DNA of 49,919 nt from an uncultured Gammaproteobacteria bacterium (GTDB taxonomy: Bacteria > Patescibacteriota > Microgenomatia > Levybacterales > UBA12049). Below the pieces are notes generated by a model. The model saw only the letters and a list, made by a program, of their open reading frames with translations. It was not told the DNA's origin and did no database searches. Every line of letters starts with the position of its first letter. Position 1 is the first letter of the stretch. The stretch covers positions 1 through 49,919 of the forward strand of contig CAZVON010000001.1 of the NCBI GenBank assembly GCA_964628435.1, in the 5' to 3' direction. Position numbers and translations under genes: made by a program. This document shows, one piece after another, positions 1 through 49,919 of this stretch.

Positions 1-333
1 GTTTATCTCATAACGTTTAAACTCATTTTTAAGGAAGCCATAATCAAAACGAGCGTTATGAGCGACAAAAATCGCGCCATCCAGAAGCTTAAATAATTTG
101 TCTTTTATGTCGTCAAATGTTGGCGCGTTTTCTAGTTCTTGAGCAGAGATACCTGTGAGTTTTTCTATTTGCGGATTTATAAATGTATTTGGACTAACCA
201 AAGAGTGGAACGTTGAATCGACAGCGCCATGAGAAACAACGATTACTCCAACTTCAATAATCCGATCCACAGTCGGTCGCATTCCAGTAGTCTCTACATC
301 TATAAATGCAAGTTTCTTAGGCAGGAACTCCAT
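1..333 (-). CDS. DEDDh 3'-5' exonuclease domain protein (DNA polymerase III epsilon / DnaQ-like), C-terminal part cut by window edge
   Basis: Not in the ORF track because it runs off the window. Hand translation of the minus strand from ATG at 333-331 gives MEFLPKKLAFIDVETTGMRPTVDRIIEVGVIVV...LDGAIFVAHNARFDYGFLKNEFKRYEIN. Exo I (DVETTG) and Exo II (AHNARFD) motifs are present. Confidence 0.75.
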   Translation of the reverse strand, partial: MEFLPKKLAFIDVETTGMRPTVDRIIEVGVIVVSHGAVDSTFHSLVSPNTFINPQIEKLTGISAQELENAPTFDDIKDKLFKLLDGAIFVAHNARFDYGFLKNEFKRYEIN

Positions 334-506
334 TGTGTATTGGTGCAAATCAACATACTAGCAAAAAATGTTCAAAAATACAATTGTGTCTTCTATCGTT
401 TCTCTTACATCATTTTTGCTGTGTTCTTAACCTGAAAATTTACTATAACAACTAATGTATACACGTATATTGTAGGGAAAAAGAGGGGAGGTGAACAATC
501 AATACT

Positions 507-758
507 ATGGACTTGTTAGCCTGGATTATTTTTGGACTCATCACGGGAGTTGTTGCAAACGCTATTGATCCCCACCCATCTTCTGGTGGGGTAGTAGGAG
601 CAATTGTTTTAGGCGTAGTCGGAGCAGTAATTGGAGGATTTATAGCAAACCTCACTTTTGGAGTTGGAGTAACTGGTTTTAATGTTACTTCATTTGCCGT
701 TGCAATACTCGGAGCATTACTATTGTTATACGTTGGAAGAGCACTACGAAGAGCATAA
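507..758 (+). CDS. GlsB/YeaQ/YmgE family (transglycosylase-associated) small stress membrane protein
   Basis: 83 aa, Gly-rich with 3 TM segments (MDLLAWIIFGLITGVVANAI...GAIVLGVVGAVIGGFIANL), typical of this family. GGAGGTGAA lies at 487-495 upstream. Confidence 0.8.
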   Translation: MDLLAWIIFGLITGVVANAIDPHPSSGGVVGAIVLGVVGAVIGGFIANLTFGVGVTGFNVTSFAVAILGALLLLYVGRALRRA

Positions 759-772
759 CACATTTAAGAAAC

Positions 773-800
773 AAGGTAGGGTGATTACTCACCCTACCTT
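773..800 (+). terminator. Intrinsic terminator-like hairpin after the GlsB-like gene
   Basis: Perfect 12-bp stem AAGGTAGGGTGA (773-784) / TCACCCTACCTT (789-800) with a TTAC loop. The downstream T-tract is only weak (ACTAATATATTTT). Confidence 0.55.
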
Positions 801-856
801 ACTAATATATTTTCGTTCCGAATACTATAAGCTTCTCAAGTTGAATAGAAAATACT

Positions 857-1093
857 ATGAATTCATTAGATATTTTATTCTATACGCTCTCAATCACCGT
901 GTTATTATTGGTTGGGATTTTAGGATACATTGGAATTCACCTAGTTAAGACTCTTAAAAGCATTGAAAAGTTGATAAACGATATGGAAAATATTTCACAT
1001 GGTATAAGACAACTTAAAAACGCTATAAAATATGGATCTCTACAGGCGGTATCAACGATATTCCATCTATTTACAACATTATTAAGGAGGTGA
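857..1093 (+). CDS. Small membrane-anchored coiled-coil protein, DUF948-like
   Basis: 78 aa with an N-terminal TM followed by a helical region (LVKTLKSIEKLINDMENISHGIRQLKN). It is paired with a YtxH-like gene as in Firmicutes ytxG/ytxH-type pairs. Its stop codon TGA is embedded in the SD of the next gene (AGGAGGTGA). Confidence 0.5.
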   Translation: MNSLDILFYTLSITVLLLVGILGYIGIHLVKTLKSIEKLINDMENISHGIRQLKNAIKYGSLQAVSTIFHLFTTLLRR

Positions 1094-1097
1094 AAAT

Positions 1098-1355
1098 ATG
1101 ACAGATCAGCGCGAAGGAAATAATCTAAATGCGTTTGGAGTAGGACTGATCGGAGTAATTGCGGGAGCGCTTGGCTCCCTTATTGCGCTTTCCTTTTTAA
1201 GTAAAGACAATCGAAGAAAAATAGAAAAAAGAATGGACGAATTTAAAGAAAACGCTGCTAAAACACTTGACGACATAAAAAACAAATCTGAAGATATAGA
1301 AAATGGAATCAGAGAAAATGCGGAAGTATTAAAAGAAGGATCAAAAGATAAATAG
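1098..1355 (+). CDS. YtxH-like general stress protein
   Basis: 85 aa with a Gly-rich TM (FGVGLIGVIAGALGSLIALSFL) followed by a charged helical tail. A perfect SD (AAGGAGGTGA) ends 7 nt before the ATG. Confidence 0.6.
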   Translation: MTDQREGNNLNAFGVGLIGVIAGALGSLIALSFLSKDNRRKIEKRMDEFKENAAKTLDDIKNKSEDIENGIRENAEVLKEGSKDK

Positions 1356-1475
1356 TCCATTCCTTCTCTTGATCAATGTAATATGTTAGTAAGAAAATAT
1401 TCTTGCCTCAAAATTTAAGGCACAAAAACATTTTTTTTGGAGTTTACATTTTATTGTCTTTATGTAAGAATAGGC

Positions 1476-2651
1476 ATGCCGTTTATGGAAAAGATTTTAG
1501 AAGAAATAAACAAGGCTGGATTAAAATTTCTAGAACCCCTTTCTCCAGATAAAATGTATATAATAATCGTAAATGAAGCAATTAAGCTGGCAAAAGGGGA
1601 TGAAGGATTAATTCTTCTAAAAACTAATCATGGACTTAAAACTGTCTATGGATCAACTCCTGCTACCGCTTCGGTTAAACCGCGGAAACGAGGATACGCA
1701 TACCAAGCATATAGAACAAAAAAAGCATTTGTCGTCCACTCAGAAGATATGAAAGGTCATGATATGGGTACCGTTAAACTTGGCGTTCGTTCTTGGCTTT
1801 TTATTCCGCTTTCTTATAAAAATAAATCAATAGGCGCACTCGTGGTTCGTTCTTTTAAAGATAAGGCATTCACACAGCAACAATTGAAAATTCTAGAACT
1901 GTTCGGATCAATGGCAAGTTTAGCAATTAAAAAAACTCAAGCTTATGAAGAAACGAAAAAAGCATTAGAAGTTCGGGATTTATTCATTGCAATGGCAGCT
2001 CATGAACTTCGTACCCCGCTTACCACTATCAACGGTTATATTCAGCTACTTCGTTCAAAAACACAAACTGATACTTCTATTCTTTCAAAATGGACTGACG
2101 AATTATTTTGGGAAAGTAAACGGTTAACAAGACTTATTGGAGAACTCCTGGAAATCAATAAAATTAAAACAGGACAGTTACAATATAATTGGAAAGATTG
2201 TAGTATAAGAAACGTTGTACAGAAAGCGTTGAATAACTTTCAGTTTAACTACCCAAAAAGAACTGTCAGTTTTATTGATGAGTTACAAAACGGGAACGAT
2301 ATTATCATTGGTGATTCAGAAAAGCTTCTACAAGCAGTCACAAATCTTTTAGATAACGCCGTCAAATACTCTGCCGACCATACACGTATTGTGTTAACTC
2401 TCAAATCAAACATTCAACATGTCATTCTTGAAGTAAAAGACGAAGGCACTGGCATACATCAAAAAGATATGCCACTTGTTTTCCAAGAATTTTACAAAGG
2501 AGAAAATCGAAAAGAGGATAAGCGTGGAATAGGAGTAGGACTATTTCTTACTAAAAATATTATTGCTCAACACCACGGAAGTATTCAGTTATACTCAAAA
2601 ATAGAAGCAGGTACGCGAGTAGAAATCAAACTACCGAAATTAAAAGCATGA
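1476..2651 (+). CDS. Sensor histidine kinase with N-terminal GAF-like domain
   Basis: H-box AAHELRTPLTTINGYIQLL, N-box LLDNAVKYS, and G-boxes DEGTGI / GIGVGL. The track ORF starts at a TTG at 1437, but the ATG at 1476 (or 1485) is more likely. Confidence 0.85.
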   Translation: MPFMEKILEEINKAGLKFLEPLSPDKMYIIIVNEAIKLAKGDEGLILLKTNHGLKTVYGSTPATASVKPRKRGYAYQAYRTKKAFVVHSEDMKGHDMGTVKLGVRSWLFIPLSYKNKSIGALVVRSFKDKAFTQQQLKILELFGSMASLAIKKTQAYEETKKALEVRDLFIAMAAHELRTPLTTINGYIQLLRSKTQTDTSILSKWTDELFWESKRLTRLIGELLEINKIKTGQLQYNWKDCSIRNVVQKALNNFQFNYPKRTVSFIDELQNGNDIIIGDSEKLLQAVTNLLDNAVKYSADHTRIVLTLKSNIQHVILEVKDEGTGIHQKDMPLVFQEFYKGENRKEDKRGIGVGLFLTKNIIAQHHGSIQLYSKIEAGTRVEIKLPKLKA

Positions 2652-3790
2652 GAAGTATTTACGAAACAGCATCTCCTCAAAGATTCTTTAATCGCGACAT
2701 TGGCATGTTCGCTCGCCAGGATCCAGAACTTGAACACATGATGATGCTCAATCCTGAAGCACCTTTGGATGATCATCTTAACCTGTATCCTCTCAGAGAA
2801 ACAGTCGTTTCAGCGCTTGAAAGAGTTGCTTCTGATAATGGAACTGTACATCTTTATGTTATGGGACCAACAGGCACTGGAAAAGAAGCAACTATAACGC
2901 ATATTATTCATCTGCTTACTCATGAATCAAGTTCCGAGACTCCACAAGACAAAGCATTGAGAAGACGCCTTCAAGAATTAGAAAAAAAAACTGGAAAGCC
3001 GCTCGTTATCGAACACTACTCAACATCCACAGGATATAACAGAGCCATGGTAAAAGGAGATATAACAAGCCCCATAGGATATTTTCAACCTCATGAAGTA
3101 AACGCAACAAATAATTCAATAATCGAAAGAAAAAAAGAATGTGGAGCTGAAAATCCAGGACGTAAACTTGAAATTAATGAATTTCCTATTGTCGGTTTCC
3201 CAGATAACCCATTTGGCGTCCCTCCCCTATTATCTGATCTTGCGCTCATGCGGCAAGAACCTAACAAGCATATTGTACTTGGTTTATTTATTAACCCAAC
3301 GGTAGAACTTCAAGAAAGATCATTATTAATGAGAGAACATATTGCACAAGCGCCAACTCCTCAAGAAGCCCAACAAGCAGCTCAAGGCAATCTTATGAAA
3401 ATGGATCGACCCATTGATCCAGAATCTGATAGTAAGAGTTGGGGAGGGAAAAAAGCAGCCGCTAATAACGACCAAGTAGCATATAGAGATGCTTTTGAAA
3501 ATCAAGATGAAATCAGAAAAACCGTAGATCCAAACCTCCCTCAGTTTAAAATCGAAGATTTAGAAAAAGACTCCGAAGTACGAGAAGTAGTTCTTACTGC
3601 GCGATCCCGTTGGCTTGGAAGAAAATTAGGATTTCCTGATAACAACCTATTTATTCGCTACAACGCAAAACTTCCAGGATATCAAATTCCTTTTTACAGG
3701 GAAGGAATTATAGAAAAAAGCGCGGTGTGGGATATTAAAAATAAAAGGCCAAAACAAGGTTGGACTTTCTCTTTTCAAGACGCAGCGTAA
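2648..3790 (+). CDS. Hypothetical soluble protein with degenerate P-loop-like motif (GPTGTGKE), translationally coupled to the histidine kinase
   Basis: 380-aa ORF whose ATG overlaps the kinase stop (ATGA at 2648-2651). It has no TM segments and I do not recognise the family. Confidence 0.6.
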   Translation: MRSIYETASPQRFFNRDIGMFARQDPELEHMMMLNPEAPLDDHLNLYPLRETVVSALERVASDNGTVHLYVMGPTGTGKEATITHIIHLLTHESSSETPQDKALRRRLQELEKKTGKPLVIEHYSTSTGYNRAMVKGDITSPIGYFQPHEVNATNNSIIERKKECGAENPGRKLEINEFPIVGFPDNPFGVPPLLSDLALMRQEPNKHIVLGLFINPTVELQERSLLMREHIAQAPTPQEAQQAAQGNLMKMDRPIDPESDSKSWGGKKAAANNDQVAYRDAFENQDEIRKTVDPNLPQFKIEDLEKDSEVREVVLTARSRWLGRKLGFPDNNLFIRYNAKLPGYQIPFYREGIIEKSAVWDIKNKRPKQGWTFSFQDAA

Positions 3791-4462
3791 CTAATCCTTT
3801 ACCGTATACCCAAATCCTCGCACCGAGTGAATCAGTTTTTTGTCAAATCCATTATCAATTTTTTTGCGAAGATATCCCATATAGACATCGATAACCCGCG
3901 TTTCTATATCTGGTGAATACATCCACACTCTATTTAAAATCATTTCTCGAGTTAAAATTCTTCCTTTATTGCTCATAAGGTATTGAAGCAACTTAAATTC
4001 TTTTGAGGTTAAGGAAATTACTCGCCCCCCCCGTCGAACTTCAAGCGTTTCGTTATTGAGTTCTAGATCTCCAACCTGCAATTTTATGTCTGTGCCTTTC
4101 TGATACCTTAGTCTTGCTTTAATCCGCGCTATTAACTCATCTGAGACAAACGGCTTTGTCATATAATCATCAGCACCAATGTCTAACCCTTGCACAATAT
4201 CGTTGATAGAGTCTTTTGCGGTTAAAATAATAATACGAAGGGTTGGAAATTTTTTTCGTATTTCTGAACAAACTGCTTCTCCCGTCATATTAGGAAGACC
4301 AAGATCAAGAATTATCAAGTCTGGAGGAAGTTTTTGAATTGTGTTTAATGCCGCAACACCATCTGATACTATTTGCACCGAGTATCCATTGTCTATCAGT
4401 AGTTCTTTTAAGTAAGTTTGTAATCCTTTATCATCTTCGACTACTAATATCGAACTTACCAT
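3791..4462 (-). CDS. OmpR/PhoB-family response regulator (receiver + winged-helix)
   Basis: ILVVEDD...DLIILDLGLP...TAK receiver motifs, with a C-terminal LTSKEFKLLQYL...VRGFGY winged helix. The ATG at 4462 is preferred over the TTG at 4471. Its stop abuts the stop of the convergent gene (3790|3791). Confidence 0.9.
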   Translation of the reverse strand: MVSSILVVEDDKGLQTYLKELLIDNGYSVQIVSDGVAALNTIQKLPPDLIILDLGLPNMTGEAVCSEIRKKFPTLRIIILTAKDSINDIVQGLDIGADDYMTKPFVSDELIARIKARLRYQKGTDIKLQVGDLELNNETLEVRRGGRVISLTSKEFKLLQYLMSNKGRILTREMILNRVWMYSPDIETRVIDVYMGYLRKKIDNGFDKKLIHSVRGFGYTVKD

Positions 4463-4574
4463 ACAACACAATATAGCAACTCATTGTTGAAATCACAATA
4501 TACCTTTACAATTTCTTGCGAATTTCTTACAAAAAAGTTATTTGATGTTGTGCTCAAAAAATGATAATACTTAC

Positions 4575-5660
4575 ATGAAAATTGCTCAAATTGCTCCTTT
4601 GATTGAACGGGTTCCTCCCAAAAAATATGGTGGCACAGAACGAGTTATTTATGCACTCACAGAAGAATTAGTACGAAGAAATCACGATGTTACTTTATTT
4701 GCAACAGCAGATTCTATCACGTCTGCTCGTCTTGTCTCAGTGTTTCCTAAAAGTCTTAGGGAAAGTCGAGTCAAAGAAGTATATGGACCAAATGCTTGGA
4801 GTATGCTTAATATAGGTCTTGCATATCAAATGCAAAAAAAATTTGACATTATTCATGATCATAATAACGCAATTAGCCTCCCCACCGCAAACATTGCTCA
4901 AACTCCAGTTGTGATGACGCTTCATGGAGCATTTAATGTGAGTAACATTCGATTATTCCAATCACTGAACAATTCATTTTTTGTGTGTATCTCAAAATCT
5001 CAGTCTGCTTCTTTATCTAAAATTCCTGTTGCACAAACTATTTATAATGGACTCGCAATGAATCATTACCCATTTTCTACAAAACCAGAGAAATACCTTC
5101 TCTGTGTCGGAAGAATTTCTATCGAGAAAGGTATTCATTATGCTATCGAAGTCGCGGAGTATCTTAATTTACCATTAATTATTGCTGCTAAACTTGAACC
5201 TTCTGATTCTGGGTATTACAGATACTATATCGAGCCAAATTTATCTTCGGATATTCGATGGATTGGAGAAGTAGACGAAAAACAACGAAATTTACTTATG
5301 AGTAAAGCTCTTTGCGTGCTACATCCAGTAACATGGAAAGAACCTTTTGGTCTTACGCTGATTGAATCAATGGCGTGTGGTACACCGGTTATAGGATTTC
5401 GGAAAGGATCTATCCCTGAAATTATTCAACATGGGAAAACTGGGTTTGTTGTAGAAGACGCAGAAGAAATGGCAGAAGCAATTACTCACCTACCATCTAT
5501 CAGTAGACACTACTGTAGATCATATGCATTATCAAACTTTAGTGCACATCGCATGGCAGATGAATACGAAGATCTTTATGAGAAAATAATCAAAAAAATA
5601 AAAAGTAAGGATTATCTATTTTCTCCTCCACAACCGACAGTAAAAATACCCATTGATTAA
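4575..5660 (+). CDS. Glycosyltransferase family 4 (GT-B, group 1)
   Basis: MKIAQIAPLIERVPPKKYGGTERVIYALTEEL N-terminus and an E-x7-E region (EPFGLTLIESMACGTPVI). The ATG at 4575 is preferred. Confidence 0.8.
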   Translation: MKIAQIAPLIERVPPKKYGGTERVIYALTEELVRRNHDVTLFATADSITSARLVSVFPKSLRESRVKEVYGPNAWSMLNIGLAYQMQKKFDIIHDHNNAISLPTANIAQTPVVMTLHGAFNVSNIRLFQSLNNSFFVCISKSQSASLSKIPVAQTIYNGLAMNHYPFSTKPEKYLLCVGRISIEKGIHYAIEVAEYLNLPLIIAAKLEPSDSGYYRYYIEPNLSSDIRWIGEVDEKQRNLLMSKALCVLHPVTWKEPFGLTLIESMACGTPVIGFRKGSIPEIIQHGKTGFVVEDAEEMAEAITHLPSISRHYCRSYALSNFSAHRMADEYEDLYEKIIKKIKSKDYLFSPPQPTVKIPID

Positions 5661-5680
5661 TCGTATTATTCTTGCTCAGC

Positions 5681-5707
5681 TTGACAGGTCTTTAAAAAAA
5701 GTATAAT
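5681..5707 (+). promoter_or_regulatory. Sigma70-like promoter upstream of the GDE-like gene
   Basis: TTGACA (5681-5686), a 15-nt spacer, then TATAAT (5702-5707). Confidence 0.45.
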
Positions 5708-5734
5708 CTTGATTTCTTGGATTCATCCTGCCCA

Positions 5735-7006
5735 ATGGTTTTACAGCGATTACGCAACCAGTTTTATAATTCATTATTGTTTCTTGCAACTCACGAAGGT
5801 ATCAATGCCTCAGGGAAAAACGAGATATACGGATGTATCTTTGGAAGAGACAGCGCAATTACCATTCTTAAAATTCTGAGAACGCACAAGAAACAACCTG
5901 ATTCTTTACTTCTTGCTATTGTCCGCCGTAGTCTTTTAACACTAATCTCTTTACAAGGAAAAGAAATAAATATTGAAAGCGGAGAAGAACCTGGTAAGTA
6001 TATTCATGAATTTCGCAAAGAGAAATTTGATCACCTGGTAGTAAATCGAGCACGTCCGTGGTTTGTTTACTGTGACGGAAAACTTAGAAATTATGATTCC
6101 ATTGATTCAACTCCCCTTACGTTAATCGCTTTATATAAATACTGGCAAATAACTAATGACAATGAATTTTTGCTAAAAGCACTACCTTCGATAGAAGCTG
6201 GTTTAAACTGGATTATTACCTATGGGGATATAGATAAAGATATACTTATTGAATATGAATTTCCTATAAATCGAAAATCAGGAGGGTTAGTGGTACAGTC
6301 GTGGACTGATTCCAAGGACTCACTCATCCAATTCGATGGATCTTTTCCAGCGTACCCTATCGCTCCTGTAGAGGCTCAAGGATATGCATGGCTTGCAATG
6401 AAAGTATGGTCTGACTTCTATAAAAATTATTCATTTTCTTTTTCAAACAGATTATCTGCTCAAGCGCATGCCCTTAAAAAAAGGTTTAATGAACTTTTTA
6501 TGTATAAAGACAATAACTTAACGTATGCAATACAAGCACTGGACGGTTATAAAAGGCAAATTAAAACAATAACTGCTAATCCTCTTCTTTGTTTATGGGC
6601 AGCATACCATGGAGATACTCAAACCGAATGCATAATTGATGACATATTTATTCACGATTTAATAACAAGAGCTTTTCAACCTGATCTATTTGTCGAAGAT
6701 GCCGGAATAAGAACAATGAGTACTTTATCACCAACATATAATTCTGGTAAGAATTCTTATCACAACGGAAGCTTCTGGCCAATGTTAAACGGTTTAATAA
6801 TAGAAGGCCTTGAAAATTTTGGATATTATCATCAGGCTTCACTTCTTAAACAAGCTTCAATTTTACCACTACTCTATTTTGGATCTCCAGTAGAACTTTA
6901 TATCAAAACTCAAAACGCTTACGAACTATACTGTTCTGCAAATGGACAAGTAAGTTGTAAAGAGCAAGCCTGGTCAGCAGCTGCAGCTTTAGATTGGCTC
7001 ACATAA
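5735..7006 (+). CDS. Amylo-alpha-1,6-glucosidase / glycogen-debranching-enzyme C-terminal-like (six-hairpin glycosidase) protein
   Basis: Family-typical segments: GCIFGRDSAITIL, QSWTDSKDS, VEAQGYAW and YHNGSFWPMLNGLIIEGL. Confidence 0.75.
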   Translation: MVLQRLRNQFYNSLLFLATHEGINASGKNEIYGCIFGRDSAITILKILRTHKKQPDSLLLAIVRRSLLTLISLQGKEINIESGEEPGKYIHEFRKEKFDHLVVNRARPWFVYCDGKLRNYDSIDSTPLTLIALYKYWQITNDNEFLLKALPSIEAGLNWIITYGDIDKDILIEYEFPINRKSGGLVVQSWTDSKDSLIQFDGSFPAYPIAPVEAQGYAWLAMKVWSDFYKNYSFSFSNRLSAQAHALKKRFNELFMYKDNNLTYAIQALDGYKRQIKTITANPLLCLWAAYHGDTQTECIIDDIFIHDLITRAFQPDLFVEDAGIRTMSTLSPTYNSGKNSYHNGSFWPMLNGLIIEGLENFGYYHQASLLKQASILPLLYFGSPVELYIKTQNAYELYCSANGQVSCKEQAWSAAAALDWLT

Positions 7007-7133
7007 ATTCTCATCATACTGCCTAGTTCTATCCAATCTCTTACATATTTTTTGTTGTGTTCTTATTGTAAATCCATACCATACATCTGATGTTGACGTT
7101 AACTTAACACCTATGAAGGGAGGTGAAACTGAT

Positions 7134-7316
7134 ATGAATAACAATAGAAAAAGTAGCCGTGGATTCGCATCTATGGACCGTGATAAACAACGTCAAATAG
7201 CAAGCAAGGGTGGAATTGCAGCACATCAAAAAGGAACCGCGCATGAGTTTACCTCTGAAGAGGCTCGAGCCGCAGGAAGAAAAGGCGGAAAAGCTAGAAG
7301 TAAAAAAAATCGATAG
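7134..7316 (+). CDS. KGG-repeat stress-induced protein (YciG/GsiB-like)
   Basis: ASKGGIAAHQKG and GRKGGKARS KGG motifs. GGAGG at 7119-7123 lies 10 nt before the ATG at 7134. The track start at 7113 lies upstream of this SD. Confidence 0.75.
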   Translation: MNNNRKSSRGFASMDRDKQRQIASKGGIAAHQKGTAHEFTSEEARAAGRKGGKARSKKNR

Positions 7317-7332
7317 CCGGTCTCTCGCTCTG

Positions 7333-7359
7333 AACAGATGGTCGCCATGACCATCTGTT
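7333..7359 (+). terminator. Intrinsic terminator-like hairpin after the KGG gene
   Basis: 11-bp stem AACAGATGGTC (7333-7343) / GACCATCTGTT (7349-7359) with loop GCCAT, followed by a T-containing tail. Confidence 0.55.
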
Positions 7360-7395
7360 TATAATGACTTTTTATATTTAAAGGAGGTGAAAATA

Positions 7396-7599
7396 ATGGC
7401 ATATACTTATGTGAATGCAAAGAATCAAAAATTTTATTTATATACTCAAGATGTTACCTTACGAGGAAGCGGTCGTAAACAAAGAATCTACTATTTTAAA
7501 AAAAATCTCGGCGAAAATGCCTTAGATGACGTACCGCAAGGGTATACCGTGGTAGAAAACCAAAGGACAGGACTGCCAGTACTTAAAAAAACTGAATAA
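7396..7599 (+). CDS. Small conserved-looking hypothetical protein (67 aa)
   Basis: AAAGGAGGTGA SD ends 8 nt before the ATG at 7396. The sequence is MAYTYVNAKNQKFYLYTQDVTLRGSGRKQRIYYFKK...GYTVVENQRTGLPVLKK. Function unknown. Confidence 0.65.
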   Translation: MAYTYVNAKNQKFYLYTQDVTLRGSGRKQRIYYFKKNLGENALDDVPQGYTVVENQRTGLPVLKKTE

Positions 7600-7613
7600 T
7601 CAAATTACGTACT

Positions 7614-7823
7614 ATGTTTAAAGGATTTAAAGTTCCTATTTCTTATTTTGCAAAAATACCTCTACCTCCTATAGATAAAGATACTGTAATAAATAATTAT
7701 TATGGTACTTCGCTTGATATATCCGCAAGCATTTCTCCTATACGAGACAAAAACGGTGTAATTATTGGGACTTCAACGCTCTCGCGAGATATAACTGAGC
7801 AAAAAAACCTGGACAAGAATTAA
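7614..7823 (+). pseudogene. Relic of a PAS-domain sensor (C-terminal PAS strands only)
   Basis: The ORF ends ...SASISPIRDKNGVIIGTSTLSRDITEQK, the canonical end of a PAS fold, but the N-terminal half of the fold is absent. Downstream linker-like peptides appear only in other frames. Confidence 0.5.
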
Positions 7824-7894
7824 AAAAATCAAAAGCGTATCTTTGAAAGGTTCTTTCGATCACTTGATCACAAAAAAGAAACTTTAAAATAATT

Positions 7895-8254
7895 ATGGGC
7901 AAAAAAATTTTAGTAATAGACGACGACATAGCTATTCTTGAAGTCATCAAGATCATTCTTGAAGAAAAAAATTATGACGTAATAACTGTTAATAATGGAG
8001 CACTTATATCTTCTCATATACAGCGAGAATTACCAGATCTTATTTTGTTAGATATTTGGATGTCAGGATACGACGGACGAGACGTAGCAATCTTTTTAAA
8101 AAGTCAAAAGAGAACCCAACATATCCCAATAATTATCATTTCTGCAAACAACGAAACTGAGCTTATTGCAAAAGATTGTCGGGCAGATGGTTTCTTAGCT
8201 AAACCTTTTGATATCCATGACCTTATCCAGATCATTGAAAACACATTGAAATAA
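7895..8254 (+). CDS. Single-domain response regulator (CheY-like receiver)
   Basis: KILVIDDD...DLILLDIWMSGYDG...IIIISA...KPF receiver signature. 119 aa with no output domain. Confidence 0.9.
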   Translation: MGKKILVIDDDIAILEVIKIILEEKNYDVITVNNGALISSHIQRELPDLILLDIWMSGYDGRDVAIFLKSQKRTQHIPIIIISANNETELIAKDCRADGFLAKPFDIHDLIQIIENTLK

Positions 8255-8339
8255 TTAAAAAATGGCCCAGTTTCTATCTGATTTCTTACACTCTTTTTGC
8301 ATGTAATTAAATTTCTTCATGGTATAGTTATATGGCTTC

Positions 8340-8495
8340 ATGAGAAAAAAAACACTCTTTATCAAAAAAATAGGCCGATTAGATCCCATGCAACTTATTC
8401 TTATAAATGCGATCTCAATGATGGCAACTTATAAAGGTAATAAAATACTGATTAGTGAAACGCCAAATTACCCAAGGTTCTTAAAAGAAGTATAA
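8340..8495 (+). CDS. Candidate 51-aa ORF in a long intergenic region (very uncertain)
   Basis: Hand-found ORF MRKKTLFIKKIGRLDPMQLILINAISMMATYKGNKILISETPNYPRFLKEV. It has no SD, and an AT-rich -10-like sequence lies just upstream. It could equally be noise or a gene remnant. Confidence 0.2.
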   Translation: MRKKTLFIKKIGRLDPMQLILINAISMMATYKGNKILISETPNYPRFLKEV

Positions 8496-8644
8496 AAATA
8501 TACCTTAAAGAATTGTGTATGAAAGCTTGGTATCTACACACAGAGATAGATTATTATAAAGACAATAAAGGACCGCCCCCATAGGGAGTTTTGTAGTTTC
8601 TTTCCCCTTTATTACATAGATTATATGGATTTTTAAAATACCTC

Positions 8645-8673
8645 TTGACAAATCAGAAATCCTTTGTTATATT
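8645..8673 (+). promoter_or_regulatory. Near-consensus sigma70-like promoter upstream of the GH18 gene
   Basis: TTGACA (8645-8650), a 17-nt spacer, then TATATT (8668-8673). It is preceded by CCTC, as in the promoter at 29281. Confidence 0.6.
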
Positions 8674-8747
8674 CTGCGAACCTCTAGAATTTATTGCTTT
8701 CATATTCCAGTTATTAATTCTGAAAATTTACTAATAATTTCTCATAA

Positions 8748-10079
8748 ATGAATTTTCTGCCCAACAGCAAATCAACTTATTTACATAGAACGTACACTCT
8801 GGGGAATTTTCAATACTCTTCTCAATTTAGAAAAACGCCATATTTTATTGGAATTCTTATTGACCTTATCTGCATTGCCATCATTTTTTTATATACTTTT
8901 ATTTCTAATCACGCCATTTATAATTTTGTTATTTCTCCACTATCGTCTATTAAACCGCTAACCAATACCAAAAACCAACATGAAGTTTTTGGATTCGCAC
9001 CATATTGGACAATCGATAAACTTGATAATGTTGATTTTTCTATTCTTACAACAGTGGCATATTTTGGAATATCTGTGGATCATGAAGGTAATTTAATTGA
9101 AGACACAGGTTATTCGTCGTTTCATAGCCAACAAGCAGCCGAATTATTTAAAAAAGCACACTTGCACGGAACACGAGTAGTGTTAACTCTTATGCAAATG
9201 GAAAATAATTCTATAGTTAATTTTCTTGATAACCCACAAGCACAAGTATCTGCAATCGAACAAGCTGTTGGACAGGTAAAAAACCGTGGAATTGATGGTA
9301 TCAATGTAGATTTTGAATATAATGGTAACCCTGGTTTTCAGTACCAAGAAAAATTTAGTATGTTTGTTAAAAACTTAACGCGACGAATGCATGAAGTAAT
9401 TCCTTTTTCTAAAGTGACTGTATCTGTATACGCTGCTTCAGCAAAAGATCCAAAATTATACAATATTGAACAGTTATCTCAAGTTTCCGACGGTATTTTT
9501 ATGATGGCATATGATTTTTCAACCCCTGCATCAGATACTGCAATTCCTACAGCACCATTGTATGGATATAAAGAAGGAAAGTATTGGTATGACATAGCAA
9601 CCGCTGTTGAAGATTTTCTAAAGCTAATGCCTTCACATAAACTTATTTTAGGATTACCGTGGTATGGGTATAACTTTGCTGTCTATCAACCAGAAGTAAA
9701 AAGTGAAACCCTTCCTTACTACTGGTGGGCTGGACAATCTGTTGCACAAACCTACACAGACGGAAAAGATGCAATCACTCCTGATATGCCTGGTATTTCT
9801 GATTATAAATCAGGCTGGGATATTCATGGACAAGTCGGATGGAAGGCATATTTTCTTGCGAATACGCAGACCTGGCGTATGGTATTTTTAGATGATGCAA
9901 AATCGCTGCAGATAAAATATGATTTCGCAAAAAACAAGAATCTTGCAGGTGTTGGGATTTGGGCACTTGGTTTTGATGAAGGGAAAAATGAGCTTTGGAA
10001 TGTTCTGCGCCAAATATTTGGGCCAAAAATTGCTGATAATAGAGTATCTCAAAAAGAAATTTATGAAAATACCTATTGA
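8748..10079 (+). CDS. Membrane-anchored glycoside hydrolase family 18 domain protein (chitinase/YaaH-like glycan hydrolase)
   Basis: N-terminal TM segment and the GH18 catalytic motif DGINVDFEY (DxxDxDxE). Confidence 0.8.
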   Translation: MNFLPNSKSTYLHRTYTLGNFQYSSQFRKTPYFIGILIDLICIAIIFLYTFISNHAIYNFVISPLSSIKPLTNTKNQHEVFGFAPYWTIDKLDNVDFSILTTVAYFGISVDHEGNLIEDTGYSSFHSQQAAELFKKAHLHGTRVVLTLMQMENNSIVNFLDNPQAQVSAIEQAVGQVKNRGIDGINVDFEYNGNPGFQYQEKFSMFVKNLTRRMHEVIPFSKVTVSVYAASAKDPKLYNIEQLSQVSDGIFMMAYDFSTPASDTAIPTAPLYGYKEGKYWYDIATAVEDFLKLMPSHKLILGLPWYGYNFAVYQPEVKSETLPYYWWAGQSVAQTYTDGKDAITPDMPGISDYKSGWDIHGQVGWKAYFLANTQTWRMVFLDDAKSLQIKYDFAKNKNLAGVGIWALGFDEGKNELWNVLRQIFGPKIADNRVSQKEIYENTY

Positions 10080-11136
10080 AATAGAAATTCCTAATCTATT
10101 TTCACTAAATTGGAAAATTTTCCTTATGACGTCTGCTGCAATTTTTTGTATGGTTGTGCTTCAAAAGTTTGAAGTACGCCCGCCTCAGTTATTAAACAAT
10201 TTTTTCCAAACGCCCTTACAATCAACAGAAATTTTAAAACCTTACTTAGAAAAAAAAAGCAGCGGATTTACCCTCAAGAAATACGCTCAAAATTTTAAAC
10301 CAACCGTACAAGCTGCATCGCCATTTTATAACGCATTTTCTTATATTGTGGTAGATTTTGATTCAGGAAAAGTATTGGAAGAGAAAAATGCATCAAAACG
10401 ACTTTCTATAGCATCGTTAACAAAAATTATGACTGCAGTAGTTACATTAGACCTGGTTTCACCATATGCATACTTTACTATTTCAAAAACCGCTTCTCAA
10501 GTGGAACCAACATCAATAGGAGTAATACCAGGAGAAAAAATGAATGTTAAGGAGCTATTACATGCTTTGTTATTAACATCAGCAAACGATGCGGCAGCGG
10601 TTATTCAGGAAAATATCAATAGATTATACAAACAAAATATTTTTCTGACTGCAATGAATCAAAAAGCTAAAATTCTAAAATTACAAAACACACATTTTTC
10701 AAATGCGCAAGGATTTGATAGTCCCTCCAATTACAGCACTGCAGAAGATTTAGCAGTGCTGTCCCACTATGCCCTTACTCAATACCCCCTTATTGCAGCA
10801 ATCGCACAGAAAGAATACCAATTTTTACCAGCTGATACATATCACAAGCAGTTTGATCTCTACAATTGGAATGGATTAATTGGAGTATATCCCAATATTC
10901 TCGGACTTAAGATTGGCAATACAGAACATGCTCAAAAAACCGCTGCCGTGATTTCGCAACGTAACAATAAAAAAATACTTGTTATTTTGCTAGGAGCACC
11001 TGGCGTGCTAGAAAGAGATTTATGGGTTTCTCAATTGTTAGACCTTGGCTTCCAAAAAGCACAAAACCTTCTCCCTATTCAAGTGAGTGAATTGCAACTC
11101 CAAAGTAAATATTCAACATGGAAATATTGGAATTAA
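10063..11136 (+). CDS. D-alanyl-D-alanine carboxypeptidase (peptidase S11, PBP5-like)
   Basis: SxxK (SLTK), SxN (SAND) and a KxG-like (KIGNT) motif. The start at ATG 10063 precedes a TM segment. The track start at 9919 lies deep inside the GH18 gene. Confidence 0.8.
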   Translation: MKIPIEIEIPNLFSLNWKIFLMTSAAIFCMVVLQKFEVRPPQLLNNFFQTPLQSTEILKPYLEKKSSGFTLKKYAQNFKPTVQAASPFYNAFSYIVVDFDSGKVLEEKNASKRLSIASLTKIMTAVVTLDLVSPYAYFTISKTASQVEPTSIGVIPGEKMNVKELLHALLLTSANDAAAVIQENINRLYKQNIFLTAMNQKAKILKLQNTHFSNAQGFDSPSNYSTAEDLAVLSHYALTQYPLIAAIAQKEYQFLPADTYHKQFDLYNWNGLIGVYPNILGLKIGNTEHAQKTAAVISQRNNKKILVILLGAPGVLERDLWVSQLLDLGFQKAQNLLPIQVSELQLQSKYSTWKYWN

Positions 11137-11148
11137 GGAGGTGAAAAT

Positions 11149-11226
11149 ATGCTAGAAGAATTAATGAAACGTATTAGAGAAATTTTTACTCCCAGAAAAC
11201 CAGCTCTTGCGGAAATTACCTATTAA
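11149..11226 (+). CDS. Candidate 25-aa micropeptide behind a perfect SD
   Basis: Below the ORF-track cutoff. TTAAGGAGGTGAAAATATG at 11133-11151 is identical to the initiation region of the YtxH-like gene (1082-1100). The ORF reads MLEELMKRIREIFTPRKPALAEITY with its stop at 11224-11226. Confidence 0.45.
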   Translation: MLEELMKRIREIFTPRKPALAEITY

Positions 11227-11316
11227 TTGCTTAAATTCCTCTTTATATAACTCTTACTGAGTTATCTCATTAGTCTTACACCATCAATATACTCTACTTC
11301 CATAAGCACCTCTTAT

Positions 11317-13317
11317 ATGAAAAATTTGCCACAGTGGTTCCTCCGATCAGTATGGGGAGCTAATGTTCTAGAGGTCATGCTGGCTTTGACTGTAATAATA
11401 GGATTTATTGTTTGTTTATTCATTTTTACCTATATTTACTTTGTAAAAGATCTACAGACAAAAGATGCAATAATGAATCGCAACGACACTGGAGTAACGC
11501 TTTTTGATCGCAACAACAAGCCATTTTTTACTTTTTATAACGCGAAACAGAAAACATTTGTAACTCTTTCAGATATCCCTTTATATACCCAACATGCAGT
11601 CATCGCAATGGAAGATAAAGATTTTTATTTTCACACAGGTTTTTCTATAAAAGCTATGATCAGATCTTTGTATTTAAATATTACAGAAGGAGCTATTGCA
11701 TATGGCGGATCAACTATCACACAACAACTTGTCAAAAATTCACTTTTACATTCAAAAAAAAGTTTTCTTCGTAAGTTTCAAGAAATCGTTCTTGCAGAAG
11801 AGATAGAACGTCGCTATACAAAAAATGAAATTTTAGAGATGTATCTAAACTCAGCCTACTTTGGAGAAGGGGCTTTTGGCATTGCAGAAGCAGCTCAACG
11901 GTATTTTGGTAAAGTAACAAAAGATTTGACACTTGGAGAATCTGCTCTTTTGGTAGGACTGCTACCTTCTCCTTCCCGCTTTTCTCCACTCTCTGGTGAT
12001 TTAAGCAAAGCAAGGCTTAATCAAAAAATTGTCCTTAAAAAAATGCTCGAACAAAAATATATAACAATTCAAGAAAAAGTTAACGCTGAAAACGAAAAAA
12101 TGATTTTCTCTCCTTATCAAGACATGAATTCATTAGCACCTCATTTTGCTATTATGGTTAAAAACGAACTATTAAATAAATTCGGGCAAGAAACTATCTC
12201 TAGATCAGGTTTTAAGGTAAAAACAACGCTTGATCCAAAAATACAACACTATGCTGAAAATACTATAAAAACCCATGTCAAAAAACTTCAATCTCACTCC
12301 GTTACAAATGGTGCGGCTATCATGATTACTCCAACAAATGGCGAAGTAATAGCATTAGTGGGCAGTATGAACTGGTATGATTTTCGGTTTGGAAAAGTCA
12401 ATGTTACTACTTCGTATCGACAACCAGGATCAGCTTTTAAACCAATTGTATATCTTGCTGGCTTTGAATTACATATTATTACCCCTGCTACCTTTTTAAG
12501 TGACGAACCTACAGTATTTGATGGTGACTATAAACCTCAAAACTTTGATCGAATGTTCCGAGGTAATGTATCGGTAAGAACTGCATTAGCAAACTCTTTG
12601 AATATACCTTCGGTAAAAATTTTGGACAAAGTAGGAATCTTAACTACACTTGATATGGCAAAAAGACTCGGTATTACAAACTTAACTCAGCACGAAAGCG
12701 CATATGGACTATCGTTAGTGCTTGGATCTGAAGAAGTACAGCTTCTTGAATTAACAAGCGCTTATGCTACAATTGCAAACAATGGCATCAGAAATACTCC
12801 AACGCTTGTGTTAGAAATTAAAGATAAAAAAAACAATCCTGTCTATACGTATGTCCCTAAACAAGAACAAGTAGTTAATCCTGAATATACTTTTCTTGTT
12901 TCCTCCATCCTTTCTGATAAAACCGCGCGCTTAGATGCATTTGGAAGTGCATTAGATACTACGATTAACGCAGCAGTAAAAACTGGAACTTCCGAAAATT
13001 TTAGAGATTCGTTAACGATTGGATATTCACCAGATATTGCAGTAGGTGTTTGGGTAGGAAACAACTATGGAGAATCAATGGACAATATTGCGGGAGCGTT
13101 AGGAGCAGCCCCTATTTGGAAATCACTGATTGAATATTATCATAAACAAATACCCTACAAGGAGTTTCCTTTACCTGAAAATATTATCCAAGTAAGCGTT
13201 TGTAAACATAACGGACTACGGGCCTTTTTGGCAACATCTTCTGCAATGCTTGAATACTTCGTCCGTGGAACAGAACCTCAACAACCATGTTTTGTCACCT
13301 ACAGTATTACAAGATAA
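11317..13317 (+). CDS. Class A penicillin-binding protein (bifunctional glycosyltransferase GT51 / transpeptidase)
   Basis: GT51 motifs AMEDKDFYFHTGF, GGSTITQQLVKN and RKFQE. Transpeptidase motifs SAFKP, SLN and KTGT. An N-terminal TM is present. Confidence 0.9.
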   Translation: MKNLPQWFLRSVWGANVLEVMLALTVIIGFIVCLFIFTYIYFVKDLQTKDAIMNRNDTGVTLFDRNNKPFFTFYNAKQKTFVTLSDIPLYTQHAVIAMEDKDFYFHTGFSIKAMIRSLYLNITEGAIAYGGSTITQQLVKNSLLHSKKSFLRKFQEIVLAEEIERRYTKNEILEMYLNSAYFGEGAFGIAEAAQRYFGKVTKDLTLGESALLVGLLPSPSRFSPLSGDLSKARLNQKIVLKKMLEQKYITIQEKVNAENEKMIFSPYQDMNSLAPHFAIMVKNELLNKFGQETISRSGFKVKTTLDPKIQHYAENTIKTHVKKLQSHSVTNGAAIMITPTNGEVIALVGSMNWYDFRFGKVNVTTSYRQPGSAFKPIVYLAGFELHIITPATFLSDEPTVFDGDYKPQNFDRMFRGNVSVRTALANSLNIPSVKILDKVGILTTLDMAKRLGITNLTQHESAYGLSLVLGSEEVQLLELTSAYATIANNGIRNTPTLVLEIKDKKNNPVYTYVPKQEQVVNPEYTFLVSSILSDKTARLDAFGSALDTTINAAVKTGTSENFRDSLTIGYSPDIAVGVWVGNNYGESMDNIAGALGAAPIWKSLIEYYHKQIPYKEFPLPENIIQVSVCKHNGLRAFLATSSAMLEYFVRGTEPQQPCFVTYSITR

Positions 13318-13322
13318 ATTCT

Positions 13323-13691
13323 CTATCCAAACGAAGCAAAAATATAGGGAAGAAAAATAAGAAGACCAACTATTATCGAACCAATCAATGTTAGAAGCAC
13401 CATTCCTGCGGATACATCTTTTGCAATTTTTGCCTCTTTACGGTGCTCTCGTGTAATTAAATCGACCATCTGTTCAATAGCACTATTTATCATTTCCGCA
13501 CAAACTACTAAAAGAATCATTACTCCCAAAATACCCATTTCAAATGGACTCACTTGAAAATAAATACTACCAAGAATAACGACAAATGCACCCACAAATG
13601 CTATTTTAAGGTTTTGGCTTTGGGAAAATGCATATATAATTCCTTTTATGGCAAATTTAAACGAGTTTTTAAGTCGAGTATGATGTAGCAT
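13323..13691 (-). CDS. dgkA: Diacylglycerol kinase family lipid kinase (DgkA / undecaprenol kinase-like)
   Basis: 122 aa with 3 TM segments. FKFAIKGIIYAF...AEMINSAIEQMVDLI...AKDVSAG is typical of prokaryotic DAGK. Confidence 0.8.
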   Translation of the reverse strand: MLHHTRLKNSFKFAIKGIIYAFSQSQNLKIAFVGAFVVILGSIYFQVSPFEMGILGVMILLVVCAEMINSAIEQMVDLITREHRKEAKIAKDVSAGMVLLTLIGSIIVGLLIFLPYIFASFG

Positions 13692-13692
13692 A

Positions 13693-14289
13693 TTATATTG
13701 AAAATAATATTTTTCCTATCAAAAACGTGACAAGCGTAATGCTTAATCCGAGAACGCTACCGGTTACTACTTCAGCTAAAGTATGCCTTTTTAAATGTAA
13801 CCGAGACCACCCCACAAGTGGAATCATCCAAAAACTCCACATAATAAATTCTAAATCATAGAGTATTCCAATGGTTACTATAAATGCCATGCTGGAAGCA
13901 GCATGTATGCTGGCTTTCACGTAATTGTTAACAAGTGTAAAAGCAAGAACTCCTAAAACCATTCCTAATGACACGACAGACAATGGAAAAAAAATTCCTT
14001 TAAAAAAAAGAGAGGTGCTAAAGTAAGAAAATGCTAAAAGTAATAGAATAACATAAAATCTTGAACGTTCTTCACGTTTTGAGAGGTCAAAATCAGAAAA
14101 GATCTGTCTCCATCGCCCAAACAAAAGAAGCAAAAGACCAAAGACAATAAATGCAAATGAAAAGGCTTCCCATTTTAACGCATAGAGAGGATTTCCCGTA
14201 TACTTATACACAACAAAAAAGGGAATAATTGACAAAAAAAATACTGGGTTCAATAAAAACGATATTAACTGAGCAGCAGTTGTACTCAT
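13693..14289 (-). CDS. PAP2-superfamily membrane phosphatase (possible polyprenyl-diphosphate phosphatase)
   Basis: Multi-TM protein with a C-terminal SRLHLKRHTLAEVVTG (SRxxxxxHxxxE/D-type PAP2 motif). It is adjacent to dgkA and shares an ATGA junction with gltX. Confidence 0.55.
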   Translation of the reverse strand: MSTTAAQLISFLLNPVFFLSIIPFFVVYKYTGNPLYALKWEAFSFAFIVFGLLLLLFGRWRQIFSDFDLSKREERSRFYVILLLLAFSYFSTSLFFKGIFFPLSVVSLGMVLGVLAFTLVNNYVKASIHAASSMAFIVTIGILYDLEFIMWSFWMIPLVGWSRLHLKRHTLAEVVTGSVLGLSITLVTFLIGKILFSI

Positions 14290-15644
14290 AGTCTTTTTTT
14301 CAACCTCGATAGTGTTTCTTCTCTTCCTAAAAGCTCCAGCATATCTGGTAAAGGAAGACCTTTATTTGTACCTGTCAGAATTATATAAAATACTGGCATT
14401 CTTACTTTCTTTGATTCCATTACCGATTTTAACACGTTCAATATTTCATTTTTATTCCATTGTAATAATCCTTCAAATTGTTCAATCAGTAAAGACGTAA
14501 TTTTCTTTTCTTCCTCAGTAAGCAACTGTTGTGGAAAATCTATATAAGGAATAATGAGCGCGTGAAATTCTGACAATGTTTTTATCCGCGGCTGTGCAAG
14601 CAAAATACTCTTGTTTAAAAATGAAGTATCTAGTGAGTTAAACAGGGGAAACAGATTTAAAATCTTTCTACGTAGTGAATTACTATCAAGATTCCTGATA
14701 TAAACTCCGTTCATCCATTCTAATTTTTGAATATCAAAAATAGGACCAATGGGTTTTATATCTTTGAGTTCAAATAACTGAATAAATTCTGAGAGCGGAA
14801 ATATTTCTTTTCCTTGCGGGTGAGACCACCCCATAAGAGCCAAGTAGTTTAATATCGACTCTGATAAAAACCCTTGCTCTTGATACCAAGAAATATTGGT
14901 ATGGCCGTGTCGTTTTGAAAGTTTTGATTTATCAGGATTACGCAAGTCAGGAGTATGAAAAAACAATGGCATATTCCATCCTAAATATCTATATAGTAAC
15001 GCATGTTTAGGAAAGGAAGTAATCCACTCTTCTCCGCGAACTACATGAGTTATTTCCATAAGATAATCGTCAATCGTTGAAGCAAGATGATACGTTGGAT
15101 ATCCATCAGATTTAATAAGAACTTGATCATCTATTACCTGTGAATCAAACGTAATCTCCCCACGAATCTCGTCTTTTACCAGAATTTTTTCGTTTTCTGG
15201 AACTTTTAATCGAACAACACCTGAGGTTTTTGAAAGTTCGCGACAATGCTTATCATACATAGGTGGTTTTCCTTCTTGTTGTAACTCTTTACGAACTTTT
15301 TCTAACCTTTCCGAAGAACAATCGCAATAATAAACGTACCCATTTTGTAAAAGCTCTTGAGCATATTTTTTATAAATCCCTAACCGATCTGACTGCCGAT
15401 ATGGGTTATGATGTCCACCTTTTCGAGGACTTTCATCTTCTGTTAAACTAAACCAATCTATTGCTTTATATAAGTTTTCTTCTGCTCCTTCAACAAATCG
15501 TTTCTTATCCGTGTCTTCTATCCGAATTAAAAATTGCCCATTATATTTCTTAGCATACGCATAATTAAATAATGCTTGGTAAATGGTCCCAATATGTGGA
15601 TATCCTGTTGGACTTGGAGCGATTCGCAGTCTGACTGTATTCAT
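14286..15644 (-). CDS. gltX: Glutamate--tRNA ligase
   Basis: VRLRIAPSPTGYPHIGT (HIGH) and KLSKR (KMSKS). The ATG at 15644 (MNTVRLR...) is preferred over the track start at 15677. Confidence 0.9.
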   Translation of the reverse strand: MNTVRLRIAPSPTGYPHIGTIYQALFNYAYAKKYNGQFLIRIEDTDKKRFVEGAEENLYKAIDWFSLTEDESPRKGGHHNPYRQSDRLGIYKKYAQELLQNGYVYYCDCSSERLEKVRKELQQEGKPPMYDKHCRELSKTSGVVRLKVPENEKILVKDEIRGEITFDSQVIDDQVLIKSDGYPTYHLASTIDDYLMEITHVVRGEEWITSFPKHALLYRYLGWNMPLFFHTPDLRNPDKSKLSKRHGHTNISWYQEQGFLSESILNYLALMGWSHPQGKEIFPLSEFIQLFELKDIKPIGPIFDIQKLEWMNGVYIRNLDSNSLRRKILNLFPLFNSLDTSFLNKSILLAQPRIKTLSEFHALIIPYIDFPQQLLTEEEKKITSLLIEQFEGLLQWNKNEILNVLKSVMESKKVRMPVFYIILTGTNKGLPLPDMLELLGREETLSRLKKRL

Positions 15645-15697
15645 ACTATTCTTTTTTTGAAGTATCATGTATGTCATGCACCTAAAAGGTACGTCTC

Positions 15698-15727
15698 TTG
15701 CATTGTAGCGTATGTTTCTTTTATACT
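15698..15727 (+). promoter_or_regulatory. Promoter with -10 placed 6 nt before the ATG (leaderless-type)
   Basis: TTGCAT (15698-15703), an 18-nt spacer, TATACT (15722-15727), then CAAGGT and the ATG at 15734. Confidence 0.45.
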
Positions 15728-15733
15728 CAAGGT

Positions 15734-16789
15734 ATGATTACCCTCCATTCTGCAACAGAAGGGACAAGAACGATCTTAAAGTGGACAAGCATTATTAGTG
15801 GTAGTGTCCTTCTTCTGGTATTCCTTTATCAAGGGGGTGTAAATGTAAAAGAAATGCTTTATCCTACTCCAAAACCACCACCAACAGTTTCTTTTGGCAA
15901 ATTGCCAAAAGTGGCATTTCCTCCAAGTGTCACACAAAAAACATTTGATTTCTCTCTCGATACACTAACTGGAACTCTCCCTCAATTTTCAGACAGAATT
16001 GAAGTCTATAAGTTAACATCTCAAGAACCCAACTTATTAGCTCTTCAAACAGCAAAAGAGAAAGTTTCCTCTGTTGGATTTTCTGAAGAACCTACTAAGC
16101 TTTCTTCGACACTCTACCAGTGGAATGATCAATCTGAAATAAATCGAAAATTGAACTTGGACATTTTGACTTTTGATTTCGATATTAGCTCTTCTTTTTA
16201 TACAAACGATCTTGTTTTAAAAGCTCAAAATCTTGCGAATGAACAACAGGCGATACAAATTGCACAAGATTTTCTTTCAAAACTTATACATCTTGATGAC
16301 TTGGATACGTCTAAAACAAAAACGACTCTCCTTACAATAAACAACGGAGCTCTTGCTCAGGCAACCAGTTTTTCCTCAACCAATATTATTCGGATCGATT
16401 ATTATCAAAAAAATGTCAATAATCTTCCTATCTTCTATGCTCATCCACCATACTCTACTATGAATTTTTTCATTGGGGGAGGAGAAACAGATCCTCAAAT
16501 TATACAATCTCATTTTTACCATCAGGTGATTACTAATGAACAATCAACATATCCAATTAAAACTGCCGATGAAGCATTCGATGAGCTTAAAAAAGGACAT
16601 GCCTACATTGCATCTTTTTTTCCCAATGGTGGATCTGTGAGCTTAAAAAACATATTCTTAGGATATTATTTGGGAGATATAAAACAAAATTACCTTATGC
16701 CTATTATTATTTTTGAAGGAGATCATGGATTTTATGCATATGTCTCGGCAATCAAAGATACATGGATAGAAAATGGAGTAAGAGATTAG
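15734..16789 (+). CDS. Hypothetical membrane-anchored extracytoplasmic protein
   Basis: 351-aa ORF from ATG 15734 with one N-terminal TM (WTSIISGSVLLLVFLY). I do not recognise a family. Confidence 0.6.
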   Translation: MITLHSATEGTRTILKWTSIISGSVLLLVFLYQGGVNVKEMLYPTPKPPPTVSFGKLPKVAFPPSVTQKTFDFSLDTLTGTLPQFSDRIEVYKLTSQEPNLLALQTAKEKVSSVGFSEEPTKLSSTLYQWNDQSEINRKLNLDILTFDFDISSSFYTNDLVLKAQNLANEQQAIQIAQDFLSKLIHLDDLDTSKTKTTLLTINNGALAQATSFSSTNIIRIDYYQKNVNNLPIFYAHPPYSTMNFFIGGGETDPQIIQSHFYHQVITNEQSTYPIKTADEAFDELKKGHAYIASFFPNGGSVSLKNIFLGYYLGDIKQNYLMPIIIFEGDHGFYAYVSAIKDTWIENGVRD

Positions 16790-17841
16790 TCTTGTTGAAC
16801 GATGGATTGAATATTTATATAAAAAATGTCTTGAGAAAGTTTCGATAATAGTTCTTTCGTGTCAGCAAATCGATCCTGGCTTTTCATTACCGCAAGAATA
16901 ATTGTTCTTTTTTGTTCTGATTTAGAAGTAACGAGCACTTGCCCTGCTTCATCAGTAAAGCCTGTTTTAATGCCATCTACCCCATCTTTTCCCAAAAGAA
17001 TATTGAGATTGTAAAGATGGTACATTCTGGTCCCATTTGTATTAAATATTACTTTTTCTTTTGTTGAAACTATTGACTTCAAGAGTGGATTTTTTATCGT
17101 TGTTGATGCTAACAATACCAGCTCTTTTATAGAAGTAATATTTTTTTCATCAAGACCAGTGGGATCTACAAAATGTGTGCGATGTAAATTAAGCTCATTT
17201 GCTTTTTGATTCATTCTCTCTACAAATTTATTTACTCCTCCAGGATAGTTATAAGCAATTGTTAACGCTGCATCGTTTCCAGAAGGAAGCAACATCGCAT
17301 ACAGAATATCGTTAAAAGAAATCGTATCTCCATACTTAAATCCAACCGTAACTCCTTGCATTTTTTTTTTTTTTTTAGTCAATATCTCTTCTGGTTTAAA
17401 ATATTCGCTTGCAACTAAAGCTGTCATCAGTTTGGTTGTGGATGCCATTGGAAAAATCAAATTCTCTCCTTTAGTAAATAAGACTACTTTAGAAACATCG
17501 TCAATTATAATTGCGGCTTGAGCGCTTAGATGAAATGTTAGATTTTCTGTGATTTTTTTACTTAATAATGGATAATCCGCAGGTTTTGGAGGTATAAATG
17601 GGGATGGTTGTGTTTTTTGTACTGCGATTTGTCCTTGTACTAAAGTATCTACGTTTTCAAGAATAAGCCAAACAAGAAGCAACAAACCAAAAAGTAGAGT
17701 AACATACCCGGTAAAGTATTTACTGCTAAGATATTGCCTAACATGGCTATTTTTAAGGATGTTTCGAAATGTTAGTAAGTTGTGAAAGACGTTCATCGAC
17801 TCGGTCCATATCTCGTGGAAATAAACTTGATTCTCGTACAT
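16786..17841 (-). CDS. D-alanyl-D-alanine carboxypeptidase (peptidase S11), second paralog, contains A16 tract
   Basis: SxxK (STTK), SxN (SGND) and KTG (KTGFT) motifs. The start is uncertain (17841 or 17796), and both candidates overlap the 3' end of aspS. Confidence 0.8.
   Translation of the reverse strand: MYENQVYFHEIWTESMNVFHNLLTFRNILKNSHVRQYLSSKYFTGYVTLLFGLLLLVWLILENVDTLVQGQIAVQKTQPSPFIPPKPADYPLLSKKITENLTFHLSAQAAIIIDDVSKVVLFTKGENLIFPMASTTKLMTALVASEYFKPEEILTKKKKKMQGVTVGFKYGDTISFNDILYAMLLPSGNDAALTIAYNYPGGVNKFVERMNQKANELNLHRTHFVDPTGLDEKNITSIKELVLLASTTIKNPLLKSIVSTKEKVIFNTNGTRMYHLYNLNILLGKDGVDGIKTGFTDEAGQVLVTSKSEQKRTIILAVMKSQDRFADTKELLSKLSQDIFYINIQSIVQQD
17361..17376 (-). repeat. 16-nt homopolymer (A16 on the coding strand) inside the S11 peptidase gene
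   Basis: T16 on the + strand at 17361-17376. It encodes KKKKK plus the A of the following ATG codon (..ACT AAA AAA AAA AAA AAA ATG CAA..). Confidence 0.95.
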
Positions 17842-19132
17842 TTAAAAGCCCAAGGATATCTTTCGTTATTCGTTCAAGTCCCATCGCAAACCCTCCTTCT
17901 GGTGGCATACCGTATTGAAATGCCTGCAAATACATGGAAAAATACTTAGGATTATTCCCACGCTGCTTAATTTTTTCGATAAGCATATTGTAGTCATGTA
18001 TACGTTGTCCACCAGTTACCCATTCTTCGTTAACACCAAGTAGATCAAAACTAAGAGTATACTCCGAATCATGTGGATCTGGCATTGTATAAAATGGTCG
18101 TTTCTTTGTCGGGAAGTGTGTAATAAATACAAATGGTATGCCATACTCCTCTTGCGCCCAGAGACAAATTTCTTTTTCATCAGATGGATCAAGATCTGGC
18201 TCGCTACGGTGATCTCTATTGGTTCTTTGAAAAATTATTTCTTGTGCTTCTCGCATTTTTATTCTCGGAAACGTTTTATCATATATATCTAACACACCAA
18301 CATCCAAAAGCTTAAGCTCTTGCCTATTGTTTTCTTTTACAGCCGTAAATATATCTTTAATAATCAATTCTGCGGTATCCATTACGTCAGTATAAGACTC
18401 AATAAATCCCATTTCTGCGTCTAAACTTACATACTCTGAAAGGTGACGGGTAGTAACTGAGGGCTCGGCACGGTATGCATGAGCAATAGTAAATACCCGT
18501 TCAAAAATCGACACCATCATTTGTTTATAAAATTGTGGAGATTGACCAAGATATGCTTTGCTCCCATAGTAATCAATTGAAAAAACTTCTGCTCCTCCTT
18601 CAGTTGCAGTTGGTACAATGGTAGGAACAAAAATTTCTGTAAAGCCTTGACCACTAAGTGTCTGTCGAAAAGATTTAACAATTGTTTCCTGTACTTTAAA
18701 AATTGCAGAAATTTTCGGATGGCGTAGCGCAAGCGTTCGATGATCCAGTAGTGTCTGCAGTTCTAGTTTCAGTTCTTTCCCTCCCATGTCAAAGGGAAGT
18801 TCAGCAGCTTCTGAAATAATGCTGATTTCTGTTGCCTCTAGTTCTAGACTACCGGTGGAAACCAGTGGATTTACATACCTTTCTTCTCTTTTTTTTACAA
18901 GACCAATAACTTTTACAACATCTTGCGGATGAAGCTTTGATAGAGTATCTAACGCCGACTCATCAAGCACGGCAACTTGCAAAATTCCAGATCGGTCTTT
19001 TATATCAAAAAAGGCAATTTTCCCGTGTCGCCGAATGGTTTGAATCCACCCAACAATACTAACTTTCTCTCCAACGTGAGAAAGACAATCAATGCCCAAA
19101 ATTCTTTTTGATGTAAATATGTTCTGCACCAT
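17753..19132 (-). CDS. aspS: Aspartate--tRNA ligase, archaeal/eukaryotic type (class IIb)
   Basis: OB-fold N-terminus (KIAFFDIKDRSGILQV), motif 2 YRAEPSVTTRHLSEYVSLDAEMGF, and GGQRIHD...GMPPEGGFAMGLERI. Confidence 0.8.
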   Translation of the reverse strand: MVQNIFTSKRILGIDCLSHVGEKVSIVGWIQTIRRHGKIAFFDIKDRSGILQVAVLDESALDTLSKLHPQDVVKVIGLVKKREERYVNPLVSTGSLELEATEISIISEAAELPFDMGGKELKLELQTLLDHRTLALRHPKISAIFKVQETIVKSFRQTLSGQGFTEIFVPTIVPTATEGGAEVFSIDYYGSKAYLGQSPQFYKQMMVSIFERVFTIAHAYRAEPSVTTRHLSEYVSLDAEMGFIESYTDVMDTAELIIKDIFTAVKENNRQELKLLDVGVLDIYDKTFPRIKMREAQEIIFQRTNRDHRSEPDLDPSDEKEICLWAQEEYGIPFVFITHFPTKKRPFYTMPDPHDSEYTLSFDLLGVNEEWVTGGQRIHDYNMLIEKIKQRGNNPKYFSMYLQAFQYGMPPEGGFAMGLERITKDILGLLNVRESSLFPRDMDRVDERLSQLTNISKHP

Positions 19133-19144
19133 TTGCTATTTGTT

Positions 19145-19173
19145 ATTGTAGCGATAATTTAACATCTTGACAA
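19145..19173 (-). promoter_or_regulatory. Candidate aspS promoter
   Basis: On the minus strand: TTGTCA (19173-19168), a 17-nt spacer, then TACAAT (19150-19145). The ATG at 19132 implies a very short leader. Confidence 0.45.
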
Positions 19174-19283
19174 GACAATATTGTCGCACTAAATTTTTAC
19201 CGTGTGTAGGAAGACAAGTTTTTTTTGGAGCAAGGCGAAATTGCAATACGAGCACATCTACTGACATAAAGAAGATAAACACG

Positions 19284-21068
19284 TCAATGATGTGCCTTAA
19301 TATCTTTTATCTTTAATTGCAAATTCGTACTGCCATTCCACTTGTTCTCGTCTATTGTATATACAATGTCTACATGATCTCCAATATGAAAGTTATGACT
19401 TCTCTCCCCCAATCCAAATCCTATTGCATCAATTTTGAATTCTTGTCCTGAGTCTTGCCGAAGGAACTTGTCCTGAGCTCCTCGAGTCTGAACGACTTCG
19501 GAGTCGAAGACTTGTCGAAGGATTGAATTTTGAACTTTGAACTTCACATGGTTTCTTTCCCTTCCTATCAATCTCATATCATTAATGATTACGTTTCTGG
19601 ATACAAAAGTTGGCTCTGGGTTTCCCATTCCAAAAGGCGCAAGTTGTTGCAATGTTTGATAAACGAATGAATCAATACCTGAAAGCGGCAACTCACAATC
19701 AATTCGAAGAGTACGAGTAAGTTTATCTTCATGAAGTAATTCGTCCGCTAATTTTTCGAGTTTTTCTTTAAGAAGGGTAAGTTTTGCGGTTTCGACTGTA
19801 AAACCAGCAGCCATGGGATGACCACCAGCGTCTACTAAAAAATCTGATGCCATGCGAATAAACTCGATAATATTAAATCCAGAAACGGACCGTGCAGATG
19901 CTTTACTATGTATCTGTCCTTTAGCAATAACTATTGAAGGACGATAGTATTCTTCCACTAATTTTCCTGCTACCAAACCAATTACTCCTGGCTGATACGA
20001 TTCATGCGCAATGAATAATAGCTTTTTATTCGTAATTTCCAACTTACGATTCATTATTTCATTTTTTGCATGTTGCACAGTTTCTATGGTTAATTGTTGA
20101 CGACTTCTATTGGTATTTCCTAATATCTGAGCCAAATCTTGCGCTCTTTTTCTGCTATTTGTGCAGATAAGCCGAAGACTATCCATTGCGTACTCCAACC
20201 TTCCCATTGCATTTAATCGTGGAGCGATAATATGCCCAACTGCATAAGCATCAATTTCTTCACGGTTTATTGTAGCTTCTTTAAAAAGCTCAATGAACCC
20301 AAGTCTCTTGGTACTACGTAATGCTTCTAATCCAAACCTGGTGAGTACTCTATTTGCTCCAGTAAGTGGAACCAGATCCGCAATAGTTGCCAAGGCAACA
20401 AGCTCCAAGTGATTCTCGTTTTGACTTTTACCTTTTGACTTTTGCTTTTTGACTTCCTGTGCCAGTAAGTACGCCACTCCTGTTCCACAAAGTTTTGTTG
20501 TATAAACTATCGCCAAAGCATTTGGCAATTTTGTTGATCGAATATGATGGTCGGTAATAATCACATCAATCTGTTGTTTATGTGCAAATTCAACTGCCTC
20601 ATGTGCTACAATCCCGTTATCTACGGTAATTATCAACTTGAGATTTGGGATTTGAGATTGGAGATTTTCGATCCCTCGGATCGAGAGTCCGTATCCTTCA
20701 TCGATTCTATGAGGAATATATGGAGTTACCTGTGCGCCTAGACTATTGAGCGTTTCCCACAAAATCGCTGTCCCACAAATACCATCAACATCGTAGTCAC
20801 CAAATACTACAATTTGTTCCTGATTTTTTATTGCCCAACGAATTCTATCCAATGCTTTTTTGAGCTGTTTTTTGTCGATCCCTACCGCAACAACAGTTAC
20901 TTGGCCAAGACCAGGATCTAAAAATTCCTCTTTTTCTTTTTTTGAAGTCTGCCCTCTGTTTTCAAGAAGAAGTTCTACGAGTTCTTCAATTTTGAATTCT
21001 TTTCCTGAGTCTTGCCGAAGGATTGAATTTTGAATTTTGAATTTATTGATTATTTCCCATTTTTTCAT
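19284..21068 (-). CDS. recJ: Single-stranded-DNA-specific exonuclease RecJ (with two in-frame repeat-element insertions)
   Basis: DHH motifs VFGDYDVDGICGTAIL, DNGI and ITDHH, plus DHHA1 GGHPMAAGF. Confidence 0.9.
   Translation of the reverse strand: MKKWEIINKFKIQNSILRQDSGKEFKIEELVELLLENRGQTSKKEKEEFLDPGLGQVTVVAVGIDKKQLKKALDRIRWAIKNQEQIVVFGDYDVDGICGTAILWETLNSLGAQVTPYIPHRIDEGYGLSIRGIENLQSQIPNLKLIITVDNGIVAHEAVEFAHKQQIDVIITDHHIRSTKLPNALAIVYTTKLCGTGVAYLLAQEVKKQKSKGKSQNENHLELVALATIADLVPLTGANRVLTRFGLEALRSTKRLGFIELFKEATINREEIDAYAVGHIIAPRLNAMGRLEYAMDSLRLICTNSRKRAQDLAQILGNTNRSRQQLTIETVQHAKNEIMNRKLEITNKKLLFIAHESYQPGVIGLVAGKLVEEYYRPSIVIAKGQIHSKASARSVSGFNIIEFIRMASDFLVDAGGHPMAAGFTVETAKLTLLKEKLEKLADELLHEDKLTRTLRIDCELPLSGIDSFVYQTLQQLAPFGMGNPEPTFVSRNVIINDMRLIGRERNHVKFKVQNSILRQVFDSEVVQTRGAQDKFLRQDSGQEFKIDAIGFGLGERSHNFHIGDHVDIVYTIDENKWNGSTNLQLKIKDIKAHH
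19429..19544 (-). repeat. Repeat element copy B (expanded, 113-116 nt) in frame in the recJ C-terminal domain
   Basis: Both arms match copy A, with an extra 57 nt in between. It encodes KFKVQNSILRQVFDSEVVQTRGAQDKFLRQDSGQEFKID. Confidence 0.8.
20986..21044 (-). repeat. Repeat element copy A (about 56 nt) in frame near the recJ N-terminus
   Basis: The + strand reads TCAATTTTGAATTCTTTTCCTGAGTCTTGCCGAAGGATTGAATTTTGAATTTTGAA. It encodes KFKIQNSILRQDSGKEFKIE. Confidence 0.8.
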
Positions 21069-21108
21069 AAAATTTCATCTGCTATACTATAGCAAACATA
21101 TCAACTTA

Positions 21109-22485
21109 ATGAAAGAAAATATTCCATCAACTGTTAATAATATTTATAACTCATTTCAACAAGCAGGATACCACGTGTACCTGGTAGGTGGATGTGTACG
21201 AAATTTGTTGTTAAAAAAGCCAGTTAAAGACTGGGATCTAACTACGAATGCGACCCCAGAAGAAATTCTCAAACTTTTTCCAAACGGATTTTATGACAAC
21301 ACATTTGGAACTGTCGGTATCCCAGCTGTTATCGAAAACCAAGACAAAGTAGTCGAAATCACAACCTTTAGAACAGAGCAAGGATATACAGATCGAAGAA
21401 GACCAGATATTGTTGAGTGGGGCAAGACTATTCAAGAAGATCTTGCAAGACGAGATTTCACTATTAATGCAATCGCTCTTCGCTTTGCTGAATCTACTCA
21501 AAACAATGAACCTGATCTAGAAATTATTGATCCCTATTATGGACAAAAAGACTTATCTCAAGGCATTATCCGAGCAGTTGGAGACCCGAATAAGCGGTTT
21601 AAAGAAGATGCGCTACGTCTTTTACGAGCTATTCGATTAGCAACCACTTACTCTTTTACAATTGAAAACCAAACATGGAAAGAAATGGTAAATGATGTTT
21701 ATCTTATTAAAAATATTTCAACAGAGCGCATTCGAGTAGAGTTATTGCGGATTTTAGAAAGTGAATTTCCGTACGAAGGAATTATGCTTTTAAAAAACTC
21801 AGGACTTCTTCACCATATTCTCCCGGAGCTTATGGATGGAGTTGAAGTATCTCAAATCCGTCCAGGCAGACATCATACAACCGATGTGTTTACCCATAAT
21901 ATTCTCTCGTTAAAATTCTGTCCCTCTCATGATCCTATTGTTCGGTTTGCAACGCTTTTGCATGACATTGGAAAACCAAAAGTTAAGTCAACTGATCAAG
22001 AAGGATTGGTAATTTTCCATAATCACGAAATAGTCGGCGCAAAAATAGCAAGAGATATTTGCGATCGGCTAAAATTTTCTAAAAAAGATCGCAATAAAAT
22101 TGTTACTCTGATTCGTTGGCACATGTTTACGGTTGACGAAAACATAACTGACGCGGCAGTGCGGCGATTTATCCGACGAATTGGTGTGGAAAACGTACAA
22201 GACATGATTGACCTTCGTATTGGTGATCGACTGGGTGGAGGCACTCAAACATCAGAAAGTTGGCGTCTGAAGTTATTTAAAAAACGTATTGAAGAACAAC
22301 TTAAACCAGCACCTTTTTCGATTAACGATATGGTAATTGATGGTCATGATATCATGAAAGAACTACACATTAAACCAGGGCCGAAAATAGGAGATTTACT
22401 TCAAAAATTATTTGAAGAAGTTGATGAAGACTTATCAAAAAATAATAGAGAGTATTTAATCACGCGGCTTAAACAACTGGCGTAA
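21109..22485 (+). CDS. cca: CCA-adding tRNA nucleotidyltransferase with HD domain
   Basis: YLVGGCVRNLLL..DWDLTT head motif, RRDFTINA, and an HD region (LLHDIGKP). The ATG at 21109 is preferred because the track start at 21037 overlaps recJ. Confidence 0.9.
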   Translation: MKENIPSTVNNIYNSFQQAGYHVYLVGGCVRNLLLKKPVKDWDLTTNATPEEILKLFPNGFYDNTFGTVGIPAVIENQDKVVEITTFRTEQGYTDRRRPDIVEWGKTIQEDLARRDFTINAIALRFAESTQNNEPDLEIIDPYYGQKDLSQGIIRAVGDPNKRFKEDALRLLRAIRLATTYSFTIENQTWKEMVNDVYLIKNISTERIRVELLRILESEFPYEGIMLLKNSGLLHHILPELMDGVEVSQIRPGRHHTTDVFTHNILSLKFCPSHDPIVRFATLLHDIGKPKVKSTDQEGLVIFHNHEIVGAKIARDICDRLKFSKKDRNKIVTLIRWHMFTVDENITDAAVRRFIRRIGVENVQDMIDLRIGDRLGGGTQTSESWRLKLFKKRIEEQLKPAPFSINDMVIDGHDIMKELHIKPGPKIGDLLQKLFEEVDEDLSKNNREYLITRLKQLA

Positions 22486-22540
22486 TCTCCTGACACATTA
22501 TATATCACTGCATAGTGAAATATTCCTGTATAATAATTCT

Positions 22541-23470
22541 ATGGAAAACGTTTTAGAGGTCAAAAACCTCACGAAAGAGTTTGGCGATTTTACCGCCGTT
22601 AACAATATCTCCTTCTCGCTTAAGGATGGGGAGATTTTGGGCTTGCTTGGTCCAAACGGTGCCGGAAAAACTACAACTATACAAATGCTTCTAGGAGTTT
22701 TAGGGCCAAGTTCAGGAAGTATTACCTATTTTGGTCTGCCTCTCAAAACGCGAAAAGACACAATAATGGAAAAAGTTAACTTTTCCTCAACGTATGTTAA
22801 TCTTCCTTGGAATTTAACTGTATGGGAAAACCTTCATTTTATTTCCTATTTATATGACATACCGAATCGAAAAGAACGAATTAAAAAAATTGCACACATT
22901 TTTCAACTTGAAGATCTACTGCATAAAAGACAAGGAAGTTTATCTGCTGGACAACAAACACGGGTTAACTTGGCAAAAGGATTTATTAATTTTCCAAAAG
23001 TACTCCTCCTTGATGAACCAACTGCTTCTCTTGATATTGAAATTGCCGATATGATTAGGAAATTTCTCGTGGAACAGAGAGAAAAGTTTAATATTTCTAT
23101 CATATTAACGTCTCATAATATGGCAGAAGTTGAGGAACTATGTGATAGAATAATTTTTATTCACAACGGAGAAATAATCGCAGATGATACACCAGAAAAT
23201 TTAGCAAAAAGCATCCAAATTGCTCATGTTGAACTTCGTATGAAAGATTCCCTAGATAAAGCTATTAAATACTGTAACGATAAAAATATACCAATGAAAA
23301 CATACAGAAAACAGATTGTAATAGACATCAACGAGAAAAATATTCCAGAGCTACTCAAAGACTTAATGCAACAAGGGGTAAATTACGACGAAATTAGTAT
23401 AGAAAAACCACCGCTTGAAGACTATTTTTTCCAAGTTGTGTCGGATGATAAAAAATATGAAAACACATAG
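22541..23470 (+). CDS. ABC transporter ATP-binding protein (ABC-2 exporter type)
   Basis: Walker [10 protein letters not shown], signature LSAGQQ and Walker B LLLDEP. Confidence 0.9.
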   Translation: MENVLEVKNLTKEFGDFTAVNNISFSLKDGEILGLLGPNGAGKTTTIQMLLGVLGPSSGSITYFGLPLKTRKDTIMEKVNFSSTYVNLPWNLTVWENLHFISYLYDIPNRKERIKKIAHIFQLEDLLHKRQGSLSAGQQTRVNLAKGFINFPKVLLLDEPTASLDIEIADMIRKFLVEQREKFNISIILTSHNMAEVEELCDRIIFIHNGEIIADDTPENLAKSIQIAHVELRMKDSLDKAIKYCNDKNIPMKTYRKQIVIDINEKNIPELLKDLMQQGVNYDEISIEKPPLEDYFFQVVSDDKKYENT

Positions 23471-24242
23471 AATATTTGCTATTATTTTACGGAATCTGTA
23501 TGGATTTAGACGCAACTATGACCGTGTATTCGACGCATTCTGGTGGCCTACATTGGAATTAGTTTTGTGGGGACTAACCGGATCATACCTTATACAGCTT
23601 GTCCCAGACTTTTCGGAAATCTTGTTTATTATTGTATCAGGAATCACCTTCTGGTTTGTTGTTGGCCGTTCTCAGTATGAAATCAATGTTGCACTTTTGG
23701 AAGAAATATGGTCTAGAAATCTCATTAATATTTTTGTATCTCCAATAAAGTTTTCTGAATGGGTTATTAGTATTATAATTATTGGCGTGTTAAAGGCAAT
23801 GATAAGCTTTATTGCATCAGTCATTGTAGCCTATGTTCTTTATAAAGTTCATTTTTTTATCTACGGATTTTATTTGATTCCTCTTATTTTCTTGCTTCTT
23901 ATGACTGGATGGTGGGTAAGCTTTTTTATTACAGGACTTATTTTACGATACGGATCTCGGGTACAAACATTTGCATGGACGCTAATTGCAGCATTTGCAC
24001 CTTTGTCTGCAATTTATTATCCTGTCTCTGTTCTTCCCCAAAACGTACAAGTAATTTCATTTATTTTACCTACTACATATATTTTTCAAGGAATACGTAG
24101 TATTATTACCAAAGGAACTATCGATAACACCTTACTTCTGAGCAGTTTCTTATTAAATATATTCTATCTAATTCTTTCTATTGTCTACTTAAAAAGAAGT
24201 TTTTCTCTAGTACTAAAAAAAGGAATGTCGCAAGTTCAATAA
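23457..24242 (+). CDS. ABC-2 type transporter permease
   Basis: Polytopic protein of about 260 aa. Its ATG at 23457 overlaps the end of the ATPase gene by 14 nt. Confidence 0.75.
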   Translation: MKTHRIFAIILRNLYGFRRNYDRVFDAFWWPTLELVLWGLTGSYLIQLVPDFSEILFIIVSGITFWFVVGRSQYEINVALLEEIWSRNLINIFVSPIKFSEWVISIIIIGVLKAMISFIASVIVAYVLYKVHFFIYGFYLIPLIFLLLMTGWWVSFFITGLILRYGSRVQTFAWTLIAAFAPLSAIYYPVSVLPQNVQVISFILPTTYIFQGIRSIITKGTIDNTLLLSSFLLNIFYLILSIVYLKRSFSLVLKKGMSQVQ

Positions 24243-24260
24243 ATTCAATACAATTCTGTT

Positions 24261-24719
24261 ATGACAAAGCAACAATTGCGTGATGCATTAAAACAAGCAA
24301 TGCTTGCGAGAGATATAATAAAAACTTCGGTTTTGAGAATGCTTTTATCTGCAATTAGTTACCATGAGATTCAAAAAGGAGGAGCAGGATACGAAGCAGA
24401 AGAAGACGACATATTAACAGTTATCCAAAAGGAAACTAAACAACACAAAGATTCAATAGAACAATTCAAAAACGCCAATCGACAAGATTTGGTAGATAAG
24501 GAAACCAAAGAGCTTGAGATTCTAAAATCATACCTTCCACAACAAATGAGTGAAGAAGACGTAAAAAAGATTGTCCAGGAAACTATCCAAGAACTTGGCG
24601 TATCCACACTTCAAGAGAAGGGAAAAGTTATGCAAGCCCTCATGCCAAAATTAAAAGGCAAAGCAGACGGAGGATTAATCAGCAAGATTGTTAAAGAAGA
24701 ACTATCCAAAAATTCTTAA
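24261..24719 (+). CDS. yqeY: GatB/YqeY domain-containing protein
   Basis: LRDALKQAMLARD...VLRMLLSAI...YLPQQMSEEDV...KGKADGGLISKIVKEEL is typical of YqeY. Confidence 0.85.
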   Translation: MTKQQLRDALKQAMLARDIIKTSVLRMLLSAISYHEIQKGGAGYEAEEDDILTVIQKETKQHKDSIEQFKNANRQDLVDKETKELEILKSYLPQQMSEEDVKKIVQETIQELGVSTLQEKGKVMQALMPKLKGKADGGLISKIVKEELSKNS

Positions 24720-25630
24720 TTCTTATTCTTAATTCTGTTTCTGGTCCATTCTTGCCAAACTACCAAGAGCGGGGAAGCGTTGAAAATGGAAGAATAGGTT
24801 CCGCTTAAAATTCCTACTAACAACGCCACAATAAACCACTTTGTGCTTTCGCCTCCAAATAACAAAAGAGTAAATAGTACTAGAAGCACAGTTAAGGAAG
24901 TATTTAACGAACGGGTAAATGTCTGCAAGATTGATTCATTCACCACAAAAGCAAATGGAGACGTTGGCAGTCGTTTAAGATTCTCCCGAATTCTATCAAA
25001 TACAACAATCGTGTCATGAACAGAAAACCCAATAATGGTTAAAATGGCTGTTACAAAAAGGCTATCTACCTCCACCCCATACACTTGTCCAAGAATCGAA
25101 AAAACACCTACGACAATTAAAATATCGTGAATAAGAGCAATGATTGCACAAACGCCAAAACGCCAACTACTAGCAGGTTTTGGCACAGAACGAAACGACC
25201 AAGCAATATATAAAACAATCAAAAACGCCGCTAGAATAATGGCTTTAAATGCATTTTGCGTTATCTCGTTTCCAATTGTTGGTCCAATAGTTTCAAAACT
25301 TAACTCTTTCACATTCTTAAATTCTTTATCTAATTCTTGTAGTATTTCTTGATGTTTTTTTTGATCAAGCGGCTTTGTCCGAATAATATATATATCTTCC
25401 CCAGATTTCTGTGCTGAGCTTATTGCTACTCCCTTCGATTTGAGAATATCATTGAATTTTGCTTGCCCGCCGAAGTCTTGGCGAAGGCGGGAGCTTTGAA
25501 TTTCCATTCTGCTTCCACCAGTAAAATCAATTGATGGTTTTAAACCATATAAAGTAAGTGAAATAATCCCTGGAATTAGTACCACAAGGGAGATAAAAAA
25601 GTATACATATTTTTTACCAACGATATCCAT
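24716..25630 (-). CDS. secF: Protein translocase subunit SecF
   Basis: IDFTGG motif, 6 TM segments, and HDTIVVFDRIREN. Confidence 0.9.
   Translation of the reverse strand: MDIVGKKYVYFFISLVVLIPGIISLTLYGLKPSIDFTGGSRMEIQSSRLRQDFGGQAKFNDILKSKGVAISSAQKSGEDIYIIRTKPLDQKKHQEILQELDKEFKNVKELSFETIGPTIGNEITQNAFKAIILAAFLIVLYIAWSFRSVPKPASSWRFGVCAIIALIHDILIVVGVFSILGQVYGVEVDSLFVTAILTIIGFSVHDTIVVFDRIRENLKRLPTSPFAFVVNESILQTFTRSLNTSLTVLLVLFTLLLFGGESTKWFIVALLVGILSGTYSSIFNASPLLVVWQEWTRNRIKNKN
25449..25504 (-). repeat. Repeat element copy C (diverged) in frame in secF
   Basis: The + strand reads TCATTGAATTTTGCTTGCCCGCCGAAGTCTTGGCGAAGGCGGGAGCTTTGAATTTC. The core GTCTTG(G)CGAAGG is shared with the recJ copies. It encodes EIQSSRLRQDFGGQAKFND. 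Confidence 0.65.
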
Positions 25631-25689
25631 ATTTACGAAATTTCAAATATCAAATAAATACCAATCAACAAATTCCAAATAATACACCA

Positions 25690-27024
25690 CTAACGATAGA
25701 CTAGTCGTAAAAATGTTCTTGTTATGGTAATTGCCGAAAACATAGATACGAGCACACCAATTAATAACGTTACCGCAAATCCGCGCACAATTCCTGTTCC
25801 AAAGTACACGAGTATCAACGCGGTAATAATACTTGCGATATTAGAATCCCGAATGGAACTCCATGCTCTATTAAATCCCAATTCCATTGCAATATTGTAT
25901 GGTCTATTTCTCCGTAATTCTTCTCTCATACGTTCAAAAATAAGTATATTTGCATCGACAGCCATTCCAATGGATAATATAAACCCAGCAATTCCCGAAA
26001 GAGTAAGAGTTACGGGAATAAGTTTAAATATCGCCAAAACAAACAAGGTATATAATATTAACGCAAGATTCGCAATCAATCCTAATCGTCCATATAATAC
26101 ACTCATAAAAACAACAATTACCATAAACCCAAGAAATCCAGCAAATAAACTCTTCCGAAGCGAATCTAGCCCCAATGTCGCACCAATCGTGTTTTGTTGC
26201 AATATAGTAAGTGGAACGGGCAATGCACCTGCATTTAGCTGTGTCGCAAGCTGTTTTGCACTTTCTGTGGTAAAGTTGCCGGTAATTTGTCCGTTGTCAC
26301 GAATTGCTGATTGAACAGTTGGTGCCGAAACAAACTGCTCATCTAAAAAAATTGCCATTCTTTTATTTGTTAGCTTTTGAGTAGTTTTATAAAATTTTTC
26401 TTGAGCTAAACTTTTTACGCGAAACAAAACCACTGGTTGTCCAGTTTGTTGATCAAAAGAAACTTGTGCATCTTGTAAATCAGCGCCACTTAAGTCCGTT
26501 GGTAACGTGTCTTGAATCGTGGGTATTGCAGAAAGCGTCGCATCGGTAACCTCCCGAAATTCTAGTTTAGCAGTTGCTCCGACCAAAGAAACTGCCTGAT
26601 CGATATTAGTTATTCCAGGCAATTCTACAATGATTCTATACTCACTATTACCAACTGAAGTTTGGAGAACTGGTTCTGATACACCAAAAAAATTTACCCG
26701 TCGTTCTATAACTTCTTTTGCGGATTCAAGAGCCGCAACTCTTTGATCTTTTGGAATGCCCTCCATATCTGCCTTTAAGGTGATACTCGTTCCGCCTTCA
26801 AGATCTAGTCCTTTTCGAAACGAAAAATCAGTCATAACTCCAAAGGGTTTGAGAAAAAAATCTATTTGAGGACTAACGATTTTTTGATGAATACTTATTT
26901 TTTTGTTAATGAAAGGAATCGGAAATTCAAAAGCAATGGTAAATGATTTTGGGACATCAATGGAAATTGCGAAAATTGTTAATAAAACTATTAACCAAAA
27001 AAGGAAACGGGAATGCTTCTTCAT
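25690..27024 (-). CDS. secD: Protein translocase subunit SecD
   Basis: LGLDLxGG-like GLDLEGG, a P1 domain, and a C-terminal 6-TM block with VDANILIFERMREE. Confidence 0.9.
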   Translation of the reverse strand: MKKHSRFLFWLIVLLTIFAISIDVPKSFTIAFEFPIPFINKKISIHQKIVSPQIDFFLKPFGVMTDFSFRKGLDLEGGTSITLKADMEGIPKDQRVAALESAKEVIERRVNFFGVSEPVLQTSVGNSEYRIIVELPGITNIDQAVSLVGATAKLEFREVTDATLSAIPTIQDTLPTDLSGADLQDAQVSFDQQTGQPVVLFRVKSLAQEKFYKTTQKLTNKRMAIFLDEQFVSAPTVQSAIRDNGQITGNFTTESAKQLATQLNAGALPVPLTILQQNTIGATLGLDSLRKSLFAGFLGFMVIVVFMSVLYGRLGLIANLALILYTLFVLAIFKLIPVTLTLSGIAGFILSIGMAVDANILIFERMREELRRNRPYNIAMELGFNRAWSSIRDSNIASIITALILVYFGTGIVRGFAVTLLIGVLVSMFSAITITRTFLRLVYR

Positions 27025-27596
27025 GCAAGTAAATTTTCTTCATCTCCAATCAACATAACCCGAGAACCTGCTAATACAGAAAAAATAAAAGGATCCCTCT
27101 TTTTCTTTCGAAATTCAAATTCGTCTTCTGTCATTGCAGTATAATTTATTTCTTGCGATAAACGCCGTTCTTCGTTACGGATAAGAAGAGCAAGCTCTGG
27201 CAATACAATTGTGCCTACTACCAACAGGTCAACATCGTCAGGGTTTTTCTTAATCCTTCGAACAAATCTACCTGAAAACATTATATACTTCACTTTGCCA
27301 AGTTTTGCTCTGTTTTTTAACATCTCATCACCTATTCCAATTGTCTTTACTCCCAATTCAAGCAAATCATAATAAAATGAGTAAGTCCTAGAAAGTGAAT
27401 AATAAACTCGGTTAGCACGGGGCTCTTTGCTAAGAATTCCCTTTTTTTCTAAAAATAGAAGCTCTCTACGGACCGCATTTATTTCGTCGTTTGTCCTTCT
27501 TACTAGTTCCCGAACATGGTACATTTCAGAAGGAAATGCAAGAAAGACATTAAGAAGCTTAACTCTTGATTGTGATGTAATCAGATCTGCTAGCAT
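27021..27596 (-). CDS. Winged-helix (ArsR/MarR-like) DNA-binding protein with uncharacterised C-terminal domain
   Basis: N-terminal wHTH-like region SRVKLLNVFLAFPSEMYHVRELVRRTNDEINAVRRELLFLEKKGIL. It shares an ATGA junction with secD. Confidence 0.55.
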   Translation of the reverse strand: MLADLITSQSRVKLLNVFLAFPSEMYHVRELVRRTNDEINAVRRELLFLEKKGILSKEPRANRVYYSLSRTYSFYYDLLELGVKTIGIGDEMLKNRAKLGKVKYIMFSGRFVRRIKKNPDDVDLLVVGTIVLPELALLIRNEERRLSQEINYTAMTEDEFEFRKKKRDPFIFSVLAGSRVMLIGDEENLLA

Positions 27597-27603
27597 AAGC
27601 CCA

Positions 27604-28785
27604 CTATGAGACTGTTACTACTCCGTCGGTGGGCAGAATTTCAAACCAGATTGTTCCCCGCTCAAATGTTATACCACTTCCGTTTGAATCATACAAGAGG
27701 GTACGAGAAGTTCGTGAATCTTTTCTCCATGTTCCATTTACTCTTTTTCCATTAATAAATACTATCGCTTTCCCGGTACCTTTTGTTTTAAACAATAAAT
27801 GGAGGTTATTTTCATAACCATCATTTGCATTACTTTGTTGCATATATAAAACTACTACATTTTTCGCTGTGAGTTGTTTGTTTGAATTTTTATCTATATG
27901 TGTATTTCCACCATTATATCGTTTATATACATTCTGATTTTTATCATATACCCACTCTACAAAATAGTCTTTATAGCCTTCCCAAAATTCCAAACTCACT
28001 GACTGGTTATTACTCCTATCTTTTAATGGTGCTTCATCTTTAAAAGTATATGGTATAAAGTTTTCATCCCACGATTCATTTTCTTTATCTATATTGGTCA
28101 ACTTTCTGGATTTCGCGGCAAAGTTCCACAACTTACTGGTAGTAGAGTACATCGTGTGCTCTGTAGCGACAGTATGGCCTAAACGGTCATAGTCTCGCCA
28201 AAAAGTTGGGAATCCAATTGAAAATTGATTTAAATCATTATACCCTACCCAATCATAATCTTCGATTTGACCAAGCGCATTGGCAGGACCTGGAGTATTT
28301 GCTCCTCCCACATGAGCATATAATGGTGAAGCTCCATACTCAGAAATCATGTCTAAAAAGTATGTTCGTGCAGATCTAACTGGTCCAATTGGTTTTGCGT
28401 CCTGACAATAAAATATTGCCAAAAACCGCGTAATCCCACCCTCTGCTATTGCTTCGTATATCACATCTGCGACCGATAAACCAGATTGTGGACGAGATTC
28501 TTGATGATTTTCTATCATGACACCTAAAGGACGATGCTTTTCCCACCACTGCCGTTGTTGTTTTGAATAAAGTGCCCCGTTTAATGGACACGGCTCTGTT
28601 TTGGGAAGATCAGCATCAAATGCCACGCCATTGCTACCTGATTTTGTCGTAAGTGGAGAAGCAGAAGGAACAGCTTTTTTAATCACTGGACTCTGAGAAA
28701 AAAGCGCATATGAGACCCCAGTTACGACAAAAAAAATTCCGAAGGCAAGTAAAATAAGAATTATAGAATTTTTATTCTTATTCAT
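27604..28785 (-). CDS. DUF3048 (YerB-like) secreted/lipoprotein-type protein
   Basis: N-terminal TM/signal sequence. PLGVMIENHQESRPQSGLSVADVIYEAIAEGGITRFLAIF is characteristic of DUF3048. Confidence 0.75.
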   Translation of the reverse strand: MNKNKNSIILILLAFGIFFVVTGVSYALFSQSPVIKKAVPSASPLTTKSGSNGVAFDADLPKTEPCPLNGALYSKQQRQWWEKHRPLGVMIENHQESRPQSGLSVADVIYEAIAEGGITRFLAIFYCQDAKPIGPVRSARTYFLDMISEYGASPLYAHVGGANTPGPANALGQIEDYDWVGYNDLNQFSIGFPTFWRDYDRLGHTVATEHTMYSTTSKLWNFAAKSRKLTNIDKENESWDENFIPYTFKDEAPLKDRSNNQSVSLEFWEGYKDYFVEWVYDKNQNVYKRYNGGNTHIDKNSNKQLTAKNVVVLYMQQSNANDGYENNLHLLFKTKGTGKAIVFINGKRVNGTWRKDSRTSRTLLYDSNGSGITFERGTIWFEILPTDGVVTVS

Positions 28786-28804
28786 CTTTATACATGTAGA
28801 CTAC

Positions 28805-29260
28805 TCAATTCGCTTCACGAATTGCTTTTTTTTCCTCATCGGATAAATTATGATCAACTCCATTGCCGTTTTGTACTTTTTTGGCATACCATCTAGTCCC
28901 CGATCTTGAATACAATCCAGAAACAACGACCCCTGTATCTGCCCTATCTAATAGGGCTAATGTAAAACTCTGATCACCACCTGTATCATTAAATGGGTTA
29001 AACCGTATAAGACCAACTTTTTGTATATGTGCTAATCCGTCTCTTTTTATTGTATCACAATTTTTTTTTAAAAAATCAATATCCTTTTCTACTGTATTTA
29101 AATTTTTTACCAGTTCATCCAATACTTGCATCAATGACCGATGGTGAACACCTTTTGTCAATCTATTGTAATGAGAGTACATTTGCCATACAAGTATTGC
29201 TTGAATAATAAAGAGTATAAATAAAACAAAAATAGCTCCAATCTGGAAGTAAACTGGCAT
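28805..29260 (-). CDS. DUF4446 family protein
   Basis: N-terminal TM, with VGLIRFNPFNDTGGDQSFTLALLD...GVVVSGLYSRSGTRWYAK typical of DUF4446. Confidence 0.75.
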   Translation of the reverse strand: MPVYFQIGAIFVLFILFIIQAILVWQMYSHYNRLTKGVHHRSLMQVLDELVKNLNTVEKDIDFLKKNCDTIKRDGLAHIQKVGLIRFNPFNDTGGDQSFTLALLDRADTGVVVSGLYSRSGTRWYAKKVQNGNGVDHNLSDEEKKAIREAN

Positions 29261-29280
29261 ACATGAGTTATGTTAGCCTC

Positions 29281-29309
29281 TTGACAGCTTCGTGTCAATA
29301 GTGTAATCT
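29281..29309 (+). promoter_or_regulatory. Sigma70-like promoter
   Basis: CCTC-TTGACA (29281-29286), a 17-nt spacer, then TAATCT (29304-29309). The ATG lies 13 nt downstream. Confidence 0.55.
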
Positions 29310-29322
29310 TTGCCTATTCCCG

Positions 29323-29607
29323 ATGAGTAAGAACCGAAAAACCCGCCATCAAAAAATTATTGCTGACCTTCGTCGACAGCTGTCAAAGTCTCAACCAATG
29401 TATACTCTTTCTTCACCGAGTCGACAAAATAATGTTATTATTTCTCCTTATACGCCACCTGTTATTTCCACAAGCAGTACTACGTCGTTTTTGTCGCACG
29501 ATCTAAGAAAAACAGCATTAGTTACTGTAGCAATTCTTTCTCTAGAACTTTTTGTTTATTTTCTCTTAACAAATCAGATACTCAAATTGTCGATAGTTGA
29601 ATATTAA
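29323..29607 (+). CDS. Hypothetical small membrane protein
   Basis: 94 aa with a basic N-terminus (KNRKTRHQKIIADLRRQL) and a C-terminal TM. Confidence 0.6.
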   Translation: MSKNRKTRHQKIIADLRRQLSKSQPMYTLSSPSRQNNVIISPYTPPVISTSSTTSFLSHDLRKTALVTVAILSLELFVYFLLTNQILKLSIVEY

Positions 29608-29642
29608 AACAATGTGGCACTGAAAGGAGGTGAAATAAACCT

Positions 29643-29789
29643 ATGATGCAAAAAATGTATTGTGTAAAATGCCGAGACAGCAGAGATGTTGATGCGGAAC
29701 CAGTAACCATGAAAAATGGAAAATCTGCTTGGACTGGAAAATGTCCTGTATGTGGAACAAAAACTTTTAAGATTGGCAAGAAGCAATAG
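29643..29789 (+). CDS. 48-aa CxxC...CxxC zinc-ribbon protein (DUF5679-like)
   Basis: Not in the ORF track. AAAGGAGGTGAAA lies upstream. The sequence is MMQKMYCVKCRDSRDVDAEPVTMKNGKSAWTGKCPVCGTKTFKIGKKQ. The track lists only antisense ORFs here. Confidence 0.7.
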   Translation: MMQKMYCVKCRDSRDVDAEPVTMKNGKSAWTGKCPVCGTKTFKIGKKQ

Positions 29790-29872
29790 TAAACCTTAAT
29801 ACTGCAGTTATTATATAACTGACGATTATTCGTTTCTTGAATTTTTTTAAAACAACGAATTCAAGAGTATAG

Positions 29873-29899
29873 AAAACCCCCGATAAAAGCGGGGGTTTT
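29873..29899. terminator. Bidirectional intrinsic terminator between convergent small genes
   Basis: Stem AAAACCCCCG (29873-29882) / CGGGGGTTTT (29890-29899) with a 7-nt loop. The A-tract on the left and T-tract on the right would serve both strands. Confidence 0.75.
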
Positions 29900-29911
29900 T
29901 ATTGCAATAGG

Positions 29912-30070
29912 TCAATCACCACAACATGGATCTTTATACCCACAATTTCTGCATACAGCATCTTTGCTCCCTGGCATGTCTCCTATGGGTGTTGTGCATA
30001 CCGGACAAGCTTGAGTTCTAAAATATGCTTCTTGAGTTTTTACGTTTTTCTCGTTCACCTTTGTATCCAT
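29912..30070 (-). CDS. Small cysteine-rich protein (CPVC...CRNC...CC)
   Basis: MDTKVNEKNVKTQEAYFRTQACPVCTTPIGDMPGSKDAVCRNCGYKDPCCGD. The ATG at 30070 follows the ferredoxin stop by 7 nt. The track start at 30118 would overlap the ferredoxin tail. Confidence 0.55.
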   Translation of the reverse strand: MDTKVNEKNVKTQEAYFRTQACPVCTTPIGDMPGSKDAVCRNCGYKDPCCGD

Positions 30071-30077
30071 GACAAGA

Positions 30078-30349
30078 TTAGGAAGGCCAGATCTGTCTAA
30101 TCTCTTTTCCTTCTTCATCGACTTCTATAATTACTATCGCGTTAACTGGACAAGATTTTGCTGCATAAAGAGTATTTTCTCCCTCACTATCAATATGTGA
30201 ATAGTCAACAAAGTCAGATGTGATACTTCCATCTTTTTTTTTAATTACTGTTTCCCCTCGTTATCTAATTGGAATGTATCTGGAGCAATAGCAGAACAAC
30301 TTGCAGCGCCAATACATAATTGTCTATCAACTTTAACTTTGAATGGCAT
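30078..30349 (-). pseudogene. Single-cluster ferredoxin (CxxxxxC...CP type) interrupted by a 1-nt frameshift
   Basis: Hand translation gives MPFKVKVDRQLCIGAASCSAIAPDTFQLDNEGKQ* in one frame. It continues as (E)TVIKKKDGSITSDFVDYSHIDSEGENTLYAAKSCPVNAIVIIEV... in the -1 frame. The switch must lie in GAGGGGAAACAG (+ strand 30251-30257 region). Confidence 0.65.
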
Positions 30350-30384
30350 AAGATTATTTAACACGATCTATTTTCTACTTTCAA

Positions 30385-30786
30385 TTATCTATTATCAAAT
30401 TGTTGTAAGCAATCTTTTAAAACTACAAATGCCAGTAGAGCACATTTTTTTCGTGTCTCTGAAATTTCTATTCCCAGCAATCCTAACATACTCGCTTCGG
30501 AAAAGTTTGTTAGTTTGACAATGCTTCTTCCTTTAACATACTCTGTTAAAAGAGACGCAGCAGCAATACTAATCGCACAACCTTTTCCCATAAATCTAAC
30601 TTTACTTACAATCTTATTGTCTCTTCTCGTTCTTCTTTCTCTTGTACCCCATTTCATACACATTTCTATTTCATCTCCACATAACGGATTTCTCTGATAT
30701 GAATAAACATCAAATTGTAATAATTTACCAAAGTTTAAAGGATTTCGATAATGCTCTAAAATTTCTTCTTTATATATGGATGTCAT
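30385..30786 (-). CDS. sufU: NifU/IscU/SufU-type Fe-S cluster scaffold protein
   Basis: ILEHYRNPLNFG, NPLCGDEIEM, GKGCAISIAAASLLTE and a C-terminal KKCALLA. The ATG at 30786 forms an ATGA junction with the upstream gene. Confidence 0.85.
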   Translation of the reverse strand: MTSIYKEEILEHYRNPLNFGKLLQFDVYSYQRNPLCGDEIEMCMKWGTRERRTRRDNKIVSKVRFMGKGCAISIAAASLLTEYVKGRSIVKLTNFSEASMLGLLGIEISETRKKCALLAFVVLKDCLQQFDNR

Positions 30787-32219
30787 ATCTTTTTCTCCCA
30801 AATTAAAAATCCATGAATTTTTTGAATGGGTTTGTAATGTCTCTGTATAAAATCAGATATATATGACCCTTCCCAATTATAATGTGTAATAATAATTACT
30901 ACATTTTTGTTTTGAAGATTTTTAATAATTTCTGATTTATATGGAGCATAGAATGAAGAAAAATCCACAATATCAAATTTTGTTGGATTATTCCTATCTG
31001 CAAAAAAATAAACCATTGGCTCATACTCATTGACGAATATATAGTCTCCTTTTTGGGTATGGGCACCTACGTATGCTGATATCTTCTGAATTTCATACTT
31101 ATGAGAAGAGAATCCCCAAATATTCACTTTAGGGTGATCAATAAAATACTTCTGGTCAATAAGGGGAGCTTCCCAATTATAATATCCTTTAAATAGCGCC
31201 GTATAAAAGCCTAAACCTACCAATAGTGCGGAAAGCAACAAAAATACTTTCTTATATCTTGAATACTGAATAAGTAAAAAAATAGGAATTGCAGATATTG
31301 CAAGAAGCGGAACGAGATGAACATAGTCAGTTGTTGGTCGAATTCCTAAAATATAAAATAGCAGTACAAATGTATTTAAAAAAAAATAGTTTCTCTTCTT
31401 AACAAAAATTAATGTAAATAGTGAAAAGATCAACGGACAAATATATATAACAATTTTACCCAATGTCCATAAAAATCCTGAGTGATATAAATAGGACGTG
31501 TCTAGCGCTCTTTCAAAAATAATTCTTTTAATGGTATATTCGTAAAAATCGGTATAAAAGGCAAGCAATGACCCGGTGGTAAGCAGATATAAAAAAAATA
31601 TTGACGAAGCAGTAATAAATCCCGCTATGGTGTAAAAAACAAATTTGGTTTTGCGAAAATCTCTTGCAAATATAAAAAACAATACCATATTAAAAACCAT
31701 TCCTGCACCAAAGTTTGGTTTTGATAGAATCGCAACAAGAGTTGTAAATCCGGCCCAAAACAAATAAATAGTTTTTTTTGCGTGGAATGCTTTTAACAAA
31801 AGCCAACAATTAAGTATGCCAAATAGAAGAGAAATCATAACTGGCCACACAAAATTTACATGAGTGGGTCCCCAGGCAAGATAGACAAAAGCTGGAATGA
31901 AAGAAAGATATATTCCCCCCCTCAATAATCGAGCAAGTTTATACAGAATAATTAAGGCCACCAAAGAGACAATAAGCGCGGTAAGACGCGACGCAAGAAT
32001 ACTTACTCCGAAGAGGTTAAATCCCAGTACTGTAATAAAAATACTTAACGGTGTATATGCAAAATGAAAATCTTTATAGGGAATTTGCCCTTGTAATACA
32101 CGCTTCGCGCTATACAGAATATATCCATCGTCTGAATAAAAAATACCGCGAGTGTGAAAAAACAAAAGAACCAATAATATTAAAATCCAAATAGCGATAA
32201 ACGCATATTTACTTCCCAT
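30783..32219 (-). CDS. Polytopic GT-C fold glycosyltransferase (GT39/ArnT/PMT-like)
   Basis: About 12 TM segments, an acidic first-loop motif YSDDGY, and a C-terminal soluble domain. Confidence 0.55.
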   Translation of the reverse strand: MGSKYAFIAIWILILLVLLFFHTRGIFYSDDGYILYSAKRVLQGQIPYKDFHFAYTPLSIFITVLGFNLFGVSILASRLTALIVSLVALIILYKLARLLRGGIYLSFIPAFVYLAWGPTHVNFVWPVMISLLFGILNCWLLLKAFHAKKTIYLFWAGFTTLVAILSKPNFGAGMVFNMVLFFIFARDFRKTKFVFYTIAGFITASSIFFLYLLTTGSLLAFYTDFYEYTIKRIIFERALDTSYLYHSGFLWTLGKIVIYICPLIFSLFTLIFVKKRNYFFLNTFVLLFYILGIRPTTDYVHLVPLLAISAIPIFLLIQYSRYKKVFLLLSALLVGLGFYTALFKGYYNWEAPLIDQKYFIDHPKVNIWGFSSHKYEIQKISAYVGAHTQKGDYIFVNEYEPMVYFFADRNNPTKFDIVDFSSFYAPYKSEIIKNLQNKNVVIIITHYNWEGSYISDFIQRHYKPIQKIHGFLIWEKKI

Positions 32220-32223
32220 GTGC

Positions 32224-32982
32224 TTAGATTAAAAATTTACATACAAGAGGCAGATGATCAGAAATATCTACTTGAGGACAAGAATGTTTAAGAATATTTA
32301 CATCACTGCTTACAAAAATCATGTCTACAACCGCGCCTGCATAACCCGAATTTATTTTACGCTTCATATTAAAAGTAGACTTGAGCTTTCGATCGAATAC
32401 ATTTATTAAGTGTTGTTCTATGTTAACAATTGTTTGTGTTGTTGGTCGTACATTAAAATCACCTGCTAAAACCACGTATTGTTTATCTTTTACCTGCTCA
32501 ATAATTTTTCTGCTCATCGCCAGTCTTCTTTTTGTATCTTCATTTCCATTTAAATACCATGGACCATGAGTGTTAAAAATATTCAATATCTTTTCATTTA
32601 CTATAATTTCTACATGCTGTAAGTTACATGGCCAATCTGTCCAATCTGTTTCGGTTTCTTCATAGCGTTCGCCAAAAGGAACATCATAAAAAAGAACATT
32701 TTGGGAAGCAATTGGAAATTTAGACAAAACCGCATTACCCTGTTCTATTTTTCCAAACGACCGCACATCTATAATTTGTGGCGCAAAAGAAGAGTAGGGA
32801 AGAGGCAATTGTGCTTTTAATACATCTACTGATCGAAACTTTGGATCTAAATTACTCTCTTTACCATTATATGCCTCTTGCATTGCGATTATATCTGGAT
32901 TCTCTTTTTTTAAAAATTCAATTAAATTTCCTAGTAAATTTCCTCCTTGCCAAATATTTATGGTAATAAATTTAATCCTCAT
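32224..32982 (-). CDS. Endonuclease/exonuclease/phosphatase (EEP) family protein
   Basis: ITINIWQGG...PDIIAMQEA N-terminus, LAGDFN, and a C-terminal SDHLPL. Confidence 0.8.
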   Translation of the reverse strand: MRIKFITINIWQGGNLLGNLIEFLKKENPDIIAMQEAYNGKESNLDPKFRSVDVLKAQLPLPYSSFAPQIIDVRSFGKIEQGNAVLSKFPIASQNVLFYDVPFGERYEETETDWTDWPCNLQHVEIIVNEKILNIFNTHGPWYLNGNEDTKRRLAMSRKIIEQVKDKQYVVLAGDFNVRPTTQTIVNIEQHLINVFDRKLKSTFNMKRKINSGYAGAVVDMIFVSSDVNILKHSCPQVDISDHLPLVCKFLI

Positions 32983-34208
32983 GGTAATTTAAATATCTTT
33001 CTAATTTTTTCCATGCCTTTTATAAATCGGTCAATATCTTCTTTGTTATTATACAAATAAAAACTTATCCGTGCTGAAGCTGGCACGCCTAATCTATTAT
33101 GTAATGGCATCGCACAATGATGTCCTGCCCGAATACAAATCCCCAAATCCCCTAAAACGTGGGCAATGTCATGGGGATGGATTCCGACAAGATTGAACGA
33201 AATGATCCCAGCTCTATGTTGAATATCAGTTGGTCCATATATGCTAATTCCGATAATTTGAGACATGCGTGATAAACAATAAGAGATAAGCTTTTGTTCG
33301 TGCTTTTGAATCGTTTCCATACCGATATTTTCTAAATAATCAATTGCTGCGCCAAGACTCACAATACCTGCAATATCTGGAGTTCCTGCTTCAAATTTTG
33401 ACGGTGGGGGATTAAATATGGTTTTTTTTACATATACTTCTTGAATCATATCACTCCCGAACAAAAATGGCGGCATCTGTTCTAAGAGTTTTTTCTTTCC
33501 ATATAAGACTCCAATTCCAGTCCCAGCTAACATTTTATGGCCAGAAAAAGCTAAAAAATCACATCCCATTTCTTGTGCGTCGATTTTCATATGAGGCACA
33601 GATTGGGCACTGTCGACAACTATGGTAATATCTTTTTTAATTTTTTTTACTTTTTTTATAATCTCTTGAACTGGATTAATTGTTCCTAAAACATTTGAGA
33701 CATGTGATATTGCTAATAATTTTGAATGTTGGATTTTAGACTCTAAATTTTGAATATCCAAATATCCGTTTTGACCAATATCTATGACCTTAAGCTCAGA
33801 TTTTTTTTGGAAACACATTTGTTGCCATGGAACGAAGTTACTGTGATGCTCCATAATACTTGTCGTAATTCCCTGCCCCTTTTTAAGATTGTGCGACATG
33901 AAAGATTGTGCCACTACATTAATTGCTTCGGTGCTGTTGCGAACAAATATAATCTCTTCATGGCTTTGCGCATTAATAAACCGTGCTACTTTCTTACGGA
34001 CCTCTTCTATCTTTTGTGTTGCTTTTTCTGCCAATGGATATAAACCTCGTCTGACATTCGCGTTGTATGTCGTGTAGAATTCTTGAACTGCGTCCACTAC
34101 GTGCTGTGGCTTTTGACTAGTCGCCGCAGAATCTAAATATACCAGTGGGTTACCATTTATGGATTGTTTGAAAATTGGAAAATCTTTTTTAATATCAGAT
34201 GAAATCAT
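32979..34208 (-). CDS. sufS: Cysteine desulfurase, SufS type (class V aminotransferase)
   Basis: YLDSAATSQKP, the SGHKM PLP-lysine region, and RAGHHCAMPL with the catalytic Cys. Confidence 0.9.
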   Translation of the reverse strand: MISSDIKKDFPIFKQSINGNPLVYLDSAATSQKPQHVVDAVQEFYTTYNANVRRGLYPLAEKATQKIEEVRKKVARFINAQSHEEIIFVRNSTEAINVVAQSFMSHNLKKGQGITTSIMEHHSNFVPWQQMCFQKKSELKVIDIGQNGYLDIQNLESKIQHSKLLAISHVSNVLGTINPVQEIIKKVKKIKKDITIVVDSAQSVPHMKIDAQEMGCDFLAFSGHKMLAGTGIGVLYGKKKLLEQMPPFLFGSDMIQEVYVKKTIFNPPPSKFEAGTPDIAGIVSLGAAIDYLENIGMETIQKHEQKLISYCLSRMSQIIGISIYGPTDIQHRAGIISFNLVGIHPHDIAHVLGDLGICIRAGHHCAMPLHNRLGVPASARISFYLYNNKEDIDRFIKGMEKIRKIFKLP

Positions 34209-34306
34209 GATATAAAATGTGAGATGTTTATCTTTAATTTTTAATGAGAATATTTCAAGTGTATATTTTAAAGTTCAGTTTTCAATGGAAATTTTAAATT
34301 GAAAAT

Positions 34307-34876
34307 TCAGAGTTGGTTTTGTAATTTGTTTTTAACATGCTTTTGTTCTAGCTGGGGAAGTAACGAAATAACCGGTTCAAAAAATCCCGACACAATAAGT
34401 TTCTTTGCCTCTTTCTCTGATAATCCTCTACTTTGGATATAAAACATCTGTGATTCATCAGGTCTTCCAATTGTTGACGCATGACCAGCTTTTAACTGAT
34501 TCTCATCAATCTCAAGCGACGGAACACTTTTTCCTTTTGCATCATCAAAGAGTAATACTTTTGACGCAAAGTATCCATCTGCGTTCTTAGCACCTTTTTT
34601 GATCCGTACCATTCCCTGGTTGTTAAACGTAGCTTTATCAAAAAACACACCACGTAATGTTGTTAAACTTTGTGTATGTGCGGCTTCATGTACTATATTC
34701 GTATTAAAAACAACAGAATTACTTTTATTGCCTAAAAAAACCCCAATAAGAGTCAGTTTCCCTCCTTCTCCCACTAATCGAACATCAAATTGTACTTCTT
34801 TCTCGTCACCATTAACCCAGACAAAAGGAACAATTTTTTCTTCATTTTTTTTAACAATAACATCTATTTTTTTCAT
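34307..34876 (-). CDS. sufD: Short SufD-like Fe-S assembly protein (SufB/D beta-helix C-terminal part)
   Basis: PSLEIDENQLKAGHASTIGRPDESQMFYIQSRGLSEKEAKKLIVSGF matches the SufBD C-terminal signature. At 189 aa it is much shorter than classical SufD. Confidence 0.75.
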   Translation of the reverse strand: MKKIDVIVKKNEEKIVPFVWVNGDEKEVQFDVRLVGEGGKLTLIGVFLGNKSNSVVFNTNIVHEAAHTQSLTTLRGVFFDKATFNNQGMVRIKKGAKNADGYFASKVLLFDDAKGKSVPSLEIDENQLKAGHASTIGRPDESQMFYIQSRGLSEKEAKKLIVSGFFEPVISLLPQLEQKHVKNKLQNQL

Positions 34877-36294
34877 TATCCAACGGCTCCAGTCATTTCT
34901 AGTTGAATCAAACGATTTAGTTCCACTGCATATTCCATTGGTAATTCTTTGACAATCGGTTCAACAAACCCATTCACGATCATTACTTCTGCCTTAGGTT
35001 GTGAAATACCACGAGACTGAAAATAGAATAACTGTTCTTCACCAATCTTAGATACTGAAGCCTCATGACCAACGGTTACTTTTTCTTCGTTAATAGTCAT
35101 AGTCGGATACGTATCTGAACGACTATGCTCGTCAAGAATCAAAGCATCGCATCGCACTGTTGACTTACTATTTTTTGCTCCTTTTGCTACATACAATAAC
35201 CCTCTATATGATGTTCTTCCACCATCTTTACTTACAGACTTGGACGTGACTACTGAAGATGTCTCAGGCGCTAAATGAATTGCTTTTCCACCAGCGTCTT
35301 GGTGTTGTCCTGCCGAAGCGAAAGCAAGGGAGAGGATTTCTCCCCGCGCTTTTCTTCCTCGTAAGTACACAGAAGGGTACTTCATGGTTAATTGACTTCC
35401 TAAATTGCCGTCGATCCACTCTCCAAACCCTTCTTCTTCGATAAACATTCGCTTGGTAACTAGATTATATACGTTTTTACTCCAATTCTGAATAGTTGTA
35501 TAGCGTACTCGAGCTCCCTTTTTAACAATAATTTCAACAACTGCTGCATGGAGCGAATCAGTAGAATAAATTGGCGCAGTACAACCTTCTATATAATGAA
35601 CGTAACTTCCTTCATCCGCTAAAATAAGAGTTCGTTCAAATTGTCCCATGTTTTTTGCATTAATTCGGAAATACGCCTGAAGTGGCAACTCTACGTGTAT
35701 TCCTTTCGGAACGTAAATAAATGACCCACCTGACCATACTGCGGTATTTAATGCAGCAAATTTATTATCAGCCGCAGGAATAACCGTACCAAAATATTGT
35801 TTTACAATCTCAGGATACTTTTGGATCGCGGTGTCGGTATCAACGAAAATAACTCCTTGTTGTCTCAGTGTTTTGGAAATACTATGATACACAACTTCTG
35901 AATCATACTGAGCGCCAACTCCTGCTAAAAATTTACGTTCTGCTTGTGGAATACCAATTTTGTCAAAGGTATTTTTTATTTCTACGGGTACTTCATCCCA
36001 GCTACGACCTCGTGTTGCTATTGGCTTTACATAGTAATACATATCACCAAAATTAAGACGAGACAAATCTCCTCCCCACATAGGAAGTTGTTTTGCGTAA
36101 AAAAGTCTCAATGCTTTAAGACGAATAGAACGCATCCATTCAGGTTCTTTTTTTATCCATGAAATCTCTTCAACAATTTTTTCCGATAAACCTTTTTTCG
36201 TTACAAAAACAGGTTTTATTTTGTCATGAAAACCAAATTGATACCCTGAAAGGTCAAACTGTCGCATATCCTTTTTTTTCGATGCTTCGAACAA
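34876..36294 (-). CDS. sufB: Fe-S cluster assembly protein SufB
   Basis: Full-length SufB-like protein (…[36 protein letters not shown]…). The start (36294 or 36267) overlaps the sufC end. Confidence 0.9.
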
Positions 36295-36994
36295 GATTCA
36301 TTCCACCTGATTTTTTGATTCTTCCATCAATTAATATATGAACAGTATCTGGTTTAAGGTAATGAAGAATTCGTTGGTAGTGAGTGATAAGTAGTATTCC
36401 TAGCGAGTGTTTTTTTATTGCTTGTTGTATCGCATGGGCAACAATCTTTAAGCTATCAATATCAAGACCAGAATCTATTTCGTCTAATATTGCAAATTTC
36501 GGTTTTAATACCAATAACTGCGCGATTTCCGCTCGTTTTTTTTCTCCACCAGAAAATCCTTCATTCACAGAGCGACCCATAAAATCTTTGTTTAGTCCCA
36601 CAGATTTGAGTCCTTCTTTTACTTCCTGCTTAAACTGGGAAAGAGGAATTTTTTCATCGGGATGTAACTGTTTATATGCAGTTCGTAAAAATGCTAAGAA
36701 GGATACGCCAGGAATTTCAACCGGTTGTTGAAAGGAAACAAATAGTCCTTCTTGTGCTCTTTTATCTGGAGTTAAATCAATTAAGCTTTTTTTATTAATG
36801 CTGAATGTCCAATTCTGAGTAGTGAGCTGAGGATGAGCCATCAGACTCATTGCCAGGGTAGTTTTTCCTGCACCATTGGGACCCATAATCGCGTGGACTT
36901 CACCAGCTTTTAGGGTTAAACTTAACCCTTTCAGAATTTCTTTTTCCTCTATTACCACGTGTAGATTTTTAATGACTAATACATTCTTTCCCAT
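36254..36994 (-). CDS. sufC: Fe-S cluster assembly ATPase SufC
   Basis: Walker [18 protein letters not shown], and Walker [13 protein letters not shown]. Confidence 0.9.
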
Positions 36995-37014
36995 TCAAAA
37001 GACTAGCAGGTGAC

Positions 37015-37043
37015 AGTTTATGAAAAAAAAATGCATCAGTCAA
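37015..37043 (-). promoter_or_regulatory. Candidate suf operon promoter
   Basis: On the minus strand: TTGACT (37043-37038), a 17-nt spacer, then TAAACT (37020-37015), 20 nt before the sufC ATG. Confidence 0.5.
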
Positions 37044-37064
37044 TAACAAATCCTCCGAGACTAT

Positions 37065-37093
37065 TTGACAAGCATGTTTTATCGTGAAATACT
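37065..37093 (+). promoter_or_regulatory. Promoter with extended -10 placed 6 nt before the ATG (leaderless-type)
   Basis: TTGACA (37065-37070), a 17-nt spacer ending in TGA, AATACT (37088-37093), GTAGCT, then the ATG at 37100. Confidence 0.55.
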
Positions 37094-37099
37094 GTAGCT

Positions 37100-37390
37100 A
37101 TGGACCAAAATAATCAAACTAATCAACAAATTCCTCAAACGCCAGAAACACCTCCTATTCAACAACCTCCTCCACTGCAACAATCCAACTCTCAACCAAT
37201 TTTTGCCCAACCTCAACAACCACCACTACACGAAACCCTCACTATTCCTCCACCCCCTGTAAGCTCAGGTATGAATTTTAATAAAATCCTTATGATTCTA
37301 ATCATTTTTGTGCTCGTAGGAGGATTATTTGCTCTGGGTGCTTATTTTTTTGACCTCAATCAATTAACCACAACCAACAACCACAAATAA
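37100..37390 (+). CDS. P/Q-rich N-terminal region plus TM segment; 5' half of a frameshift-split gene
   Basis: MDQNNQTNQQIPQTPETPPIQQPPPLQQ... followed by TM ILMILIIFVLVGGLFALGAYFF. The ORF stops 12 codons after the TM. Confidence 0.6.
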   Translation: MDQNNQTNQQIPQTPETPPIQQPPPLQQSNSQPIFAQPQQPPLHETLTIPPPPVSSGMNFNKILMILIIFVLVGGLFALGAYFFDLNQLTTTNNHK

Positions 37391-37938
37391 CACCTATCGT
37401 ACAAACAGAACCTCCTACGAGCACACCACTTCCTGATGTAACTGCCTCATGGTTTACTTACGCAGATACCACATATGGATTTTCTTTTAAATATCCAAAA
37501 GAGTGGACCATTGAAACTCCCAGTCTTGACGGAAAACATATTAACAATAAAACACTTCTTCAGATAAATTTAAGTAACGGTAAAGATCCTAAAAATAAAA
37601 TTCTACTTGAAAATGATAAAAATGTTCTTTCTATGACAATTCGCGTGTGGGAAAAAAATAAGTTATCTTCAGATGTAGCTATGGCTCAATATGATTCTTT
37701 TTTTCAAAATGAACAGCTAGGGCCAGCAGTTCAACCACAAACAAGCAATTCTAATTGGATTATAAGAAAAGTATCCAGCAAAGGAGGAGTAGCAAACGAA
37801 ATTCATAGTCAAGCATGGGAAAACTATCTATACATCATAGAACTAGCCCCAACAGATTCATTACTCATATCTACAGCAGAAAAGATCATCTCAACATTCC
37901 AGTTTGTTCCAAACCTCCCTCAAGAAGGACGAGGATAA
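37354..37938 (+). CDS. Extracytoplasmic domain; 3' half of the same split gene (frame open from 37354, first ATG only at 37633)
   Basis: The frame is open for 195 codons (..QQPQITPIVQTEPPTSTPLPDVTASWFTYADTTYGFSFKYPKEWTIE...). There is no ATG/GTG/TTG before 37633, so the domain lacks its own start. Confidence 0.55.
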   Translation, partial: PQSINHNQQPQITPIVQTEPPTSTPLPDVTASWFTYADTTYGFSFKYPKEWTIETPSLDGKHINNKTLLQINLSNGKDPKNKILLENDKNVLSMTIRVWEKNKLSSDVAMAQYDSFFQNEQLGPAVQPQTSNSNWIIRKVSSKGGVANEIHSQAWENYLYIIELAPTDSLLISTAEKIISTFQFVPNLPQEGRG

Positions 37939-37942
37939 TATA

Positions 37943-39514
37943 TTACTCCTTGCCTTGATAGTGAACTAGCTTATATACTTTTACTACACTTATATTCCAT
38001 TCTTGCGCAATTTCCGCTCTTCCAAACCCTGCGACTTCCCAAAGCGAATGCCCTAATGGTTTACAATCTAGGTCTTCACAAATAACCACCAGTTGATCGG
38101 TTACTGACCTTCGTTTTGGATCAACTTGAGGATTAAGAATCGTAATAGGTTTTCTATTTTTGAGTTCAAAAAAATATCGATACCCGTGATCAGAATTTCC
38201 TAAAGTAATAAGAGCGAAGTTAAACGGTTTGTTATCTGTTTTTGATAAAACAAACTCTGCGATTTCTTTTACTTGATCTTTTTGTTTGTTGGGAGAAAAC
38301 CTGAATGGAATTCCAGATAAATTAAGCCATAAGATTATTACCAAAAAACAGCAAACTATCATCTTATATGACGTTTTTTGTTGAAATAAAAACGAAAAAG
38401 TCTTGCCAACCATTAAAAATGGTATTGGAAACATAAATTGAAAATAATAGTCGTAGATGGGCTTTTTATAAAACCCGAAAAGCAATATACCAATTGTTAA
38501 CCAAAACAGCAAAAGTGTATACTGCTGAAATTTGATGTCTGAATACGGAAATAATCTTTTATATTGATACAAAAATATAGCGATGCTAGTAACTGACAAG
38601 AAGAGCGTAAAATAATACCACAAAGCAATATCTCCATGAGCTTTAATCGAAACCTGTTCTGGAGGAGGATACGTAGTGATAAGTCTCCCATATAAGCGAA
38701 ACAAAACATTTCCTACTATGGGCATAAATTGGGTTGTAGTCCCCGTATCTCCAGAATGAAAGATAAAACGAATAATGCTTTGGGTATTGGGAAATCCATG
38801 CCGAACTTCAAATGTTAAAAACGGAGACCAACCAATAATAAACCCAATAAAAATCCAAAGGTAACTTTTAATCACATAAACTACTTTTTTCAGAGATTTT
38901 TTTTTAAAGAAAGGATAAAATTGCACAAAAAATATATATAACAATATCACTGGAATAAGAAAAGTCGCAACATAATGTAGCTGCATTAATACACCAAATA
39001 ATAACCCACATATAACAAATAATAAGTTACTATTTTTATGTACAGCTTTATAAAGCGTATAAAGCATGAGTAAGCTAAAAAATGGCATTACATTTGGATT
39101 CCATGAAGAACGAGAATATGCAATAACTAGTGGCGAAATTGCATAGATAAGTGCTGCGATATATCCTGCCTTTTTATCAAAAAATTCGCTTCCTACCTTA
39201 TATATCAGAAATACTGTCGCTACGCCAAATAGACCAACCATAATAGCAGGACCAACTGGATCAAAGTTAAAAAGCCATAAAAATGGAGCCATGAAATAAT
39301 AGTAAATTGGACCCAAGAAAAACCCACCAACAGAAGAAGTGGGACCAAGAAGAGTAAATCTGCCCTGTAAAATATCACGAACAACTAATGCGTCTCTTCC
39401 TTCATCTCCCAAAAAAGTCATATACCCATCTATCCTGTATAATCGCAAAAACGTAGCTAAAATTAGAAGGAAAAGTACTATGATGAATTCCTTATTTTTT
39501 CGAACGAGTTCCAT
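37943..39514 (-). CDS. GT-C fold glycosyltransferase, family 39 / ArnT-PMT-like
   Basis: FLRLYRIDGYMTFLGDEGRDALVVRDIL (first-loop DE motif), about 12 TM segments, and a C-terminal soluble domain. Confidence 0.7.
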   Translation of the reverse strand: MELVRKNKEFIIVLFLLILATFLRLYRIDGYMTFLGDEGRDALVVRDILQGRFTLLGPTSSVGGFFLGPIYYYFMAPFLWLFNFDPVGPAIMVGLFGVATVFLIYKVGSEFFDKKAGYIAALIYAISPLVIAYSRSSWNPNVMPFFSLLMLYTLYKAVHKNSNLLFVICGLLFGVLMQLHYVATFLIPVILLYIFFVQFYPFFKKKSLKKVVYVIKSYLWIFIGFIIGWSPFLTFEVRHGFPNTQSIIRFIFHSGDTGTTTQFMPIVGNVLFRLYGRLITTYPPPEQVSIKAHGDIALWYYFTLFLSVTSIAIFLYQYKRLFPYSDIKFQQYTLLLFWLTIGILLFGFYKKPIYDYYFQFMFPIPFLMVGKTFSFLFQQKTSYKMIVCCFLVIILWLNLSGIPFRFSPNKQKDQVKEIAEFVLSKTDNKPFNFALITLGNSDHGYRYFFELKNRKPITILNPQVDPKRRSVTDQLVVICEDLDCKPLGHSLWEVAGFGRAEIAQEWNISVVKVYKLVHYQGKE

Positions 39515-40742
39515 TTTTTAAGTGTTGTGTTTTCCAAATAATTTTATTATACACAATGTAATTAAATGGAACTACCAAAAATATAATTGTCGGAATCACT
39601 ACGACAATCCTTGTTGGAATCATATAGGTATTGAAGACAATTGACGTTCCTACTAATTTTACTCCAATCCATACTGTAAGTGATTGAATAATAATTGATG
39701 CCATAGAGGTCATATTAAATTTTAGTAATCGAACTATAAACGGTGATTTTTCTTTAAGAGTTAAAGTGTCGTTAAATGTCCAAAAATTGTTAAACATAAA
39801 GTTTGATATTATTGCTGATTCAGCTCCAATTCCTGCCGCAATTGCTTGAGATAACGAAACAGTATCTTGATGAGGGAAAAAGATAAGAGAAATTATACTA
39901 CTTATAACAAACGACAACGTGTATGCTAATCCGGAATAAACAGATAATTCCTGAGTAGTTATTTGAATAATGAAACCAGTTCCACCTACAATAAGAAACT
40001 TAACAAATCGTTTCAATTCAAGAATCCGAGCGACAACAACATATTTAAGTAAGTTAAAAATATATTCTGCAGGTGCAAACTTAGATCTTCCGTATGTTCG
40101 ATCTTTTGCCTGAAATGGCACTTCAGCGACTTTAAAACCATCTTGAAGTGTTTTATGTAAAAACGCCACCTGAAATGTATATCCCTTAAAATTTTTAAGT
40201 TTTTCCTTCTCCTTTAAAAATACTTCTTTTCTAACTGCTCGAAATCCACCAGTCCAGTCGTGAAGATAAAAACGCATAAGGATGGAACGAACTAAAAAAT
40301 TCCCCATCATTGAATAAAGCTTTCGATCAAACCCCCAGTTTGAGGGTATCGATCCTCCATCACTATATCGGGTACCTATTACCATATCGTATCCCTCATC
40401 AATCTTATCCAGAAATTCAGGAATCTTCTGAGGATCATGGAAAAAATCAGCATCCATCTCAAAAATAATATCTGCCTGTAATTGTTTAATTGCCAAATCC
40501 ATCGCACGAATATATGCCGCTCCCAGCCCTTGTTTGGGACCAGTAATTACATGAAGATTTTTATATTTTCCCATGAATTTTTTGACAGCATCTTGTGTTC
40601 CATCAGGAGAATTATCATCAGCTACTAAAATATGCATTTCGTGTTTCGTAATCTGAGGGAAAACGTCATTTTCTAAAATAGGAATTAATTTTTCAATATT
40701 ACCTTTTTCGTTATAGGTGGGATTTATAATAACTACTTTCAT
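39492..40742 (-). CDS. GT2 polyprenyl-phosphate glycosyltransferase (DPM1/GtrB/ArnC-like) fused to a GtrA-like 4-TM domain
   Basis: N-terminus VIINPTYNEKGNI...VADDNSPDGT...EMDADF (GT-A DxD). The C-terminus FVKFLIVGGTGFIIQ... with 4 TM segments is typical of the GtrA family. Confidence 0.75.
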   Translation of the reverse strand: MKVVIINPTYNEKGNIEKLIPILENDVFPQITKHEMHILVADDNSPDGTQDAVKKFMGKYKNLHVITGPKQGLGAAYIRAMDLAIKQLQADIIFEMDADFFHDPQKIPEFLDKIDEGYDMVIGTRYSDGGSIPSNWGFDRKLYSMMGNFLVRSILMRFYLHDWTGGFRAVRKEVFLKEKEKLKNFKGYTFQVAFLHKTLQDGFKVAEVPFQAKDRTYGRSKFAPAEYIFNLLKYVVVARILELKRFVKFLIVGGTGFIIQITTQELSVYSGLAYTLSFVISSIISLIFFPHQDTVSLSQAIAAGIGAESAIISNFMFNNFWTFNDTLTLKEKSPFIVRLLKFNMTSMASIIIQSLTVWIGVKLVGTSIVFNTYMIPTRIVVVIPTIIFLVVPFNYIVYNKIIWKTQHLKNGTRSKK

Positions 40743-41692
40743 AATGTTTTAAAATGTTGTATTGTTTTCTTTAAGCCTTCCTCAAGGGTAATTTGCGGCT
40801 TCCAATTAAGACACTCCCACGCCTTACTGATATCAGGCCTTCTCTTTTTAGGATCATCCAATGGAAGTTCTTCTGAAGATACAATAACGCTTTTTGAATT
40901 TGTTAATTTCTTTATCATCTTTGCATATTCATTTACCGTATGTTCCTCTGAAGATCCCAAGTTAATTATTGTTTTATCGGTATTATCATAAAACATTAAC
41001 CTTACCAACCCTTCAATAAGGTCGTCGATAAAACAAAGGCTTCTTGTTTGCTCTCCATCTCCAAAAACAGTAATGGGATTATCTGAAATTGCCTGATTGA
41101 TAAACGAGATAATCATTCTCCCATCTTCTTTCTGCATATTAGGACCAAATGTATTAAAGATCCGTGCAATTCGCCCGTTCAATCCTTTTTCTCTCCAAAA
41201 GTATGCTGTCAATGTTTCTCCAAATCGCTTTGATTCGTCGTATACAGACCGAGGACCAGTTGTTGATACATTTCCTCTATATTCTTCTTTTTGTGGATGT
41301 TCTAACGGATCGCCATATACCTCAGAAGTTGATCCGAATAAAAACCGTGCTGAGTTTTTTTGAGAGAATTCTAATAATCTTAATGTCCCAAGAGTGTTTA
41401 CAATCATTGTTTCGTATGCTAAAGCGTGATAACTTTTCGGGCTATGATGATTTGGAGAAGCAGGAGAAGCAAGATGAAACACAAAATCAGCCTTTACCTC
41501 ACTTGGTAACCGTTGGGTAATATCGTGATTAAGAAATGTAAATGCAGAATTGTCTTTGAGTAGTTTTAGGTTGTCTAAATGACCTGTAATCAAATTATCT
41601 ACAGAAATAACATGATATTCATCTTTCAACAATCTGTTGCAAAGATGCGATCCGATAAATCCTGCCCCACCAGCAACTAATGCCGTGCGCAT
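40739..41692 (-). CDS. UDP-glucuronate decarboxylase (UDP-xylose synthase)-like SDR
   Basis: GGAGFIGSHLCNRLL, STSEVYGDPLEHPQKEEYRGNV, YDESKRFGE and IARIFNTFGPNM closely follow the UXS pattern. Confidence 0.75.
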   Translation of the reverse strand: MRTALVAGGAGFIGSHLCNRLLKDEYHVISVDNLITGHLDNLKLLKDNSAFTFLNHDITQRLPSEVKADFVFHLASPASPNHHSPKSYHALAYETMIVNTLGTLRLLEFSQKNSARFLFGSTSEVYGDPLEHPQKEEYRGNVSTTGPRSVYDESKRFGETLTAYFWREKGLNGRIARIFNTFGPNMQKEDGRMIISFINQAISDNPITVFGDGEQTRSLCFIDDLIEGLVRLMFYDNTDKTIINLGSSEEHTVNEYAKMIKKLTNSKSVIVSSEELPLDDPKKRRPDISKAWECLNWKPQITLEEGLKKTIQHFKTL

Positions 41693-41697
41693 AAGAT

Positions 41698-42672
41698 TTA
41701 CTTACCACTCCTTTTTTCTAACTCTACGTCAGCTTCTACCATTACCTTTACTAATTGCTGGAAACTCGTTTTTTGTTCCCATCCCAATTCTTTTTTTGCT
41801 TTACTACAGTCACCTATTAAATAGTCTACTTCCGCTGGTCGTATATACTCTTTTTTATTCGGGACTACATATTTTTTCCAATTTGAAATACCTACTACCT
41901 CAAACGCTAACTGAAGGAATTCCGAAACGCTGTGGTTTTCTCCTGTTGCTATTACATAATCATCCGCTTCTTTCTGTTGTAACATAAGCCACATCGCTTC
42001 AACATAGTCGCCCGCAAACCCCCAGTCTCTTTTTGCTTCTAAATTCCCAAGTTCTATCTTGTCTTGAAGTCCCAAACTTATTCGCGCAACAGCATGACTA
42101 ATTTTACGAGTTACAAATTCCAATCCTCGTCTTGGAGACTCATGGTTAAAAAGAATTCCAGAACATGCAAATAAATCAAAGCTCTCTCTATAATTAACTG
42201 TTATATAGTGTCCGTACACTTTTGCCACGCCGTATGGACTGCGAGGATAAAACCGTGTAGTTTCTTTTTGCGGTGTTTCTGTAACTTTCCCAAACATTTC
42301 AGAAGAAGAAGCTTGATAAAATTTTATCTTTGGATTAACTGTACGAATTGCTTCTAACATTCGAGTTACTCCAATTGCGGTAAATTCTCCAGTCAAAACA
42401 GGTTGATTCCATGAGGTTTTCACAAAAGATTGTGCCGCTAAATTATATACTTCTTCCGGATCTGTCTCTGCAATTGCCGATGCTAACGAGCTTTGGTCAA
42501 GAAGATCCCCTTGAACCAATTCAATCCTATCTTGAATATGTTTTATTCTTTCGTTATTAACCGTACTTGTCCTTCGAGTAAGTCCATATACTTTGTATCC
42601 TTTTTTTAATAAAAACTCAGCAAGATAAGAACCATCTTGCCCAGTGATGCCAGTGATAAGTGCTCTTTTCAT
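41698..42672 (-). CDS. gmd: GDP-mannose 4,6-dehydratase
   Basis: [44 protein letters not shown] and NHESPRRG. Confidence 0.9.
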
Positions 42673-42685
42673 AAGCTGTTCTATT

Positions 42686-43648
42686 TTAATTTAAATTTCT
42701 CCAATAATCTAGTGTATCTTCCAAACTTTGATTAAGATAAATTGATGGCTTCCAACCAGTAAGTTTTACGAACTTGGTGTTATCACAATACCTATCAAGA
42801 GAATCTTGAGGTCTGAGTAAATCTGGCTCAACTTCAACTTTGATTTTTACCTTTGAAAAGGCTGATAAAATATTTAACACATCAGAAATCTTATGTGAAA
42901 CTCCAGACCCGATATTATAGACATCTCCTATTTTTCCTTTTTCTAAAGCAATTTTATATGCTGCAACCATGTCTCTTACATCAGTAAAATCTCTCTTTGT
43001 TTCTAAATTTCCTACCTTTAACACTGGTTTTTTTTCACCTCGTTCAATTTCTACAATTTTTTGTGCAAAATCAGCTACGACAAAACCAGATGATTGTCTT
43101 GGTCCTATATGGTTGAATGGTCTAACTCTAACAACCTTGAGATTATAAGAAGTCACATATTGCAAACCAAGATAATCTTGCGTGATTTTTGAAACAGCAT
43201 AAGCATTGGCTGGATTAAACCGCGTATTTTCTTTAATAGGAAGATCTTTTTTTGAAACTGTTCCGTATATGTCAGCAGACGTTACTACTAAAATCTTTGT
43301 CTCTAAAAGCTGTTTTTTTCTAACACATTCCAGTATATTTAGTTGCACAACAATGTTATTCATTATCGTATCTTTAGGATTATCTAAGCTTCCTCCTACT
43401 GCAGGAAGAGCAGCTAAATGATAAATCAAATCTGGCTGTATAGAAGAAAGGATATCCGAAACTTTTTTTTCATTTGTCAGATCAAGTTGAAACAACGAAA
43501 TATTATTTCTAATTTCGACAATATTTTTTAGACTTTGTTCATGTAAATAAGAACCATAAATATCATATTTATTTTGTGATACTAGGTGATCTGCGAGGTG
43601 ACTCCCTGCGAAACCTGTTATTCCTGTAATAAAAATTCTTTGCTTCAT
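42686..43648 (-). CDS. rmd: GDP-4-keto-6-deoxy-D-mannose reductase-like SDR (Rmd-like; epimerase/reductase alternative not excluded)
   Basis: [28 protein letters not shown], and position directly downstream of gmd. The ATG at 43648 is preferred over 43669. Confidence 0.55.
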
Positions 43649-43681
43649 TTTTAAAAGAGAATGGGACACTCATTATAATAG

Positions 43682-44974
43682 CTATCGCCCTACTCCTAAA
43701 TACGTAAATCCTAATTCAATAACTGTTTGTGGCTCATAAATATTTCTTCCATCAAGCAGAATAGGCCTTTTCATAAGTTTTTTTATTTCCTGTAAATCGA
43801 GTTGTCTAAATTCATTCCATTCTGTCATGATGATAACAAGCTCACTTTCTTTTGCTACCGAATATGCGTCCTCACAAAATGTTATCCCATGCAATATCTT
43901 TTTTGCATTATCCATCGAGACAGGATCGTACGCTTTAATATGAGCACCTGCAGTTTCTAGCTCATTGATAATGGAAATCGAAGGAGCGTCTCTCATATCA
44001 TCTGTGTCTGGTTTAAAGGACAGTCCTAAGATTCCAATCGTTTTTCCTTTGAGTTGGCTGGAGAGAAGCTTTGTTGCTTTTTTAACAATGCTTTGCATCG
44101 CTTGATAATTGATCCTTTCTACTTCTTTTAGAAGGTTAAAATCATATCCAAATTGCTCAGATATCGCTATAAGAGCTTTTACATCTTTAGGGAAACAGCT
44201 TCCACCGTATCCTGCTCCAGGATTTAAAAATGAACTCCCAATTCTTTTGTCTAAACCAATTCCTTCTAAAACTTTCAATCCATCCGCACCAGCTAGTTCA
44301 GATAATTGAGCAATGGCGTTGGCAAAAGAAATTTTTGTAGCTAAAAATGCATTTGCGGCATATTTAATCATTTCTGCTGTTTGAATATTAGTCAACAGTA
44401 TATTCCCATCTATAGGCTTGTGAAGAGTTACTAACACTTCTTGTGCTTTTAAGGAATCTGTACCTACAACAATACGATCTGGGCGAAGAGTATCTGAAAT
44501 TGCCTGTCCCTCCCGTAAAAATTCAGGTACTGACGCAACATCAAATGATGCTTTTTCAGCCTTTGCTTTATCGATAAGCTCTCTTATTTTTTTATATGTC
44601 CCAACAGGAACAGTGCTCTTGGTAACAACAACAGTATAGCTATCTAAATGTCTACCTACCTTTTCTGCTACTTCAAATACAACTGAAAGATCTGCTTCTC
44701 CTGTTTTTTTTGGAGGAGTTCCCACAGCAATAAACACAACATCTGATTTTGGAATACTTTGTTTATAATCTAACGTAAACAAAAGCCTTTCCGCGTGAAC
44801 ATTTCGTTTTACTATTTCTTCCAAACCTGGTTCATAAATAGGAAGTATCCCTTTTTTAAGATTTTCAATTTTCGAAGGTGTATGTCCAATAACCCAAACC
44901 GTATTACCCAAATCAGAAAAAACTGCAGCCGTAACTAGTCCGACATATCCATGTCCAACAAAAGTAATTGTCAT
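43682..44974 (-). CDS. ugd: UDP-glucose 6-dehydrogenase
   Basis: ITFVGHGYVGLVTAAVFS, the catalytic GGSCFPKD, and FKPDTDDMRDAPS. Confidence 0.9.
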   Translation of the reverse strand: MTITFVGHGYVGLVTAAVFSDLGNTVWVIGHTPSKIENLKKGILPIYEPGLEEIVKRNVHAERLLFTLDYKQSIPKSDVVFIAVGTPPKKTGEADLSVVFEVAEKVGRHLDSYTVVVTKSTVPVGTYKKIRELIDKAKAEKASFDVASVPEFLREGQAISDTLRPDRIVVGTDSLKAQEVLVTLHKPIDGNILLTNIQTAEMIKYAANAFLATKISFANAIAQLSELAGADGLKVLEGIGLDKRIGSSFLNPGAGYGGSCFPKDVKALIAISEQFGYDFNLLKEVERINYQAMQSIVKKATKLLSSQLKGKTIGILGLSFKPDTDDMRDAPSISIINELETAGAHIKAYDPVSMDNAKKILHGITFCEDAYSVAKESELVIIMTEWNEFRQLDLQEIKKLMKRPILLDGRNIYEPQTVIELGFTYLGVGR

Positions 44975-44982
44975 AAATAAAC

Positions 44983-45857
44983 TTAGTTGCTATTAAAATC
45001 TTGTTTTCTTAATTCTTTTACCCCTTCTTTAAATCCTCTCATTCTGACGCCAAGTTTACTAATTTTATCATTTTTTAGTCCTAATTTAAACGGTCGAGAT
45101 GCTCTGTTTTTAAAATATTCTTCACGAGTGATTTTTCGAATTAAAGACAAATTATACCCAAATTCTTCAGCAATAAAAAGAGCACATTCGTAGGGAGTAA
45201 TAACTTCATTCCCAACTACATGATATATACCTTCTTTGTTATGAGAAACAAGTGTATCAAATGCATATGCAATATCATCAATAAAAGTTGGAGTAATCAT
45301 GTGATCAGTTACAGCAGGTACCTCCTGATTGTTTGCTAGTCGTCCCTTAATTGCTCGAACAAAATCTTTTTTTTGAGAAAAATTTGCACGGTACGGATAT
45401 GCTATCCTCATTATAATATAGGAAATATCTCCCTCTTGTACTCTTTTTTCTCCTTCATGCTTTGTAATGCCATACCAATTAACTGGATAAGGCGTATCTT
45501 CTTCCGAATAAAATCCTTTTTCTCCATCAAATACAAAATCTGTAGAGACATACACAATTTTTTTCCCGTTTTGTTTACAAGCATCAACAATATTTTGAGT
45601 ACCCTCAACATTAATTTTCCATGCCATCCCTTCTTTTCCTAAACTCTTATCTTCTTCACAACTATCAACTTCTGTTTTTGCCGCTAAATGAAAAACAAGG
45701 GAAGCATCTGAAGCACTTATTTTTTCTTGTATAGATGTTTTTTCTGTAATATCAATAACCGTATTAAGACTTACGGTCTCAAAAGTATACTTTTTGCGAG
45801 TAATTCTACTATACGCGACCCAACCAAACCTGATAGACCAATCCCTAAAATTTTCAT
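44983..45857 (-). CDS. rmlD: dTDP-4-dehydrorhamnose reductase, with a 1-nt frameshift near the 5' end in this assembly
   Basis: The body is RmlD-like (VFHLAAKTEVD, YVSTDFVFDG, YGITKHEGE). The real N-terminus MKILGIGLSGLVGSRIVELLAK is encoded from ATG 45857 in another frame. That ATG forms an ATGA junction with the rmlB stop. The frame switch lies at the A5 run (+ strand T5, 45791-45795). The track ORF (start 45867) has a non-Rossmann N-terminus. Confidence 0.8.
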
Positions 45858-46855
45858 ACAGTACCATACTGTTTATTATAGTAATTCTTATAATCTTTAC
45901 TATTTACAATTTTTTCCCACCACCACTGATTATCCCTAAACCATGCAACAGTAAGCTGCATTCCTCTTTCAAAACTATACTCAGTGCGCCAACCAAGCTT
46001 CTTAAGCTTACTACTATCAAGAGCGTATCTTCTGTCATGAGCAGGTCGATCATTTACATATTCAACAAAACTCTCATTTTTATGAAGTGTTTTAAGAATA
46101 AGCTTTGCAACTTCGATATTTTTCCATTCTTCTTCAGAAGATATATTATAAACTTCCCCGATTTTTCCTTTATGGACAATCAGGTCAACTGCTCTACAGT
46201 GATCTTTTGTATATACCCACTCTCTTACTTGTAATCCATCACCATATACTGGTACTTTTTTATTTTGTAGCAGATTTGTTATTGCTAAAGGGATAAATTT
46301 TTCTGGATAGTGGTAAGGACCATAGAAATTGCATGAATGTGTTACAATGACAGGCGTTTTATAGGTTATATTATATGCCCGACATAATAGATCTCCACCT
46401 GCTTTTGATGCAGCGTAAGGGCTATTAGGCAGAAATGGTGATTCTTCCGTAAACAACCCTTCCTGGATGCTGCCAAATACTTCATCTGTGGATATTTGAA
46501 TAAATCGTTGTATTTTATATTTCTTGACTGCCTCAAGAAGGATGTATGTCCCTAAAACATCAGTCTTTATAAATGCTGATGGATCAAGAATTGAACGATC
46601 AACGTGAGTCTCGGCTGCATAGTTTATTACTATATCAACCTTTTGCACCAATTTTTCTACAACTTGGGAGTCACAAATATCTCCTTGTACAAAACGATAG
46701 TTTGGATTTTGATCAATATCTTTTAAATTATCAAGGTTTCCTGAATACGTCAGTTTATCGTAGTTAACAACAACATATGAAGGATATTCTTTTAATATAT
46801 AACGAATAAAATTGGAGCCCATAAATCCTGCTCCACCAGTAATAAGTAGCTTCAT
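45854..46855 (-). CDS. rmlB: dTDP-glucose 4,6-dehydratase
   Basis: MKLLITGGAGFMGSNFIRYIL, DKLTYSGNLDNL, ISTDEVFG and YAASKAGGD. Confidence 0.9.
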   Translation of the reverse strand: MKLLITGGAGFMGSNFIRYILKEYPSYVVVNYDKLTYSGNLDNLKDIDQNPNYRFVQGDICDSQVVEKLVQKVDIVINYAAETHVDRSILDPSAFIKTDVLGTYILLEAVKKYKIQRFIQISTDEVFGSIQEGLFTEESPFLPNSPYAASKAGGDLLCRAYNITYKTPVIVTHSCNFYGPYHYPEKFIPLAITNLLQNKKVPVYGDGLQVREWVYTKDHCRAVDLIVHKGKIGEVYNISSEEEWKNIEVAKLILKTLHKNESFVEYVNDRPAHDRRYALDSSKLKKLGWRTEYSFERGMQLTVAWFRDNQWWWEKIVNSKDYKNYYNKQYGTV

Positions 46856-47394
46856 AGTTTTTTTTCTCTTTTTAGTTTTTCTAATAAAAGGATTCCAACC
46901 ATAGTACCTCCATGAATTATTTCGCCATTAGCAACTTTTTCGACCGCAAATTTTAACGGTATTTTTACTACTTCAATATTTTCATCCTCATCTGGATTTG
47001 CAGTGTCTTCCTGTAGTTCTTTCGCCAAAAAAAGATATTCATATGCTCTTACCACGCTTCCCGATATATATATTCTAGCAATTTCTTCAAGTTGCATTGC
47101 TGTAATTCCTGTTTCTTCTTTTAATTCTCGTTTTGCAGCAGATAAACTTGTTTCACCTTTGCCGATAAATCCTGCAACTGCCTCAAGCGTTATCATTTTA
47201 TACAAGTACCTATATTGTTTGGCAAGATATAGATCATCATTATCCGTGAGAGGAAATACTAAAACACTCGGGTCTCTATAGACATTATGGTGAATAATAT
47301 TTTTGCCAGATGGTGTTTCAACTGTATGTTCTTTTATCTCAAACAATTCACTTTTAGGAATACTTTTCTCTGCAATCAATCGGTAGCCTGTCAT
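46852..47394 (-). CDS. NUDIX hydrolase (ADP-ribose/nucleotide-sugar pyrophosphatase-like)
   Basis: Nudix box GFIGKGETSLSAAKRELKEETGI. It has ATGA junctions with both neighbours. Confidence 0.8.
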   Translation of the reverse strand: MTGYRLIAEKSIPKSELFEIKEHTVETPSGKNIIHHNVYRDPSVLVFPLTDNDDLYLAKQYRYLYKMITLEAVAGFIGKGETSLSAAKRELKEETGITAMQLEEIARIYISGSVVRAYEYLFLAKELQEDTANPDEDENIEVVKIPLKFAVEKVANGEIIHGGTMVGILLLEKLKREKKL

Positions 47395-47813
47395 TTAACA
47401 ATACCTTTTTCTAGTTCTTCCTCTGTATATTCTACTTGCTCGTCTTTTAGGTTTGGATCATAAGCGGGATCAGGATAATTAATAAGCCATGATTCTTCAT
47501 TGCCAATATTTAAAAGTCCGGTGGCAACATTGTTTGGAATAAAAAGCCGCTGAGGATTTGTCTCGTCTAAAATATGTTCTTCCCGTACTCCATTTTTATA
47601 TAAAATAATTTTCATTTTTCCTTTGATACATACATACCGCGCAGCCCTCACTCTATGAAGATGATACCCTTTAAACTTTCCCGGTTTAACAGCAGTTACA
47701 TATGCAGTTGTTTTTTCTCCAGATTTATAGAGTTCTATGAGAAAACCATTTTCTGAACCATTTCCAGTATGTGTTTTGACTTTTTTTGCATTTTCAATTT
47801 TTCCAATGCTCAT
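47391..47813 (-). CDS. rmlC: RmlC-family cupin (dTDP-4-dehydrorhamnose 3,5-epimerase-like, short form)
   Basis: FKGYHLHRVRAARYVCIKGKMKI...LFIPNNVATGL...NYPDPAYDP follows the RmlC cupin pattern. The ATG at 47813 lies 1 nt after the rmlA stop, and the track start at 47897 overlaps rmlA. Confidence 0.6.
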   Translation of the reverse strand: MSIGKIENAKKVKTHTGNGSENGFLIELYKSGEKTTAYVTAVKPGKFKGYHLHRVRAARYVCIKGKMKIILYKNGVREEHILDETNPQRLFIPNNVATGLLNIGNEESWLINYPDPAYDPNLKDEQVEYTEEELEKGIVK

Positions 47814-47814
47814 A

Positions 47815-48543
47815 TTAACGTATCCGTTTCTTCTTCGCCCAATAGCTATTAGCAAGAAATAGGCTTTCAAAAGTCCCTGCATCGCTCCAAAAACCATTCA
47901 TTTCAGACCAACGTAATTTTTCTTTTTTAATATATACATTATTTACATCGGTTATTTCAAGCTCTCCACGCCCGGACGGTTTAATAGCGTGGATCGCCTC
48001 AAAAACAGTCTGATCATAGATATACAAACCAGTTACTGCCATATCACTCGTAGGGTGTTGTGGTTTTTCGTCAATTCGAATTACTTTTTGAGAGCTATTG
48101 TGATCAAACACTGCTATACCAAACCTTTTGGGATCTGGAACTTTCTTGAGAAAAATGTGTGCGCCATCAGTAAAAGTACTCACTTCGGAAGAAATATCTG
48201 CATCTGTAGTATTATCCCCTAAAATAACCGTAATATTACTACCATCTGCAAAATCTTGAGCAAGGGATAACGCATCGGCGATTCCTCCATCTGGTTTTTC
48301 CTGATATGCGTACTCTAAATGTCGTACACCTAATTCTTTTCCATTCTTTAACACACCTAAAAAATGCCCGACATGAGGCCCACTGGTAACAATAATAATA
48401 TCCTTGATACCAGCATTTACCAAAGTTGCGATTGGGTAGTAAATCATCGGCTTATCAAAAATAGGCAGCAAGTGTTTGTTCGTAACATGAGTAAGAGGAT
48501 ATAAACGAGTACCTAAACCCCCTGCAAGAATGACACCTTTCAT
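47815..48543 (-). CDS. rmlA: Glucose-1-phosphate thymidylyltransferase-like sugar nucleotidyltransferase (short form)
   Basis: MKGVILAGGLGTRLYPLTHVTNKHLLPIFDKPMIYYPI, plus the rml operon context. Confidence 0.85.
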   Translation of the reverse strand: MKGVILAGGLGTRLYPLTHVTNKHLLPIFDKPMIYYPIATLVNAGIKDIIIVTSGPHVGHFLGVLKNGKELGVRHLEYAYQEKPDGGIADALSLAQDFADGSNITVILGDNTTDADISSEVSTFTDGAHIFLKKVPDPKRFGIAVFDHNSSQKVIRIDEKPQHPTSDMAVTGLYIYDQTVFEAIHAIKPSGRGELEITDVNNVYIKKEKLRWSEMNGFWSDAGTFESLFLANSYWAKKKRIR

Positions 48544-48809
48544 AGTACAAGACTTCTGAGTACAAATAGTACAATTGAAGCACCAAGTAAAGACATAAGA
48601 CTATATTCTATCACAATTTTTAAAGACAGGTCATGATGAATTGAGTGATGAACTATTCCCCAAATACTATAAAAAAAGGCGGTTATTATAATTATTATTC
48701 CCTGCGTCAGCTTGTTGTCTTGGGTAAAAAAAATTCCAATAATGCCCATACTTAAAATAACACAGAGAGAAATATAATATTCAATGTGTTTTGAAAGTTT
48801 ACTATTCAT
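48540..48809 (-). CDS. Small hypothetical membrane protein (3 TM, His-rich loop)
   Basis: 89 aa containing IWGIVHHSIHHD, with coupled junctions on both sides. Confidence 0.55.
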   Translation of the reverse strand: MNSKLSKHIEYYISLCVILSMGIIGIFFTQDNKLTQGIIIIITAFFYSIWGIVHHSIHHDLSLKIVIEYSLMSLLGASIVLFVLRSLVL

Positions 48810-49705
48810 TATAAAATAATTCCTTTTCCTACAATTATAACAGTAATAAGTACTGCAGAGAAAAAGAATATGTGATCCAGGTTATGTCCTACCACTCGAA
48901 TGATCTTCTTTCTTTCAATAATAATCAGGTCTATAAACAAAACCAAAACCAGCAAGGTGATAATAATAAATGCAAGTGTTTTTGAAAGAAAAATACTATT
49001 CACGATAGACATCTTTTCAACTCTGTTTAAACTGTACGTTTTATTATTTAACGAAGAATCAGATATAATAGATATTCCTTTTGAGTCTTTCGTTGATTCC
49101 TTTACCAAAGTTGGAAAACCAGTATTTCCAAACATTTCTACAATAAGTACCGTTTCCTCTCCATTTAACATTCCAGTTTGGATTGCGAATCCAATATCTT
49201 TATAGTCCTTGGATAGGATATTTTTTCTATGAGTCTTGCTATCCATCCACGCATTTACTACATCAGAAGCAGTATTAAAGCCTCTAGCCAAGTTTTCTCC
49301 TGCGTATTTATAGTCATATCCAACCTTTTTAATAAAATACCAAGGAGTTACTCCATCTGGAGAGGTATGAGCCCAATAATTTTTCTCCAACATATTATAT
49401 GCTTTTAACTCTGCAGCTCTAGAGAGTTGATCGTTTAATACTAAAGAGGGAATTCCTTCTTCATTTCTCTGTTGATTCGTATAAAGCAGCAATTCTTGCA
49501 CTGAGACATCGACTGACACCCCTAAAACATCTGACCGAGTATTGTTGATAACGAGAAACAGAACGCTTCCAGCAATAAAAAAACTAATGAAGAACAAAAG
49601 AGATGAATGATGCAAAAGTTTTGATCTATGGTTATTGGTATGACGAGGCGTAGAAAAATGATAAATGCACTCTTTAATACAATCCCTCATACTATCATGA
49701 TACAC
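48809..49705 (-). CDS. CAP/SCP/PR1-like domain protein (YkwD-like) with N- and C-terminal TM segments
   Basis: LNDQLSRAAELKAYNMLEKNYWAHTSPDG...GENLARGF...VVNAWMDSKTHRKNIL is typical of the CAP domain. Confidence 0.8.
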   Translation of the reverse strand: MYHDSMRDCIKECIYHFSTPRHTNNHRSKLLHHSSLLFFISFFIAGSVLFLVINNTRSDVLGVSVDVSVQELLLYTNQQRNEEGIPSLVLNDQLSRAAELKAYNMLEKNYWAHTSPDGVTPWYFIKKVGYDYKYAGENLARGFNTASDVVNAWMDSKTHRKNILSKDYKDIGFAIQTGMLNGEETVLIVEMFGNTGFPTLVKESTKDSKGISIISDSSLNNKTYSLNRVEKMSIVNSIFLSKTLAFIIITLLVLVLFIDLIIIERKKIIRVVGHNLDHIFFFSAVLITVIIVGKGIIL

Positions 49706-49723
49706 CCATAACCAGGGAAGAAA

Positions 49724-49919
49724 TCAAGTGTCTTTTTTATCTTTATATATTGGCTCTACCAAACTTCCAGAACTTAGACCATTTATTGGAATATTAAGAG
49801 CAAAAGAGAATGCATTTGCCACTGCAATTCCAACTCTAATCCCAGTAAAAGACCCAGGACCTGTGTTAACTTTGATTTCCGAAATATTGTATATGGTTAG
49901 ACTATGCTTTTTGAGTAAT
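49724..49919 (-). CDS. tsaB: tRNA t6A biosynthesis protein TsaB-like (3' end only; 5' part outside window)
   Basis: Hand translation gives ..NISEIKVNTGPGSFTGIRVGIAVANAFSFALNIPINGLSSGSLVEPIYKDKKDT*. The GPGSFTGIRVG motif is present. The protein ends only about 45 aa after this motif. Confidence 0.65.
   Translation of the reverse strand, partial: LLKKHSLTIYNISEIKVNTGPGSFTGIRVGIAVANAFSFALNIPINGLSSGSLVEPIYKDKKDT

Follow-up and report, generated by a model that had tools for sequence, protein, structure and literature searches.

In-frame repeats of a putatively mobile kind in housekeeping genes of Levybacteria and other CPR bacteria

Introduction

In-frame colonization of essential genes by selfish repeats has been regarded as a near-unique oddity of Rickettsia. 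Rickettsia palindromic elements (RPEs; Ogata et al. 2000 and 2002, as summarized in PMC10969869) are dispersed, nonautonomous repeats of about 100-150 bp that are inserted in frame into many unrelated housekeeping genes of a small-genome, host-dependent bacterium with A+T-rich DNA without inactivating them. They are palindromic, each family encodes a conserved peptide in one frame, and the inserts are predicted to lie on the protein surface. Other small repeats share some of these properties. REP elements and their REPIN doublets, mobilized by RAYT transposases, are G+C-rich units of 20-40 nt with a short closing stem, by definition extragenic and specific to a genus or species. Intragenic MITEs and small repeats of other bacteria (ERIC, Correia, BOX, QMITE1, MIRU) occasionally create in-frame fusions with host ORFs, but are mostly intergenic and have terminal inverted repeats and target-site duplications. 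In yeast mitochondria, mobile G+C clusters and byp elements are short, hairpin-prone modules that invade an A+T-rich genome including its protein-coding genes, with nested and composite forms and short direct repeats in their flanks; byp elements break the frame and are bypassed by the ribosome. Finally, the contingency loci of Neisseria, Haemophilus and Mycoplasma carry tetra-, penta- and heptanucleotide repeats inside ORFs that are homogenized by slippage.

Here, we examine a short G+C-rich repeat within runs of a 7-base repeat in recJ and secF of a Levybacteria contig (CAZVON010000001.1, positions 1 to 49,919; hereafter the window, i.e., the whole 49,919-nt stretch analyzed). An earlier note, made from sequence alone, had proposed that an element of roughly 56 nt with A/T-rich arms and a G+C-rich core occurs twice in recJ and once, more diverged, in secF, always on the coding strand and in frame, at positions resembling surface linkers, and had likened it to RPEs.

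Results

The observation made in the note was confirmed. The host gene of the first two copies is recJ (19284-21068, - strand, 594 aa), whose homologues carry the DHH, DHHA1 and RecJ_OB domains and are named RecJ of Ca. Levybacteria, and the host of the third is secF (24716-25630, - strand, 304 aa; SecD_SecF_C and Sec_GG domains, homologues named SecF of Levybacteria). Positions 19429-19465 match 20986-21022 at 97% over 37 nt, and 19508-19544 match 21008-21044 at 89% over 37 nt. A 24-mer from the element, allowing up to 3 mismatches, hit only these two places, whereas none of 100 dinucleotide-preserving shuffles gave a match. The similarity of the two recJ copies speaks for recent copying. The secF copy (25449-25504) shares the motif TCTTG(G/C)CGAAGG and TTGAATTT-type flanks, but is clearly more diverged, with 4 of 19 core positions differing. 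All three copies lie in frame on the coding (-) strand and encode the related peptides described in the note.

The arms required a different description from the generic A/T-rich arms of the note, as they are tandem heptamer arrays, (AAATTCA)n on the coding strand, and are direct rather than inverted repeats. In copy 1, the 5' arm (21023-21044, - strand) holds 3.1 AAATTCA units encoding KFKIQNS (TRF period 7, 100% matches), followed by a 24-nt core (20999-21022, - strand), TCCTTCGGCAAGACTCAGGAAAAG on the coding strand, encoding ILRQDSGK, and a 3' arm (20986-20998, - strand) reading AATTCAAAATTGA on the coding strand. Removing the 24 nt restores an uninterrupted, in-phase array of about five units, such as that found at this site in the core-less orthologues L110 and L112. 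With the last three core bases, the 3' arm forms a 16-nt stretch, AAGAATTCAAAATTGA, that is identical in copy 2. In copy 2, the 5' arm (19523-19544, - strand), which was also recovered as a repeat family, consists on the coding strand of two AAGTTCA units, one AAATTCA unit and a final A (TRF period 7, 3.1 copies), and the 3' arm (19429-19441, - strand) is again AATTCAAAATTGA. Between them lies an 81-nt composite core (19442-19522, - strand), in which one unit (TCCTTCGAC...GCTCAGGACAAG) carries a nested G+C-rich insertion in its center and is followed by a second unit (TTCCTTCGGCAAGACTCAGGACAAG). The nested module, TCTTCGACTCCGARGTCGYTCAGACTCGAGGAG, recurs beside the same core in the Patescibacteria locus L004, and related pieces occur in a further composite in L111. 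A search of the protein collections with the 41-aa composite peptide found nothing, the query being too short and low in complexity.

Copy 3 (25449-25504, - strand) belongs to a different core subfamily, here termed type B, with 30-34 nt variants of the core. Its core, at about 25461-25494, reads GCTCCCGCC TTCGCCAAGACTTC GGCGGG CAAGC on the coding strand and is flanked by AAATTCAAA and AAAATTCAAT. It is closer to a copy in the recJ N terminus of another genome, L109, with which it shares 47 of 56 nt including the arm GCAAAATTCAAT, than to the recJ copies of the window, and a related core sits in L238. The basic unit of the family is 24 nt, YCCTTCG-N6-CTCAGGRCARG, with 30-34 nt variants and nested or doubled composites, and in Levybacteria coding regions it sits inside tandem arrays of an A-rich heptamer (AAATTCA and relatives). 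The hairpin predicted for copy 3 is -13.9 kcal/mol, but the window copies do not fold better than shuffled sequence (z = 0.19, -0.50 and -1.57 for the three copies), and thus a hairpin-dependent mechanism is not supported for them. No Rfam family matched at gathering score on the whole window, nor at E up to 10 on recJ and on the L111 composite, which gave only a chance-level hit.

Among 120 RecJ and 120 SecF orthologues of Levybacteria, the three positions are lineage-variable hot spots that hold bare heptamer arrays (KFKIQNSKFKI and similar), different cores, or neither. Filled and empty sites have the same number of units, about five, with no target duplication and at most 2-3 nt (CAA) repeated at the junctions. 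No presence/absence polymorphism between near-identical genomes was available; the closest RecJ orthologue is 65% identical. Some RecJ orthologues carry MITE-like doublets bounded by the terminal inverted repeats TGTCATCCTGAG...CTCAGAATGACA at the same site, whereas the window copies have direct heptamer arms only. The note had named two findings that would count against it, and neither was borne out: the sequence is not ancestral, and it is not a convergent peptide motif, because the same DNA core is read in all three frames. At the SecF site the core CCCTTCGAC..GCTCAGGGCAAG is read as TLRLRSGRE, PFDSAQGK or NPSTGSGQ in three genomes, and among 23 metagenomic copies in sense ORFs the frames split 9:7:7. 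The conserved entity is therefore DNA, not peptide.

The core belongs to a very widespread cross-phylum repeat family and is not a Levybacteria speciality. At least 120 metagenome loci were found, with in-frame hosts confirmed by Pfam as GluRS (gltX), ThrRS (thrS), RecR, L17 (rplQ), TsaD, MurB and a GT2 glycosyltransferase. Of 109 distinct metagenome contexts, 52 lie inside ORFs of at least 150 aa, and here the bare core occurs in both orientations (23 sense, 29 antisense), so that the uniform orientation noted in the window does not extend to the family; only the heptamer arms force the sense orientation. Elsewhere the unit forms intergenic inverted doublets with a short spacer that can fold into one long hairpin. 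Doublets such as ..CCTTCGACTACGCTCAGGATTGACGCTGAGCGTAGTCGAAGCGTC.. occur in several metagenome loci and in the RecJ C-terminal sites of L109, L236 and L237, but not in the window itself. L004 (intergenic) and L065 (inside a 498-aa Saccharibacteria ORF) share more than 50 nt including arms. A scan of GTDB genomes with a 17-mer was noisy, with 108 hits against about 70 expected by chance, and only the subset with recognizable context was used. The scan did not recover the window's own copies and an exact search with its RecJ protein returned nothing, and hence only three copies are known for this genome. Within the syntenic block, recJ is a strikingly preferred host (7 of 8 core hits), which is unexplained.

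The RecJ AlphaFold2 model has a mean pLDDT of 90, with values below 50 only at residues 18-21 and 527-540, both inside the elements, and the arms extend the flanking beta strands. In SecF, the core lies between the first strand and helix of the periplasmic domain. In these models, which are predictions and not solved structures, the inserts are the only segments with pLDDT below 50 and sit at beta-hairpin tips or loops, supporting the surface location proposed in the note, although its N-terminal W-x-I segment is predicted as a beta strand and not as a helix.

Discussion

The RPE-like interpretation offered in the note was partly supported. The segments are lineage-specific, dispersed in frame in many unrelated housekeeping genes and located in low-confidence predicted loops; in-frame insertion into unrelated genes and a predicted surface location are shared with RPEs. 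However, the cores are 24, 34 and 81 nt and the whole arm-core-arm units 56-116 nt rather than 100-150 bp, the units are weakly or not palindromic, no peptide frame is conserved, the flanks are direct heptamer repeats that also exist without any core at the same orthologous sites, and the family extends far beyond one genus. The element works like an RPE but is not of RPE type by size, palindromy or fixed peptide frame; it was not compared with RPE-1 to RPE-10 sequences, to which the taxonomic distance and size difference make similarity unlikely. The size, G+C richness, intergenic abundance, coexistence of singlets and doublets, and inverted doublets resemble REPs and REPINs. Whether the unit qualifies as a REP-like imperfect palindrome is left undecided by our data, as size and abundance fit but the closing stem is only 2-4 bp in most copies and the conserved part is the "loop." In contrast to REPs, all three window copies are intragenic, the unit sequence is shared across phyla, and REPs are not reported to be associated with heptamer arrays. 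We found no transposase, RAYT, HUH enzyme or recombinase among 40 window ORFs, which does not settle whether a cognate RAYT exists because the rest of the genome was not examined. In comparison with yeast mitochondrial byp elements, the frame here stays open and the inserts are presumably translated. Literature searches found no description of this repeat and nothing relevant on CPR, albeit with limited coverage.

With moderate confidence, we propose that the three copies are members of a family of short, nonautonomous elements that spread within and between CPR genomes, best read as REP/REPIN- or RPE-like selfish repeats tolerated in surface loops. In this view, the duplicated entity is arm-core-arm, copied from one heptamer array to another by an unidentified mechanism using arm homology or microhomology, such as gene conversion or template switching, and possibly lost again by slippage, leaving a bare array. 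Only copies that land in tolerant surface loops, contain no stop and keep the frame would survive in essential genes, and because 7 = 1 mod 3, changes in the number of heptamer units could restore the frame when the core length is not a multiple of three; the surviving copies would then simply be translated as extra loop residues. In the sequence labelled L235 the core is 22 nt, yet the gene stays in frame. The (AAATTCA)n array has no stop codon in any sense frame and stops in all three antisense frames, as do nine of the eleven heptamers tested. The repeat structure, its variability between lineages, its dispersal in many genes, its reading in three frames and its location in loops rest directly on our analyses, whereas the copying mechanism, translation of the insert and selfishness, i.e., the absence of a function for the host, are inferences.

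Among the alternatives, the least unlikely is that the 24-nt unit, with or without the arrays, is a functional cis-element recognized by a conserved protein or a structured nucleic-acid signal, for instance for recombination, repair, uptake or pausing, whose presence in ORFs would be selected and not merely tolerated. Conservation of the unit, especially TTCG..CTCAGG, across distant phyla while its flanks vary could reflect function rather than mobility, the arrays persist at orthologous sites with a conserved number of units, the elements are concentrated in a gene for single-stranded-DNA processing, and in Daviesbacteria the same 17-mer sits in a conserved block just upstream of start codons. 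Yet occupancy at any one site is patchy, different core families substitute for one another, copies occur in both orientations and all frames in unrelated genes and between genes, and neither an Rfam match nor a significant fold of the window copies was found. Phase-variable contingency microsatellites, with the cores as secondary passengers, appear still less likely. The period-7 units are not a multiple of three, lie in ORFs in arrays of 3-8 units, are 5.5-fold enriched over shuffled sequence and are homogenized within arrays, implying continuing slippage or conversion, and some orthologues differ by exactly three units (7 aa), e.g., NELRIKNPELRI against NELRI. However, all 240 orthologues retrieved are in frame, an observation that leaves on/off alleles neither shown nor excluded since frameshifted alleles would not be recovered as full-length proteins and no population data were included. 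Furthermore, on/off switching is implausible in the essential genes secF, gltX, thrS and rplQ, the arrays are short for efficient slippage, and identical cores in different genes are not explained.

A purely local history of old intragenic duplication or gene conversion within recJ, with vertical inheritance and decay, is similarly improbable. The two best-matching copies are 1.5 kb apart in one gene, only three copies are known in this genome and target-site duplications are lacking, but this reading is largely refuted by the shared arm-core-arm sequence of secF here and recJ in L109 and by in-frame cores in at least seven other, unrelated gene families; the sequence shared by L004 and L065 and the different cores at the same orthologous position also speak against it. 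We consider very unlikely a recoding signal whereby the hairpin between matching heptamer codons is skipped by the ribosome, as in phage T4 gene 60 or mitochondrial byp elements, or removed at the RNA level. Direct repeats flanking a G+C-rich segment in an A+T-rich gene are the layout of byp elements and the 22-nt core of L235 is not a multiple of three, but every copy examined is open and in frame with its host, including composites of 81 nt and about 170 nt, no stop codon follows a take-off codon, and the window cores fold weakly. Selection for a shared peptide, LRQD.G, encoded with the same codons would account for the resemblance of the three window peptides, but is refuted by the unrelated peptides read from one core, and RecJ and SecF are unrelated in fold and cell location. 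Smaller readings were also set aside. A stem-loop with covarying stems and a conserved loop was tested on the 17-mer hits, which show an excess of 2-4 bp closures but a 3' flank that is mostly conserved sequence (GGCAGGC or GACAGG) rather than a covarying stem. Hammerhead, k-turn and tRNA-like readings, considered by eye, lacked the required core nucleotides, a tRNA-like sequence next to the core in L037 is not called as a tRNA, and the split aspS gene in L111 is not an array-driven frameshift.

These findings show a process comparable to, but structurally different from, that of Rickettsia in Levybacteria and other lineages of CPR (Patescibacteria), a huge uncultivated radiation with tiny genomes. 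It would explain much of the length variation and many of the odd low-complexity peptides (LRQAQDK, PFDFAQGK, SCHPERSEGS...) in CPR proteins, which matters for annotation, alignment and phylogeny, and offers natural markers for strain typing. It also poses the mechanistic puzzle of how a conserved 24-nt unit spreads across phyla and why 7-nt arrays dominate the tandem repeats in these genomes. A more far-reaching possibility, which we regard as doubtful, is that arrays and unit form one dedicated system rather than junk, in which stop-free, frame-neutral arrays would act as safe-harbor landing pads and a cross-phylum mobile module with a conserved recognition sequence (TTCG-N6-CTCAGG) would be written into and erased from them by an unidentified enzyme or a homology-guided copying process. 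The result would be continual remodeling of surface loops of essential CPR proteins, a new mode of intragenic mobility with heptamer slippage as a built-in frame corrector.

Heptamer arrays are the dominant class of tandem repeat, with TRF finding 38 in 148 kb against 6.9 in shuffled sequence. Arrays without cores are commoner than arrays with cores and persist at orthologous sites with concerted evolution, hinting at a biology of their own that the selfish-element model does not explain. In recJ, a core-less GTCAAAA-type array (20419-20455, - strand, 5.3 units, residues about 205-217) coincides with the insertion hot spot at query position 212, where 41 of 120 orthologues carry inserts and the AlphaFold2 pLDDT dips to 66, and an AATCTCA-type array (20638-20667, - strand, 4.3 units, residues about 134-144) coincides with the hot spot at query positions 136-140. 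An AAGAATT-type array (24711-24736, - strand, 3.9 units) forms the SecF C terminus, RNRIKNKN*, and L109 has an array at the equivalent position.

A short repeat inserted in frame in recJ and secF

The window has a G+C content of 35%, and its genes find their best matches in Candidatus Levybacteria (Microgenomates, CPR/Patescibacteria). The repeat was located in recJ (ORF 19284-21068, minus strand) and secF (24716-25630, minus strand). Within recJ, positions 19429-19465 matched 20986-21022 at 97% over 37 nt, and 19508-19544 matched 21008-21044 at 89% over 37 nt. A 24-mer from the element, allowing up to three mismatches, hit only these two places, whereas none of 100 dinucleotide-preserving shuffles gave a match. 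The secF copy (25449-25504) shares TCTTG(G/C)CGAAGG and TTGAATTT-type flanks, but is much more diverged. All copies lie at the coordinates stated in an earlier note on this sequence, are in frame on the coding strand, and encode the peptides listed in that note; the observation made there, of a short element sitting in frame twice in recJ and once in secF, was therefore confirmed.

On the coding strand, copy 1 reads AAATTCA AAATTCA AAATTCA A, followed by the core TCCTTCGGCAAGACTCAGGAAAAG and then AATTCA AAATTGA. The arms are therefore a tandem heptamer array (TRF period 7, 100% matches), made of direct rather than inverted repeats, and deletion of the 24-nt core restores a perfectly in-phase array of about five units. 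Copy 2 has the same arms around an 81-nt composite, in which one unit with a nested G+C-rich insertion in its center is followed by a second unit. Copy 3 has a different core, which we term type B, GCTCCCGCC TTCGCCAAGACTTC GGCGGG CAAGC, between AAATTCAAA and AAAATTCAAT. As single strands, the three copies did not fold better than shuffled sequence (z = 0.19, -0.50, and -1.57), and only copy 3 has a real stem. No Rfam family matched. Two further heptamer arrays without a core were found in recJ, at 20419-20455 and 20638-20667, and secF ends in another at 24711-24736.

Orthologues indicate insertion rather than ancestral sequence

The earlier note had named homologous residues in orthologues from distant taxa as a finding that would refute insertion. 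We aligned 120 Levybacteria RecJ proteins, 56-65% identical to that of the window. At the N-terminal site many read KFKIQNSKFKI, KFRIQNSEFRI, QFKVQSSKFKV, ESGIKNQESGIK and so on, which are pure heptamer arrays translated through all three frames. Others have an array split by quite different G+C-rich peptides (ILRQAQDK, PFDFAQGK, PHFAKASRGK, LPAGRS, LLRRGFGGQ, and one insert of 55 aa), and some have neither. The C-terminal site behaves the same way and also holds longer inserts of the SCHPERSEGS...FAQNDK type. In all, at least seven positions in RecJ are insertion hot spots (query positions 8-23, 113, 136-140, 212, 339-346, 512-545, and 577), two of which coincide with the core-less arrays of the window's recJ. 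They carry several repeat families, namely the LRQAQDK/PFDFAQGK/PSTGSGQ unit, SCHPERSEGS...FAQNDK doublets, ILNSFQDL...MLKQVQHD palindromes, and PAGR-type palindromes. In 120 SecF orthologues, the site after DFTGGS shows arrays (EIQNSKFKIQNS, YQISNIKYQIS) in about half and cores in about 10-15%, whereas the more distant sequences have an ordinary sequence there (RLTLSFPKTVTNQ). The segments are thus insertions and not ancestral sequence.

The DNA of these sites was obtained from four syntenic loci (L109 to L112) and six more (L233 to L238). Empty N-terminal recJ sites are (AAGTTCA)x5 in L110 and AAATTCA followed by (GAATTCA)x4 in L112, whereas filled sites keep the same total of about five units, with the core splitting one unit and no target-site duplication. 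In a second trio, the empty site of L236 (...AAGAATC/AGGAATCAGG...) is occupied at exactly the same point by two unrelated cores in L237 and L238, the latter a type B relative of the window's secF copy. The recJ N-terminal element of L109 matches the window's secF element at 47 of 56 nt, including the right arm GCAAAATTCAAT, although the host genes differ. In L111, from another Levybacterium, a nested G+C-rich composite of about 170 nt (55 aa; 10040-10200) sits between AAGTTCA arms at the recJ N terminus; it folds significantly better than shuffled sequence (-78.6 kcal/mol, z = -2.9) and looks like hairpins inserted into hairpins. In L238, at about nucleotides 327-357 of recJ (protein position about 113), a unit with a perfect nested hairpin (TCCGCC GACT GGCGGA) replaces native sequence at a site without a heptamer array, and the host's ACCCTT supplies the first bases of the unit, which looks like a microhomology junction.

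At the SecF site, the core CCCTTCGAC..GCTCAGGGCAAG is read as TLRLRSGRE in L233, PFDSAQGK in L234, and NPSTGSGQ in L235, that is, in all three frames; in L235 it is 22 nt long and the array makes up the frame. Convergent codon usage for a shared peptide motif, together with the absence of further copies genome-wide, had been put forward in advance as an alternative that would overturn the insertion reading, but these data exclude selection for a shared peptide. What is conserved is the DNA.

Distribution across genomes and metagenomes

A scan of GTDB species genomes with the 17-mer core gave 108 loci, against about 70 expected by chance. The nonrandom loci fall into two groups. The first comprises CPR copies with heptamer arms: L004 in Patescibacteria, between ybaB and pth, and L001 and L065 in one Saccharibacteria MAG, with L065 inside a 498-aa ORF. 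L004 and L065 share more than 50 nt including arms. The second comprises copies of the generic form ..CCCTTCGGCAAGACTCAGGGCAGGC.. in Nitrospirota, Planctomycetota, Acidobacteriota, Proteobacteria, and others. In Daviesbacteria, a conserved block of about 60 nt, TTGACTTTCGGGCTATAGTCCTGAGTCTTGCCGAAGGGTAATTTATGGTTTAAAGTA, contains the same 17-mer (L029:865, L033:4468 and 7814, L056:6028, and L099:938) and lies a few bases upstream of the ATG of RhuM-like genes and of paralogous small genes, where it may be a leader or a promoter-associated repeat.

A metagenome scan with TTCAATCCTTCG-N6-CTCAGGA returned at least 120 loci. Of 109 distinct contexts, 23 lie inside a sense ORF of at least 150 aa (frames 9:7:7), 29 lie inside an antisense ORF of at least 150 aa, and 57 are in no long ORF. 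In-frame hosts confirmed with Pfam are GluRS, ThrRS, RecR, ribosomal protein L17, a GT2 glycosyltransferase, TsaD, and MurB; by eye, a second GluRS and DnaG are also hosts. Many intergenic copies are inverted doublets, in which a unit and a reversed unit a few bases apart are able to form one long hairpin, and others sit at the tip of long A+T-rich hairpins. In two metagenome loci that are not CPR-like (L167 and L178, 43-59% G+C), propeller-repeat proteins carry the unit-encoded peptide (FNPSTALRTG, YDPSAALRTGG) at the same point of several blades, suggesting either that the unit was inserted repeatedly or that it has become part of the repeat.

Heptamer arrays dominate the tandem repeats of Levybacteria DNA

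In 148 kb of Levybacteria DNA, TRF found 38 period-7 arrays, compared to 6.9 in second-order Markov shuffles, and no other period was enriched as strongly. They occur in the window (19523-19544, 20419-20455, 20638-20667, 21023-21044, 24711-24736, 25638-25656, and 30366-30396) and in loci L109 to L112, L233, and L234. The arrays recur at orthologous positions in recJ, secF, gltX, and cca, with units that differ between genomes but are uniform within an array, which is concerted evolution. The common units (AAATTCA, AAGTTCA, GAATTCA, AATATCA, AAAGTCA, and others) have no stop in any sense frame and a stop in every antisense frame. This explains why array-borne copies are always in the sense orientation, whereas a bare core is found in ORFs in both orientations.

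The inserts are predicted to form exposed loops

Structural modeling had been proposed beforehand as a test of whether the inserts map to exposed loops. The AlphaFold2 model of the window's RecJ has a mean pLDDT of 90 and a pTM of 0.88, with values below 50 only at residues 18-21 and 527-540, both inside the elements, and a dip to 66 at the core-less array at residues 211-220. The left arm of copy 2 (VKFKVQN) and the end of its right arm (KIDAIG) continue the two strands of an OB-fold beta hairpin. In SecF, the core lies between the first strand and the first helix of the periplasmic domain, where pLDDT is 76. The inserts are thus predicted, though not measured, to be exposed loops.

A putative family of short nonautonomous repeats

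The best-supported reading is that of a family of short, nonautonomous repeats, comparable to REP/REPIN elements, MITEs, and above all the Rickettsia palindromic elements (RPE), that spread within and between CPR genomes and survive in essential genes only where they are stop-free, in frame, and in tolerant loops. The unit that is duplicated is arm-core-arm. Given that bare arrays also exist at the same sites, that there is no target duplication, and that different cores occupy the same point, we favor copying guided by arm homology or microhomology (gene conversion or template switching), with loss by slippage, over classical transposition, although this step is inferred and has not been shown. 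As 7 = 1 mod 3, a change in unit number can restore the frame, and the 22-nt core in L235 is consistent with this. A Pfam scan of 40 window ORFs identified ordinary housekeeping, cell-envelope, Suf, and sugar-nucleotide genes, and no transposase, RAYT, or recombinase among them. The model does not explain why heptamer arrays are so common and so stable, why recJ is such a favored host (7 of 8 core hits in the 20-kb syntenic block), or why a 24-nt sequence is conserved across phyla, and these points leave room for a functional reading.

The interpretation in the earlier note was partly supported. The element works like an RPE but fails RPE membership on size, palindromy, and fixed peptide frame. 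It resembles REP/REPIN in unit size and doublets, but is not restricted to extragenic positions, and no RAYT is known for it. It lacks the terminal inverted repeats and target duplication of a MITE. It recalls the G+C clusters of yeast mitochondria, but is bacterial and appears to be read through. We found no description of such elements in CPR bacteria, within limited coverage of the literature.

Other features of the related loci

In the Peribacteria locus L037 (1628-1769), the core lies about 50 nt from a tRNA-Asp gene and is preceded by GGGGCCATAGCTCAG, which looks like the 5' end of a tRNA but is not called as one. In L111 (12523-13795), aspS is split into two overlapping ORFs (209 and 217 aa), and the break is not at a heptamer array. 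An intein (Intein_splicing plus LAGLIDADG_3 domains) is present in a TPP-enzyme/PFOR-beta gene of a related Levybacterium (L110:1-618).
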